NCBI RefSeq assembly: GCF_037042905.1
Contig: NC_087247.1
Span: forward strand, 13,392,001-13,456,000
Length of the DNA: 64,000 nt
From: Lytechinus pictus
Taxonomy: Eukaryota
Direction: 5' to 3'
In this document: one piece after another, positions 1-64,000 of the stretch
Layout of the letters: every line of letters begins with the position of its first letter
Numbering within the stretch: the first letter of the stretch is position 1
Translations under genes and position numbers: made by a program
The notes under the pieces: model-generated
What the model was told of the DNA's origin: nothing
The model's database searches: none
The model's input: only the letters and a program-made list of their open reading frames with translations

Positions 1-131
1 CCAAATGATCCTTCCCATTTAATTATTGTTTATGATTTTGTTTACTTGATCCCTTAGTGCACATTCCAGAAACCATGTCACACTTTCCCCAATCCCCTAA
101 CCTCAATGAGCTATGTAGCCAAAAAGACCAT

Positions 132-312
132 GGGGTGTATCATACAGATTTAAGTATGATTTCGAGTCGCACTTAAATGCTGACGCGTATATGTTACACA
201 ATTCACAATCTTATCGATTTATACACAGTAGTGCGCGTCCTCTTGGCATGATCTGACCAATGCGGTCGTGCCTTGAAACTAAGTCATATCAAAATCTTTG
301 TGAAACACCCCC
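132..312. mobile_element. MITE with GGGGTGT(T/A)TCA.. terminal inverted repeats
   Basis: ggggtgtatcatacagattt ... aaatctttgtgaaacacccc, imperfect TIRs. Confidence 0.7.
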
Positions 313-497
313 CAGGTGGGTGTTTCATGAAGGAGTTTGTAACTTACAAGCAACTTTACGAATGACTCGTGATCCTTTCTTGTGGTTAATGATACACACC
401 AGATTTTATCTATGATGATGCAATATCTAAGAAGCAGTCACTAGTCGTTCATAAAGTCACTTGTAATTTACGAATAGCCTTGTGAAACACCCACCTG
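313..497. mobile_element. Palindromic MITE (GGTGGGTGTTTCA TIR), abutting the previous element
   Basis: caggtgggtgtttcatgaagg ... ccttgtgaaacacccacctg with long imperfect arms; related copy at 5903-6080. Confidence 0.75.
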
Positions 498-597
498 ATA
501 GCTGCTAATATGAAGGCTGTGTAACTTGCCAAGTTCTGGCTATATATGTGATATTCATTTTTACATGTGGACACAAAAGAAAAAGTTTGCAGTGATT

Positions 598-864
598 AAT
601 AATATAGGGTATTTATATTGCGCACATATCCACCTTGTTAGGTGCTCAAGGCGCTCCTATATTACCCGGCTAAGCTAGGCGTTCATAGCGCACACAGCTT
701 TTTAAGGAATTACTTCCTACCGGTACCCATTTACCTCACCTGGGTTGAGTGCAGCACAGTGTGGATCAGTTTCTTGCTGAAGGAAATTACGCCATGGCTG
801 GGATTCGAACCCACGACCCTCTGTTTCAAAGTCCGCAGACTAATCCACTGGGCCACAACGCTCC
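598..864 (-). mobile_element. tRNA-derived SINE, near full length
   Basis: Minus strand: tRNA-like head with A box (tggcccagtgg) and B box (ggttcgaatcc), conserved core gctgcactcaacccaggtgaggtaaatgggtacc, (att)-rich tail; at least 4 related copies in the window. Confidence 0.85.
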
Positions 865-983
865 ACATTAACATTCATCTCATTCATTCAGTCCGTGTCA
901 ATGTCATTCTAGCCTTTTTAGGTGTGTTTTTATCGGAGGATGTGATGTGACAAATGTCTTTCAATGTCCATCCTATTCTTTAG

Positions 984-1215
984 CTGCCCCATGATCAATG
1001 TTCCAGGATTCATGTATCCTGTCAAAGAATACTTCCTTCCTGAAGCTTTAGCAGACCTGGGTATCAATCCCAACAAACACAAGAGCCCGCTCTTTGAGGA
1101 GGGATCCACCGCCAAGGAACAGTCCAAGAAGAGGAAGAAGAATCGGAAAGCGCCACCAACTAACGTTGACCTTGTGGTAGAGGTCGTCAAAGCCATAGAC
1201 AAGAAAAAGCCACTG
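984..1215 (+). CDS. DHX30: DHX30-like exon ([18 protein letters not shown]...DKKKPL)
   Basis: ttctttag acceptor, ctg|gtgagt donor; VPGFMYPV helicase linker motif. Confidence 0.88.
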
Positions 1216-4200
1216 GTGAGTTGTTAGTTTGGTTGGGGAATTTGAGAAAATTTTCTCAAAATCTCAATATCTCTCAAATTTCAATATCTCTCTGTAATAG
1301 GAACAAACCCAGCTGTATTTAGAGAGGCCGCACTGCCATTCATCCGCGCGATGCGGCCTCCTGTTGGGTCTCTTATGCTGTAAACCAAGAGGCAGTTTTT
1401 ACTTGCACGGTGCACATTCACTTTTAATGTATATAAGTGAAATTTCAAATGACTTCACCATGGCACCTCGCACTGATACACAGAATGTTTTCATCCAGGG
1501 ATAGCTTTAAAGCTGCTGTAAGGGATTACTATTCAAGGATTCTAGGGCAATTGTCAGTCTCTTCTGGGGCATGTAGCAGAATGAGTTGGAATCAAATGTA
1601 TCTCCAAAAATCAATAACAACTTGAGTTTCCATCCTTGATTATTACCATCTTTACCACAATATTCTTTTTATTTCAAAAGTGATTACCTGATGCTTAATG
1701 TTCCTTCATTATATGAAAGACTATATTCATATTTTTTTTTAAAGATAATATTTTGCTTGAACTTTGAAATAGTCTTGCTACTTCATCCAATCGAATTTTT
1801 AATAGCTGATTAAATTTTTTCAATTTCCTATTTAATATATTTATACTAATATATCACAGTTGTAATTTGCCTTCTGTTGCCATAACAATGCAACTGGTAG
1901 TAATGTTAATGTCTCACAAACCAGCCATATTCTTTCTTATGTGTCTGAACTGATATATTGTTATTGTTGCATTCAGTTGCCATAGCAATGTCTTTCCTGG
2001 AGGATGTTACTGTCATGAACTTATTCTTTCTTTTGATACCAGGGTGCTATACTTTGCTTCCTTCCTGGTTGGCAAGACATCAGGAGTGTTTATGACAAAT
2101 TACGGGAGGCATGGGGCCAGGTGAGACGCTATAGCCCCATCTTATAAAGAGTTGCGATCAACCTCAATTATATAGAAATTCATCAATGTCATAATTCTTC
2201 CTCCCAGAAATTTTCACGATGTCCTTGGTAAACAAATGGGAGCATATTAAATTGCCAAGAACACAATAAATACATAAAAATACATCATATCTAGAAAAAG
2301 TTTTGAATAAGCATAAATTTTATATGTTGACAGTGTTGGCTTTCCATAATTGTGATTGATCGGATCATTCACAACTCTTTGTAAGTCGGGGCCAGAATCA
2401 TTCAGATGATTGAAAAGCAAGAAAGCCTAAGAAATGATGAACACATGCATATATTGATATTTTATTTATTGTTTGCCTGATAGTAGTTTATGCCTGATTG
2501 CCTGGATGGATTGTGCTATTGATGTAAATTAGCATTGGCGGTAGGAGGAAGGGACCTAAATAGTAATAGTAGTGTTGGTGGTGGCGATGCTGGTGTTAGT
2601 GGTGGCGATGCTGGTGTTGGTGGTGGCGGTGTTGGTGGTGGCGATGCTGGTGTTGGTGGTGGCGGTGTTGGTGGTGGCGATGCTGGTGTTGGTGGTGGTG
2701 GTGTTGGTGGTGGCGATGCTGGTGTTGGTGGTGGTGATGCTGGTTGTGGTGGTGTTGATGTTTTATTATTACTTCACTGAGTTGAAGATTTGACCTTAAG
2801 CCGTAACTAAACTGCTAAAGAGCAAAAACTACTTTATTGGCACATGGTGAGATTTTCACTGTGATATTGAGTTATCAATCAACATGAAAAACTTTAATAC
2901 AAGGAATTGTAGTTTTTAAAACAGGATCAGAAATACATTTTAAATGTGTGAAATATACAATAAATTAGCAAATTAAATGCTTTTGTTATTATTGCAGGAC
3001 AGCAAGCATGAGATCTATCCAGTGCACTCTCATGTGACAGTCGACAATCAGCAAGCCATGTTTGATATGTAAGTTTACACACAACAGACTTATGGTTGGA
3101 TATGACGAGATAAATACGTTTAGATTTCAGCCTAATTTTAGTACCTCCACAGTGTCCTGCAGGGTCATTATCGTTCACAACCCTTTCGCACAGTTATAGC
3201 TGAATGCATAATAGGCCTATTTGTGCATTTAAGTGTACTTAGTAATTAGTATAAATTAACTTCAAATGCAAGATAATTACATCTCATTTGTATTATTTTT
3301 GTTGTGATCAAATTTCAGGAAGCAGCCAGATATTATTTGCTGAAATGCTTGTAATTTGACTGAAAATCATCACTATATTTTCATTATTGTCCTGAGACGA
3401 CTTTTTATCATGTTTTGGATACCCCCATTAATTTTACATCTTACATTGTTTTGCAACATATGTGCACTGAACTTATACCTGGAAAAGAGTGGGTAGGTGT
3501 AAAGAATTAAGACATCTATAAACTCCAGGAACTTGCTTGAATTTTGAATATTTTGCAGAAATACCAAGTACAGCTTTTCTATGTGAGTTATGGTTATTTT
3601 GATTAAATCAAAAGTGGCCAGAAGACTTCAAGCATTTTATATTTTAGTGCCATTTCATTACATAAATTTGTTATTCATGCGTTAAGCCCCATTAAATGTA
3701 ACTTGCCAAAATGTATTAAATGTCATATGTAATGATTTGAATTCAATAACATTTATTTAGTCAAAAATTCTTTGAAAATAGAAAGAAAATGCAAAGATGA
3801 CAAAGTTATATACAGACCAACAACAGCTAAAATTATTACCTGTAATTGTCATGTGGTAGAAAGTTTGATTATGTGAAAGAATCCTTGAAATGTTTAATGC
3901 TGTACTTCATCAAAGAAAATAATTTCAAAATCCATTTTTTTTTCAGACCACCAGTAGGTGTTAGGAAGGTTGTCCTGGCAACAAACGTGGCTGAAACATC
4001 AATCACGATCGGGGATGTAGTGTATGTTGTGAATACTGGAAATCACAAAGAAGAACGTTTTGATTCAGACTTGGGGGTAAGTTTAATCCAAGTTATATTT
4101 CCAACTATTAGTATAAGGGCATTTTTAAAAAATACCCAAATGTCCAAATCCCTTCAGATAGAACCTTCCTCAAATTATTTGTTTCTGTTTTGTTGTTCAT

Positions 4201-7200
4201 TTGAAAAGCTATAGTACTCTCAGATTATTAATGAACGAGCAGTTCATGGAAGTATAAACCAATGAAGAAAAAGGGGGTCGAACTTACAGCATGGTCAATT
4301 ATTTTGTGGAATTGCCCATTAATAACATTTTTACGATATTGTATTGTGTGACCAACTCTCTATTAGCAAAGCATTGCAACTGATGTGGTGGTAATTTAAT
4401 GGGTAATAGTATAAGTTTTTGACTATATTAGATAATTTTGGTTAATCAGCCTTTTGGTCCATTTTTAAGTGTACAATTGGACTGTTAAGTTTTGTAGATT
4501 GCGTTGTGATGAACGTGCTTGCTCATTTCCGTCAAGAACATGCGATGACTACTAAGTTCTCATGGGGGGGATGGTCAGGAAGAATTTACTATGTGAGATT
4601 AGCTCTTTCCCATGTGAGATCAGTCCAATAATATGGCTCTTTTGGCTTTATCAGGGTTAGTCATATTTAATTTTTCAATAGTTAACTAGTTACCTTCTTC
4701 ATGATTTAGCAAGTTTTTCTCTGATATACTTTAATTATAGGTCTCTTGTCTAGACCTTCACTGGACTTCAAAGGCCAACATTAAGCAGAGGAAAGGGAGA
4801 GCAGGACGCCGACAACCTGGTGAATGCTTCCATCTATTTGATGAAGATGTCTACAAAAAGATGAGTAAGTTGGGAATAGGAAATGGCATGCATCTAATTC
4901 TTTTCCTAAAAATAATTTTAGGCCTTCTTCACCCGCCATACGTCGTTGCAAGAAGCAGTGTATTTGAAAGTCATCCATCTGTCCTTCCTGTTATCGATCT
5001 TGCGATAACTAAAGAACCATTTGAGGGATGAACTTGTCAGAAGTATCAGAAAGAAATGATCTGAATAGATTTGGTGATATGAGGGTCAATGTTCAAAGCT
5101 CAGAGGGGTCATTTTATATACATTGGAATATTTTGTTCTCACTACATGTATAAGTAGTTCAAAGGATCAACTTCATACTTTATTCATGGATGTATATTGG
5201 AGGAACGATTATCTATATAGATTTGGGGTCATAAGTTGCAGATGCATATCAGAAAATATCCTGTTCTCAGGATAACGAAAGAGCTGTTGAACGTACCAAC
5301 TTATAACTTGGTTTATGTATGCAAATTTTGAGACTGACAGTTATTTGATTAGATTTTATGGTCTAGAGGTGAAAGGTCATATTTGGTGATTTTAGATGGT
5401 GGATGTGTATTATGTATTTCTAAGCCGACAGTGGCAGAGGCTTGAAGTTCAACTGTGTGCATCCGAGAATCCATCTAGTGTTCACATTCATTTTACTATC
5501 ATCAATAATGCATGAATTATTTATATGCCAGCCAGTTGTGATAATAGTAACTTTAATTTGAAGACAAGGTTAATAATGCAAGAATTTGAAATCAGTTTGT
5601 AAAGACAGAACTTGTTGAAAGGAATGATAAGTGAAACTATTATCAGTAAACAATATAATTTTGTGTAATTCATTGATTACAAAAATATGACATACATTCA
5701 CCTTATGTTCCGATAGAATTCAATATCTGATTCCCATGCTGTATTATATTTCAGGTCAATTTCAGACAGCTGAAATTCTTCGGATACCATTAGAGCAGAT
5801 AGTAGTCCAAGCCAAGGTTCATGATGATGGTGTTTCAGCAGAGAAGTTCCTTGCGCAAGCCATAGAACCACCCCCGTCACAAGCAGGTAAAACCGCTCAA
5901 TCCAGGGTGGGTGTTTTCTAAAGCTGTTCGTAAAGTTACGCATAAATTTTACACATGACTGGAACTTGTTCTTAGGTACTAAGTCATCTACGTAGGAATG
6001 TCATTTAGCACAAGAAAGGGTCACCAGTCACGAGTCAAGTAATTCATAACTTACAAACAGCTTTATGAAACACCCATCAGATGGCTGTTTCAGTTATGCA
6101 TTAATTTTTCCAAAGGACTGGAAAATGTTCTTGTGCTCAATTTGATGCCCACAAAATTTCCCGGTGTTTCAACAAAGTGGGACTTGATTTCTTGACAAGT
6201 GATAACCTTTGCAATCAATTTTTTGTTTTAACACCAAGAATTTTGATTGACAAAGATCACATTTATAAATCATGGATAAGTGGACACACCGCTCTATGGA
6301 GCAGCCTCCTGTGTATTATTAGGAAGGGATAAAAAAAAATAATAAATGTTTGTTATTTCAGTCATATTCTTTTCATAGAAAGACCTATTAATGCTTCACT
6401 GACCAAACAAGTTCAACTGAAATTTAATATACAGAGACAAGTGCCAAAGCAGATATGATTATCCCTGTCAAGTGGAACTATTTTCTTGATTAGTTAAACT
6501 CATAATTTTGATATATGTTATATCCATCGCATATTTGATTGCTTCAAATATCAGGTCAAAGTCATCTCTTGAAATGACCGTGGAATATGAAATGACTTTG
6601 AGGCTCAGATGTACTGGAATTGAAAACATCTAGTAACATTTAACCTTACATAATGATTTTGCCTTGTCCATAACTTGATGTGTAATTCAAGCATTGAGCT
6701 ATGTGTGATTTCTGAATGCCACGGTTCTATATGTTTGACTTGTGCCATAGATGTTCTGCAAGACTTGGTCTCCTCTTTTGGGCGTCATCCAATGTCCATT
6801 AGTGAATACCATGTTGTCCGGTGTCGAGTGCTTTTGGTATACTGCAAGACTTGGCCATCTTAGATGAGAGGGAGGGACTGTTAGCTATTTGAAGGAAGAT
6901 CTCCCCATTTGGATTGATCCAGTGTCCATTAGTGAATACCATGTTTCTTTCTCTCTGTCCAGTGTCTAGTGCCATAGATCTCCTTCAAGACCTGACCATC
7001 CTGGATGAGAAGGAGGAACTGACAGCTCTCGGAAGGAAGATCTCTCGCTTTGGGTCTGATCCTAGGATTGCCAAAGCTGTCATCTATGCTGCCATTTTCA
7101 GGTAACGCCCCCTCCCCTTTTATTACCTCCATATTTTAGTAGAGCACTATCTGTCATTTTCATCAGCCGACCATCTAACTGAAATTGTAAAAGTCAAGTC

Positions 7201-10200
7201 CCTGATAACAAAATAAAAAAGTTAACAGTAATAGCAAGGACACTTGAACAAGAAGCTTATACAAGTAACGCACGTTTACGTCAACTGTAAAGTAAGGGGT
7301 TATTTTTATCACTGGTGTGCTAAATTTTTTGCTGAAATTTTGCTCGTGGCAATTTGTGTGTGGCAAAATTAGAATTTTGTGTTGAAATTAGGATTTTTCT
7401 CAGAAAATAGTAGGATTTGGGGTCCAATTACGTTGGCAGCTCTGTATGTATTTCAAATGGCTTATATTAGTTCTGTTTATCTATTCCCTCAATCCAGATG
7501 CGTGGATCCCATATTAACAATAGCAGCCAGCTTGTGCATAAGAGACCCTTTCAGAGAAAACCTGGATAATAGAAAGCTGATTATGGAGGTAAGGAATAAT
7601 TGTTTCTGTTGTAAGGAAAGAGCTTGAATGGAATGGAGTTTAGTTGTACCTACGAAATGTAATCTACAATGTTTTATTTAGTGAAATTAACGTTTCTGGC
7701 AAATATTAGCTATTGTGTATTGTTCAGTTGATAATATCAGGTTCACAAAGTGAGAATTGAAGTCATAGCCCAGTTCTTTAATAAATAATGCTTGGTTGCA
7801 TTTTTAATAACCCTCTCCTTGTATACTCCCATATAATAGCCTTGATTAATGACATGAATTGTTGTTGAAGTATTCATAATTCTAAGTTCAAGATTATTGA
7901 ATTATTTTATGAATGCATTGAAATTGATGTGGCAAGAAGAAGAAATCTTGATTGGCACAGTCTGTTTCATATTTCTCCCTTTTAAGGGCTAGCTTTTACA
8001 CAAGACAAAAGGTATGTTTACCCAATCTCAAATAAATGTTACTTCTGAATAAAAAGGTTTTGAGGAAAACAACCAATAGTAAGATAGGATTGCTAAGGTC
8101 TCATGATTTAAAAAACAACCAGGGTTCCGTAACACAAAGGTTAGTGATTAATTTTACGCTCGATTTTCACGATTAATTGTACATTATAGTTAATGCAATC
8201 AATCAGAGAAAAAATTAATTGCTAAGCTTTGTGTTACGAGCCCCAGAGTGCTTGAACATTCACCACAACAATAACAAAAATATAAAGTATTACAAAAATA
8301 ACAAAATTAATTCGGAAATTAACTCTTGTGAATTTATGAAAAAAAATAAAACTTTGCATTTGATATTTGCTCAAATGGCACAATGGATTTATTTTTATTT
8401 TTCATAAAAATTTATTAATAAAGTATAGGAATGATCTGACCAACAAATTTTGCCCCAAACCTTCCATTAAAAAATTCTACCATTTTCATTTAGGGGTGAA
8501 CATACATCCATTAATTGATAGAAAATGCAAGAGTTTTGTGGAGAAAGTGAGAGTTATCTTATGAGATTAGCTGTATTTTGTTATTTTTGTATGATATATA
8601 TTTCTTTTTTATAGAAAATGCAAGAGTTTAGTGGAGACAGTGAGAGTGATCATCTGATGAGAGTAGCCATCTACCAAGGCTGGGAGGAGCAGAAGAAGTC
8701 TGGTGGTCAGAGTGCTTCAAGCTATGTTCAGTCCCATCAACTTTATCTTCCAACTCTTCAATTTATCAGAGGTATGCAGTATTATTCAACTCAATGGCAC
8801 GTATGCTGAAGTACGGTTTAACTTTGGCCATGGTCTATCTTTGTGTTAAAATTATGGAAAGCCAAAAATGTCATGATAATAATAATAATTTTCCGCTTTA
8901 ATAGCACTTAATACACCGGAACGATGTGTCTAAGCACTTTACAGATATATTATTACCCCGGTCATCGGATTCAATCAGTCAGTCGTCGGTGAGGCGCACA
9001 AAGTATTAGACAAGCTACATTGACTTTCACATCCTACCGGGTACCCATTTAGCATCTGGGTCGAGAGCGGCAAAGTGTGGATTCGAACACACGACCCTCT
9101 GTTTACAAGGCGAGAGTCAGAACCACTACACCATGGCTCCTAATTCTGTTAACATTGCATGTTTCTCATGTTCACTGTGCTCTTTCACCATGCTAGTATG
9201 GTGAAAACTAATTCAAACATCATTCCCAGACATTAATGAATGATCTGATTAACAGATGAGTTGAGAAAATTAAAATTGTACTGTTAAATATTTGTGTCAC
9301 ATTGGCTATCCATAGTTAACTGTCAACTTTAGACCAGAGTTTGATTTAAAGCTGAAATCAGAATACGGGCCAATGAAACCATGCTCCTGTCTTAGAAAGG
9401 ATCACTTTCTTTCTTGCCTGCACAGCAGAGCGAGAATATAGGCGCTGCTTTTCTGACAGTATTGACGATGGCTTTTGATTTATCGAGATTAGAACCTATA
9501 ACAAAGATGCTATCTTTTAAAGCAAATTTGTAATAAATAGTATAAGACTAATAAAAAACAGATTTCTTATAAAAAAACATTGTGTCAATGCAATTTAATT
9601 TGTAAGAAATCCAGACACATAACCATATTATTCAACATAAGTTACCTTTCCAATTCTGTCAGGTCAAATTTTATGAGCGAGTGTTAATGCAATAAGAAGC
9701 GTCTACCAGAAACTGAAAAGTCATCAAATAGTACGAGTGAAAGTAGAGCTATCAGTGTTAGTTGCGAGTCTCGTGTAAGAAACTCAGAAACTGAAAAGTC
9801 ATCAAATAGTTACAAGTGAAAGTAGAGCTATCAGTGTTAGTTGCGAGTCTCGTGTAAGTTGTGGGGTGGTTAAATGAGCTATGGTAGTATGCAAAGAGGA
9901 AGGTCGTCATGTTCAATTAGTAACCAACACTAACACTCGGCATCAATTCCTTTAGGCGGCATTGGTACGGAGATTGCAAATTCCAAAAGATTTGATGAAG
10001 GATAATTGAGCGGTATTTACTGTGTATTCTATTGCCATGTTTGGAACATTGGCAATCGAGTGGTTGGGTGAGTTGAAGTGGATGACGTAGGGAAAGGTAT
10101 TTTGATTATAAATGTAACCAGGCATCTACCCCTTAATATGACTACTGTGTCTTGCACCAAATACTTAAGCGAAAAAAATGACAAGACGATTGGACGTTGC

Positions 10201-13200
10201 TGATAGACCACAATTTAATCCGAGCTTTCGGCCTTAGGCCTTCTTCATGGGTTCTATGTTAACAAAAACAAACGAAACATATCAATAGTATAGAGGGAGC
10301 AACATATGGACATATAGGCATATACATGTACAAATATAATAACTGATATAACAACATATCAACAACAACGTCGTATATAATATATGCACACATGTATACA
10401 TATACATACATACATACGTATCCACACATACATACGTATCCACACATACAAATATATATATACATATATATGTATCTTAATGGGGGGAAATTTTACCTGG
10501 GTCTTTGGGGTTTTTCGGGCTGATGTGTGCAGTGTCGTGTGTTTGGTTTCTGATGTGATATAATTGGCGTGACTTAAGTTCATTCAAGTGAAACGGAAAA
10601 GGTATACGGTCGAAGTGGATTATGGGTCATTGAACAATACACCGTTATCTCGTAAAATAAGATGTCCAAGTCTGTGAAATTCGAAAGGTTACATTATAAA
10701 AACAAATTATATACAGGCAAGTGACCAGATACGACTTCAAATTGTAATGCAGTACATTAATTGAAATATATATGTTCACAAAAAGCATCGATGATAACAA
10801 TGTCTTGTCATTATCATACGAAATAGGTTTGATACGAATCAGGGTATAACTTAGTCGTAAATAGGTCATAAATTGGGACATATATATATATATAACGTAA
10901 TATCGTTATATTATGTATCTTGTCACTGTGAGCTTTGTATCCCTGACGAAGACATGAGATTTGTGTTGAAAACTTGGAGTAAACTTTGTTGGAACTGCAA
11001 TGCATAACTTCTTTGTCTCCTTTGTCTCATCTGTGTCCAACATGCGGAATGTAATATCGTTATATATATATATATATTTCATAGGCTATGTAGATTTGAA
11101 TCAGTGATAGGTCAATACGCCATCACGTGACCATAGCTTCGAGGATCGCATTTGTTATATTGTAGGTTTTGACGTCACCTCAGTGAATGTAACTGCGTTG
11201 TATTGTCAATTGCGGCGTTATATTCACTAAGGTGACGTCACTCGCTGCTTACAAGTTGCGTAATCAGGTAGTTTGATGTACGCGCTGGTGTTAACGCGTC
11301 GATTGCATGAAGAACGCGCTTGATGTATTTTCCAAATTTTTTCTATTATGACGTAAATGGATCAGAGCTGCAGCAAGAATTTCGGGTAAATCAGAGAGCT
11401 AGATGATAAATGCAATCTCTGATGGCGAATCCACATAGACTATATAATATAACAGATATTGCCTGGTCTATCGTTTTAATTAATAACATTTCAACTCCCC
11501 TCCGAAGCTATATTTTTCCCTCGGGAGAATATTTTCCCTCAGCGCTGTGCGCTTCGGGTAAAATATAATCCCTTGGGAAAAATATAACTCCGTCGGGGAG
11601 AGGAAATGTTATATTCAAACTCTAGGTAGGTAATATCTGTATAATACATGTATATATATAAATAGTTATATTTTACAATCATAAAGCATCATTATTAATA
11701 TGTTAATAAACTTGTGTTCCTAGGATTACGTAGGCAGTTTGCCAGCAATCTAGAAGATTCCGGGATGGTGATGATGTCTGATGAGTGCTTTGATTCTTCA
11801 GCTCGATGCAATGAGAATAGCGATGATCCAGAGCTTATCAAGGTGTGATTCATAGTCACTTTTTATTTTAAATTTTCCAATTACCACTGGCCAATTCCGT
11901 GCAGTGTGGTCAGTGTCTTCAGGAATCTATTCGTCCACTCTACAGTTATAACACTAATAATGATATCATATTTTACCCAGGGTAGCCCCTCCCATTCCGA
12001 AAACTGTTCTCCTAGTAGGCCCTGCTTAACATGATAATGTTATTATTACCCTGGCTTTAGCACAGCTACCTTGATTGGGCAATGGAGCATTTACCTCACC
12101 TGGGTTGAGTGCAGCACGATGTGGGTAAATTTCTCGCTGAAGGGGAAAAATGCCATGGCAGGGAATCGAACCCACGTCCAGAGGGAATGACGAGAGTCTT
12201 AAAGGTCAAGTCCACCCCAGAAAATTGTTGATTGAATCGATAGAGAAAATTTCATCGAAATCGGATGTAAATTAAGAACGTTATGACGTTTTTAAGTTTC
12301 GCTTATATTCCACAAAACAATTAAATGCACAACTCAGCGATATGCAATGAGAGAGTCGATGATGTCCATCACTCACTATTTCTTTTGTTTTTTATTGTTT
12401 GAATAATACAATATTTCAATTTTTAAAGATTTTACAATAAGGACCAACTTAACTTAACCATTAAGTGTTAAAATAATGGTAATTCCACATGTTCAGGGAG
12501 AAATAAAACTTTGTTTCACTTGACAAGGAGGAGAAAATTAGAATATTTCATATAATAAAATACAAAAGAAATAGTGAGTGGGTGACGTCATCAGTCTGCC
12601 AATTTGCATACCGACCAGGATGTGCATATAACTGTTTTTGTAAAATTAAGCAAAACTTTAAAATGTCATAACTTTCTTATTTTACATCCGATTTTGATGA
12701 AATTTTCAGTGGTTTGCTTGTTGGATTTTTCTCCTTTTTTTCAAATCAACTTTTTGTTGGGGTGGACTTGTCCTTTAACTACTAGACTATGACCCCCCCA
12801 CAGGCCAACACTGATAAGAGAAATGAACTATGCCAGGAAAAAAATGGCAAACTGGCAATAATGAAATAAATCGATAGTATTTCAATGAAAGAGAAGAGTA
12901 TATCTTTTGTTTTTCAAGAGGTGCAAATTGTGATCAGTCATGTTTGATTTATTATAAATCATTAGCTGCATTGATGCATCTTTTCGGAAATTTGTATCAA
13001 ACGAAAGCATATCATCTCATCTCTCTAAAAAAAATGAAATGAATCATGATCACTGAAGCTTATCATGATCATTGAATCATTTTCAGTTTTGCTTCAATGA
13101 TCACTAAGTAACAGATCTGGGGGTGCCAGAGATTTTTCATTTAAGTGGTCACTATAAGGATTTTAGTTAGCTTTAGCTTATATTTTTGTACCAAAGATAT

Positions 13201-16200
13201 AGATGTTCTCTATTTGTTGTCAATTTCATTATTATTTGATTTTTAGGCTGTGATCTGTAGTGCTTTCTATCCTAACCTCCTCAAAGCAAGACTTGGCAAG
13301 CATGAGAAGGGGAAGCTAAGAACCAACAAATTAATCTTCAAAGACTTGTAAGTATTTCAAGCCAATACTACTGCTATTTATGGTTATATACCGGCCTTTA
13401 TTAACTGTAGTATAACATCTTGGTGAATATCCAGGATGATGCCAAGGTGTATTCGATTTGAAGGAATGTGTGTATCTTAACCAATATTGTTGCAAAAGTA
13501 AGAGCTAAATTTATATTAGTCCTTATTTCATGACATCCAAAAATATTGGAACATATATGATATATTTATACTCCTGCTTGAGTTAAAGTTTTGAAAGAGA
13601 TGGCATTTCAGTCATTACAGACAAAAGGTGGTATATTGATTACACTTTTGTCACCTTCGTGACTGATATTTTTCATAATTTATCATCTTATTTTGTTCAA
13701 ATAGTCATTCAATTGCTTCTGGATTTTTTACTTCCTTTTTAACAACTTTCCATTTGGGTTTTAAAAGTAGGCTCATTGCATTGCTAATTAACGTTATACC
13801 AATATGACATTCGATCATTGTTACATACAACACAGCTCTTATGACATGATTTTTTTTTCCTTGACTTTTCCAGAGATTCCAACAATGTTCTGCTCCATCG
13901 GAGATCCGTCAACTGTGCAAAGAAAGATTTCAGGAGCAAATGGCTGACATACTTCTCAAAGGTTTGTCTCCAAAACACCAGTATATTATGGTATGATTGT
14001 GCTACTTCCTAATGACAGGAATTCTTTTTTCTTTCCTTATTCTGAACAGATGTTCTTATTGGACACTTGGTTGAGATTCAAACTTCTAGATTAGATATAT
14101 ACTTTAGAATTGTTTATACTTTTTGTCTTCCGACATCCTGCCCCTATTTTATTCTAAGATAACCGAATTATTTTTTAAGAAAGACCTGTATATTGCTATT
14201 ACAGATGTAGCAGAAAACATTGGTCTGTCAGTAAAGGCGACCGCACACCTTACGACTGGTCTGCGACCCGATTTTAGAATAAAATGTAGTAGTATTTGAT
14301 GCTAATATTAAGACTTGGAATATCTTACTGTATAATGTTCTAAATCATCGTACGAATACCTATGATCAAATTTGTGACTATGCTATCATCCTTCTTAGAA
14401 TAAAAGCGAATTTGATATCTAGTCGTAATGACGTCATAGCAGTCGTACGATTGGCTACGATTTGAAACTAATTTGGACTTTACTCCAAAATAAGGGCTTG
14501 CAATCTTTCAAAATGGTTATAATATTATTATTTCAATTAATTTTAACCTCAAATAAAATGATATGTTCCATTTACATCTTCAAAAAATGAACAAAATGTG
14601 ATTTGTTCCAAAATCGGGTCACAGACCAGTCGTAAGGTGTGCGGTCGCCTTAAAGCATAGGGAACTTTAGCTATTTGTTTAGATATACTCTATGCTAATA
14701 GTGAGAAGCATCCTGCTCTAACTATTTCTTTTGTACCATTGTGTTTTGTTTTGGTCAAGATGAGATGCCATTCAACAATCCTATGTATCTCAATTGTAAT
14801 GACAGGTACGATCTGATGCAACCTTTGTTCGTGACTGCTCCGTCATCCATCCTATGGCTGTAATAGCGTTTGCTGGAAACACTCTCTATGTTGATAAACT
14901 AACCCAGAGAGGTATGTTGCTTCAACAAGTCATGATAACATCTGGCTCCATTTCATAAAAAAAGTTGATATGATAGCAAATTTTGCTGGAATGTCAACTA
15001 TCATGACAACAGTGAAATTCTGCTTCTTGATTGGCTTTTCCAATTAAAGATGACATTATTTCAAGAGTTGGTATAATAGAAACTTTATATGAAGTGGGGC
15101 CCAAGGCCCCATCTTGTAAAACTTGTTATAATAACAAAATAATTTATGATAACAGATAAAAAGCTACTGAAATCCTTTAAATCTGATTGGTTGATAGTAA
15201 ATTTGTTATTGAAATTGGCCATTTGTTATAACAACAAGTCTTTATAAAAACGGCACCCTGCTTTGCTCGTATATAATTCTATTTTCAATTTGTAAATCGA
15301 GGGGGGGGAAGCAATATCATTACAAAGTGAACATCATGCTCATCCAGAAAGCACATAAAAAAGGGTTGATTTTCACGATCAGGCAACATATGCGCATACA
15401 GTGAAAAAGGGTATCAAAATCACCAAAATAAAAAAAAGCAGACATACTTTTCGACAGCCTATGCACATATGGCATTTGGAAATGGTATATATTGCAACCT
15501 ATCATGAAAATAGATTATTTGGGATATTATTGAGGATTGAGGGCAACATGACATGAAGTTGCGCTGTGAGATTGAAGCAAGATAACCTGTTAGGGTCTTC
15601 TTTGAAAATTCATGGGCACCCATGGTGTCCAATGGGTAATGACAGTTCCCAAATGGTAAATCTGTGACAAACCTTAAACTAAAAACATAAATTTTATAAT
15701 AATAATAACAATACTATAACAATAATGATATGATAATAATAACGTAATAATGACAACAACAGCAGCAGCAGTATATTTACTCTAGGTAGCCACTACAGTT
15801 CCAAAACTGGTCTCCCAGCGGGCCCTGCTATTATTATTATTACCTCGGCTTTAGCTCGGCTACCTATGCGCTCAAGCAGTCACAGAATTCTTCTACCAGG
15901 TACCCATTCATCTCACCTGGGTTGAGTGCAGCACAATGTGGGTAAATTTCTTGCTGACCATTGTATTGATATTATATCATTTTGAAAAATATACAGCAAC
16001 TTTTGCTTTCTGGTTGTATTTCAATAGAGAAGAAAGAGATTGTTGTAGAAAATGGTGGTGTCAACGTTGCCTCCCTTGTGAAGCTGGTGATTGATGACGA
16101 GCAGGTTTCACAAGAGAGTGGCGGAGATGAGTTCAGCCCATGGGAAGGCTTACCGATCACATTCTATATGACGAAGGACACTGCAGTCTATACTATGGCC

Positions 16201-18407
16201 TTCATGAGAGCAATGAAACAAATGATTGAAGAATGTCTCACAGAGGAAGCCCTCATACCGGTGAGTACTTTGCTTTGTAGATCATCCAATGCAATTGCTT
16301 TCTATTCATCCCAACTAGAAATCCATGAACATTCACAAAATTTTGTAATGTAATAACCACTAATAATATTAATGATAATAATAGGCATTTATGTAGTGCC
16401 ATCTAGCTAGAAATAATCTATTCCAAGGCGCACTATTATTATTATTACCCTGGCTTTGGCTCAAGCTGCCTTCCAGCACTCAGTGCATTCAATGAATTAA
16501 TCCTACCGAGTACCTATTCACCTCACCTGGGTTGAGTGAAACATGATGTGTTTCAATAAGATTCTTGCTCAAGGAAAACATGACATGGCTGGGATTTAAA
16601 CCCACTTCCCTCTGGTTGAAAGATGAGTCTTAACACCAGACCATGACGACTGCTCCGCAGTTTGTACACTGTACTAAATATTCATTACATCTGAAATGTT
16701 GAGGGCGATCTGCAACTTTTTGTTCTAAACTGAATTGAAGAACTTTTCATTTTATTGACTAAGGTGAACATTTTTTTGGATTACACATTTAATAGCATTC
16801 CAGGATTAGAAGCAACATAGGGCAAATGCTTAAAGGGGAATGAAACCTTTGGAATAAGTAGGCTTTTGTCGAAACAGAAAAATCAAAGAAACAGATCAAT
16901 GAAAGTTTTTGAGAAAAATCGGACAAACAATGCGAAAGTTATGAGCATTTGAATATTGCAATCACTAATGCTATGGAGATCCTCCCATTGGCAATGCGAC
17001 AAGGATGTGTGATGTCACATGTGAACAACTTTCCCTTTGATGGACTATAAAATACCCCCCAAATGTCTCTTTTTGCTTTTTCTTATGGTGATACAAACTC
17101 TTTATCCATGATGTATTGTTTAAAAATCTGTATTACATGCCCTCCTATAGAAGGAACACATGATCTACTGATAAATGTGATAAAAGAGGCAATATAAGTG
17201 AAATATATACTAAAGTAATGGGGGGAGTTGTTCACAGGTGACATCACACATCTTTGTCGCATTGCCAATATGAGGATCTCTATAGCATTAGTGATTGCAA
17301 TATTCAAATGCTCATAACTTTCTCATTGTTCGTCCAATTTTTTCAAACTTTTGCTGATCTGTTTCTTTGATTTTCTGTTTTCACACAAGCTATTTTGTTC
17401 TAAAGGTTTCATTCTCCTTTAAGATATATGCACATAATCCACCATATTTGGGACATTTCTTTGTCTGTGTTTTTTAGTTCATTCGTAAAAGAATTATAGT
17501 GTTCTCAAGTTATCAGGGCTTTAGCAGAGCTGCCAACCATTGTTTTGGCCATAATTATTACCGTTTTGCAATAAAAATTATGGTATTACTTTTTTCTTCA
17601 TGAAATTTGATTTTCTTTTTCAATTTTTTTATCCTATTGAAAAAAATTGTCTCTAAATGTTTCTATTTTCATAAAATATACACAAGTTTAGGTAATTGTA
17701 TGAATGTAATTTCAGGTACCGGTAACTAGATCAAAGGTCAAAGATCATTTACGGGTCAATATTTCAAAATACAGTTTTAAAGGCTCGCTGAATCCAGTTT
17801 CTTGTTCCCAGAGGTTGGCAGGTCTTGTTTGAATGGTCGTGTTGAGAATTTTTTTTTTTCGTTGGAAATTCCCTTTTTGGGGCATTAAGATTCCTTTTGG
17901 GGGGGGTTACACGAGGTTGACTGCTCTACTTTAGCAGTTTTTTAATTGAAATAAGAATTGAGAAGAAAGGGGATCAGACTTACAAGAGAGTTGATTATTT
18001 TATGGAATTGCCATTTAATATGAATTCAGATAATGCATTCAATATCTAATCATACAAATGTTCCTGATTTATGATGCATTGTAGATAGTTCCCAGTCTTG
18101 GATTTTTATCATGATATTGATAGATGATATAATTATATGATTAGTTTCTTTCATTATCATTCTACCCATTTGTATTTCAAAAGCGCAAGGAGACTTAAAT
18201 TGTAATTTATGTGATATAAAAACTGATGATTGTTAATATCATTCCACTTCTATCCTCAATCTTTTTTAATAGTCTGGGACCACCCTCGAGAAACACTCTG
18301 CCGTACTCGGTCTATTCGGTAAGCTACTTGGTACCCAAGTCCTGCACTCCCAACAAGGTCAGCAAGCTGAACAGGGTGAGAAGGAGCAATCCACATCAGG
18401 ATCCTGA
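984..18407 (+). CDS. DHX30: DHX30-like DEAH/RHA-family ATP-dependent RNA helicase, 5'-partial; 15 coding exons in window (~644 aa)
   Basis: join(984-1215,2043-2120,2998-3068,3947-4076,4741-4864,5755-5886,6963-7101,7498-7588,8615-8771,11724-11842,13247-13347,13874-13961,14806-14911,16028-16260,18273-18407). All introns are GT-AG with consistent phases. Motifs [39 protein letters not shown]2 ([19 protein letters not shown]), SDHL and OB-like [14 protein letters not shown] closely follow DHX30 as I recall it. Confidence 0.9.
2043..2120 (+). CDS. DHX30: DHX30-like exon, motif IV ([26 protein letters not shown])
   Basis: ccag acceptor, cag|gtgaga donor; phase 0/0. Confidence 0.9.
2134..2393. mobile_element. 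MITE with G(G)CCCCRTCTTACAAAGAGTTG TIRs (Harbinger-like)
   Basis: TIR pair at both ends; internal sequence matches copies at 60077-60348 and 62567-62786. Confidence 0.75.
2570..2760. repeat. GGT-rich minisatellite (units of ggtggcgatgctggtgtt / ggtggtggcggtgtt)
   Basis: Tandem GGT-derived repeats directly visible; intronic. Confidence 0.9.
2998..3068 (+). CDS. DHX30: DHX30-like exon ([23 protein letters not shown])
   Basis: ttgcag acceptor, gtaagt donor; PVHS motif. Confidence 0.88.
3947..4076 (+). CDS. DHX30: DHX30-like exon, motif V ([31 protein letters not shown])
   Basis: tttcag acceptor, gtaagt donor. Confidence 0.92.
4741..4864 (+). CDS. DHX30: DHX30-like exon, motif VI ([24 protein letters not shown])
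   Basis: ttatag acceptor, gtaagt donor; QRxGRAGR. Confidence 0.92.
4915..5480. mobile_element. Decayed tandem-core interspersed element (aggtca-motif family)
   Basis: Repeated degenerate ~130-nt modules (gataactaaagaac../aaggtca) as in 23570-24122. Confidence 0.45.
5755..5886 (+). CDS. DHX30: DHX30-like exon ([20 protein letters not shown]...PPPSQA)
   Basis: tttcag acceptor, gtaaaa donor; EILRxPLE motif. Confidence 0.9.
5903..6080. mobile_element. MITE, same family as 313-497
   Basis: gggtgttttctaaagctgttcgtaa ... ttacaaacagctttatgaaacaccc. Confidence 0.7.
6963..7101 (+). CDS. DHX30: DHX30-like exon, HA2 domain ([43 protein letters not shown])
   Basis: ctgtccag acceptor, gtaacg donor. Confidence 0.9.
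7498..7588 (+). CDS. DHX30: DHX30-like exon ([18 protein letters not shown])
   Basis: tccag acceptor, gtaagg donor. Confidence 0.9.
8121..8243. mobile_element. Short MITE (GGG..CCGTAACACAAAG TIR)
   Basis: gggttccgtaacacaaaggttag ... ctaagctttgtgttacgagccc; second copy at 55526-55649. Confidence 0.75.
8615..8771 (+). CDS. DHX30: DHX30-like exon ([14 protein letters not shown]...[10 protein letters not shown])
   Basis: tttttatag acceptor, gtatgc donor; SDHL motif. Confidence 0.9.
8877..9140 (-). mobile_element. tRNA-derived SINE (related subfamily)
   Basis: ggtacccattt core, attcgaac B-box complement, aaccactacaccatggctcc head, (aat)n tail. Confidence 0.75.
9707..9858. repeat. Two-copy ~78-bp tandem repeat
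   Basis: cagaaactgaaaagtcatcaaatag..gtgaaagtagagctatcagtgttagttgcgagtctcgtgtaag occurs twice. Confidence 0.9.
10217..10253 (-). ncRNA. Degenerate minimal type-I hammerhead-like motif (Penelope pLTR type)
   Basis: Minus strand AACCC-AUGAAGA-A-GGCC(UAA)GGCC-GAAA-GC-UC-GGAUU; C3 replaced by A. Confidence 0.45.
10940..10978 (+). ncRNA. Degenerate minimal type-I hammerhead-like motif
   Basis: UCC-CUGACGA-A-GACAUGA(GAU)UUGUGUU-GAAA-AC-UU-GGA. Confidence 0.5.
11080..11442. mobile_element. MITE with ~28-bp imperfect TIRs and an internal palindrome
   Basis: ataggctatgtagatttgaatcag ... ctgatggcgaatccacatagactat; internal tgacgtcacctcagtgaat / attcactaaggtgacgtca. Confidence 0.6.
11451..11641. repeat. 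~190-bp imperfect hairpin element
   Basis: aacagatattgcct..taacatttc..tatatttttccc..atattttccc / gggtaaaatat..gggaaaaatata..gaaatgtta..aggtaatatctgtt. Confidence 0.75.
11724..11842 (+). CDS. DHX30: DHX30-like exon ([13 protein letters not shown]...[12 protein letters not shown])
   Basis: ttcctag acceptor, gtgtga donor; in frame with neighbours. Confidence 0.85.
11955..12800 (-). mobile_element. tRNA-derived SINE interrupted by a TTAA MITE
   Basis: SINE core atttacctcacctgggttgagtgcagcac; head split at gagagtcTTAA|...|TTAActactagac. Confidence 0.75.
12203..12774. mobile_element. Kolobok/T2-type MITE (TTAA TSD, AGG..CCT termini)
   Basis: TTAA|aggtcaagtccaccccag ... tggggtggacttgtcct|TTAA; near-identical inverted copy at 55887-56475. 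Confidence 0.85.
13247..13347 (+). CDS. DHX30: DHX30-like exon ([18 protein letters not shown]...)
   Basis: ttttag acceptor, gtaagt donor; YPNL motif. Confidence 0.88.
13874..13961 (+). CDS. DHX30: DHX30-like exon ([27 protein letters not shown])
   Basis: ttccag acceptor, gtttgt donor; OB-fold region. Confidence 0.88.
14235..14650. mobile_element. PIF/Harbinger-like MITE (TAA TSD, 45-bp TIR)
   Basis: taa|aggcgaccgcacaccttacgactggtctgcgacccgatttt ... aaaatcgggtcacagaccagtcgtaaggtgtgcggtcgcct|taa. Confidence 0.85.
14806..14911 (+). CDS. DHX30: DHX30-like exon ([24 protein letters not shown])
   Basis: gacag acceptor, gtatgt donor. Confidence 0.88.
14944..15260. mobile_element. Two adjacent decayed GGCCCC-type MITEs
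   Basis: ggctccatttcataaa..tttatatgaagtggggccc followed by ggccccatcttgtaaaacttgtt..aacaagtctttataaaaacggcaccc. Confidence 0.5.
15770..15958 (-). mobile_element. Truncated SINE copy
   Basis: ggtacccattcatctcacctgggttgagtgcagcacaatgtgggtaaatttcttgctga core; tail matches the 11955 copy. Confidence 0.75.
16028..16260 (+). CDS. DHX30: DHX30-like penultimate exon (KKEIVVENG...[16 protein letters not shown])
   Basis: tcaatag acceptor, gtgagt donor; phase 1/0 fits. Confidence 0.82.
16360..16650 (-). mobile_element. tRNA-derived SINE copy
   Basis: Same core and degenerate tRNA head as 598-864. Confidence 0.75.
16834..17418. mobile_element. Kolobok/T2-type MITE with ~200-bp TIRs
   Basis: TTAA|aggggaatgaaaccttt ... 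aaaggtttcattctcct|TTAA; arms complementary for ~200 bp. Confidence 0.88.
18273..18407 (+). CDS. DHX30: DHX30-like last coding exon ([19 protein letters not shown]...GS*)
   Basis: ttttttaatag acceptor; HxxxLxLxxxLL terminal helix as in DHX30; TGA at 18405-18407. Confidence 0.8.
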   Translation, partial: SGTTLEKHSAVLGLFGKLLGTQVLHSQQGQQAEQGEKEQSTSGS

Positions 18408-19141
18408 AGCAAGTATTAGGTATTGACCAGATCAGTCACCGGGGATGGCTCAGAGAGTCTTCACAAGATCTTGTGGATATCCTTGAAAGAAATTCTATGA
18501 AGTGCTTGTGCACTGTAAAAGGCTTCCTGGCTTATGAAAGCTTATGGGTAATGCCCCCCATAGTCCTTTACAGTGCATAGAGATGTTATGATAGCGTGAT
18601 ATGTGTTATGCAAGAACAGATTATTATTATGATATAGAGGGAAAGGAAGGAAAGTCTCATAGATGGTAGGATGCCTTCTGGCATTAAAGTCCTACTTTCT
18701 GAAGGAAGGGTTAATGCCAAAAGAAAACATGTTTGGATGTATGGAGGTAGAGGAAAATGTCAAACATTTTCAGGGCCTCCATATGTTGTCTTCCACCAGC
18801 ATGGAGAAGTTGAAGTTCTCATGTGAAGACTCTGTTTTGTTTGATAATGAGTAATAACTCATGAAGGCTATTGGATTAAACTATATACAAATAATGCACG
18901 TAAGCGCGTGCATGCAGGGCCAAATAATGAACGATGTGCGAGAAGAGCCAATGGATATACTGCATCGTGGTCCGTAGGACTGAGTGCGGTATATCCATTT
19001 GGCGAGTCGAGCACAGAGGTTTAGGTCCTCTATGCACAAGAATGTGTATATTGGTTGTGTTATACAACCCCCCACCCACCCGTGTTACTGAGTTGCCCCG
19101 AATGCTATATTTGATCTAAATTCTAGATAATTCCAGAACTC

Positions 19142-19181
19142 GCACTATCCTGCATTCTGACGTCAGAATGCAGGATAGTGC
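19142..19181. repeat. Perfect 40-bp palindrome centred on TGACGTCA, followed by two ~32-bp tandem half-copies
   Basis: gcactatcctgcattctgac|gtcagaatgcaggatagtgc. Confidence 0.9.
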
Positions 19182-20645
19182 ATTTGGTATGACGTCAGAG
19201 TGCAGGATAGTGCATTTGGTATGACGTCGGAGTGCAGGATAGTGCATTTTGGATGCAATAGTGCAATTCGCTGAATATCATGTGATCCAATTTGGACCAA
19301 TCAGATTACAGAACATCTTGGGAGTTACTTAATTACCACTGACGCAGTATGGGTCCAGCTGTGTATAGACAGATACAGTATGTGGTCTGATAATTGCATC
19401 CTAAGCTGTAGATACCAAGATAATTATGCTGCATTGTTGTATAGTGCTTGCTGCATGTTAAATGCTATATTAACAACTATTATAACTATAATTAACTGTA
19501 AGTTGTAGCAAGAACATACTGCAAGCAAATCTTGTCTCCAAAGCTCACTTTGAAATTTAGGTCTGACTCTCATTATTTTATGAAAGCTGGAGAAACTTAG
19601 ATAGATAAATGACTAAAAAACATAAACAATGAGTGTACAAATCTCCATGTGTCGTAGTTTGACAGCTAAATTGTGCATTGGATTGCATAAGTATTTTCGC
19701 ATGGTAAAATTTCACATAAATAGTAATGAAACTTAGTATAAGGCAACATTTAATAGTGAGATAAATTAATTCAAATTAAAAAGGAATGTTAGAGAAGAAA
19801 AGGAAGTGAAGGAGAAGGAGGGATTATAATGAATCGATAAACTTAACATTTACTTAAAATATATACGAAATATACTGTATGTGGCGATAAACAGGTTGGA
19901 ACATTTCAACCCTGAAAATAATATTCGCATGTGGTTATTGCGAACTAAATAAGCTAATGTGAGGTAAACTTTTGAAAGTGAGTACAAAAGTTAAGAACAA
20001 GAGATCCAGTTTATCGTAAGTTTGATGTTTTTAAAGTCATGTAGACAAGGTGTAATGAGCCTGATTAAAATACAAACTACCATTTCACATCATGCCAGTG
20101 GATTGTACATAGAATAAACAAAAATAGAAGAGCGGCAAAATTTAGATTATTACACTTTGAAGTATTACATCTTCAATTTCGAATAAATAAAATTATTGCA
20201 ATTCAATTATTACATTATAAAATTACAAAATATTATCAATTGTTAAATTATTACATAATAGCATACAGTGCATTCATAATTTCAAATTGAGTATAAAAAC
20301 ACATTATTAATAATAAAATTCAGTCATCAGTTTGCGTTGATCCTCTATTAACATAGAGTTTAAAAAGAGTTTTTATATTGATAGTACAGCACCGTCGGCA
20401 CCTTGGCTCAACATAACGGTTCGTTTGTCTCAGATTTCATGTACGCCTTTTTTCAGTGAACCAGGCATTACCTACTTTAGTGTGAGAGTGCATAAGTTTT
20501 TTCTTCTGACATGTAAAAAATATTGTTCACAAGAAAACCATAAAATTAAACCATATTTGAATCTGATTACATTTCAGTATACCAGCATAATGGAGATGGG
20601 GCCTATAATCTACTATTGTTATAGTGTAGTTGCTCTTGTTTACTC

Positions 20646-21060
20646 TACTGTGTCAGTCAAAAAAAAAATTGACACCTCACGAATCACCAATTTAAGGAAA
20701 AATATGTCATGAACACGTAAGCAAATCCCTTTTCAATGAAGATAACTTGAGAATTGATGCTAAAAAGTGTTTATCAAACAATTATAATGAAAATTATTGA
20801 AAATGTATTTGATGCAACCCTTGTAGGATTATGACATCATTGACATTGGGATTCATTCATTGCAGGTATGCCTTACTTTGGCGCAAATCAAAATTCACAT
20901 CACTGCAAAGAATACCTTCTGGCACATACCAGATAATATGGTATCAAATTATTCTTACAGTCTTTCAGGCCGTATATAATAATCATGTGTTCATGGCATG
21001 TTTTTTCCGTAAATTGGGGATTTCTGAGGTGTCAATTTATTTTTAATTAAAAGGTGTATA
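20646..21060. mobile_element. Decayed Tc1/mariner-like MITE
   Basis: aaaaattgacacctcacgaatcaccaattta ... taaattggggatttctgaggtgtcaattt inverted ends. Confidence 0.55.
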
Positions 21061-22199
21061 GCAGAAAGCAATTTCCAATTCCATCTTTTCTAGGGTAATA
21101 AGTGTTATGAAATGCATGTCTTCATAACTTATTCATGTGTAATAAGTAGTGCAAAATTATTTTTCTGTGATTGAATGTGTTACATATACACTCAGTTGTG
21201 AGGCTATAAGTATGTATTTAAGAGTTCTAGCACTGCCATTCTCTGTATTTGACATGAATGTGAGTAACATGAATGACAATGTGACAGTATGTCATATATA
21301 GATGAAATAGCTTGTTGCAATGACGTTTGTAGATAGACCTATTGCTTACAGCAATTTACGTCTTCTCTTCTTTCTTTTTTTGGTAAAGATTGGTGCTTTT
21401 CATGTGAATTTACATTTCGTTGTGTGAGAGATTATGTTTTATTGTTTTTAACATGTGTAACATGTTTTCTTATCTATGCAAAATTTTGCCATAAGCAGCT
21501 GACAAAGCAATATTGTTTGCTTTAATTGATAGAAATTTGTTGAAGATTTCTCTGATTGTTTTTGTATTTTTGGACACACAATATCCAATGATAAATGATG
21601 TACAGGCAAAGAGAGGCAGATAAAACAAGTCCGACAGACAGAGAGAGAAAAACACAGATACAGACAGAAGCTATCGAAATTCATAAAATTAACAAATTTG
21701 ACCAATCTTTTTTCCAGCTACTTTCAGCAAAATGAATAGAGTTTATGAACACAATTTTGGGAAAAAAAGCATTTAGTTTCTTTCATTTTAAAAACAATTT
21801 GGTTTAAAGTAAAGCCTGTAGTAAACTGAAGAAATATCTTACCTTTGTTAAAGTTTAGTCAACAGTATAGTATATCTATTGCCAGGTGGTACAGGCTAGA
21901 GCAAGCCCTTAAAACTCTCAACAGGTTGGGCTGAGACAGAAAGCTGGTTGAAAACAAGATCAACCAGTCCTCGGAAAGAAGGAGATTTTATAAGCAATAT
22001 TTCTAGCTGACGGGATTTACTTTACTTTAAGTCCATGATGCTGTACGCTTGATTGCCTGTCCATCAATCATAGTATCCTCTCTGGGGGTAGTACAGTATC
22101 CATGATATTGAACAAATAAATAGAATTAACATGAGAAAGGACTGTCAGAAGTGTGCACATGTATGCTAAACTGAAGAAAACAAAGACAATAGGGCCTAC

Positions 22200-23000
22200 A
22201 TCATTTTTGTGGCTCACCTCTGTACACTTTCTAACTGTCTTTGTTCACTTAGTTGATATGGCAACCATGCGTCTTGTCCATACTCTAATAGGGGTCTGAT
22301 AAGATCTTTAAACAAGTATGACATGGTAACTGTATCTAGACTAACAAATGTTCTTCTAACGATTCTTAGGTCTCTGTTACCCTTTAATGCTGCTTCTGAC
22401 ACTTGTTCTTTGAAAAACAGCTTCGAGTCAATTAGTACCCCTAGGTCCTTTCCTGCTTGAACCTCCTTAAGAGTAACTAGTTTTGACTCTGCTTTCATGT
22501 GATACTGAGTCCGTTCTTTTGTATTGTTTCCCCCTAGCTTTAAGATGGTGCATTTATCAGGATGAAAATGGATCTGCCATTTTGCAGCCCACTGTTTTAG
22601 AAGGGAGATGTCTCTTTGGAGTTGTTTGACAACAGAACATATATGCATCTATGTATCATCTTTACATCATCCTTACAACATTACAAAATTAGACTTGACA
22701 ACATTTGGAAGATCATTGACAAAAACTAAAAAGAGTGTTGGACCCAACACACTACCTTGTGGCACACCGCTCAGTACTTCTCCCCAGGACGACATTTTTC
22801 CACCAATGACTACACACTGCCGTCTACCTGTTAGAAAAAACATAAGCCATTTGTGGAGTTTACCACAGATACCAAAGGATTTTGACTTAACAAAGTGACA
22901 CTGGTGAGGCCCTGTATCAAACGCTTTCATAATTTCTATTGGCATATAGTACTCTTTCTTTAGTCCTAACTTTCCCTTGTGAATTTCATTCAACATGGTC
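22200..23000 (-). mobile_element. Decayed CR1/L2-group LINE reverse transcriptase fragment
   Basis: KAFDT.PH, FLTGRRQCVVI, SGVPQGSVLGPTLFLVFVNDL, eroded YADD, KDLGVLIDSKL, LIRPLLEY, LESVQR; disrupted by stops and frameshifts. Confidence 0.9.
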
Positions 23001-23569
23001 AGGTGACCTCCCCCGCCCCCATGTTCTTGTGTTTTCCATTCTATGTAGGTAAGCATTTGGGCATCACTGCCGTCTTGATTGCTTCCTGTTGTAAAGCCTG
23101 CTGCTTCTCCTTGAATTGACTCAAGTTCATTTATCTGCCAAACTCTTTACAAATCCTGAGCACCGCTTGCATATTCTTTGCTGATATACCAGATACTGGT
23201 CAGAAGGCATTTCTTTTCCTTTTTGGGGACAAACTGTACGTTTATCCTAAAAAAAACTCTAATGTATGGTTGTTTTCATAGCTTTGTCTGCATGGTTTCA
23301 GTTTCTATTCCAAAAGAAGGATGGGTGCTTTTCTACAAGAAATTCTCCCCTTTTGGCTTTTCATTTCCCTCTGTTTGAACTATAGCATATTCAAGGCTAT
23401 ATTCTTTTTCATATTTATGTTTTTATTATAAATCATCAAGAATCACAATATTTGCAATAGATTGGCATGATAACAATAAAAAAACCAAATACATGAAAAT
23501 AATATTTTGAACTCTGCATCCTGCAGCGTGGTAGACAACTTTGCTACTTTTATAGTCAAGATTCTCACC

Positions 23570-24122
23570 ACCCCTTTTTAGTTTGCTGGTCTAGTTCATA
23601 AAACTTGGATATAACAGTAATCAAGTATCACTGAACATCCTGTGCGAATTTCAGGTCACATGACCAAGGTCAAAGGTCAATGAACTATGGCCATGTTGGG
23701 GGTATCTGTTGAATTACCATCATAACATTGATAGTTTTTGGATCTGATTCATGAAACTTGGACATAAGAGTAATCAAGTATCACTGAACATCCTGTGTGA
23801 GTTTCAGGTCACATGATCAAGGTCAAAGGTCATTTAAGGTCAGTGAACTTTGGCCACATTGGGAGTATTTGTTGAATTACCATCATAACTTTGAAAATTT
23901 ATTGGTCTAGTGCATAAATCTTGGTGATCAGAGTAATCAAGTATCTCTGAACATCCTGTGCGAATTTCAGGTCATATGACCAAGGTCAAAGGTCAATGAA
24001 CTTTGGCCATGTTGGGGGTATCTTTTAAATTACCATCATAACTTTGAAAGTTTATGGATCTGATCCATGAAATTTGTACATAAGAGTAATCAAGTATCAC
24101 TTGCCAGAGGTGCTCCACTTGT
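23570..24122. mobile_element. Tandem-core element: ~3.5 copies of a 152-163-bp unit ending in gccagaggtgctccacttgttt (DINE-1/HINE/pearl-like layout)
   Basis: aatcaagtatc recurs at ~23620, 23772, 23935 and 24088; the same unit and 3' end occur at 39170-39370 and 40370-40543. Confidence 0.75.
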
Positions 24123-27100
24123 TTTGATAAAAAATCTTCCTTCCTTTTTGCATTTTCTTCCTTTTTGCATTTTCTTCCACTGGGATCTTAAGTTTAATTG
24201 AAAATATAATGTTGGGATGACTGACTCCATGTTTAACTCTCCAACTAAGCTCTCATGATGGCCAAACACAAGATCCACATTGCTTTCGTTCCTCATCCAT
24301 TGTCTCACATACTGACTATTCAAATACATGTAAGTAATAATCTGCAGGATAACAAAATAGAAAACCTAACATTTTTTTTTTATCCTGTTAAATTTTTAAT
24401 GATTTCCTGTTATAAAATTATTTTTTTTATGAGATGTATGACTCTTTATTGATAATTCGAATTTGATTTATTGCTTTTTATGATGGTGGATTACTTTTTC
24501 ATTGATATAGAACTGCATGCCATACAACAAGAATAGTTTTATGGATGTAATGTGTGAAGACATTGAAATTGATGGGCATTTGTGAATATTTTTAAAATGT
24601 TGACCTTGGTTTTATGTCCTCATATTTCATACCAGCATATTTTTACAACCTGGGTTCATGGTTTCCTAGTTGTTCATTTTCTATTATGTATCATATAAAC
24701 AGTTACCGGGTTCCACATTTTTTGTCCTGCATTTGTGTTTGTAGTTTCATATACTTTTTGTTATTAGTACTTGAAACTATATATGATCAGATTCCTTTTT
24801 GTCTCGCCTGAACGAAGTTCAGCAGAGACCTAGTGATCACTTTTACTGGTAGTCTGTTAATAGTCTGTTGGTCTGTTACAAAAATGTTAAAGTTTTTGGT
24901 CAACTTCTCATTTCTGCATCAATTGTGTTTACACTTGGTACAAGTAATCCTTGATGATGAGGTCAAAGGTTCTCTCGGGGTCGAAAGATCATATTGCATA
25001 TTTAATTTAACGCAAGAACCAACGCATCGCGCAGAATCAACCTTATTGGCAGGAAGTTTTGGTCTGTTCTCGGTCTCTGGTACCACCGGTAGCTACAGTA
25101 GCTGAACCCCACCATACATCTCGCCACACACCCATGCAGTATTCTATGCAAAGTTTTTTTGTAAACCGAGATCCTTTTGCAGAGTAGATCTTAAATTAGT
25201 TGGGAGAATGTTACCCAAGTCATAGAATTTTCTTGGGGGAGGTAAAATTTGGCGAAAAACTAAAATTAGAAGAAAATTTGATTTATAGATTCTATTGAAA
25301 CAAAGATAAAAATTCCAGATTTGATGAAAATGCTTGAAAGCAGCAAATTACCATCAAAGACGGTATAGTGTCTGCTATCATGTAGTTGTCTCTTCGCAAG
25401 TCCACATGCTGCATAGCTCATGCCATGTTATGTTGGCTTTTTCAAGTAATTCTGATTATGATTATGACTGTAGTTGTTACTCTTGTCTTTTTTGCAATAG
25501 TTTAAAAGCCATCTGAATAATCAGCAGCAATATGCATTAATAAAGTGCCCCAGGACTCTCTACTTTGATCGTTTCTCTCTTTGTTTTATGATTTACCTAC
25601 AGGTCTGTTTCTTATTGTTTGTGTTTTGGAATTTATAGAAAGCACAAGCTCTTATCTCATCATGATCCAGTTCACAATGTTTCAACTCAGAAGAAACATG
25701 AATTCTCAAATGTTACATCTTCGGATGTGTGCAAAAGAAATGATTTTAAATGTAGAAAGTATGTTCAATGACATTTAGTCAATAATGATAATTTAAACCT
25801 TCGTTGTAATAATCGTATTTCAGAACATTGATGAGATGTTTATAATTCAGCCTTGCAGTATAATTTCAAGAAAATACACTTTTATTTTGGAACATTAATT
25901 ATTTTGCCTATAAATGTATTAAATATATTGTACAAGCTCTAATATTGTCTCATTTGAGTTATTGTTTCACAGATGGCAGTTCAAAGTAACGTACTGGATT
26001 GAAAGTGGCCTATTCCGATTTCTTTACCTACTACAGAGTGAACATTCTTAACTTCATTCAAACACTAAAAAAATAAAATGCCCATGAATAACTTCCACTC
26101 GTTTTGAAACAAAATATATTTAAGTATTTTTTTTTTCTTAGACCTTCTTTCCCGCTATTGTTTATTTCTTTTCTTTTGGCACACTGATCAACAGGGTGGG
26201 AGAATGGTCCCCTGTGTCCCTTGATTCTATTTTTTAAAAATCTTCTTCTTTTCCTCTTTTCTATTTTTGTTATCCTCTTTCTTCCCTTTCTCCCCCTTTT
26301 TCGTCTACTTTCTTTTTGTCCCCTCGATACGCCTCTTGCTCACGAAGTTGATCATTTTCATTGCCCCCCCCCCCCTGGATGGTTACTGCAGTTGTTGTCA
26401 AATGTAAATCTTTGTAAATCATGCCTTAAACTGCAAGAACCATGAGCATTGACTTATTGTATGCTTCCCAGTAGTGACCAATAAGCAAAACAAACAGAAC
26501 TATTATACACTCCAAAATTATCAATTCTTTAGTCTTTATTTCTGTCATCAATGTTGATCCATTACAAAACACACACCCCAGCCCCCTGAATAATGATAAA
26601 TGTATTTAAAAAATACAAATTATTATTATTTTCATATAATTTTATTGTTATTAATTAAACTGCATTTTCTCATTAGGCCCAAAGCGGTTTATAAGATGAT
26701 GATAATGATAATAGTAATAATATCCTTGTTCATCATCTTCCCCTTCTGTTTCCAAATTTGTAATTTTGATAAAAAGTTGCTAAAGGAACCACATATCAGG
26801 GAAACCGCTCGGGTGATCAACAAAAAGATGACAAACATTTTGGTCATTTTCTTTATAAATATAATCTACTCATTCAGCCAATACCATAACAGCAACCATT
26901 TTGAGACCTTAGTTTTCTAATAATGGAATTGAAATTAATGAATTTTATCACTTCTACGGCCCTTTTCTACTATACTCTACTAGTTTGGCACTTTTGCAAA
27001 AATTAAAACATTTCGTCATGGAAACTGCTGAAGACACCATACATATTTGTCAACAAAAATATTTGTTCTCATCACCCCGAAATAGGGTACATACTACAGA

Positions 27101-27349
27101 CAGGACGTTTAGCGGGACGTTTAGAGAAAATATAAACCAAGTGTAACCATTTTAAGAGCCATTTTCAAGCGTTACAATCGCCAAGTAATAAGGATTTGTT
27201 AAAAAACAAATTTATAACTGCAATAATTGGTCTGTATTTTGAAAATTAACACGGGCTAACATTATGGGAAGCTGAGAAGTTAAAAACTTTTTTTACATTA
27301 TATATTTTGTGTGTTGTACTCTTTTATCATGCTTGAATGGTTTAATGAT

Positions 27350-28020
27350 TTTATTGATTGATTGATTTATTTATTTTATTAGTCAAGAATATCACAAGAT
27401 AGAAAATACAATAAGTGGGAAGAAAACCTTGACAGGATAACCCATGAAAGCCGAGTGGCTTATTTCCAACCAGGGGTTCTATTATAGGATAAAAACATTC
27501 TAACAACAAAATTTAATAACTACGACCAGTACAAGAACATGGTAAAAACGACATATCTACCAATCAAATATGTTGTAAAAACCTGAAGCAAACAGCAATT
27601 ATCTACTTATGCCCTATATAATCTACAATACTGAAAACCAACTGTACAAAATGTGTATTTTACTTGTGATACTGTTCTGTAGTAGATTCCAGTTATAGGC
27701 ATTTCTTTTAGTGCACTCTTAAAGTGAGAAAAACTTTTATCAGCTTTAACTTGATTGGGAAGAGAATTCCAAAATCGGATGCCATTGAAATAAAAAGTGT
27801 TCCCTATATGACCTTCACGTTTTGGTAATACAAAATCAAAATTACTATTTCTAGTATCGTACCTATGGATAATCGGGACACTAGTAAAATTATTGGCTAT
27901 GTTAGGATCTAATGTATCCAATATATTTTCATGAGCGTGATGCAATGTTTAGCTCTTTGATCTACATGGAGTAATCCTGCGTTTTCAAGTTCATTACATC
28001 CGACTTGTGTTCTTGAGTGT
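27350..28020 (-). mobile_element. 3' fragment of an L2/Crack-type LINE with microsatellite tail
   Basis: HRYDTRN..FYFNGIRFWNSLP..FKSALK C-terminal motif; (aatc)n/(aaat)n tail at 27350-27380. Confidence 0.75.
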
Positions 28021-28271
28021 CAAATATGCTTTTGACTTGAACCAATACTGTTGGAAATTTGTGTCATAGTTACCACATGTTAAGAACAGAGTATGAATTA
28101 AACCTGAGTTCATCTGAATACGATTCTTTGTCCCTGAGAGGGTTTTTTCAGTCAGGACTTGTCATTAATCGTACTGAAATTTCATTAAATAACCGACCTT
28201 GCAAATTGATAGAATGATTAAGATCTGTGGTAAGAAAAATAAATATCATTTTACATCATAAAGTCTGAGCA

Positions 28272-29678
28272 TCACGCAAGTTGTCCCATTTGTTGATCTT
28301 CTCTATTACTTAGGTTAATATCATTTATGTCCGTGGGTTTTGGTACAGTCCTTCCCTTGTCCTCGACATCTCCAGTCTCTTCATCTAACTCTACATGAGG
28401 CACTTCTGTTCTTGTCTTGTAGAAGTCCCGTATGGCTTTGAATATGGCTAGTACCCCTCCCTCCATTACGACAAGGAGTCCAATGAGTGCAGGAACACGT
28501 CCAATCAGATCAATCTCGGGTTGATCATAATACAAAGTCACTATTGTGATGGCCAGGAGACTATTCTGGACTCCTGTCTCTATGGCGATTGTGACGGCGG
28601 GTCTGAGTTGTACACACGTCGCACGAGCGATGGCAAAGCCCAACAGACCTCCGATCAGCGGGAAGACAGCGGAAGCGACCCATATCCTCCAGGACACCAG
28701 GACAACGTAGTACTGCGTCGGGATTCCTACTCCAAGAGCGACCACTACCAACCCAGCCAACATCGGCCGCAGCATCTTATCAAAAAGTCGTTTTACTTTT
28801 GGAAACTTCTGGCTGAGCCCGAGACCGATGACGACAGGTACAACGAGAAAGGCTAATTGTATGGCGAGCTGACCGTAGGGTGCCCGAAGCTGTTGATTAT
28901 GGTCAAGGAAGAAGCGGGTGTAGATGAAGAGGTTCAAAGGCATCATGCCAAGCGCAAGGACTGTTGAGCAGAACGTCATCGTGAGACTGAGATTGAAATC
29001 GCAATCGAGAAGGAGAGTGAAGACATTGCTAAACCAGCCACCAGGACATGTTCCATCGAGTATGAGTCCAATGGCAGCGGCGTCGTCCAACTTGAACATT
29101 TTGGCGATTGCTAGGGACAAAGGAGGCATGATGAGAAACTGGCATAATAAACCGATCAATACAGCATGGGGACGTTTTAAGTGATCCAGTATCAATTTTG
29201 GTTCAATTTTATTCCCCATCGTAACATAAGACACACATATCCATACCAAAAGGATTGTTGCTAACGCTGTCGGAGTGAACAAAGGCTTCCTTAAAACTTT
29301 CACCAAGTAAGCGTTGATCAGATACTCGCCTGTGGAATTCTGGAAGACTGTTCGCAAATCGGTCACACCTAATGCAACTCCATCGATCCATAGAGAATGT
29401 GTCACATTTGTTTCCGTGTCTCCTGGTGAGCAAGCAATCGTACTCACGTTTTCTTCAACAGTAAACACCGATTCATCTGCTGACATGAATGTCATTTTCC
29501 CGCCATGTTTGGTAGAACATGTGATCGTCATGTTAAGTTCGATTTCTTTGAAAGCTTCAACGACAACAAAGTCACCATTGTCAAAGGAAACACTTATTTT
29601 ATCATCTGCGCTGGATCTCAAAGATGACATCAAGATTATAAATATTGTTAAATACATTTCGGGGCACCTGACAGTCAT
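28272..29678 (-). CDS. SLC10-family sodium/bile-acid cotransporter-like protein, single coding exon (468 aa from the first ATG; SLC10A3/A5-like layout)
   Basis: Uninterrupted ORF. SBF motifs GLLCQFLIMP, TCPGGWFSN, LSLTMTFCST, ETGVQN. Hydrophobic N-terminal segment (MYLTIFIILMSSL) followed by a ~120-aa hydrophilic domain before TM1. A splice acceptor (ttcactgcag|) at 29734 implies an upstream, probably non-coding, exon. Confidence 0.9.
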   Translation of the reverse strand: MTVRCPEMYLTIFIILMSSLRSSADDKISVSFDNGDFVVVEAFKEIELNMTITCSTKHGGKMTFMSADESVFTVEENVSTIACSPGDTETNVTHSLWIDGVALGVTDLRTVFQNSTGEYLINAYLVKVLRKPLFTPTALATILLVWICVSYVTMGNKIEPKLILDHLKRPHAVLIGLLCQFLIMPPLSLAIAKMFKLDDAAAIGLILDGTCPGGWFSNVFTLLLDCDFNLSLTMTFCSTVLALGMMPLNLFIYTRFFLDHNQQLRAPYGQLAIQLAFLVVPVVIGLGLSQKFPKVKRLFDKMLRPMLAGLVVVALGVGIPTQYYVVLVSWRIWVASAVFPLIGGLLGFAIARATCVQLRPAVTIAIETGVQNSLLAITIVTLYYDQPEIDLIGRVPALIGLLVVMEGGVLAIFKAIRDFYKTRTEVPHVELDEETGDVEDKGRTVPKPTDINDINLSNREDQQMGQLA

Positions 29679-32157
29679 CTTAAAAACCTCTTTCTCCGTT
29701 GTTGACAGCTTATTGCAAATGAAGTTGGGCAACCTGCAGTGAATAAAAACAGAAGTGGGGAAAAATTAGATAAGGGAGTGAAAGGAACTGGGTCTAATGA
29801 ATATGAAAAAAAAAAACACTTTAATATTTTGCCAAAAGATGCCAAGGATTTAACTCTCGTGATTTTTTTTTGACGTGAAAGAGACAACGGTAATATATTC
29901 GGAAGTACGATTTCACACTTGATGACAAGAATCTTTGTGTATATTTTTATTGGTGTAAAATATCCTGTAATTGCAAAAGTACTATCCTCTGGGGGCAGTC
30001 AAATGTATTACTGTACACACGCGTGGCCAAATTATTTCCAAACACCACCTAAACGAGTTTTTCTCTGTGTGCAAAATAACCCCCACAAACAAGTTTTTCG
30101 CGAGCTTCATTAACACATTTTGGCCCCTAAACAAGTTGTCGCCAGAATATGACCCCTAAACAAGTTTTGTCGATCTTGCTAACAATAATATTTAGATATA
30201 GACAAAACTATATTCACTGGGTATTGCATACCCCCAGTGCAGTTAGGTTAAAATACCACAATCAGGAAGAACCTGAACACTTTTCAGAAACGAGGAGGAA
30301 AAAGCCCCGGGGAAAAAGCTTGGGGGAAAAACTGTGACCCTAAACACGCTTGGCTAGTCTTAGAAGAAAAAAAAAGCTTTGGAAAAAAAAACATACCCTA
30401 AATACGCTCGCTCCTCGCATTATTCGTTTGAGATACCGTATGTATTCTATTCATTAAAATAAAAGCAGTCCCTTTAAAGGTCAGTAGGCCTATATTTAAG
30501 ATTTTAGCTCGGGCTTTGCGCTTGCGTCATTCCTAGATACACATCTTTTTCATGATTACACAAACTGCTCAGAATGTGTAATTTTCATGTTTAAATACAT
30601 AAAATAGGCCTATATTCAAAGATAATTTTGAGCTCTCGCTTAGCGCTTGCAATATATATTTAGGCCCTATGAGATATGTTTATAAGAATAAAAGTAATTA
30701 AGTCTTTAGTGAGGACCTCCTTTTAAAAAGACCAACAGCAAAAATCTTTTTTTTGCGGCCGATCGAGCAAAATGTGGATCAAAATATTATTATGACTCCC
30801 CCTTTGGCAAAAGCTAAATCCGCCCCTGCATAGTTTGTTTTCTCTTAAAGCGATATAGGAAGGTGTAAGGGGAAAATACCTTTTAACTAAATTTGCGCCA
30901 GAACTGACCACAGATCGAGTTTTACAACTTCATTTTTTTTCCAAACTTCAAAAACGGTTTGCTAAACTTAATTACCACGAAACACAAAGCTTCTTCAGGC
31001 ACAAACGTAATCTGATGGTGAAAATATCTGTTTGCACCCAAATGCCCATACATTTCGACATGCACGCCTTAATTGTATTCCCCCCCCCCCCGAAATAATA
31101 ATAATATTGAAATAATAATAATAATGAAATAAATAAAGAAATACAATACGCTCCGTCTCCCCTTTTTTTAAAAGAGTATTTGGCCTTCAATCGTACAAAA
31201 TAATGTCTGCATTAATATTTTGTCACACAGTAAAAACGCTGTTAAAAATTTCTGTACACCGCGAACCTTAAAATAGTTGTTTGAATAGGATAATATAGTG
31301 TTTAAAATCTTATAGGTCAAGTCCCTCCAGAAAAATGTTGATTTGAATTAATAAAGAAAAAATCAAATAAGTATATAACACTGAAAATTTCATCAAAATC
31401 GGATGTAAAATAAAGTTATGACATTTTAAATTTCGCTTATTTTTCACGAAACAGTTACATAATGCGCAACTTTCATGCACTATATCCCATTGGCGCGAAC
31501 AGAAATAGAATAATAAACTATGATACTTGCCCCAAAAATGTCCCTCTGTTGCACAATTAAGATTTGCCGAAAATGGCTCACTGCAACACTTTAAAACACT
31601 TAAGACCTCAGCATTATATTACTGTCTTTTTTCGCTCTCATCATGGGCCTTTATAGGTCCATGCTACACTCCGGTTAACCCCACACTAATCATGTTAACC
31701 GGGTATGTTAATCAGGGGGGCTATAGCATTAGGAAATCAGATCAGATCTGACTCATGTGCGTGCTGCTCATGCATTCATGGGTTCCATTCAAGGCCTGTC
31801 ATCCCACAGTACATAATAGTTACATCAAAGTTTCACTTGTTCCCTCCTTCGAAACTTTATTATAATTTATATAATTATATAAACTAAAACTCCCCTGTAA
31901 TATAAAATGAACGAACCCTCGTTCAGAGTTGTGTAAACACTACAGGTGCCTTTAATAATCGTCCGGGAATTCCCCCCATAATGGGGAGCATAATTTGCCC
32001 CCTTCCGGATGCTTGGTGGGTTTTTCAAGACTTTTATCAATCACAAACAACAGGCTGCATGGGTTTTATGAAGATTGATCGATTTGCTGACTCTGCATGT
32101 GTACTCGGTGGGTTTTCCAGACAATCGGTCGGTATATTTTCACACCGGCTTTTTTAA

Positions 32158-32580
32158 AGGTCAAGTCCACCCAAGAAAATGTTGATTTTAATAAATTGAG
32201 AAAAATCAAGCAAGCATAATGCAGCAAATTACATCAAAATTGGATGCAAAATAAGAAAGTCATGAAATTTTAAAGTTTCGCTTATTTTTCTCATAACAGT
32301 TATATGCACAACTCAGGATATGCAAATGAGAGAATCGGTGATATCCCTCACTCACTATTTCTTTTGATTTTTATTGTTTGAATTATGCAATATTTCAATT
32401 TTTTACAGATTTGACAACAATGACCAACTTGACTGAACCACAAAATGTTAAAACAATGGTAATCCCTCATTTTCAGTGAAAAAAATTGTTTCACATGACA
32501 ATTAATTGGGAGAAAATTGAAATATTTCATATTTCTTATAATAAAATACAAAAGAAATAGTGAGGGGATGGTATCATCAG
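32158..32580. mobile_element. Truncated Kolobok/T2-type MITE (family of 12203-12774)
   Basis: TTAA|aggtcaagtccacccaag start, collinear interior, right TIR missing; a further fragment lies at ~31313-31470. Confidence 0.8.
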
Positions 32581-33096
32581 ATCTACACACCGTGGCATAC
32601 GAATACAGAATGGACTGACACATAGTATTGCATATTGAACCACACTACGTATTTATTTATCTCTGTGAATTTTGCTGTTACACCTCTTCAGAAAAAAAAC
32701 CAATGTCAACTGTGTACACGCAGGTATAGTCTTTGTTGTCTTGATATGGGTATGTGGTTATGAATGAAAACAGCCTCTGTGGCCATTTGTGAATAGAACA
32801 CATAAACAACAAACAAACCGGGCAAACAAATAAAAATATGTCTGTTCATTATAAAGCATAATGAATACGTACATACTATGCTTTTTTTTACCTCAAAGAA
32901 ACAGGCATAGTATCCATAGATGGATATTGGCTGGCGGCTCATTAACATACAGATACAAAAAACATAAACAGTATCACTATGATCCATGGAGTAACAACAA
33001 TACTGCTTTGTAAGTTTGTGAAGAAATCGGAACCATAACGGCATTGCATCGTTTCAAATTAGGGCATTATTTACTTCTATTTGATCTCAGTCTTAT

Positions 33097-33106
33097 AATA
33101 GTAATA

Positions 33107-33161
<55 letters not shown>

Positions 33162-33355
33162 AAATAAAAAATAAAACTAATACAAATAATAATGCTAATA
33201 CTAATAGGTTCCTTTTATCTCGCATTTCAAGACAGGGTAAATTCACACTGCGCTTTATTATTATTATTATTATTATTATCATCATCATAATTATTATTAT
33301 TATTTATATTATAATTGTTATCATTATTATTATTACTATTATTATCATCATTATG
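33097..33355. repeat. (AAT)n and (ATT)n microsatellites in opposite orientation around ~95 bp
   Basis: Directly visible. Confidence 0.9.
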
Positions 33356-34611
33356 ACTTATTAAGTAACCAAATATCATTCCCCAAAACCTGGGGGGGAT
33401 GATTGTACATGCCATCCCCCCCACCTTGTGAGGTGGGGGGGATGCATCCCCCTCATCCCCCCCGTTGTCTACGCCCCTGATTATTCCCCACGTTACTCAC
33501 TCTGTCGCTTAGCTCCCTCGCATGCAGAGAATCCACATCCATGTAACGGCATCCTTAATCACTAGAATGTTAGTATAAAACACAAATTTTATCACTCACC
33601 TCACCTTGACAAAGACGTGACTGCCTATAATACACCCACACCGCGATGAAAATGATATGAATACTGAATTGCAAATAATTTCCAGGAAATGATTTGTGTG
33701 CCGATGAAAATGCGTTAGCCTTGTTGACGCAATGTTTCAATAACGTCTCCTCAGAAAATGTTACAGGTATCACTGATCAAAGATTCGTCCTTTAGTCGTA
33801 ATATTTAGCAGTTATGGTTTCTCCCATCTCAAGCTATAGCACGGATATAATACACGCTTTAAATATATTGATGGTTCGCCCGTCATCTATTGTTGTATAT
33901 TACTTTAACTGTGGGCAAATTATTACGTAATCACATGAAAGCCCGGGCATAAAAGGCGAAAGTTCTTTTCTCGGTGAGGCTGTCCGGGCCCCCTGGGTCT
34001 TTCGAATGGTGCCATAAAAGGCACATGGTCCCATCCACAGAAACACCCCTACGGGGCCCCGGGGTCCCATCCCTTCGCAATCACGACTTCCCATTTCATA
34101 TTCGCCTCCTTTTCTTGTACCCCCCCCCCCTCCCCCCCCCCCATCTCTCTCCCTCTCACACATCTCTTTCTCTTCACTGTAATGTTTTTCTTTCCCAGGG
34201 GCGGCGGGAGCGGGGGGGGGGGGCTTTTTTCCAAAACCGTATACAAAAACGTAAAAATGACTATGTGATTGTGATTTTTTGCCTGGTCAGCCCCCCCCCC
34301 CTCCCCCCACTTTGAAAACCGTTCCGCGGCCCCTGTTTCCTGTAGTCCTCTGGATCCTTATTATTTTCATTTCCTAATCACCTTTAAGTTCAGTGTTTAT
34401 ATACAAGCCCCAAATAATATTCTAAAGAGGAAAGTTGTAGCTATTTCTTATTCTAGATATTATATAGGCCTATATATTTTTTGTTTTGTCGAACGTAAAA
34501 AAAAGATGTTGGCTAGCCAATTTCTTAGCATGAAGCAAATTATGCACGCAGAAGGGAAGACGAACATGAGAGAGTGAGAAAGAGCATGCCTAGTAAGCGT
34601 CGCCCCTATCC

Positions 34612-36262
34612 ATAGGCGGCGGAAGCGGGGGGTGGGGGACGGACCCCCCCTAAAATTTCGGTTGATAACCCTTTTTTATCTTCTTTTTTGTTGTTGTTGC
34701 TTGTCCAATTTTTTACCTTTGTCCGTCCCTAACTTTCGGTGCCAGGTAAAAATGGCAGAGGTAATAATGGCAGAGGTGACAATGGCAGAGGTAAAAATGG
34801 CAGAAGTAAAAATGGCAGAGGTAATAATGGCAGAGGTAAAAATGGCAGAGGTAAAAATGGCAGAGGTAAAAATGGCAGAGGTAAAAATGGCAGAGGTAAT
34901 AATGGCAGAGATAAAAATGGCACAGGTAAAAAAGGCACAGGTGAAAATGGCAGAAGTAAAAATGGCAGAGGTAATAATGGCAGAGGTAAATATGGCACAG
35001 GTAAAAATGACAGAGGTAATAATTGCAGAGGTAATAATGGCAGAGGTAATAATGGCAGAAGGTAAAATGGCAGGGGTTATACTGGGAGAGGTAAAAATGA
35101 CAGCTCTAGGTAAAATATGGCCAGTCTTAAGGGGGAAAATGACACAAAAAATTATTTCAACTAAATGAAGTTCTTTTAGGTCATAAAAAGAATTACAATA
35201 AAAATAATAACAATTAGATAATAAACAATGTTTTTTCTTCTGTTTGAAAAATAACAGAGATTTGTATCAAATCTCTACATTTTAACATACCAAGCTAATT
35301 ACCAAGAGGGTGCTGCTTATGGTGTATAAAATACCCAACAGTACTTCCGCTTCCAAGGGTTATGACCATTAAGGCGTTTATATCATATTGGATGCAGTGG
35401 TAAAGTTTCAGGGTCTTCTTTTATGTAAAGAATATGAACCAGACGGTCCCCCTCGATCGACCCCAAATTGGTTTACCAGTCAAAGCAAGATTATTATTGA
35501 TTTTGATAATCAGTTTCATATTCAGTGCCAAGCCTGGGAACGCATGCTTATTGTCATTCAACTATTTAAAGAGAATAGTACAGACGACATTACAAATAAG
35601 GACATAATATTTAACCACAATATGTTTTTCCCCGCCCCCTAACCCTCTCTATCTCTCCACCTCTCTTATGTCCACTCTTCCTCCTTTTTGCATCGGTAAA
35701 CCTGGCTAAACTTTAGATTTAAAAAAAAACAGCCAGACAAAAAGGAATGTAATAAAATGATGAATGAGAATAGTGCAGTTTCATTTTGCTCCAGATAAAT
35801 TGAATGAAAAAATATCTGTCGTTTGATTTCTTTTTAAAAAGCGTTCACGGTACACCTCCAAAGAATTCGTAAATAGCATTGTTAGGCCGATGAAGACATA
35901 ATGATGATGGAATGCCTAACCGTGACATGTACTTATTTAATGTATGTACATGCGGCGGCTTTTTGACAATTCATTGCATTTGGGTTTAAGACAGGCCATA
36001 TTTTATCTAGAGCTGTAATTTTACCTCTCCCATTATAACCCCTGCCATTTTACCTCTGCCATTATTACCTCTGCCATTTTTACCTCTGCCATTTTTACCT
36101 CTGCCATTATTACCTCTGCCATTATTACCTCTGCCATTTTTACCTCTGCCATTTATACCTCTGCCATTTTTACCTCTGCCATTATTACCTCTGCCATTTT
36201 TACACCGAGCCTAAATTTCAGGTGGACCCCCCCCCCCTAAATTTTTTGGCTTCCGCGCGCCG
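34612..36262. mobile_element. Host MITE (aggcggcggaagc / gcttccgcgcgcc ends) carrying the foldback insertion
   Basis: Imperfect TIRs and the internal motif ggaccccccc-taaattt on both sides of the insertion. Confidence 0.5.
34736..36208. mobile_element. Foldback-type element with inverted arrays of a 15-bp repeat (GGTAAAAATGGCAGA)
   Basis: ~24 units at 34745-35104 and ~13 reverse-complement units at 36014-36203; short non-repetitive inner IR (to 35130 / from 35986); tcggtg/caccga termini; imperfect flanking duplication ccctaactt/gcctaaatt. Confidence 0.85.
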
Positions 36263-36304
36263 ACAATGCCTATATCCCTGGAAGTTCTAACCAAATATAG
36301 TAAA

Positions 36305-36861
36305 AGGGATACTCCAGTCTGAAGATAATTTGATTTGAACACATTAAGAAAAATCAGACAAACAAAACACTGAAAATTTGATCAAAATCGGACAGGGAAT
36401 AACATAAAGTTATGGCATTTTAAAGATTTGCATTATTCCGGTGAAACAGTTCTAGTCATGAATTTGAAGCAAACGGATGATGTCATATCCCCACTTGTTC
36501 TTTTGTATTCTATTATATAAAATTAGGTTTATTCATTTTTTTTCCTTTAAGTACCAAAAATACTGGAATAATAACTGATTAAGTGCATGAAATATTACTT
36601 GCTGCAACTTATTTCATTACAAAGGAGACATCATTCACACATGTATGAAAAAATGGAAAAAATATGATTTCATATACGTGAAAAAAGGAAAGTGGGGATG
36701 TGATATCATCAGCCCAAACTGTTTTCACATTTTATTGCTAAACTTTAAAATTCAATAACTTCGCTATTTGTTATCAGATTTTGATAAAATTTTCGCCATT
36801 TTGCTTTGTGAATTTTACTGTATTTATTTAGATATAAACATGTTCAGCCCGGAGAATCCCT
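36305..36861. mobile_element. Kolobok/T2-type MITE (related subfamily)
   Basis: agggatactccagtctgaa ... ttcagcccggagaatccct|TTAA; shares aaaatcgga/aaagttatg motifs. Confidence 0.75.
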
Positions 36862-38143
36862 TTAATTATCAGAAATGGTTTGTCAAGTTGGGGGAAATTG
36901 CATTTTTTTTCTTTGGGTTTAATTGCCCTGGTGTCTCTGTTATAAAAAAATTAACAAAAGAATATATAATATGTAAATATGCCTTTCGGGATACTGAGAG
37001 GCAAGGGCAGCGGAAGGATTTTTTGAAAGGTGGGGGGGGGGGGGGGCTGAATACGCAAATAAATCATTCACAAATGAACTGTCATCTTCATTTTTTTAAA
37101 CTAGTTTATTCTATTAATTTTCAATTACGTTGTATTTCCATAATTCAATGAAAAATATGACAGCAAATTTGCATAAACCAATATAAAAATATACGAATAG
37201 GACAAAAATAGATGTAATGACATCTTTTTAAATTCTATTTACCACCCCCACCCTTCTGCGTTCCCTTTATCTTACAATATGTATTTCAATCAGTTAAGCC
37301 TACCCAATTCTTGCGAGAAAAAATGTAAATTAGGTCTAATAAAAATGGGGTCGTTTTCCCCAGGTCACTTTGGACGACATCTTAGATGTGAAAATTTAGA
37401 GAATTAATTTTCCGACTACATCTTTTACCAAAGATGGAGCTGAATCAATCCCTTATTGTTGTGAACTAACTTTTACAAATATATAGTTCAAAAGAATATT
37501 ATACGATGAGTGGTTCAAATGAAAATCCTCAACCTTCTCTTGCCCGGATATCTGGTTTTAGCTTTCAATTATCAAAATTTTCGGGCAAAGCTGGTTTGTT
37601 TGATGGAAATCTTCGGTCGCCAAGAAACGCCGCTTCCAGTATCTAATGACGTCACAATCCTGGACAAATATATTGACGACAATATCCGTGTTCCTGAAAA
37701 TCAATACCGCAGCCGCAGGTTCTACCCCGAAAAATATGAAAATTACGCACCGAGGATGAATTGACCATAAAAAGAAGGAAATAATTTTTGGAGTGACGGA
37801 TTTTGTAAGTAGAATTACTATTATAGTGAAATAATGATTCACAGATTAAAAAACATGTCCTTTAAGACGATTTTGTGTCGAGTTGGTGCTGTGACTTAAT
37901 TGGACCCAAATTGGTTTGTTCAGTCCCACATCATTCATATTGATGTTTTGAGCGAATGTGAGAGTGCGCTGAACTGAGAGTGCACGAGGAGATCAACTAA
38001 AAATGCAAACAAAATGCGACCATTCTGGCATGGCATGTGCATGCAATTTTCATGCACAGATATCTAATTATGCTATAATAATACAGAAATTCAAATTATA
38101 CAGCCTTAGCTTAGTTACAGTACACTAACTTTTAATTTTACAG

Positions 38144-38349
38144 GCTTGAATCTTGATCGATTGATGGGAGGATCGACAGATGAGATACACTAAGCAGACA
38201 TCAGTCAATCAATGGGTGATTTCAATAAAATTCAAGTAGTCTTCGGTGTTGGTGTTGAAAGTGTAGAAAGGCCGCTAAACTGAGCTCCAGCAACAAGCTG
38301 GGTTCAGAATAGCCAGGCGGCTTCTAGAGAGTAAAAATCATTTACTAAC
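38144..38349 (+). other. Putative non-coding (5'UTR) exon, probably of the DCLK gene
   Basis: CTAAC branch point plus T-rich tract and cag acceptor at 38141-38143; gtaagg donor at 38350; stops in all frames; a further gtaagt donor at 37805 after a CpG-rich segment. Confidence 0.4.
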
Positions 38350-39374
38350 GTAAGGTTTCTCTCATCATACGAAGCCAGGACTTCTACCTCATAGACCCAC
38401 ACAAAGGAATTAGCCAAAACCTGAAACTTTCACCCCCGAGATTTCTACTTTCCTTCTAAAAGATCTAGCTCTAAATCATGTACATGGGATAAAACTTCGT
38501 TTCCGACATTTCTATGCTCTCGTTGTTATTTTTAAAACAAGAATTCATCAAAAAAATGAAAAAATATTGTGAAAAGACGGAAGAGACTTGTCCCGATGTT
38601 ACGCCGCCATCTTGTTTCTTATTGTACTTCTCCAACGTTACGGACGCGAGCGTCGCATAATGTTGGGGAAGTAAGACATATGATCCCGTTATCCAAATTT
38701 AATGATTTTGGTATCATATTAAAGAGAATAAAATGCTCCAAATAGCCTACTTAGTTTACATTTTGTTACTACCATAATTTTGATGTGGCATTAAAAAAGG
38801 AAGTTCAAAGTCTCGTATCTTGTGAATAAAAGTATCATATTTTTGTAGTATTGATAATGGCAAATCCAATAGAAATACTAATTTTTCACCTTTCCTTTAG
38901 GATCAAGTGTCAGAATTGCTTTCAAAATACCCTTCCCCCACTACTCCAGAAAGGCAATGCAAAACTGCACACAAAACATCTGCACTCTGTGTGTGGTCGT
39001 GTGTTTCAGCTGTGTGTGTGTTGTGACAAATTATACTACAGAGCCTATTGGGAGCATTTGGTGGAATTTCATTCATAATTCATTTGATTATTACTCAAAA
39101 ACTGATCCATGGATTACTATGAAATTTGGTAGATTTCTATTTTGCACTATTTTTATCAAGATCTGAAACAATCAGACAGTTTAATGAAGTGGTTGATGAG
39201 ATAGAAAAATCTTGCAGTCTTCCTAATAAAACTTAGACATAAGGGTAATAGTGTATTGCTGAAGATCCTGCCTGAGTTTCAGGTCACATGATTAAGGTCA
39301 AAGGTCACTTAGGGTCAACGAACTTTGGCCATGTTGGGGTAATTTGAGGAATTATCATCATAATCAAGTAATCA

Positions 39375-40192
39375 AGTTCTTTCTTCCTTCTTTTTACCCT
39401 TTCTTTCATTCATTCTTTGTTACTTTCTTTGTTTCTTTCTTCCATCCATCCTTTCTTTACACTTTCTTGTTTTTTGTTTCTTCCTTCTTTCAGTCCTTTC
39501 TCTCTTTCATTCATTGCATCCTTTCTTCTGTCTTTTGTTCTTTCTTTCTTTTTCCATCTATCCTTTTACCTTTTCTTTCTTTCTTTTTTTACTGCTTGCT
39601 TCCTTTCTTCTTTCTTTCCTTCATTCCTTCCTTTATCTTTCGGTCTTTCTTATTTTCCTTTCATCTATTCTTTTACCTTTTCTTTCTTTTTTATATTGCT
39701 TGTTTGCTTTTTTCATTTCCTTCATTCTTTTTTCCAATCTATCATTTTACCTTTTCTTTATTTCTTCCTTAATTCCTTTCTTTCTTCTTTCAATCCTTCC
39801 TTTCTTTCTTTTTTTGTTCTTTCTTTCTTTCTTTTTCCTTCTCTCCATCTCTCCTTTTACCCTTTGTTTTTTTATGGCTTCTTTCTTTCATTACTTTCTG
39901 CCTTTTATTCTTTCTTTCTTTATTTATTGCTTGCTTCATTTCTTTCCTTCTTTCTTTCTTTCTTTCCTACATTCCTTTTTTTTTCTTTTGTTCTTTCTTT
40001 CTTATTTTTGTTCTTTCTTTCCTTCCTTTCTTTCTTAAGTTGTTTCTTTTTTTCCTTTCTTCACATCTATACTTTCTTTACCTTTTCTTTTTTGTTCCTT
40101 CATTCCTTCCTCTCTTTTATTCTCTCTTTCTTTCTTTCTTTCTTTCTTTCTGTCTTGCTTTCTTTTTGTCTTTCATTCCTTCAATTTTTTTT
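39375..40192. repeat. Degenerate (CTTT)n-derived polypyrimidine tract
   Basis: ~820 bp almost entirely C/T. Confidence 0.9.
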
Positions 40193-41084
40193 TGGGGGGG
40201 GGGTAACAAGAAAGGACAGCAAAATAAACTTGCGCCATTTTAAAATAATTTCCTTATTTTTTGGGACCAGTAGATTTTAGGTTCGGACCAGTAAAAAACT
40301 GGGTATCCGACTGGTCCGACATGAAAAGGTTGGACCAGTAGAAAAAAGGGTTAGTGTGGAGCCCTGTCTTAGGTCACATAATCATGGTCTAAGATCATTT
40401 TGGGGTCAATGGATATAATATTTTATTATCATATTAGTGTTTTCTTCTGTGATTAATTATTCATTGGCTGTTTTCAAAGGAAGCACTGCTGCTATATCGA
40501 ATTGCATAATGCAGGCGAGACTGCCAGAGGCATTCTACTTGTTTACATTTGTGTGTTACCGCAGATGCTGACTTTCTTCATATGCACCACGTGGTATACA
40601 ATATACATGTATATGCGCCATCACATGTATGAGATCAATACTGTTATGTTTTGACCTCATTGGTACTAGGAGTGAACCTGTTATTACATGAAATCATAAT
40701 TATTTCACATTTCCATACAGTACATGTATGTGTACATACATTACAACTTTTTTGAAGCACTTGCCTGGTCTGGCAAATTTTTGAATAGTTGGAAAATAAT
40801 TGCCCAAAAATATATTTCACTTTCCCCAAAAATTTTTTTTATCCCTCTAAAAGAAAGTATTGCAGTTTTATATACCATTGACTTTTTTCCCTATCATTTC
40901 AACAGTACCTCGTAAATTCATGATTGTATTTTTCAGTGATTTACATTGTAATATCTTGCCCGCCTTGACCAAAAATATAGGGTCAATATGCCATTTAAAT
41001 AATTTCCTCTCATAACATTCATTTTCATGTATTTTTAAGGGGGCCAACAAGCCAAGGCACACAATAAAAAAGGGGGGTCACAGA

Positions 41085-41995
41085 AAATAACTAAAGAAGA
41101 AAGAAAGGAACGAAGAAAGAAAGAAAGAAAAAGAAATGAAGTGAGGATGGAAGAATGGATGAAAGGAAGGAAGGAAAGAAAGAATAAAGAAAAAATGTGT
41201 CCTTCTTTCTTTGAAAGAAAAGAGAAATATGTAAAGAAAAGAAGGGAGGAAAGAAGGAAATAACAAAGAAAAAATAAGGGAAAAGAAAAAGAAAGAAAGA
41301 AAGGAAGGAAGGAAGGAAGGAAAGAAAGAAAGAAAAATAGAGAGAATGAAAGAAAAAAAATGAATAAAGATAGAAAAGGATAGGAAGGGAGGATGGAAAA
41401 ATGGATGAAACAAATAAGCAACAACAAAAAAAGAAGAGAAAAAGAGATGCAGGGATAGGAAAGAACAGAAGAATTAAGGAAAGAAAAAATGAAGTTAAGA
41501 AAAAAAGGAAGGAAAGAAAAAAGAAAGGCATGAAAGAAAGAAGGAAAATAAAATTTGTCTTTCATTATTTGAAAGAAAGAAAAGGGGAAAACGGGAAATA
41601 ACAATAAAGGAAAGAAAGAAAGAAAGAAGGGAAAGAGAAAATAAAGAATGAAAAGAAGGATGAAAGAAAGAAAGAAGAAAATAATGAAGGTTAAGAATGA
41701 AGGATGGAAAGAAAAAAAAGAATGATTAGGTATTGGAGAGGAAGAAGGAAGCAAAGAAACTTTAAGGAATGAAGGAAATACAGAAAAAAGGAAAGTAAGA
41801 AATTTGAAGGAAAGAAAGAAAAATGAATGAAGGAAAAACAGGAAAAATAAGAAAATAAATGGACACAGAAAGAAAGGGAGGAAAAAGTGGGATTGAAAAT
41901 AAAGATAGAAAAAAAGCATGAACAAACGAACAAACGAAAAAAGGAAAGGATGAAGAGAGAAGGAATTAAAAGAAAGAAAGATAGAAAGGAAGAAA
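41085..41995. repeat. Degenerate (GAAA)n-derived polypurine tract
   Basis: ~900 bp almost entirely A/G. Confidence 0.9.
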
Positions 41996-44265
41996 GCTCA
42001 AATTTAAAACAAACCCAAGAAAATCACTGCTGATATTTGTTTACAATGAAATATTCTGAAAATAATACCCCATTTAGATCTGTCTCTGTCTCTCTAGTGT
42101 CACACTGGGCAATCGTCTGGAATGAACACGGCATGAAATTCCTTATCAAAACATGAGGTACACATGCAAGGGTCGTTGAGATTAGAACAAACGTCAGTGG
42201 TAATCGCGAGATGCGCTGTGATCGTACCTATTCCAGTGAAGGGAAAATGCGCATTCAATCAATTCTTAAACATTTTCTTTTTTTTCAACTTTTCTGGGTT
42301 TTTTATCTTTTTTTTTCTATGAATTTTTAGGTATCTTGTTTTAATATTTTCATCTTTTATTAATTCTTATGTATATTTTGTTCTCTCTTTCTGTTTTCTT
42401 CTTTATGATTTTCTTACGTATTTCTAAAATATGTTTTATTAATTCTTCGTTCACTCTCTTATCTATAAAATCTTTCTATTTTTCAAATCTTCTCTTCTCT
42501 TTTCTTCAATCAATTGTGTATTTCATTGTTTTGAGTTTTCTATCATATTAAGCCCCATATAATGTTTCATATCAATACTATTATAATTATATGCTTACTT
42601 ACTGTTGGGATATACTAGTAGATGGTTCACTCAACGGAGGGTTGTGTTCATGATCAGAATCTCACTGCATGTTCTTACTCGATGATGTCATTCACGGTCA
42701 AAGATTAGGGTCTCTGTCTCCATAGAAGTGCACCATGCAAATAATGCATACAGTGTGTGAGGGTGCAGAATATTTTTAATCTTCACTGTAAATCCTCATC
42801 GGCACGTTATGCTTAAGCTGTTGTCTCAATGCTAGGATCACATAAAAGTGATGGCAATTCCCTATATGATGCAGACTTGCACTGAATGTACACTTTCCGT
42901 ACAGTATGTTGCTTTGGCAGCATATATGAGACAAAATATTTCCTCATCTCAGATCAGGGAAATGCAGTTAAATATTGTAAATGCCTAGATGTCTATGTAG
43001 ACATGCATTTCCTGAAGTTTTTAGTTTGGTTTTTCTCCGTATAATTCTTTTCAAATTACATAGTAAAGTGACCTGAATCCAGACTTGAAAGCCTACTTCC
43101 TTAAAAACTCTGTTTCCTGTATTAAGTGCATTTATATCCTCAATCATCTAATTTGACTTTAGATGCTTGAGTTACTCTCAAGTGTGAGAATTGTGAAGGA
43201 ATTTAAGGAAAAGAAAGATGTGAGCTTGGTCTGCTTGAAGAGGAGGAAACGTGACATTTCCTCTTGATAAGAGCCGGTATTATCAGAAAATTGATCATTT
43301 TAATTATGATTTGAGCTTGTAGAGAGGTGAACTCAGATCTTAACTAGGAAATTATATTTCTCTATTTCTTTTGTATACTGTTAATTGCTACTAGCAATCT
43401 ATGTTTCAATCTACAGTATCTCTGTATATCTGTCAAAATATCTATCTATCTATGTATTTATCTACATATCTATCCATCAATCATCCATCAATCATGAAAA
43501 ATTACGCTCCTCGTGATAAAGAGCCGATATTTGAGAATTAATCATTTTAATGAGAGTTTTGATTTGAGCTTGTAAAGAGGTGAAATCAGATTTCTTTATT
43601 CTTTTGTATGTTAGTTGCAACTATCAATCAATTGTATTTTTTCTCCTGCAAGTAGCAGGTTGGTCCTAAGTTGTAAGACTTACATGTATGATTGATTTAG
43701 GGGTCTGAATGCTGGTAAATGATTGCCCTTTATTGAACAGATTGTTTTAGTTAGAATGTCAGTGTTGCTGCACTGGTCACTTAGTTAGAAAATTTGACAT
43801 GACGATAATAGTGCTAATGCTATCAATACTGAATTTATTATTTAATTTGGAAATATTTATTTCCTCATAAGAGAGGGAGAGAGAGAGAAATAGAGATATG
43901 TGTATGGGGAGGAAGTGTTTCATGAAATGTTTCGAGTAATTCATGCATACATCTTTTCTTTTCTATTTTTTTTTAAATTTTTCTATTTGTTTTAGCTGAA
44001 TATAATTTCATTATTCATTTCTTTTTGCCTGCAACTTATACTCTAATTTTTAATTGAAAAAGAAAAAAAAGAAAAATGAATCTTTCACTTTACCCTCATC
44101 ATCCCCACTAGATTCAAAGATGTTCAATTGTTGTCTTCTTGCTCCGATGTACCCATGTATTGCATGTTTTTGTTTATATTTCATTTTGTATTGCAGCTCT
44201 GTACTCCAAGCCAAGAAAAACAAAGCATAATGTAGAGAAGAAGAGTATACTTGCAGATTGATGGC

Positions 44266-44881
44266 ATGACCAAGCCAAGGCAACCTAGGCCTATAAATGG
44301 TTGGATGGCATCATCCGGGCACGACACATTGCTACAGTACCCAATACCAGGTAGTACGGTCCGAGCCAGGAAAAGCAAAAGACGGCCTCCCCATACAGAC
44401 CCACCGACGGCCATGGCCACCTCACTCAGTCCTCGTTCATTACATAACGACAGAGTCTCGTCCCTGTCGATGCCGACGAACATGCTGTCCCCTCGTAGCT
44501 TCCAACCATCCGAGGTGTCCCCAAGGACAATGGCCGCTGCTTCCCAGCAGCTCCATGACCTGACCCGCGAACAGTACCAGGAGAGGAGACGACCACGTCA
44601 GATCATCTTCTACCGCAACGGTGACCGATTCTTCAAGGGGAAGAAGATGTTGATAACGCCGCATCGCTACACTTCGTTTGAAGACCTTCTGAGTGACCTG
44701 ACGCGGAACATGAAGCTCCCTTACGGCGTAAGACAGATCTTTACGCCAGATGGGACGAAGGTCAGAGACATTGAGGAACTCAAGAACGGAGAGTCCTATG
44801 TCTGTGCTTCTTTTGAGAGGTTGAAGAAATTGAAGTATGCATCTTCTACAGGATTTCCTGGTTGGAATACAGGGTCCCAAA
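44266..44881 (+). CDS. DCLK3: DCLK coding exon 1 (N-terminus and DCX domain 1: [13 protein letters not shown]...[13 protein letters not shown]...GESYVCAS)
   Basis: Classic DCX signature. Strong acceptor at 44196 with an in-frame stop upstream of the ATG. a|gtaagt donor. Confidence 0.88.
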
Positions 44882-47800
44882 GTAAGTATCACATACGAGT
44901 TTGATTGCACTCACATTGACTAAAATATTTTCCTGAAAGAAATTGTATAAAAAGGTTTTAATATTTTATATGTGGGTAAAAGTACTTGTAAGCTTTCAAC
45001 TTCTTTTCATTTTAAGGCAAATAGAGCAAATTCTGCTGAGCTGAGGATTTTTCTTGAAACCATAATTCATATTAAGTTCATAATGATAATGAAATAAAAC
45101 AGCTGCAATATTTGGGCTGACTTTTTGTGTGTGGTCCCATACATTAATTTATTAGTGAATCCAAAGGGCATACATTGGGCTGTTTAAAAGAGTGGAGGAG
45201 TTACATGTAGGGATACCCTATTTATCAACCTCTATGGGTTGCCCTTTTAGTCCTTTGAAGTGAAACATTATTGTTTAAGCCAAATTTAGAATGCTACGAT
45301 GTATCTCAGTGTTTTATAGGGAAATGTCATTGTCAACATGTCATGTGCACAGTTAAGTGCAATTTTCTGTCTGTAATCTTTGTACACACGTACTTTGTCT
45401 GAAAATACGCTTGCATCCCCATTTTTATCACAACTGTGTTCATTTTATCTCAAATCAAATGACCGAAATTATTATTGTTATGTCCATTAGGGCAAATCGT
45501 GAGCATATACACTTAGTTTTCTACCCCCCCCCCCCCCTTCAGAGAGAATTTTTTATGGAGGCATGAGCCAGAATAAACCACAGAAACTTACAACCACCAA
45601 ATGAACTATTATCAGTAGATTTCGACGCTGCATGTCACAAGCCATTTGCATGGTAACGGTAAACAATATACTTTAGCTGCTCTGTTGTGGATCCTGTCAG
45701 AGCAAATAGAAGAAACCTGTGCTTGGTGTTGCTATCTTGACTGTTCATGGTTAGGAGAGCTGAACAAATAGATTGTTGCATTAAAAGCTCAACTACCAAT
45801 GTAGATTATGTAACCTAATTTGATATCCACTTTGGTGGACAGAAAGTTCCTCAGGCTAAATTACCTCAATTGCATTTTCATGCATACATACTGCAATAGA
45901 TATAACCCCTTCAGGAAAGTAGGACACGCTGGAAAATTCATAGAGAGTAGCCTGTTTTTTAATTTCTTTATATCAAAATTTATACGCCCGGCAATTGGAG
46001 ACTGTATATTATACTTGAAAGCTCAACACAATATTTTCACAAAAGTTTTATGCAGCTGTCAAAAATGGTAACTGATATTTTGTCAGTTACGGTAGTCAAT
46101 AATTGGCAGACTATATGAATGGATGTACATTCAATCTTTTATTGATGCGATCTGTTCATTTTGTCTGTTCATCCATGAACATGTACATTTCACGTCATTG
46201 CTACTAATGAAAAGCGGTAAGCTATTCTTGTTTCTTGTTGACGTACATGTATGATCAAGGTAGAATGGACTTAATGTAAAAATGTACCAGATATTTTCAT
46301 GACTGTGGTATGGTACTTTGTGCTGTTAACTAATATTAAGAAATTTATGGTGAATCTTATAATGAGAGTGAAACTAATAATGTTCTGCATTGCCTCAGTA
46401 CTTGTTTATGTACATGTAGCTGATTCTACAAGTTTATACTTTTTCAATTTCAGATTACAGATTTATTTTTATTTCTCACATTTGTTAATGGAGACCTTTG
46501 CATATGATCGTTTGAAGTTCAAACATCAAAGTTGAAAAACAATTTATACAACCCATCTCACTTTGGACTTTGAAACCCATATTGATTGCTAATGCTACAT
46601 TTACATATGTGGATGTGTACTTTTTTTTTTTAAGAATGCTCATGAATGAATAAGGTGTATTCACACCTTCATGATAAAAAAAAATACCCATAAATTATGA
46701 GAACTTTCTCAGGCCTAAAAATAATGAGATCCTTCTTCATAATTACAAGTTGGCTTTGTTTAGTTTACGGTATTGACTTTGCCAAATGGTATTCAGAATG
46801 ACTGTGAAAACATTTATTTCAATTGGCTGTCAAATAAGACTGCCAAGCCCTTTTACTATGAGAATTACCATAGCAGCATATTGAACATTATTTTTATTGA
46901 AAATATAGGCCCGTAGTAATAATTCTTTGCATTCACACTGACACAAAATTATATAAAGTTCTTGTACATTTAATAAGTGAGCAATACTTCATAATTATAT
47001 TTCTTCAATGTATAACGAGGAATGAGCATTATATTTTACCTTGCCTTCCTGCTTGTGTGAATATTCTTGTAATTTGCAACCTTGGCAGACACTTGTATTT
47101 TTTTCATAATTTTGATTACGTACCAACTATTTTCAAGATACTTTACTGTCAGATACATATATGTATGCAAACCACTAGATATTTGCCCTATTGAGGCAGG
47201 TGTTCACGTGCCTACCTCTAGATCGGTCCCATGTTACCTCAATGAAACCTAGCTACCTTTAAGGATCTTTGGCTTATCAGGGTAATAATCTTGATAATCT
47301 CCATGTTTGAAGACTAATCTGAAGTACATGAGTATAATCTTGTTAAGGTGTACTGTATAATGATCTGTGCATGTATTAAACATGTTTTTTGTGGTTCTTG
47401 ATTAGAAGAAAACAACTTGTGAGAGAAGAAGCTAGCATTCTCATTTCCACAAAATTTGAATTTGATTTTAGGGTTAGAAGCCAGAATGATGAAGTAGCAA
47501 CTCTGACATCTCTCTCATTCTTGCGGATATTTCTGGACTACATATAACACTTTTTGGGCAGTTTACCAGCATGTACATTGTTTTAATCAGGATCAGGATT
47601 TTAACATACCAGTATCATTCATATTGTGAATAAATTTACTAATAGCATCTTATTCATGCATTTTATGGAATAAACCATCCTTGAATGGGAAGCAGTCCTA
47701 GTGTAAACTCATCAGGCAAACATCGTGGACAGGATGGTTTGTATTTCATAACCTTTATTTTATTGGTACTTCATTTCCCATTCTAAGTACTAGTAATACT

Positions 47801-50800
47801 AAAGTACCCCGGTACTTTCTCCCCCTCTTTACTCATTTCTATATTCACAACACTTGATGAATTTTCAATGAAACCCGTTTGATTTTTCATATTTATTGAA
47901 ATCAACCTGCTGTCGAATGAATAGACTGGGCATAAAAAAAAAATTATAGACTTGAAGAGTCAAGTAGAATACAAAGCATGGTGATTTCTATTTCCCCATC
48001 CTGTAGACCTATTAATTGTATACCATGCTTGATGTATGATGTCAATCGCCCATCTCATTCCACTTAAGATGGAACTTTTGCAAGCCGGTTCAAACAAGAA
48101 AGAATATTTTTATAGAGTACAAACAATGTTATATTTGCCAAAGTGCTTATAAAACGATGAAATCTTTTTCAACTATCCACTTGTATTTTGTGACTTCTCC
48201 TACATGTAACACAGGGTCTGCATGTACTCTCGTGCTACTAAAGTGCTCATTATCATAGGATATACTCAGTGGAAACGTGGCTTCTTTGTGGTTTCATTTT
48301 ATTTTTGCGACAGAAATGGGTGAATTTTGCACAAAGATATTCGTTAGGACTGTTGATGAAATAAACGTTGCCCATGCATAGTGTGAACGACATGTATAGT
48401 GCTACCATCAAGCATGCACATTTGAAAAGTGGATTTATTTAATGCTGAAAATGTCAAATGGACATCCAATCTACTTTAAGAAATATGTATGGGGTAGGCA
48501 ACAAAAATGCTGTCGTCGCTGCACTTGTGCCTGTCAAGGTAATTAAAAAAAAACTTACCTACAGTACACGTACATATTTATATGTATTTTTATCAGTGAT
48601 TTTTAATACTTAGACTGTGTTCCTTTGTTATTTTGTTTGCTCCCTTTTCATTTGAGCACTATGAGCATCTGTAATGAGAAGGATTTGGTGCGTTTTGAAT
48701 TGCATTCATTATTATTATCATCATCATCATTACCATCATTATTATTATTATTGTCATTATCATTATTATCATTATTATTATCATTATTATTATTGGGATT
48801 GCTGCGGAAATTCCCAACATTTGAGGAAAGACGTCTGAAATTGCAACCGAATGCCCCCCCCCCAAAAAAAAAAAATTGATTAGTATACCTCACTCAACAA
48901 GTTGTATTTGTGCTTTTGACTTGTCTCATGACCCATTTATTGATGATCAATCAGGGTCTGTGCCTGCAGACTACCTTGGATTATGCTAGCTATGATATAA
49001 TTATTGCATCGATAAAAATGTAGCAATTTGCTTTTTCTAGCCTTGTGCTTGAATCAGTATGCCTACATTTGTAAAACTAAGCAATCGGCTGTGAGGGAAA
49101 GTTTAAGATTGCAGCCATCTTAAACCATGGAAATGTCTATTTACTCACATGTTGTTTTATCACTGTTGACAAAGAAAGGGGGTTGAATCAATATTTGATC
49201 ATTTCCATAAAAGGGCCCAGTGGGATGATAATACATGTACACATATAGAAAAGTTTCCAGATTGACATTAGAATGTCACTGAAATTTTATATCCGATATC
49301 AATCCATTCCAAAATTCACAAATGATATAGCACCACTTGTAATCTTGAAGGAAAATACAGACTAATTTCATTTGGTGTGAATCTCCCAACCTGCTTGTTG
49401 ACTGTTCATGTCCACTACAGCAGCTTATGTGTTGTATCGATGGCAACCACTTGCACAAGGACTAGGAATGTGCCATAGGACAAACATGGGCTTGCACTAC
49501 TTTATTGGCATTTGTCAATAGCTCTGCAACTCAGCCTCTTGTGTGAAGGAAATATCCCATGACAACAAAACCAATACCCCAAAAACAAACACTTGAGCTT
49601 TGTTTAATACTTCATATTATTAAGATGTACTTGAGATTTGGTTTAATTGGTGTTGGATAATGATGGGATCGGGATCGTTTTTTCCTTGAACTCATTTCCT
49701 TTGATTTCTGTGGATCGATACTTCTGTAATTCATTCACTTATCCTGGATCATGATTAGGAGATGTATTGGAACAAGAATAGGAGACTACTTTTGACATGT
49801 TAGTTTCTCAGACTATAAAAGTTTTTTCATATAATTCTGTGAATATACATTAATTTTGTAACTATTTTGTTCGAACGTACAGGGTCTATATCAATTCTAG
49901 GCCATCAGAGGCCTTGGCATTGGATGCCTTGTTTATTGGCCTCAATGCTATCTTCATTGGCCTTGGATATTGTTGTGACCTTCTTAATTTGTCTAATTTG
50001 TGCTGTTATTAAGAAATATGATCTGTAGAACAATGGCCTTACCCTGAATATGTCAAAATTAAAAGGCTGAATTATGTATAACGTGACTGCCTATGATATT
50101 TACTCAATTCCAATGAAATTGTGATAGAAATCCACTAGACTGAGATATATTCGAAAATGATATCCACTTTTGAATATTTATCTTTGAATTTATTTCTTAT
50201 TTCTGCTTGGCATTTGTCTCTTACCAATATTCCAATCTTTTTGTCTTCCCATTTGCAGGGAGAGATCCAAAGAGTGATGCACATCTCTACACCCACATAC
50301 CTGTTGGGTTATCCTACCCGACCGAAGGAAAGTATGCAGAGATGTACGGCAGGACTACCTTTGGTTCCGGTCACACCGGCCCAGGCTCCTTTGCCCATCA
50401 TAGGAATAAAGCTGGAGCAAGTCTTGATGGAGATTCCAAAGCGTTGGGCATCCTTCATTCAGACCGAAGCCCCATCAAGCCAAGAGTGGTCAAGATTGTC
50501 AAGACTGGACCCAAGCCTAGGAAGATGGTGTCTCTGCTGATCAACAAACGTAGTGTACAGTCTTACGAACAATTGATCCAGGATGTCTCAGATGCCTTTG
50601 GCCTGCCAAAGTACAAGAACAACAGGGTACGGAAGCTGTATACGGTGAAAGGGAAGGAAGTGAAAAGCCTCGTTGATTTTTATAGAGACAAGGAGGGAGT
50701 GTTTATTGCATCGCCATCTAGAAGCAGCCTCTCGGAGGATACTTTTCTTGACATTTATGAAGAGCTCTTCCCAGACAGTCCGTACGCCCAGAATTTCCGT

Positions 50801-53800
50801 AAGAGGAAAGGTAAAAAGAAAGATGGAGCAAAACATGATAGTGGAATAAGTGATGAGGAAGTCAAGATAGGAAAGAACAAAAGAGACAGAAATAAACTGA
50901 AGGACAGTGATTCAAGGTTGAACGATAGCAGGGGGTCAGATTTGACAATCGATAGTTTAAATGTTAATCAAAAGGACAGTGATTGGAAGAGGGAGGAGGA
51001 ATTGGAGAGGAGAAGGAAGGAATTGGAGGAGAGAATGCAGGGAGATATCAAGAAAAAGGAATCCGAGTTACAACAGAGAGAAGAAGAATTACGATTAAAG
51101 GAAGAAGAGTTGAAGATGAAGGAGCAGGGTGAACGAGAGAGGAAGGACAGAGAGCGAGAAGATGAACTGGCAAGAAAAGAGGCAGAATTGAAAGCAAAGG
51201 AGGAAGAATTGAAGAGAAGAGAGAAAAAAGAGGGGCAGAAGCTGCAGGAACTCCTAGAAGCTGATGCACAGCGTAAAATAGAGGAAGCCAGGTTGAAAGC
51301 ACAAGCTCTGGCAGAGAGAGAAGCCAGGGAAGCAGCGGAAAGGAGAGCAGCGAATGAAACATCAAGGAGAGAGGAAGCAGAGAGAAATGCAAAGCTTGAG
51401 ATTGAGAAGAGGAAAAGAGATGAAGAAGATCTCAAAAGAAAAGAAGAAGCAGAGAGGAGAGGAAGACTTGAAGCAGAAATAAATGTCAAAGAAAAAGAAG
51501 CAAGGAGAGCATCAGCAGAGAGGAGGGCACGCGAGGAAGCGGAGAAGAGGATCCAACAAGAACAAAGGCTCAAGGAGAAAGAAGAGGCAGAACGAGAAGC
51601 GAGAGAGGCAGAGAAGTTGGCCAGGGAGGAAGCACAAAGCAGGGCTCTCTCAGAGAAACAAGCAAGGGATGAAGCCGAGAGGAAAGCAGAAGAAGCGCTT
51701 CGATACAAAGAGGGACAGGAGGAAGAACGCAAGAAACGAGAAGCAGAAAGACTTGCACGGCTTGAGGCTGACCTGAGGAAGGAAGTGGAAAGACGTGCAG
51801 AGGAGGATTCCAACCAGAAGGATTCTCCTTCTCCTGACTCTCAAACCGATGCCAATGATAACATTGTCTACAAACAAGATGAAAGTAACACTCCTACTCC
51901 AGAAACACCTGAAGAAAGATTCATCCACCAGCCTAGAACTCTTGTCAAGAAGTCTGATATCTTGGTGAAATATGATATCGGGGCTAAGATTGGTGATGGA
52001 AACTTTGCCGATGTCCATGAAGCCACCAAGAAGGAGACAGGGGATGTGTTTGCCATGAAGGTCATCGAGAAGGCAAAGGTTAAGAACAAAGAACACATGG
52101 TGGAAAATGAGATTGCTATTATGAAGCATGTTCGTCATCCCAACATCGTAAGGCTGTACGAGGAGTACGAGACTCGGGGCCATATCTACCTTGTGATGGA
52201 GTACGTAACCGGAGGTGATCTCTTTGATGCTATCACAGAGAGTGTCAAGTTCACAGAAAGAGATGCTGCTCTGATGGTGACTGACCTTGCCAAGGCCCTC
52301 AAGTACCTTCATGACCTGAATGTCGTCCATCGTGATCTGAAGCCTGAGAACTTGCTGGTAAGTCCAAGGAAGAGAAATCATAATCAGAGGCTTGTTTCAT
52401 AAAGAGTTAATTGTAACTTTTCCATTTATGGCAACTACTATAACAGGGCTCAGCAGCTAATCACTCTCATGTTTTCTATGGAAGTTACAATAACGACTAA
52501 ATTTACGAAAACTGTCAGTCTTTATGAAACAGGCCCCTGGAGTCCATTACATAAAACCTACTGTAATGGCAAGTTTGCAGTTACTCTTCATGGAATAGTT
52601 GCTATGGAGCAATATGCCAATAAAAATCTGGTATTCTATGAAGAAATAGTTTGATTGCAAATTACTATTATAGTAATTTTTTATGTGGTTCTTTTCAAGT
52701 CCTGGAGTATGTTCATCAAGTCTTAGAGTATGTTTGTTTTACATTTAGGCACTTGTCTAAAGTCATAATGGAGTAGCATTCCTCTGAAATGCAGTAACAG
52801 TGTCATCAATTAGGATGGCATTATTTAAAATTCTGTTGTGATTCATTCACCTTGACTGACATAAATGCAATTGATATTGTTTGTACTGTGATCTGTTTAA
52901 TGAATATGTATGCTGACATTGGAAGAAATGGAATAATTTAATTTCAAACCATTTCAGGGTTCCCACAGTCATGGAAAATCCTGGAAAAAATTTGTGGTCA
53001 TGGAAAGTCAGGGAATTTGAAAAATTTGTTAAAAGTCATGGAATTGCATTTACCTCTTGGCTATGGCAGCTTTCCAGTTTGCCGTGTCTCGCAACTCTCA
53101 TACTCTGCTATCATAATTGGTGTTCATGATTTCCATTTTTCCCATTTTTGTGACATCTCAAATTCTACATAACTCCCGCGACTTCACAGGAAGTCATGGA
53201 AAGCAGCAATTAAGTCATGGAAAGTAATGGAATTCTGTATTCAAATTTCTGTGGGAACCCTGCATTTCCTTCATACATTTTCTTTGATTTGTGTCTCTTA
53301 AAAAATATGATCTGTTCATGATCAAGTAGTGTACCGTATGGGTACTAGTATTCAACCCGGTATAATTCAAAGATTTTGACATATTCCCCAAAATATTTAG
53401 AAATAGGGAATTTATCTTAATTTCACACCTTTGTTATTTCCAGGGTAATCTGTTGTCGATATTTTCTTTGTCAATCTGTCGACTGTATGCGCGGAGGATC
53501 GAATTATGCGGCGATGGCCTTTTGCACTGAATGGTACTAGTATTCAACCTAGTGAGGATTGATAGCAAATCTCAAAAGGGTTTAGATTGCTAAATTAGAT
53601 CTAGATCTATGTAAATCTCTGGCTTTGATTAATTCCCTGTTTGGTCTCATCTCAAATGGTCTAGTCCATAGTCGGATGGGACAAGGGCAGATTGAGAGAT
53701 AGGGCCATCTTTCATCGCTAGGTTGAATACTAGTGCCGACGGGTTGAATACTAGTACCAAAATCCGTCGCCGTATAATTCGATCGCCCGCGCACACAGTC

Positions 53801-56800
53801 AACTGGTTGAAGAAAAAAATAACGGAAAAAGAATAACCAGCATTTGCTCTTGGAAATAAGACGAGTCTGAAATTCAGGTAAATTCTATATTTCTATATAT
53901 TTTAGGAAACTCTCCAAACGGGTTGAATACTAATGCCCTTACGGTACATGTATTTGTTGACTGTGAATGTAGCTGTAACTACATGTGTAATCTCATTCTG
54001 AATCGTTTGTGTTTAGGTGAACAAATCCGAGTCGGGGGAGATAACCCTGAAGCTTGCTGACTTTGGTCTTGCGATGGAAGTGAAGGCACCTATCTATACT
54101 GTGTGTGGCACACCCACCTATGTGGCACCTGAGATCCTGGGAGAGACAGGTATTTAGATGTGCTTGTTGTTGAATCCATGAAACTTGCTCAGTGACAATT
54201 GCTTCCATGGATTCATCTGTACACAGAGACACCAACCCTCCTGATTCCATCTTAAGCCCCCCCCCCCAAAAAAAAAAATGGCCCCAACTCTCAACTTTAC
54301 TATCACCGACTTTAAATCGTGCCAGAAAAAGCATGTTTAGATACTTGGTATTGTGTTAGTTTTTTAACATGTCACTACTGCAAAACAAGGCTCAGATTGC
54401 ACCAGAGAGCATCTGCATGTAGCAACCCAGAGCTCTCAGTTCCTGACTTAGGATCCAAGCAACACAATTGGATGTCAGTTCCAAATCCTATATTGTTATT
54501 TCCAAAAGTTGGCATCTCTGCCGTACATTGAGCTTCAGATGAATCCCAACACTAACCCTAACTTACACATTATTTAGAACCAAACTATACTGTCACAACA
54601 CCAATACCAGCCCTTTTGTCTTCAGAAAAATTGATGCAGGGATGGTTGTTGCAGGAACATATCGTCAGTGATTTTACGAACCGGCTCAAACCTGATTTTC
54701 GATCAAATTTTTGGAATTTATTTGTTTGCATTTCTGAAAGCCCTTGATTCGCTCTATTGATTTGCCAAATTTCAGATTAAAATTTTTAGTATTTAAAGAA
54801 TAAGAGCATATTTAATTTTCTTACGAACTGGCTCAACCCCCTCCTTTTATTTTTACGAACTGTTTCAAACCATTCTTTGTGTACTATACAGTCTATGTTA
54901 TGGCGCGCGTAGGTCAAAGGCCCGACCTAGATGCTGTGCGTATGTGGTTTGTGCTGATAAAAATCATGCACATGGCATGATTTTACGAACTGGCTCAAAC
55001 CCCCTGTTTTGGGTAAAAATTAGTAGCTTCTGAAATGCATACATGCGCTTCATGTCAAATATTGAAAGAATGAATACGAATTACGAACAAAATGTTGTAT
55101 ATGTATGCTTTAAATTGGTATAAATATTTGATCTTGTTTTATTCAAAACGCGGAGTTATGAGCATTTGAAGAACATCCAAACTTTGAATGCGATTTTCTC
55201 AAAATCATGTTTTGGAAAACCATGCGAGGTTTGAGCCAGTTCATAAAATCACTGACGATATGTCGGGTCAGCATATATATGCCTACTACAAAAGGCACAT
55301 TTAAAAGTAATAGTTCACTTTAAGATCTGTAAAATTGACTTTCAAAAATCTTGATTTTTTTTCATTTACAACATAAAGCTGTTTTTATTTGTTGTGTGTA
55401 TGTTTGTGTATATCTTTCAGGATTCATAATGCTGACTGTCCTTCCTCTCGCTCTCTGCGTGCATCTTTCTGTCTGTCTCTCTCCCCATACCTGATAGCCA
55501 AGATTCATGCAATATGATGCTAACCAGGTCCAGTAACACAAAGTTTAGCGATTGATTGTATGCTTGATTTTCACGATTGATTATAGTCAATGCAATCAAT
55601 CAGAGAAAAATGTTCTACGATCGTTGCTAAGCTTTGTGTTACGGGCCCCAGAACATTATCTCATTGAAATTGTTTATATTTGATGTGTTTGTATTCTTGT
55701 AGGATACGGTTTGGAGGTCGACATGTGGGCGATAGGAGTCATCACTTACATCCTGCTGTGTGGATTCCCGCCATTCCGGAGCCCAGATAGAGACCAAGAA
55801 GAACTCTTTGAACTCATCCAAGCAGGAGAATTCTCTTACGTCTCACCTTACTGGGATAACATCTCCTCAGGTTGGTGCATTTTTAAAGGACAAGTCCACC
55901 CCAACAAAAAATTGATTTGAATAAAAAGAGAAAAATCCAACAAGCATAACACTGAATATTTCATCAAAATTGGATGTAAAATAAGAAAGTTATGACATTT
56001 TAAAGTTTTGCTTAATTTCACAATATGCACATCCTGGTCGGTATGCAAATGAGGAGACTGATGACATCATCCACTCAATATTTCTTTTGTATTTTATTGT
56101 ATGAAATCTTCTAATTTTCTCCTCATTGTCAAGTGAAACAACGATTAATCCTCCCTGAACTTGTGGAATTAGCATTATTTAATACCTTATGGTTCAGTCA
56201 AGTTGGTCCTTATTGTCAAACCTGTAAAAATGAAATATTGTATAATTCAAACAATAAAAAACAAAAGAAATAGTGTGTGATGGACATCATCGACTGTCTC
56301 ATTTGCATGTCACTGAGTTGTGCATATAACTATTTTGTGAAAAATAAGCAAAACTTTAAAATGCCATGATAACTTTCTTATTTTACATCCGATTTTGATA
56401 AAATTTTCAGCGTTATGCTAGTTTGATTTTTCTCTTTTTATTCCAATCAACATTCTTCTGGGGTGGACTTGACCTTTAATCATTCTCCAAGAGCAAGTCC
56501 ACCTCAACTAAAAGTTGATTTGCATGAAAAGAGAAAAAAAATTAAACAAAAAATAATACTTAAAAATTTCATCTAAATTGGATGTGAAATAGAGAGTTAT
56601 GGCATTTAAAATTTTGCTTAAATCTATCAAAGCAGTTATATCCAAGTTCGTGTACAAATGACGTCAGCCAGGCACTTTTTTCTTTTGTATGTTATCATGT
56701 AAGAAATTAAATACCTTTTTTCCGCTCTTAATGTGAAATAAGTTTTGATTCCTCCTTGAATAGATGGGATTGCTATTGATTCAGTCAGTCTCAGTTTTTA

Positions 56801-58146
56801 ATCTCATTTCATTTTCTCATTTCCAGCAAGTACGAAATTCATACAGATATAAAATTAAATGAAATGAAATTTGGCAATTAATTAAAGTAGAATACTTCCA
56901 ATTTAACTTTTCTTTTATAAATTTGAAACCGAAATGAATAAATACTCATTGCAATCCAAAAATAAAAGAAACTATCACTAAATTAATACTGTTTAGAAAT
57001 TTTTTCAACATGCTTTGATTCAATGGAGATGTTTCCTTATTGTCAACTAAATAAAAAAAAAATGAAATATGATATATTTCTTATAATAAAATACAAAAGA
57101 AATAGTGAGTGTGTGATGTCTACTTTCTAATTTGCATATGAACCTCATCATGCATATAACTGTTTTTGTGAAAAGAAGTGAAACTTTATAATTTTATAAT
57201 TTTCAATATTTAACATCAGATTTTGATGAATATCCAGCATTATGTTTGTTTAAATCAGCATTTTGTAGGGGTGATATTTTTCTTTTAAACTTTAGAATTT
57301 CATACATTTCAATATTTGACATCAGATTTTAATGAATATTCAGCATTACCGGTATGCTTGTTTGTATTTCTTATTTGTTCAAATCAACTTTTTGATGGTG
57401 TTGATAAGGTCTAGTCATTATTCCATTCTTGAAATGAGGGTGGTGTTAGAACTGACCTCTAAATTAATTAAATAGATGTATTTCCCATTGTTCATATTGA
57501 AAGTTTTATGTATAAAGTTATATAAATATAAAGTTTTATTGGATGCTGTCAGATGTTGCAAGTATCACAGTTAATGTTGGTGATCTATTGGGATTTTACC
57601 CATTCAAGAACACTAACCCCTCGGGATTGGGGAAATTGTTATTTCAAGTTCAGTGCACATATCCCCCCCCAAAAAATAATAATAAAAATACTCATAACTC
57701 CTCCAATTCTTCTCTATCTATCTATCTATCAATCGCTCTATCTATCTATTTAATCTATCTATCTATCTTTTTAATCTATCTTTCTTTCTCACAAGCTCTT
57801 ATCCATGATTGATCACATATTAATCAGTACCTCTCTGATCTTCCAAATTTGTTCCTTTGAAATAATTTATTCCTTTTTCATTTCCATAAACTTACTTTTC
57901 ATCATTAACCACTATGATTTTTTTTTCTTCCCTGTTCCAGCTGCCAAGGATCTTATAAACCACCTCCTCGTGGTCGATAAAGAGAAACGCTACACAGCTG
58001 GTCAGGTTCTCAAACATCCGTGGGTCACCAGCGAGGGCGCTGCAGGCAAACAAATCAACCTGCAGCGGGAGGTGTCGATGAACCTTGAGAAGAACTTTAA
58101 GGATCGACGGAGTGCGAAACGGAAGCCAGTCGCTCCCAAGAACTGA
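44266..58146 (+). CDS. DCLK3: Doublecortin-like Ser/Thr kinase, DCLK3-type kinase domain; 2 DCX domains plus long charged helix; ~1073 aa
   Basis: join(44266-44881,50259-52357,54017-54149,55703-55870,57941-58146) = 3222 nt, in frame. Motifs [42 protein letters not shown] and YGLEVDMW...[15 protein letters not shown] (DCLK3-like). Start codon uncertain (44266 or a later Met). Confidence 0.85.
50259..52357 (+). CDS. DCLK3: DCLK coding exon 2 (DCX domain 2, E/R/K-rich linker, kinase N-lobe to HRD)
   Basis: tttgcag acceptor, ctg|gtaagt donor; 2099-nt open exon. Confidence 0.92.
52955..53262. mobile_element. MITE with CAGGGTTCCCACAG TIRs and repeated gtcatggaa subterminal motifs
   Basis: cattt|cagggttcccacag ... 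ctgtgggaaccctg|cattt. Confidence 0.8.
53334..53944. mobile_element. Tc1/mariner-type MITE (TA TSD, CCGTA termini)
   Basis: ta|ccgtatgggtactagtattcaacccg ... cgggttgaatactaatgcccttacgg|ta; internal copies of the TIR motif. Confidence 0.8.
54017..54149 (+). CDS. DCLK3: DCLK exon 3 (DFG and activation loop, APE)
   Basis: gtttag acceptor, gtattt donor; [28 protein letters not shown]. Confidence 0.93.
54662..55258. mobile_element. TA-flanked MITE with ~32-bp TIRs
   Basis: ta|tcgtcagtgattttacgaaccggctcaaacct ... aggtttgagccagttcataaaatcactgacga|ta; internal ttacgaactggctcaa repeats. Confidence 0.8.
55526..55649. mobile_element. Short MITE, copy of 8121-8243
   Basis: gtaacacaaagtttagcg ... gctaagctttgtgttacgggccc. 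Confidence 0.75.
55703..55870 (+). CDS. DCLK3: DCLK exon 4 ([24 protein letters not shown]...YWDNISS)
   Basis: ttgtag acceptor, gttggt donor. Confidence 0.93.
55887..56475. mobile_element. Kolobok/T2-type MITE 16 nt downstream of a DCLK donor site
   Basis: TTAA|aggacaagtccacccc ... ggggtggacttgacct|TTAA; reverse copy of 12203-12774. Confidence 0.88.
56490..57290. mobile_element. Older decayed copy of the same Kolobok-type family
   Basis: caagtccacctcaac start; aaatacaaaagaaatagtgagtg and other shared blocks. Confidence 0.65.
57941..58146 (+). CDS. DCLK3: DCLK last coding exon ([28 protein letters not shown]...PKN*)
   Basis: ttccag acceptor; kinase subdomain XI, short basic tail, TGA. Confidence 0.92.
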
Positions 58147-59662
58147 AACAGTCATGTCACAAAGTGAATGGAAGACCTAGTGTAAATATATATGTATGAG
58201 CATTTATTTTAGCACAATATTCTTCATATTCATATTTATATATCATACACTCACCAGTGACAATTCAGGAAGTTTTACTAGTAATTTATTATGTATATCT
58301 AGATATTAACAATTCATTGGTTCCATGACCTTTGCTCCTGCAACAATTGCTCCTACTGAAAATCAATATATTAAGCCAGACATCAACCTGAACTTCAAAC
58401 ATAATGTATAGCTTAATCCTATTCCTCACATTATTCTGAACCTTAAACCCTACGACAATCCTAACCTTCACATATTATCTCCAGAGAAACTTGCGGAGGA
58501 GCAAGTGTCGCAGGAGCACATGTCCTGTTACCATTTCAGGAACTGTTTGACAATTATAAGGAGTGAATCTGATTCAAATTAAAACCAGGTAATCTTCAAA
58601 TATATGTTTGAGTAAAATCTGAAATAATTGTATTATATTGTGAATAAAGTCTGTATATTCAAGAAGTCTTGGTAAATGCAGGGTTTTGGTTTTTTTTGTA
58701 TCCATATATCATAATCAAGACAATTCGAAATTGAATATATATCATCATGCTATGACAAAAATTGAAATATATTCTCTGTCTTTATGATATCCTATAAATC
58801 TTGTTTGTGATAGATAAACATAGATTTGAAGCCTGTCTATCAATCTGTCAATCAGTAGAACGAATCCTTTTCAAGGCTGCGTATTTGAGGAATGATTTTT
58901 ACACCTCAGGAATACTAATATTTGATAGTCAGTTTCTGATGATTTCATGTCTGGGTTATATTTGTTATATGTGACGTGACCGTGATTTCTTAGTTAGCTT
59001 TGTGATTTCATGTTCAATGTGCAGATATTTTGTTTGCATGTGGCAAGGAAGACCGTGATGTTTTTTTATCATTTGCCTTGAATGCAGTATTATGGCAGGT
59101 CTTACTTAATTGGATGATTGTCAAGTTTAGGCTTTATTGTTAGCGTTGTTGTTGGAAGCATAATCTGAATTTACAAAAATGGTCAAAATCACAATATTGA
59201 TATTATATTGCTAAACACCAAGTTAGACTTGGAGTTAGCCAGTCTTATTTCAAGTTTGGTGCTGTGCTGATGTCAAAAAATGAAGTAACACCAATATCAA
59301 AAATATTAACACAGAACGTGTTGTGGCATGTGAAAATGAATCTACAACAAACTCTGGGATTCAGTGGGAAATAATTGTTGATGTTAGATTTCAGACTTAT
59401 GAAAGTTTCTTTTAATCAGAACAGTTATGAAGAAGTTTTGGAGGCTGCTTAGCAATGTAGTATCTATTGATATATAGTATACATTGAAGGCAATTTACAA
59501 TTTATTTTTGTCATCATTTTCCTGCCTCCGCCCACCAAAGGTGGTTTCTGTCTGGAAGCCACTACGTTCTCAGGTTATCAGTCAAGTCATGGCTGGTTTT
59601 TTTTTTCTCATATAACCAGTACATCATTTGGAAATTGACTTCTAATTTATGCTTGATAGATA

Positions 59663-59898
59663 CAGTCAAACCTGTATTAGTGGCCACCTGCCTATAATGA
59701 CCACTAAAACTGATTCCCATGAAGGAAGATTGTGTGTATAAGAACCTGTCTATAGCAGCCACCTGCCTATAGTGACCACTAAAACAGATTCCAATGGAGG
59801 CAGGTCGTGTGTAAAAGCACCTGTCTATAGCAGCCATCTGTCTATCAAGGCCACATTTTGTGTTTCCCTTGGGTGGTCACTGTAGACAGGTTTCAATG
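59663..59898. mobile_element. Tigger/pogo-like MITE (TA|CAGTCAAACCTG) with internal ~70-bp repeats
   Basis: ta|cagtcaaacctgt ... acaggtttcaatg|ta; repeated gccacctgcctata..gaccactaaaac. Confidence 0.7.
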
Positions 59899-60076
59899 TA
59901 CTTATTCAATTTGGGGTTATGAAGGTCACAGAGGCTTGCTGTGATAATTAAAGAACAATTTGAAGGGTCACCTTCAATCTTGGGTCATATGAGTTTTACA
60001 GTGATGTACTGTACCGGAGACTAATGGTGTTCTGATTAGATTTTTAGAACTTATACTGGTCAGACATTAAATTTCA

Positions 60077-60348
60077 GGGTCGTGTCTTACAAAGAGTTAT
60101 GATTGATCCAGTCAATCGTAACTCTATGGAAATCCATCAATGTCATAATTTTTTTTACAGGAAATTTGCAAAATGTCCTTTGTAAACAAAGGCGAACACA
60201 CAAAATTGTCAAGAAAACAATGAATTTATGAGTATACATCATATCTAGAAAATATTTTGAACAAATTTGCATTTAAGATGTTGACGTTGCTGGCCGTCCA
60301 TAGTTGTGGTTGATCAGATCAATCGCAACTCTTTGTAAGACGGGGCCC
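60077..60348. mobile_element. MITE, family of 2134-2393
   Basis: gtcttacaaagagttatgattgatc ... gatcaatcgcaactctttgtaagacggggccc; CAG flanks. Confidence 0.8.
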
Positions 60349-61209
60349 AGATCTGGCATGGCAGAGGCATAAATTTCAATTGCAAACAGTTGAGACTATC
60401 TTTCGACATGCTGGTATCCAGCTTGGCATGGATGGCATGCATGGTTTGTGTCTTCAAAATTCAAAGAGCCTTGCCTCTCTTGCTTCTTGATTTGGGACAA
60501 TAAAAACAATATATTTGGGGAATTAAAAAAAAACATTTTGATAGGACCATGTATAAGAATTTTTTTTAAAGTGATTGACTGACAAGAAATGCACAGACTA
60601 TATGCTGAATTAAACTTCTCAGTGAAAAAAAATGGTTACTCAGGAAAAGAACAAATCCATACTGTATGGTGTATTCCGTCAAGTTATTGTTCTCTAGCAC
60701 GTACAAGATGATGCTGAATCATGCATTTGTTTGTGTTGTTTCATTTAATACTTTTTTGTGTTTATTTGTTTTATGTCAATCGGAAATGTCAAAATGTCAA
60801 TTTCTCATCCTGCTTTCTTGCAGAAAGAATGCAGTATATTTACATATTCTGTCTATCTATTGCATATACATTTCTCTCGGAAAAAATTTGACAAAAGTTT
60901 GTTATTACGTGTTCTATTTGGATGTATAAAATGTTGAAGCATCTCGTAAATCAGCAACTCTGTAGTAATCCAAGATTGTAAATGTTCCTGTTTGGCGTGT
61001 GGAATACAGTACGCAAAGCTTTATAGTATGTGTGTATATGTAGTTCAAACTTGTCATCATTCATAGCAATTCAAGAATAGTCTGAAGGTTGTCATGATTT
61101 AGTGCACCACTATTAAAACATGTTATCCAAGAATGATAGTGATATATCTCTTAAGTACAGTGCTGTGCAAATTATGGTAAGCTGATAAAAAAATCATCAT
61201 TCTGAAGAA

Positions 61210-61415
61210 AATCAAATGTAATATTTCAACTTCAAATTCAAATGTAATATACATGCACATCACTTGTAATTAAACGTTAATATTTACGATTCAAATTCAA
61301 ATGTAATATACATATATACATCACATATAATCAAATGTTAATATTTACAATTCAAATTCAAATGTAATATTTCTTAATCAAAATTGAAATGTAATTTATA
61401 ATTCAAATCGAAATT
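61210..61415. repeat. ~60-bp tandem repeat (ttcaaattcaaatgtaatat...)
   Basis: About 3 copies visible. Confidence 0.8.
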
Positions 61416-61752
61416 CATATCTAAGATCATTAAGCATGCATTACCATTGCCAGTTTTTCTGGTACAATAACTGGCAACACCCTAAAATAGAAGAAGTGGT
61501 TTGGTTATAAGATAAGGAAAATATTATGTAGTATATTTTTTGTTGGGTTACATGAAGATTAACATCACATTGGATGCTGACAATTTGTTTGAGATGCATG
61601 ATTGAGAATATCTACTTCAATATCTGGAATCTTAATAGGACATTCATTTTGATTGCTAGTTTTTGAAATCACTGTTTCATTATGGGGGAAAACTCATATC
61701 ATAATTTGGCAATACAATGGCTACATTGGTTATGTAGAAGCATTCAAGATAT

Positions 61753-61969
61753 CAGAGCTGCCAATTATAGGATTTTATCATATTTAGTAGGATTTTTAAG
61801 GGAAAAGTAATACTAAATACAATTTTTATCCTAGAAATAGGATTTTTTAAACTTGTAAGAATGATGAGTTTTCAAAATTTTAAAAGAAATATAGGATTTC
61901 ATGCTTGAAAATAGGGTAAAAGGAAATGAAGAATAGTCTTTTTTTTAACAGTTTAGATTGGCAGCTCTG
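61753..61969. mobile_element. hAT-like MITE (CAGAGCTGCCAA TIR)
   Basis: cagagctgccaa ... ttggcagctctg with repeated taggatttt; related ends at ~17525-17820 and ~7433. Confidence 0.65.
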
Positions 61970-62566
61970 TTGTATACATGAAGGCATGCCAAATGCTATT
62001 GGGGGTGTCACAGGATGCAAGTACACCCTTTGCTATTTTTTCATATTGAATTATCTTTTATTAGTTGATTTCCCATCTGATATTCACTTATTCTGTGAAT
62101 TTACAATGTACTCATAATCTTATATCTTAGATTATTTTAGTCTCCATTTTGGACATTATTTGCAGCTTTAATAGATGTATTAGATACACTGTGCAGTACT
62201 CATGTGCTCTAGCTACTTAATTTACTGTTGTAGTATGATATGCATGTTTTCTATTGTATGTTCTTCAGTTCAATTTCTTCCATCATTACAGTATAACACC
62301 TTGAACAAAAATAAAATGTAGTATTATTGTAATCAGAAAGAAAAAATGTTTTTATGCTTAGATTTAAAAATCATGTACAGTAATCTAGTATGTTTTGTAT
62401 TATATTTTTTTTTATCAGATGGTTTAAAGTAAATGTATTCAAAGTCATAGTAAGGAGTGATTTTTTTTCTATGTTAGAATGGCTAATGTAGCACAAACTA
62501 TAGTTTTTGTCACTTTTAAAATGAAATAAAGTATGTGATTAAATAGCTGTATTAAGATGGATGAAC

Positions 62567-62786
62567 AGGGACATGTCTTACAAAGAGTTATGATTGATCT
62601 GATGAGTCACAACTATGGAAAGCCAGGAACACCAAAATACATTATCATCTTGACAAATCAGTGTACTCCTCTATGTGTCCAGAGAGGCATTCTATAATTT
62701 TCATAGATGAAGAATTATGACATTAATGGCTTTCCATGGTTTAAGATAATCAGATCAATCACAAGTCTTTTTTAAGGCAGAGCCCA
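62567..62786. mobile_element. Decayed copy of the 2134/60077 MITE family
   Basis: gtcttacaaagagttatgattgatc start. Confidence 0.65.
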
Positions 62787-63247
62787 GAATTCAAGTTTTG
62801 ATAATTCTATCACAAAATGATTAATGTTTATTCAAGTCTGTGGAATAACCTTCCAATCACAATCGTGGCTTTGAAACCTTGCTTCGGTATGTTTACACAA
62901 TCAGATAAATAGTTGCATCAGAATGATTTTGTGTGAGAGTAGAAATTGAAAACAAATAATGTCTGCATTATAGTGCCTTTACACTCCTTTCAAACCTATT
63001 ATAATCTTTCTTTTCAAATAAGTATTCTTCTTATGCAAACAAAATAAGCCTTGAAGCAGAATCTAATAAATTCAAATAAAGATACATGCATTTGTTTGTG
63101 TTATTGAATTATGGAGTAGATGTGTCATAAAAAGGCCAGGTCAACCTACCTTGAATAGAGAAAGTGTTCAAGTTTAATGGAAAAAAAATCATCAGATGTA
63201 GGAGATGGATCTTTACAAGCCCCAAATATATGTAAGGGTTGGTTTAA

Positions 63248-63790
63248 AGGGGTACTATATCCCCCATCCCCCCCAAAAAAAAAAAAAGATGTTATATATA
63301 TATCTATATATATATATATATATCTGAAGTTATGCAATGTCTTATGTAATAAAAAAATGATATGCATACTGTCATCAATATGCAATAGTTGAGCTGATGA
63401 TGTCACATTCTTAACTACTTTTCTCTTTTCTTACTACATGAAAACAAAATCATTTCTTATTTTCATACATTTGTGTAAAAGAGGTTTCCTCTAAGTTTCA
63501 GCAATATATCATTTTTTTTAATTCGGTAAATGAGTTTGGCCTAGACCAATCCTGTATTTACATTCTTGGAGGACAAAATTTAAGTAAACATAATTTCATC
63601 CATTAAAATACAAAAGAATGAAAAGCTCACTCATTGCATATTCATCAGAACGTATGCATGCATAAAGTACTGTCTGTTTCACCTAGTAATGTAAAACATT
63701 GATATGTGATCACATTTCTCTTCAAATTTTGATGAAAAGTTAACATTGTCTGCAGTCTATCTGTTCCAATCACATATATTTTTTTTAAGC
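63248..63790. mobile_element. Decayed Kolobok/T2-type MITE
   Basis: TTAA|aggggta start; shared blocks gatgatgtcaca, aaaatacaaaagaa, aaattttgatgaaa. Confidence 0.5.
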
Positions 63791-63816
63791 CTGAGGTAAG
63801 TATAGAATAATATTGA

Positions 63817-63941
63817 TAGAAAGTCAAAAAGGGGCCTAAGCTTTCGATCCTAGCAGAATCTTCGTCGGAGGCAAAATGGTCATTTGCCTCCGACGAAGAT
63901 TCTGCTAGGATCGAAAGCTTAGGCCCCTTTTTGACTTTCTA
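63817..63941. repeat. 125-bp near-perfect palindrome; each arm carries a minimal hammerhead-like motif (Penelope-like pLTR junction)
   Basis: tagaaagtcaaaaaggggcctaagctttcgatcctagcagaatcttcgtcggaggcaaa and its exact reverse complement, with a tiny central loop. Confidence 0.9.
63886..63924 (+). ncRNA. Minimal type-I hammerhead-like motif (mirror copy at 63834-63872, - strand)
   Basis: GCCU-CCGACGA-A-GAUUC(UGCUA)GGAUC-GAAA-GC-UU-AGGC; stems I and II pair; stem III is palindromic AGCU; U4 replaced by C. Confidence 0.6.
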
Positions 63942-64000
63942 ATTTACTCCATTGGCTCTCTTTTATTAGATAAGCAGTTTTCAGCAGCTTCTTTTTGCCA

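Follow-up and report, generated by a model that had tools for sequence, protein, structure and literature searches.

A predicted single alpha-helix linking the DCX and kinase domains of a DCLK3-type protein in Lytechinus pictus

We report that an expressed DCLK3-type kinase of the sea urchin Lytechinus pictus carries a segment that is most likely a single alpha-helix (SAH) of the ER/K type, about 245-255 residues long, forming a spacer between a pair of DCX domains and a CAMK-type kinase domain. The gene lies in a window of 64,000 nucleotides (assembly GCF_037042905.1, contig NC_087247.1, positions 13,392,001 to 13,456,000 of the forward strand), whose first letter is position 1 in what follows. 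The original prediction, made from the letters of this stretch, had proposed an SAH spacer at this site, and the charge pattern, the lack of a heptad core, the helix predicted by AF2, the presence of the segment in mRNA and its conservation all support that proposal, while the monomeric state of the helix is what we infer.

The gene consists of five exons encoding DCX1, DCX2 and the kinase domain, in a model of 1,073 amino acids (Table 1), and is 97% identical to 'DCLK1-like' of Lytechinus variegatus. L. variegatus protein P0001 can be aligned to the spliced model over the full length, with 1039 of 1064 residues identical. Both DCX domains score above the PF03607 cut-off of 22 bits, and the catalytic motifs are intact in the spliced model (GxGxF, the VAIK-type Lys, an 11-residue motif and APE). 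The C-terminal tail following the HPW motif stays within the limit of about 50 residues given for DCLK3 (Venkat et al., 2023; PMC10602587). The joint between exons 1 and 2 rests on homology rather than on reads, and no GT/AG combination other than the borders given for exon 5 keeps the frame open.

Table 1. Features of the DCLK3-type gene, in positions of the window.
Feature	Position	Strand	Evidence or remarks
Exon 1 (start codon and first DCX domain)	44266..44881	+	tblastn of L. variegatus protein P0001
First DCX domain	44650-44820 (G000:C3:13436650-13436820)	+	PF03607, E 9.4e-20, 80 bits
Exon 2, 2,099 nt (second DCX domain, linker, ER/K helix, linker, kinase N-lobe up to a 10-residue motif)	50259..52357	+	
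Second DCX domain	50537..50713	+	PF03607, E 2.2e-08, 34-39 bits; AF2 pLDDT 79-91
Pre-helix linker, basic, Ser/Asp-rich, predicted disordered	50813..50998	+	AF2 pLDDT <50, exon-2 residues 188-242
Segment of the original prediction	50981..51809	+	predicted helix plus 6 residues before and ~15 after
Predicted ER/K single alpha-helix	50999..51763	+	residues 453-707 of the 1,073-aa model; net charge -2
Post-helix linker, acidic, Pro/Ser/Thr-rich, predicted disordered	51764..51946	+	AF2 pLDDT <50, residues 511-555
Kinase N-lobe and start of catalytic loop	51971..52357	+	PF00069, E 3.5e-41 (exon 2 alone)
Exon 3 (kinase, DFG and activation segment)	54017..54149	+	spliced reads 52357>54017, 54149>55703; tblastn
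Exon 4 (kinase C-lobe)	55703..55870	+	spliced reads, tblastn, alignment to L. variegatus protein
Exon 5 (kinase end, tail of ~40 residues, stop codon)	57941..58146	+	collinear with P0001

The limits of exon 2 were set by RNA reads together with a 3,303-nt transcript contig, a piece of which matches positions 50259-52356 without any difference. Coverage of this exon was continuous in three stranded RNA-seq runs, the GT..AG joint that links it to exon 3 was present in all the runs, and the joint between exons 3 and 4 is also of the GT..AG type. No splice joint was found inside the segment, either in the stranded reads or in the transcript contig. The location of the segment within one 2.1-kb exon, and between the Pfam matches to the DCX domains and to the kinase, was thus as originally described; the splicing out of the segment, which had been named as an outcome that would speak against the proposal, did not occur in these data, in which one transcript contig spans the whole exon and the segment is kept in mRNA. 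In the post-helix linker, an in-frame 3-nt deletion variant was observed at position 51828 in RNA reads.

Translation of positions 50981-51808 (forward strand) gives 276 residues (E81, R50, A37, K35, L24, Q14, D10, G5), in agreement with the ~275-residue proline-free E/R/K/A stretch announced beforehand, whose quoted strings were all found. E, R and K make up 60% of it, Ala 13% and Leu 9%, with 35 large hydrophobic residues (LIVMFYW, 13%), no Pro and only 5 Gly; the Pro-free run is in fact longer than these limits, extending over 348 residues (50783-51826). Opposite-charge i/i+4 pairs number 103, about twice the 55.4 +/- 5.5 expected from 2,000 shuffles (z 8.7), like-charge i+4 pairs are depleted (18 vs 54.9 in shuffles; z -6.6) and opposite-charge i+3 pairs are enriched (z 2.9), with a charge period of ~7.5 residues (the range used here for SAHs is ~6-9). 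Composition alone does not account for this pattern. It was scored with our own shuffle statistic in place of Waggawagga or SCAN4CSAH; shuffle z-scores and same-genome controls were used, and a first sliding SAH score was dropped because it was uncalibrated and patchy and had an arbitrary threshold. A microsatellite origin or a recent tandem expansion was rejected, since Tandem Repeats Finder gave no sizeable repeat in the segment, only four short arrays of 21-54 nt each. The sole match in a PDB search with the segment sequence was the designed repeat protein 8etq, and a feature search of the ESM Atlas with the helix gave no usable match.

With a 36-sequence alignment, AF2, which also draws coiled-coil monomers as long helices, predicted an unbroken helix over exon-2 residues 247-490 (244 residues) and then 494-501, with pLDDT 63-86. 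Together with this short extension the helix has 255 residues, or ~37-38 nm at 0.15 nm per residue. The pTM was 0.33, the flanks of the helix were disordered and no helix contacts were implied. ESMFold2 gave the segment a pLDDT of ~70.

In a quick IQ-TREE tree of 99 kinase domains, rooted at the midpoint and of moderate support, the kinase domain fell in a DCLK3 clade of 61 tips (SH-aLRT 80) together with urchins, bird, coelacanth and teleost DCLK3, molluscs and Trichoplax, separate from a clade of DCLK2 and insect sequences (SH-aLRT 80). The same genome holds a second, DCLK1/2-like paralogue (G000 C5). Equivalent ER/K blocks were found in most slowly evolving invertebrate DCLK3 orthologues, including those of crinoids, starfish, hemichordates, amphioxus, ascidians, molluscs and a nemertean, and in the oyster orthologue this position is taken by a pair of helices, 44 and 81 residues long. 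Among the sequences compared, the block was absent from DCLK3 of tetrapods, a sea cucumber, octopus, flatworms and rotifers, several helix-less lineages having Ser/Pro/Gly-rich sequence in its place, and from all DCLK1/2-type kinases; the contrast drawn at the outset with the linkers of DCLK1/2 holds for this set, in which those linkers are Ser/Pro/Gly-rich. As far as these orthologues tell, the putative helix is widespread in invertebrate DCLK3 and not an urchin oddity. The length of the block ranges from 93 to 306 residues, being 93-141 in hemichordates and starfish and 250-306 in urchins, crinoids and ascidians. Conservation of length across invertebrate orthologues, which had been put forward as a check, was therefore seen in echinoids, with one 1-residue indel, but not between clades, where length varied and the helix was lost several times. 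Since there is a 3-fold length difference between phyla, along with lineages devoid of the helix, a fixed reach is, judging by these sequences, not essential to the kinase.

Within echinoids, the helix is 96% identical in L. variegatus, 86% in Strongylocentrotus, 75% in a further echinoid and 70% in Diadema, values to be set beside an identity of ~17% that we estimate by chance from composition. That one indel across the four echinoids lies at the break in the AF2 helix. The flanking linkers show 94-98% identity to L. variegatus and 59-77% to the three more distant echinoids, with more indels than the helix, and the pre-helix linker in particular is less conserved and richer in indels. Most amino acid changes in the helix keep the charge, and dN/dS against L. 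variegatus is 0.14. Purifying selection on the sequence of the predicted helix, and within echinoids on its length, is shown by these comparisons. An identity of 70% over the echinoid crown exceeds the need of a generic spacer and hints at sequence-specific partners.

The segment could instead be a coiled coil, forming either a parallel kinase dimer or an antiparallel hairpin that joins the DCX and kinase ends, in the way the dormant ERM alpha-domain folds back on itself. We consider this quite unlikely, in spite of the long helix rich in Leu and Ala. With these two residues adding up to 22%, the segment may have a weak Ala/Leu seam. Within the N-terminal third (exon-2 residues 247-321), a Leu/Ile recurs once per heptad and the local a/d occupancy is up to 0.62, and a weak periodicity of hydrophobic residues plus Ala was detected in echinoid orthologues (z 2.7-3.2, reaching 4.4 in some orthologues; 0.0 in the L. 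pictus sequence itself). Many SAHs were initially annotated as coiled coils, and such misannotation can also run in the reverse direction. However, no canonical heptad core was found, with only exon-2 residues 257-286 reaching 5 of 8 a/d positions, and the hydrophobic residues of the helix lack a 3.5-residue periodicity (z -0.5) and have a mean best a/d occupancy of 0.27, as opposed to z 3.1-4.7 and occupancies of 0.45-0.58 in the coiled-coil control. This control was limited to three myosin-II tail exons of the same genome; a genome scan for tropomyosin (PF00261) gave no match. The low proportion of large hydrophobics and the straight, unbroken AF2 helix, with no hairpin, also argue against a coiled coil, as does an i/i+4 salt-bridge pattern ~3 times denser than in the control. 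The helix has 0.37 opposite-charge i/i+4 pairs per residue (z 8.6); the ER/K exons that precede the IN-box at the INCENP locus of the same genome, which served as a positive control, have 0.23 (z 4.6, a/d 0.31). A homodimer prediction of the segment gave no answer (score 0.00, no controls) and is given no weight in either direction.

Even less probable, in our opinion, is a disordered polyampholyte linker, an entropic tether in which composition and not pattern would matter. Charged low-complexity sequence is often disordered, the pLDDT values of AF2 and ESMFold2 are modest, and both the variable length among phyla and the Ser/Pro/Gly-rich replacements would fit such a tether; but the i/i+4 patterning goes far beyond composition and recurs in nearly every orthologue tested (z 2.2-9.5), Pro is absent and Gly scarce, and the block is nearly free of indels over the echinoid crown and has a low dN/dS, whereas the disordered flanks gain indels. 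The high echinoid identity, above that of the flanking linkers and of chance, and the charge-conserving nature of most changes would also suit a helix that is mainly a binding surface, either a third microtubule-binding element, of the kind formed by the N-terminal portion of the helix in INCENP or MAP7, or a docking site for a specific partner or substrate, and SAH-like helices of INCENP and MAP7 do run along a protofilament (PMC13015866, PMC4571873). This explanation is unlikely, given a cross-phylum identity of 41-49% in the aligned parts and the charge of the helix: it amounts to -2 over 255 residues, every 30-residue window lying between -2 and +2, as against +26 in the ER/K exons of the INCENP locus. 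The helix thus differs from the basic microtubule-binding SAHs of the INCENP/MAP7 type and, because of this difference in net charge, is unlikely to hold on to the acidic microtubule surface by electrostatic attraction.

Returning to the ER/K spacer, the helix, with disordered hinges of ~60 residues on each side, would act as a semi-flexible spacer or spring that holds the kinase off its own microtubule-bound DCX domains, an arrangement that would reduce cis-phosphorylation and give the kinase a working radius of a few tens of nm, with neighbouring tubulin dimers, MAPs or adjacent microtubules within its reach. For this leash function, which we purely infer, the protein could be a one-polypeptide counterpart of the 'dog leash' of INCENP-Aurora B. 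Because ER/K helices are semi-flexible, a reach of roughly 26 nm r.m.s., based on a persistence length of ~15 nm for such helices, is more realistic than the rigid 40 nm first suggested. A more ambitious version, which we put forward only tentatively and regard as doubtful, would make invertebrate DCLK3 a self-contained 'kinase on a ruler' of ancestral bilaterian design, with a monomeric ER/K helix under length selection that sets the phosphorylation radius. The two DCX domains would anchor the protein to the microtubule lattice, and the helix would fix the radius for phosphorylating lattice-bound substrates and suppress cis-phosphorylation of the DCX domains. The basis for length selection would be the 255 residues with one indel across echinoids and the ~250-300 residues in crinoids and ascidians, and vertebrates, holothurians and cephalopods would have swapped the ancestral helix for disordered linkers.

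DCLK3 belongs to the understudied ('dark') kinases, and a spacer of this kind bears on the way DCLKs reach their microtubule substrates. DCLK1 tunes its lattice binding by autophosphorylating its microtubule-binding region (PMC8352597), a feedback whose geometry a long stiff spacer in an ancestral DCLK3 would alter. An ER/K spacer seems to be undescribed for the DCLK family: the helix is not mentioned in the family description of Venkat et al. (2023; PMC10602587), and nothing relevant was found in literature on DCLK, DCLK3 or doublecortin combined with single alpha-helix or SAH, a search that did not extend to the study of sea-urchin DCLKs by Xu et al. (2021, Dev Dyn), which PMC11193195 cites. 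Urchin DCLK3 would be a naturally occurring leash of the INCENP-Aurora B type in a single chain, and the natural length series from sea cucumber (no helix) through hemichordates and starfish to urchins, crinoids and ascidians makes the idea testable. If the helix is a plain spacer, the result would be a useful addition to the annotation of the DCLK family, whose current descriptions lack this conserved domain, with no new principle.

Most myosin SAHs have ~50-100 residues, and the urchin helix differs from them in being several times longer than most, in serving a kinase and not a motor, and in having more Ala and Leu. It resembles the SAHs of myosin VI, myosin X and MyoM and engineered ER/K linkers in composition, salt-bridge pattern and presumed role as a semi-rigid spacer or spring (PMC4183817, PMC5378345), SAHs being known to behave as constant-force springs (PMC4183817). 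With the coiled coil of the myosin-II tail it shares a long, charged, helical nature, for which generic predictors tend to say 'coiled coil', but not the heptad hydrophobic seam, as tested above. Like vertebrate DCLK3, the urchin protein has a kinase of the DCLK3 clade, an N-terminal DCX module and a tail of ~40 residues, and invertebrates have a second, DCLK1/2-like paralogue (Venkat et al., 2023; PMC10602587); it has two DCX domains, unlike 'most' DCLK3s, which have one (PMC10602587), and its linker holds a helix of ~250 residues, while linkers of similar length in tetrapod DCLK3 are not ER/K-patterned.

The closest parallel is the SAH of INCENP, a monomeric leash for Aurora B (PMC4571873), which is also a long ER/K helix (~213 residues in chicken and 263 in human, 533-795, compared with 255 in urchin DCLK3; PMC4571873, PMC13015866). 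In both systems a helix joins a localisation module to a kinase located at or near microtubules. Going by the INCENP locus of the same genome, the two helices have a similar i/i+4 charge pattern and both lack a heptad core; sequence homology between them is absent. The near-neutral urchin helix contrasts with the +26 of the INCENP-locus pieces and with the binding of microtubules by the INCENP SAH itself. The urchin anchor is a pair of DCX domains, in place of Survivin/Borealin, and anchor, helix and kinase form one polypeptide, in contrast to the non-covalent attachment of Aurora B to the IN-box.

The open frame that carries the charged segment has its best protein match in P0001, the Lytechinus variegatus 'serine/threonine-protein kinase DCLK1-like isoform X1' (1,064 aa, 97% identity), followed by the Strongylocentrotus purpuratus 'DCLK3 isoform X2' and by Diadema orthologues. 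The spliced product has 1,073 aa and is collinear with P0001 except for the N-terminus and one residue, while the window and the L. variegatus genomic locus are 97.3% identical in exon 2 and 86-91% in the introns, levels that mark the window as DNA from a species close to L. variegatus or as a diverged haplotype of L. variegatus itself. Location of the segment within a single 2.1-kb exon was confirmed by RNA-seq and a transcript contig. In each of three stranded RNA-seq runs on rRNA-depleted RNA, sense-orientation coverage of exon 2 was unbroken; a transcript contig of 3,303 nt traverses the entire exon with zero differences from the window, and the only joints seen were the GT..AG introns 52357>54017 and 54149>55703. 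Splicing out of the segment, which the original prediction had named as an outcome that would refute it, therefore does not occur in these samples, since it was retained in all three runs with no internal joint.

Features of the DCLK3-type gene and of loci compared with it (window positions unless a contig of G000, the genome scanned for homologous loci, is named)
Feature	Position	Strand	Source or remark
DCLK3-type gene, five exons	44266-44881, 50259-52357, 54017-54149, 55703-55870, 57941-58146	+	
DCX1	44650-44820	+	Pfam / genome scan
DCX2	50537-50713	+	Pfam / genome scan
Charged segment	50981-51808	+	
Predicted helix	50999-51763	+	AF2
Kinase domain	start 51971	+	Pfam / genome scan
Antisense open frame	50968-51813	-	rejected as gene
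Shifted open frame	51483-51776	+	rejected as gene
Candidate alternative first exon	48451-48588		
Inverted repeat, intron 2	52385-52405 / 52519-52539		
Repeat-like intronic stretches	52955-53940, 55516-55712		
Second DCLK gene	G000:C5:54710590-54743072	-	DCX domains 54742566-54743072, kinase exons 54710590-54712274
INCENP locus (L011)	G000:C19:10330000-10339999	-	

The RNA reads contained a 3-nt in-frame deletion variant at 51828, just past the helix, in all three runs (2/3, 7/20 and 2/5 reads), and numerous SNPs relative to the window, which fits high sea-urchin heterozygosity. In S. purpuratus, 'isoform X2' (903 aa) lacks DCX1, and its N-terminus weakly matches one stretch of the window (53% identity); the transcript contig reaches no further than 157 nt beyond the 5' end of exon 2. 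An alternative first exon may give a DCX1-less isoform. Just downstream of the exon-2 donor lies an inverted repeat with 21-nt arms, 90% complementary and separated by 113 nt, and RNA reads of both orientations show 'opposite strands' joints at 52441/52520; the repeat may represent either a small fold-back element or an artefact of the library. Two intronic stretches, covered to very high depth by reads and contigs of both strands and with many loose ends, look like dispersed, transcribed repeats (transposon fragments).

The proline-free, charged nature of the segment was borne out: its 276 residues include E81 R50 A37 K35 L24 Q14 D10, with Gly 5 and Pro 0, and no sizeable tandem repeat was found in its DNA. 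Compared with shuffles of fixed composition, opposite-charge i/i+4 pairs were enriched (103 versus 55.4 +/- 5.5, z 8.7) and like-charge i+4 pairs depleted (18 versus 54.9, z -6.6); i+3 was enriched too (z 2.9), opposite-charge i+7 pairs were depleted (z -5), and charge periodicity peaked at ~7.5 residues. Opposite-charge i/i+4 enrichment with like-charge depletion is the defining pattern of ER/K or charged single alpha-helices (SAHs). Two open frames overlapping the segment, one antisense (281 aa, Ser/Leu/Phe-rich) and one shifted (97 aa, Lys/Arg/Gly-rich), were rejected as genes: they arise as a side effect of the run of purine-rich GAR/AAR/AGR codons, the complements of which cannot form stop codons.

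That the segment forms a coiled coil or hairpin is decidedly unlikely. Large hydrophobics showed no 3.5-residue periodicity in it (z -0.5) and mean best-register occupancy of heptad a and d positions was 0.27, versus z 3.1-4.7 and 0.45-0.58 in three myosin-II tail exons of the same genome, used as coiled-coil control, where opposite-charge i/i+4 pairs per residue were 0.11-0.14 versus 0.37 in the segment. The positive control, ER/K-rich exons upstream of the IN-box at the INCENP locus of this genome (assigned by position only), gave 0.23 pairs per residue (z 4.6) and an occupancy of 0.31, so the DCLK segment is at least as SAH-like. Leu/Ile recur about once per heptad only in the first third of the helix (exon-2 residues 247-321). 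We infer that the helix is monomeric. An unstructured polyampholyte seems slightly less likely than a coiled coil. From the exon-2 product and a 36-orthologue alignment, AlphaFold2 (AF2) predicted a folded DCX2, disorder at residues 188-242, an unbroken helix at 247-490 plus 494-501 (pLDDT 63-86), disorder at 511-555 and then the kinase N-lobe.

Length conservation was found among four echinoid orthologues: the 255-residue block (residues 247-501) is 96% identical to the window in L. variegatus, 86% in Strongylocentrotus, 75% in a further echinoid and 70% in Diadema, with a single 1-residue indel, where AF2 breaks the helix. On either side, the disordered linkers (94-98% identical in L. variegatus, 59-77% in three more distant echinoids) carry more indels. 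Comparison of the helix with L. variegatus counted 15 synonymous and 9 non-synonymous changes, of which 4 exchange K and R, giving a dN/dS of 0.14; the kinase lobe gave 0.04, and the counts are small. The high identity suggests additional sequence-specific constraints, which limits the spacer reading; that the helix is mainly a binding platform, a role compatible with that of a spacer, we consider unlikely.

As to reach, the persistence length is said to have been placed near 15 nm by Sivaramakrishnan et al. in 2009, and on that assumption the r.m.s. end-to-end distance of the helix would be ~26 nm, so a semi-flexible tether fits better than the set reach of the original prediction. Its predicted contour is ~37-38 nm, taking the 0.15 nm per residue that was applied to INCENP (PMC4571873); SAHs also lengthen under low force (PMC4183817). 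The net charge of the helix is -2, every 30-residue window lying within +/-2, versus +26 for the INCENP-locus pieces, which argues against a MAP7/INCENP-like electrostatic microtubule grip. These pieces, five in number, are small open stretches rich in ER/K/Q, each of 42-67 aa and 264 aa in total, all upstream of the IN-box exon, which suggests that many exons share in encoding the urchin INCENP SAH, in contrast to the single-exon DCLK3 helix.

In a kinase-domain tree (99 representatives, quick search, midpoint root) the urchin gene falls inside the DCLK3 clade (61 tips, SH-aLRT 80), with Ambulacraria supported at 96 and a DCLK2+insect clade separate. The Pro-free ER/K block between DCX2 and kinase spans 288-304 aa in urchins, 289-306 in crinoids, 251-252 in ascidians, 211 in amphioxus, about 137 in starfish, 93-117 in hemichordates, 109-193 in bivalves and gastropods and 136 in a nemertean, with short remnants (43-65 aa) in an annelid, lamprey and non-teleost fishes. 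Nearly all blocks >= 90 aa show i/i+4 enrichment (z 2.2-9.5), and AF2 divides the oyster block into two helices of 44 and 81 residues. Among the sequences examined, no such block occurs in DCLK3 of tetrapods or teleosts, nor in a sea cucumber, octopus, flatworms, rotifers or Trichoplax, and all DCLK1/2-type proteins lack it too; their Ser/Pro/Gly-rich linkers agree with the Pro/Ser-rich DCLK1/2 linker cited in the original prediction. The simplest reading of these sequences would be an ancient bilaterian DCLK3 feature, repeatedly lost; the 3-fold length range and repeated losses indicate that no particular reach is indispensable, a further limit to the spacer reading.

Apostichopus japonicus DCLK3 (P0135) and the Octopus orthologue (P0170) have Ser/Pro/Gly/Thr-rich linkers of 344-413 aa with no helix-type block, within clades whose other members possess it; they offer natural 'helix-loss' controls, and the kinase of the sea cucumber lies on a long branch. 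The Branchiostoma lanceolatum DCLK3-like protein (P0014) is unusually Trp-rich at residues about 425-559, where W-R-E-E type motifs recur. Its i/i+4 signal is the weakest of all (z 2.2), and its block may not be a plain SAH. The second DCLK gene, with two DCX domains and a kinase 59% and 48% identical to that of the window in two exons, is presumably the expected DCLK1/2-like paralogue, in agreement with the DCLK3 orthologue and DCLK1/2-like gene reported in invertebrates by Venkat et al. 2023 (PMC10602587).

Related genomes already carry an annotation of this gene, and neither DCLK kinases nor SAH spacers are new; within the literature searched, no paper linked DCLK or DCLK3 to a single alpha-helix or ER/K linker, and the family account of Venkat et al. 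2023 (PMC10602587) makes no mention of this helix. Architecture, expression, charge pattern, predicted helix and constraint are shown here. The helix would keep the kinase tens of nanometres away from its own lattice-bound DCX domains, a separation that would reduce the effective concentration for cis-phosphorylation, which regulates microtubule binding in DCLK1 (PMC8352597), and trans-phosphorylation of neighbours could be possible within a ~25-40 nm radius, more upon helix unfolding under load. Such a role would parallel the INCENP 'dog leash' that tethers Aurora B (PMC4571873), with the differences that anchor, helix and kinase of the DCLK3-type protein form one polypeptide and that its helix is neutral, whereas that of INCENP is basic.
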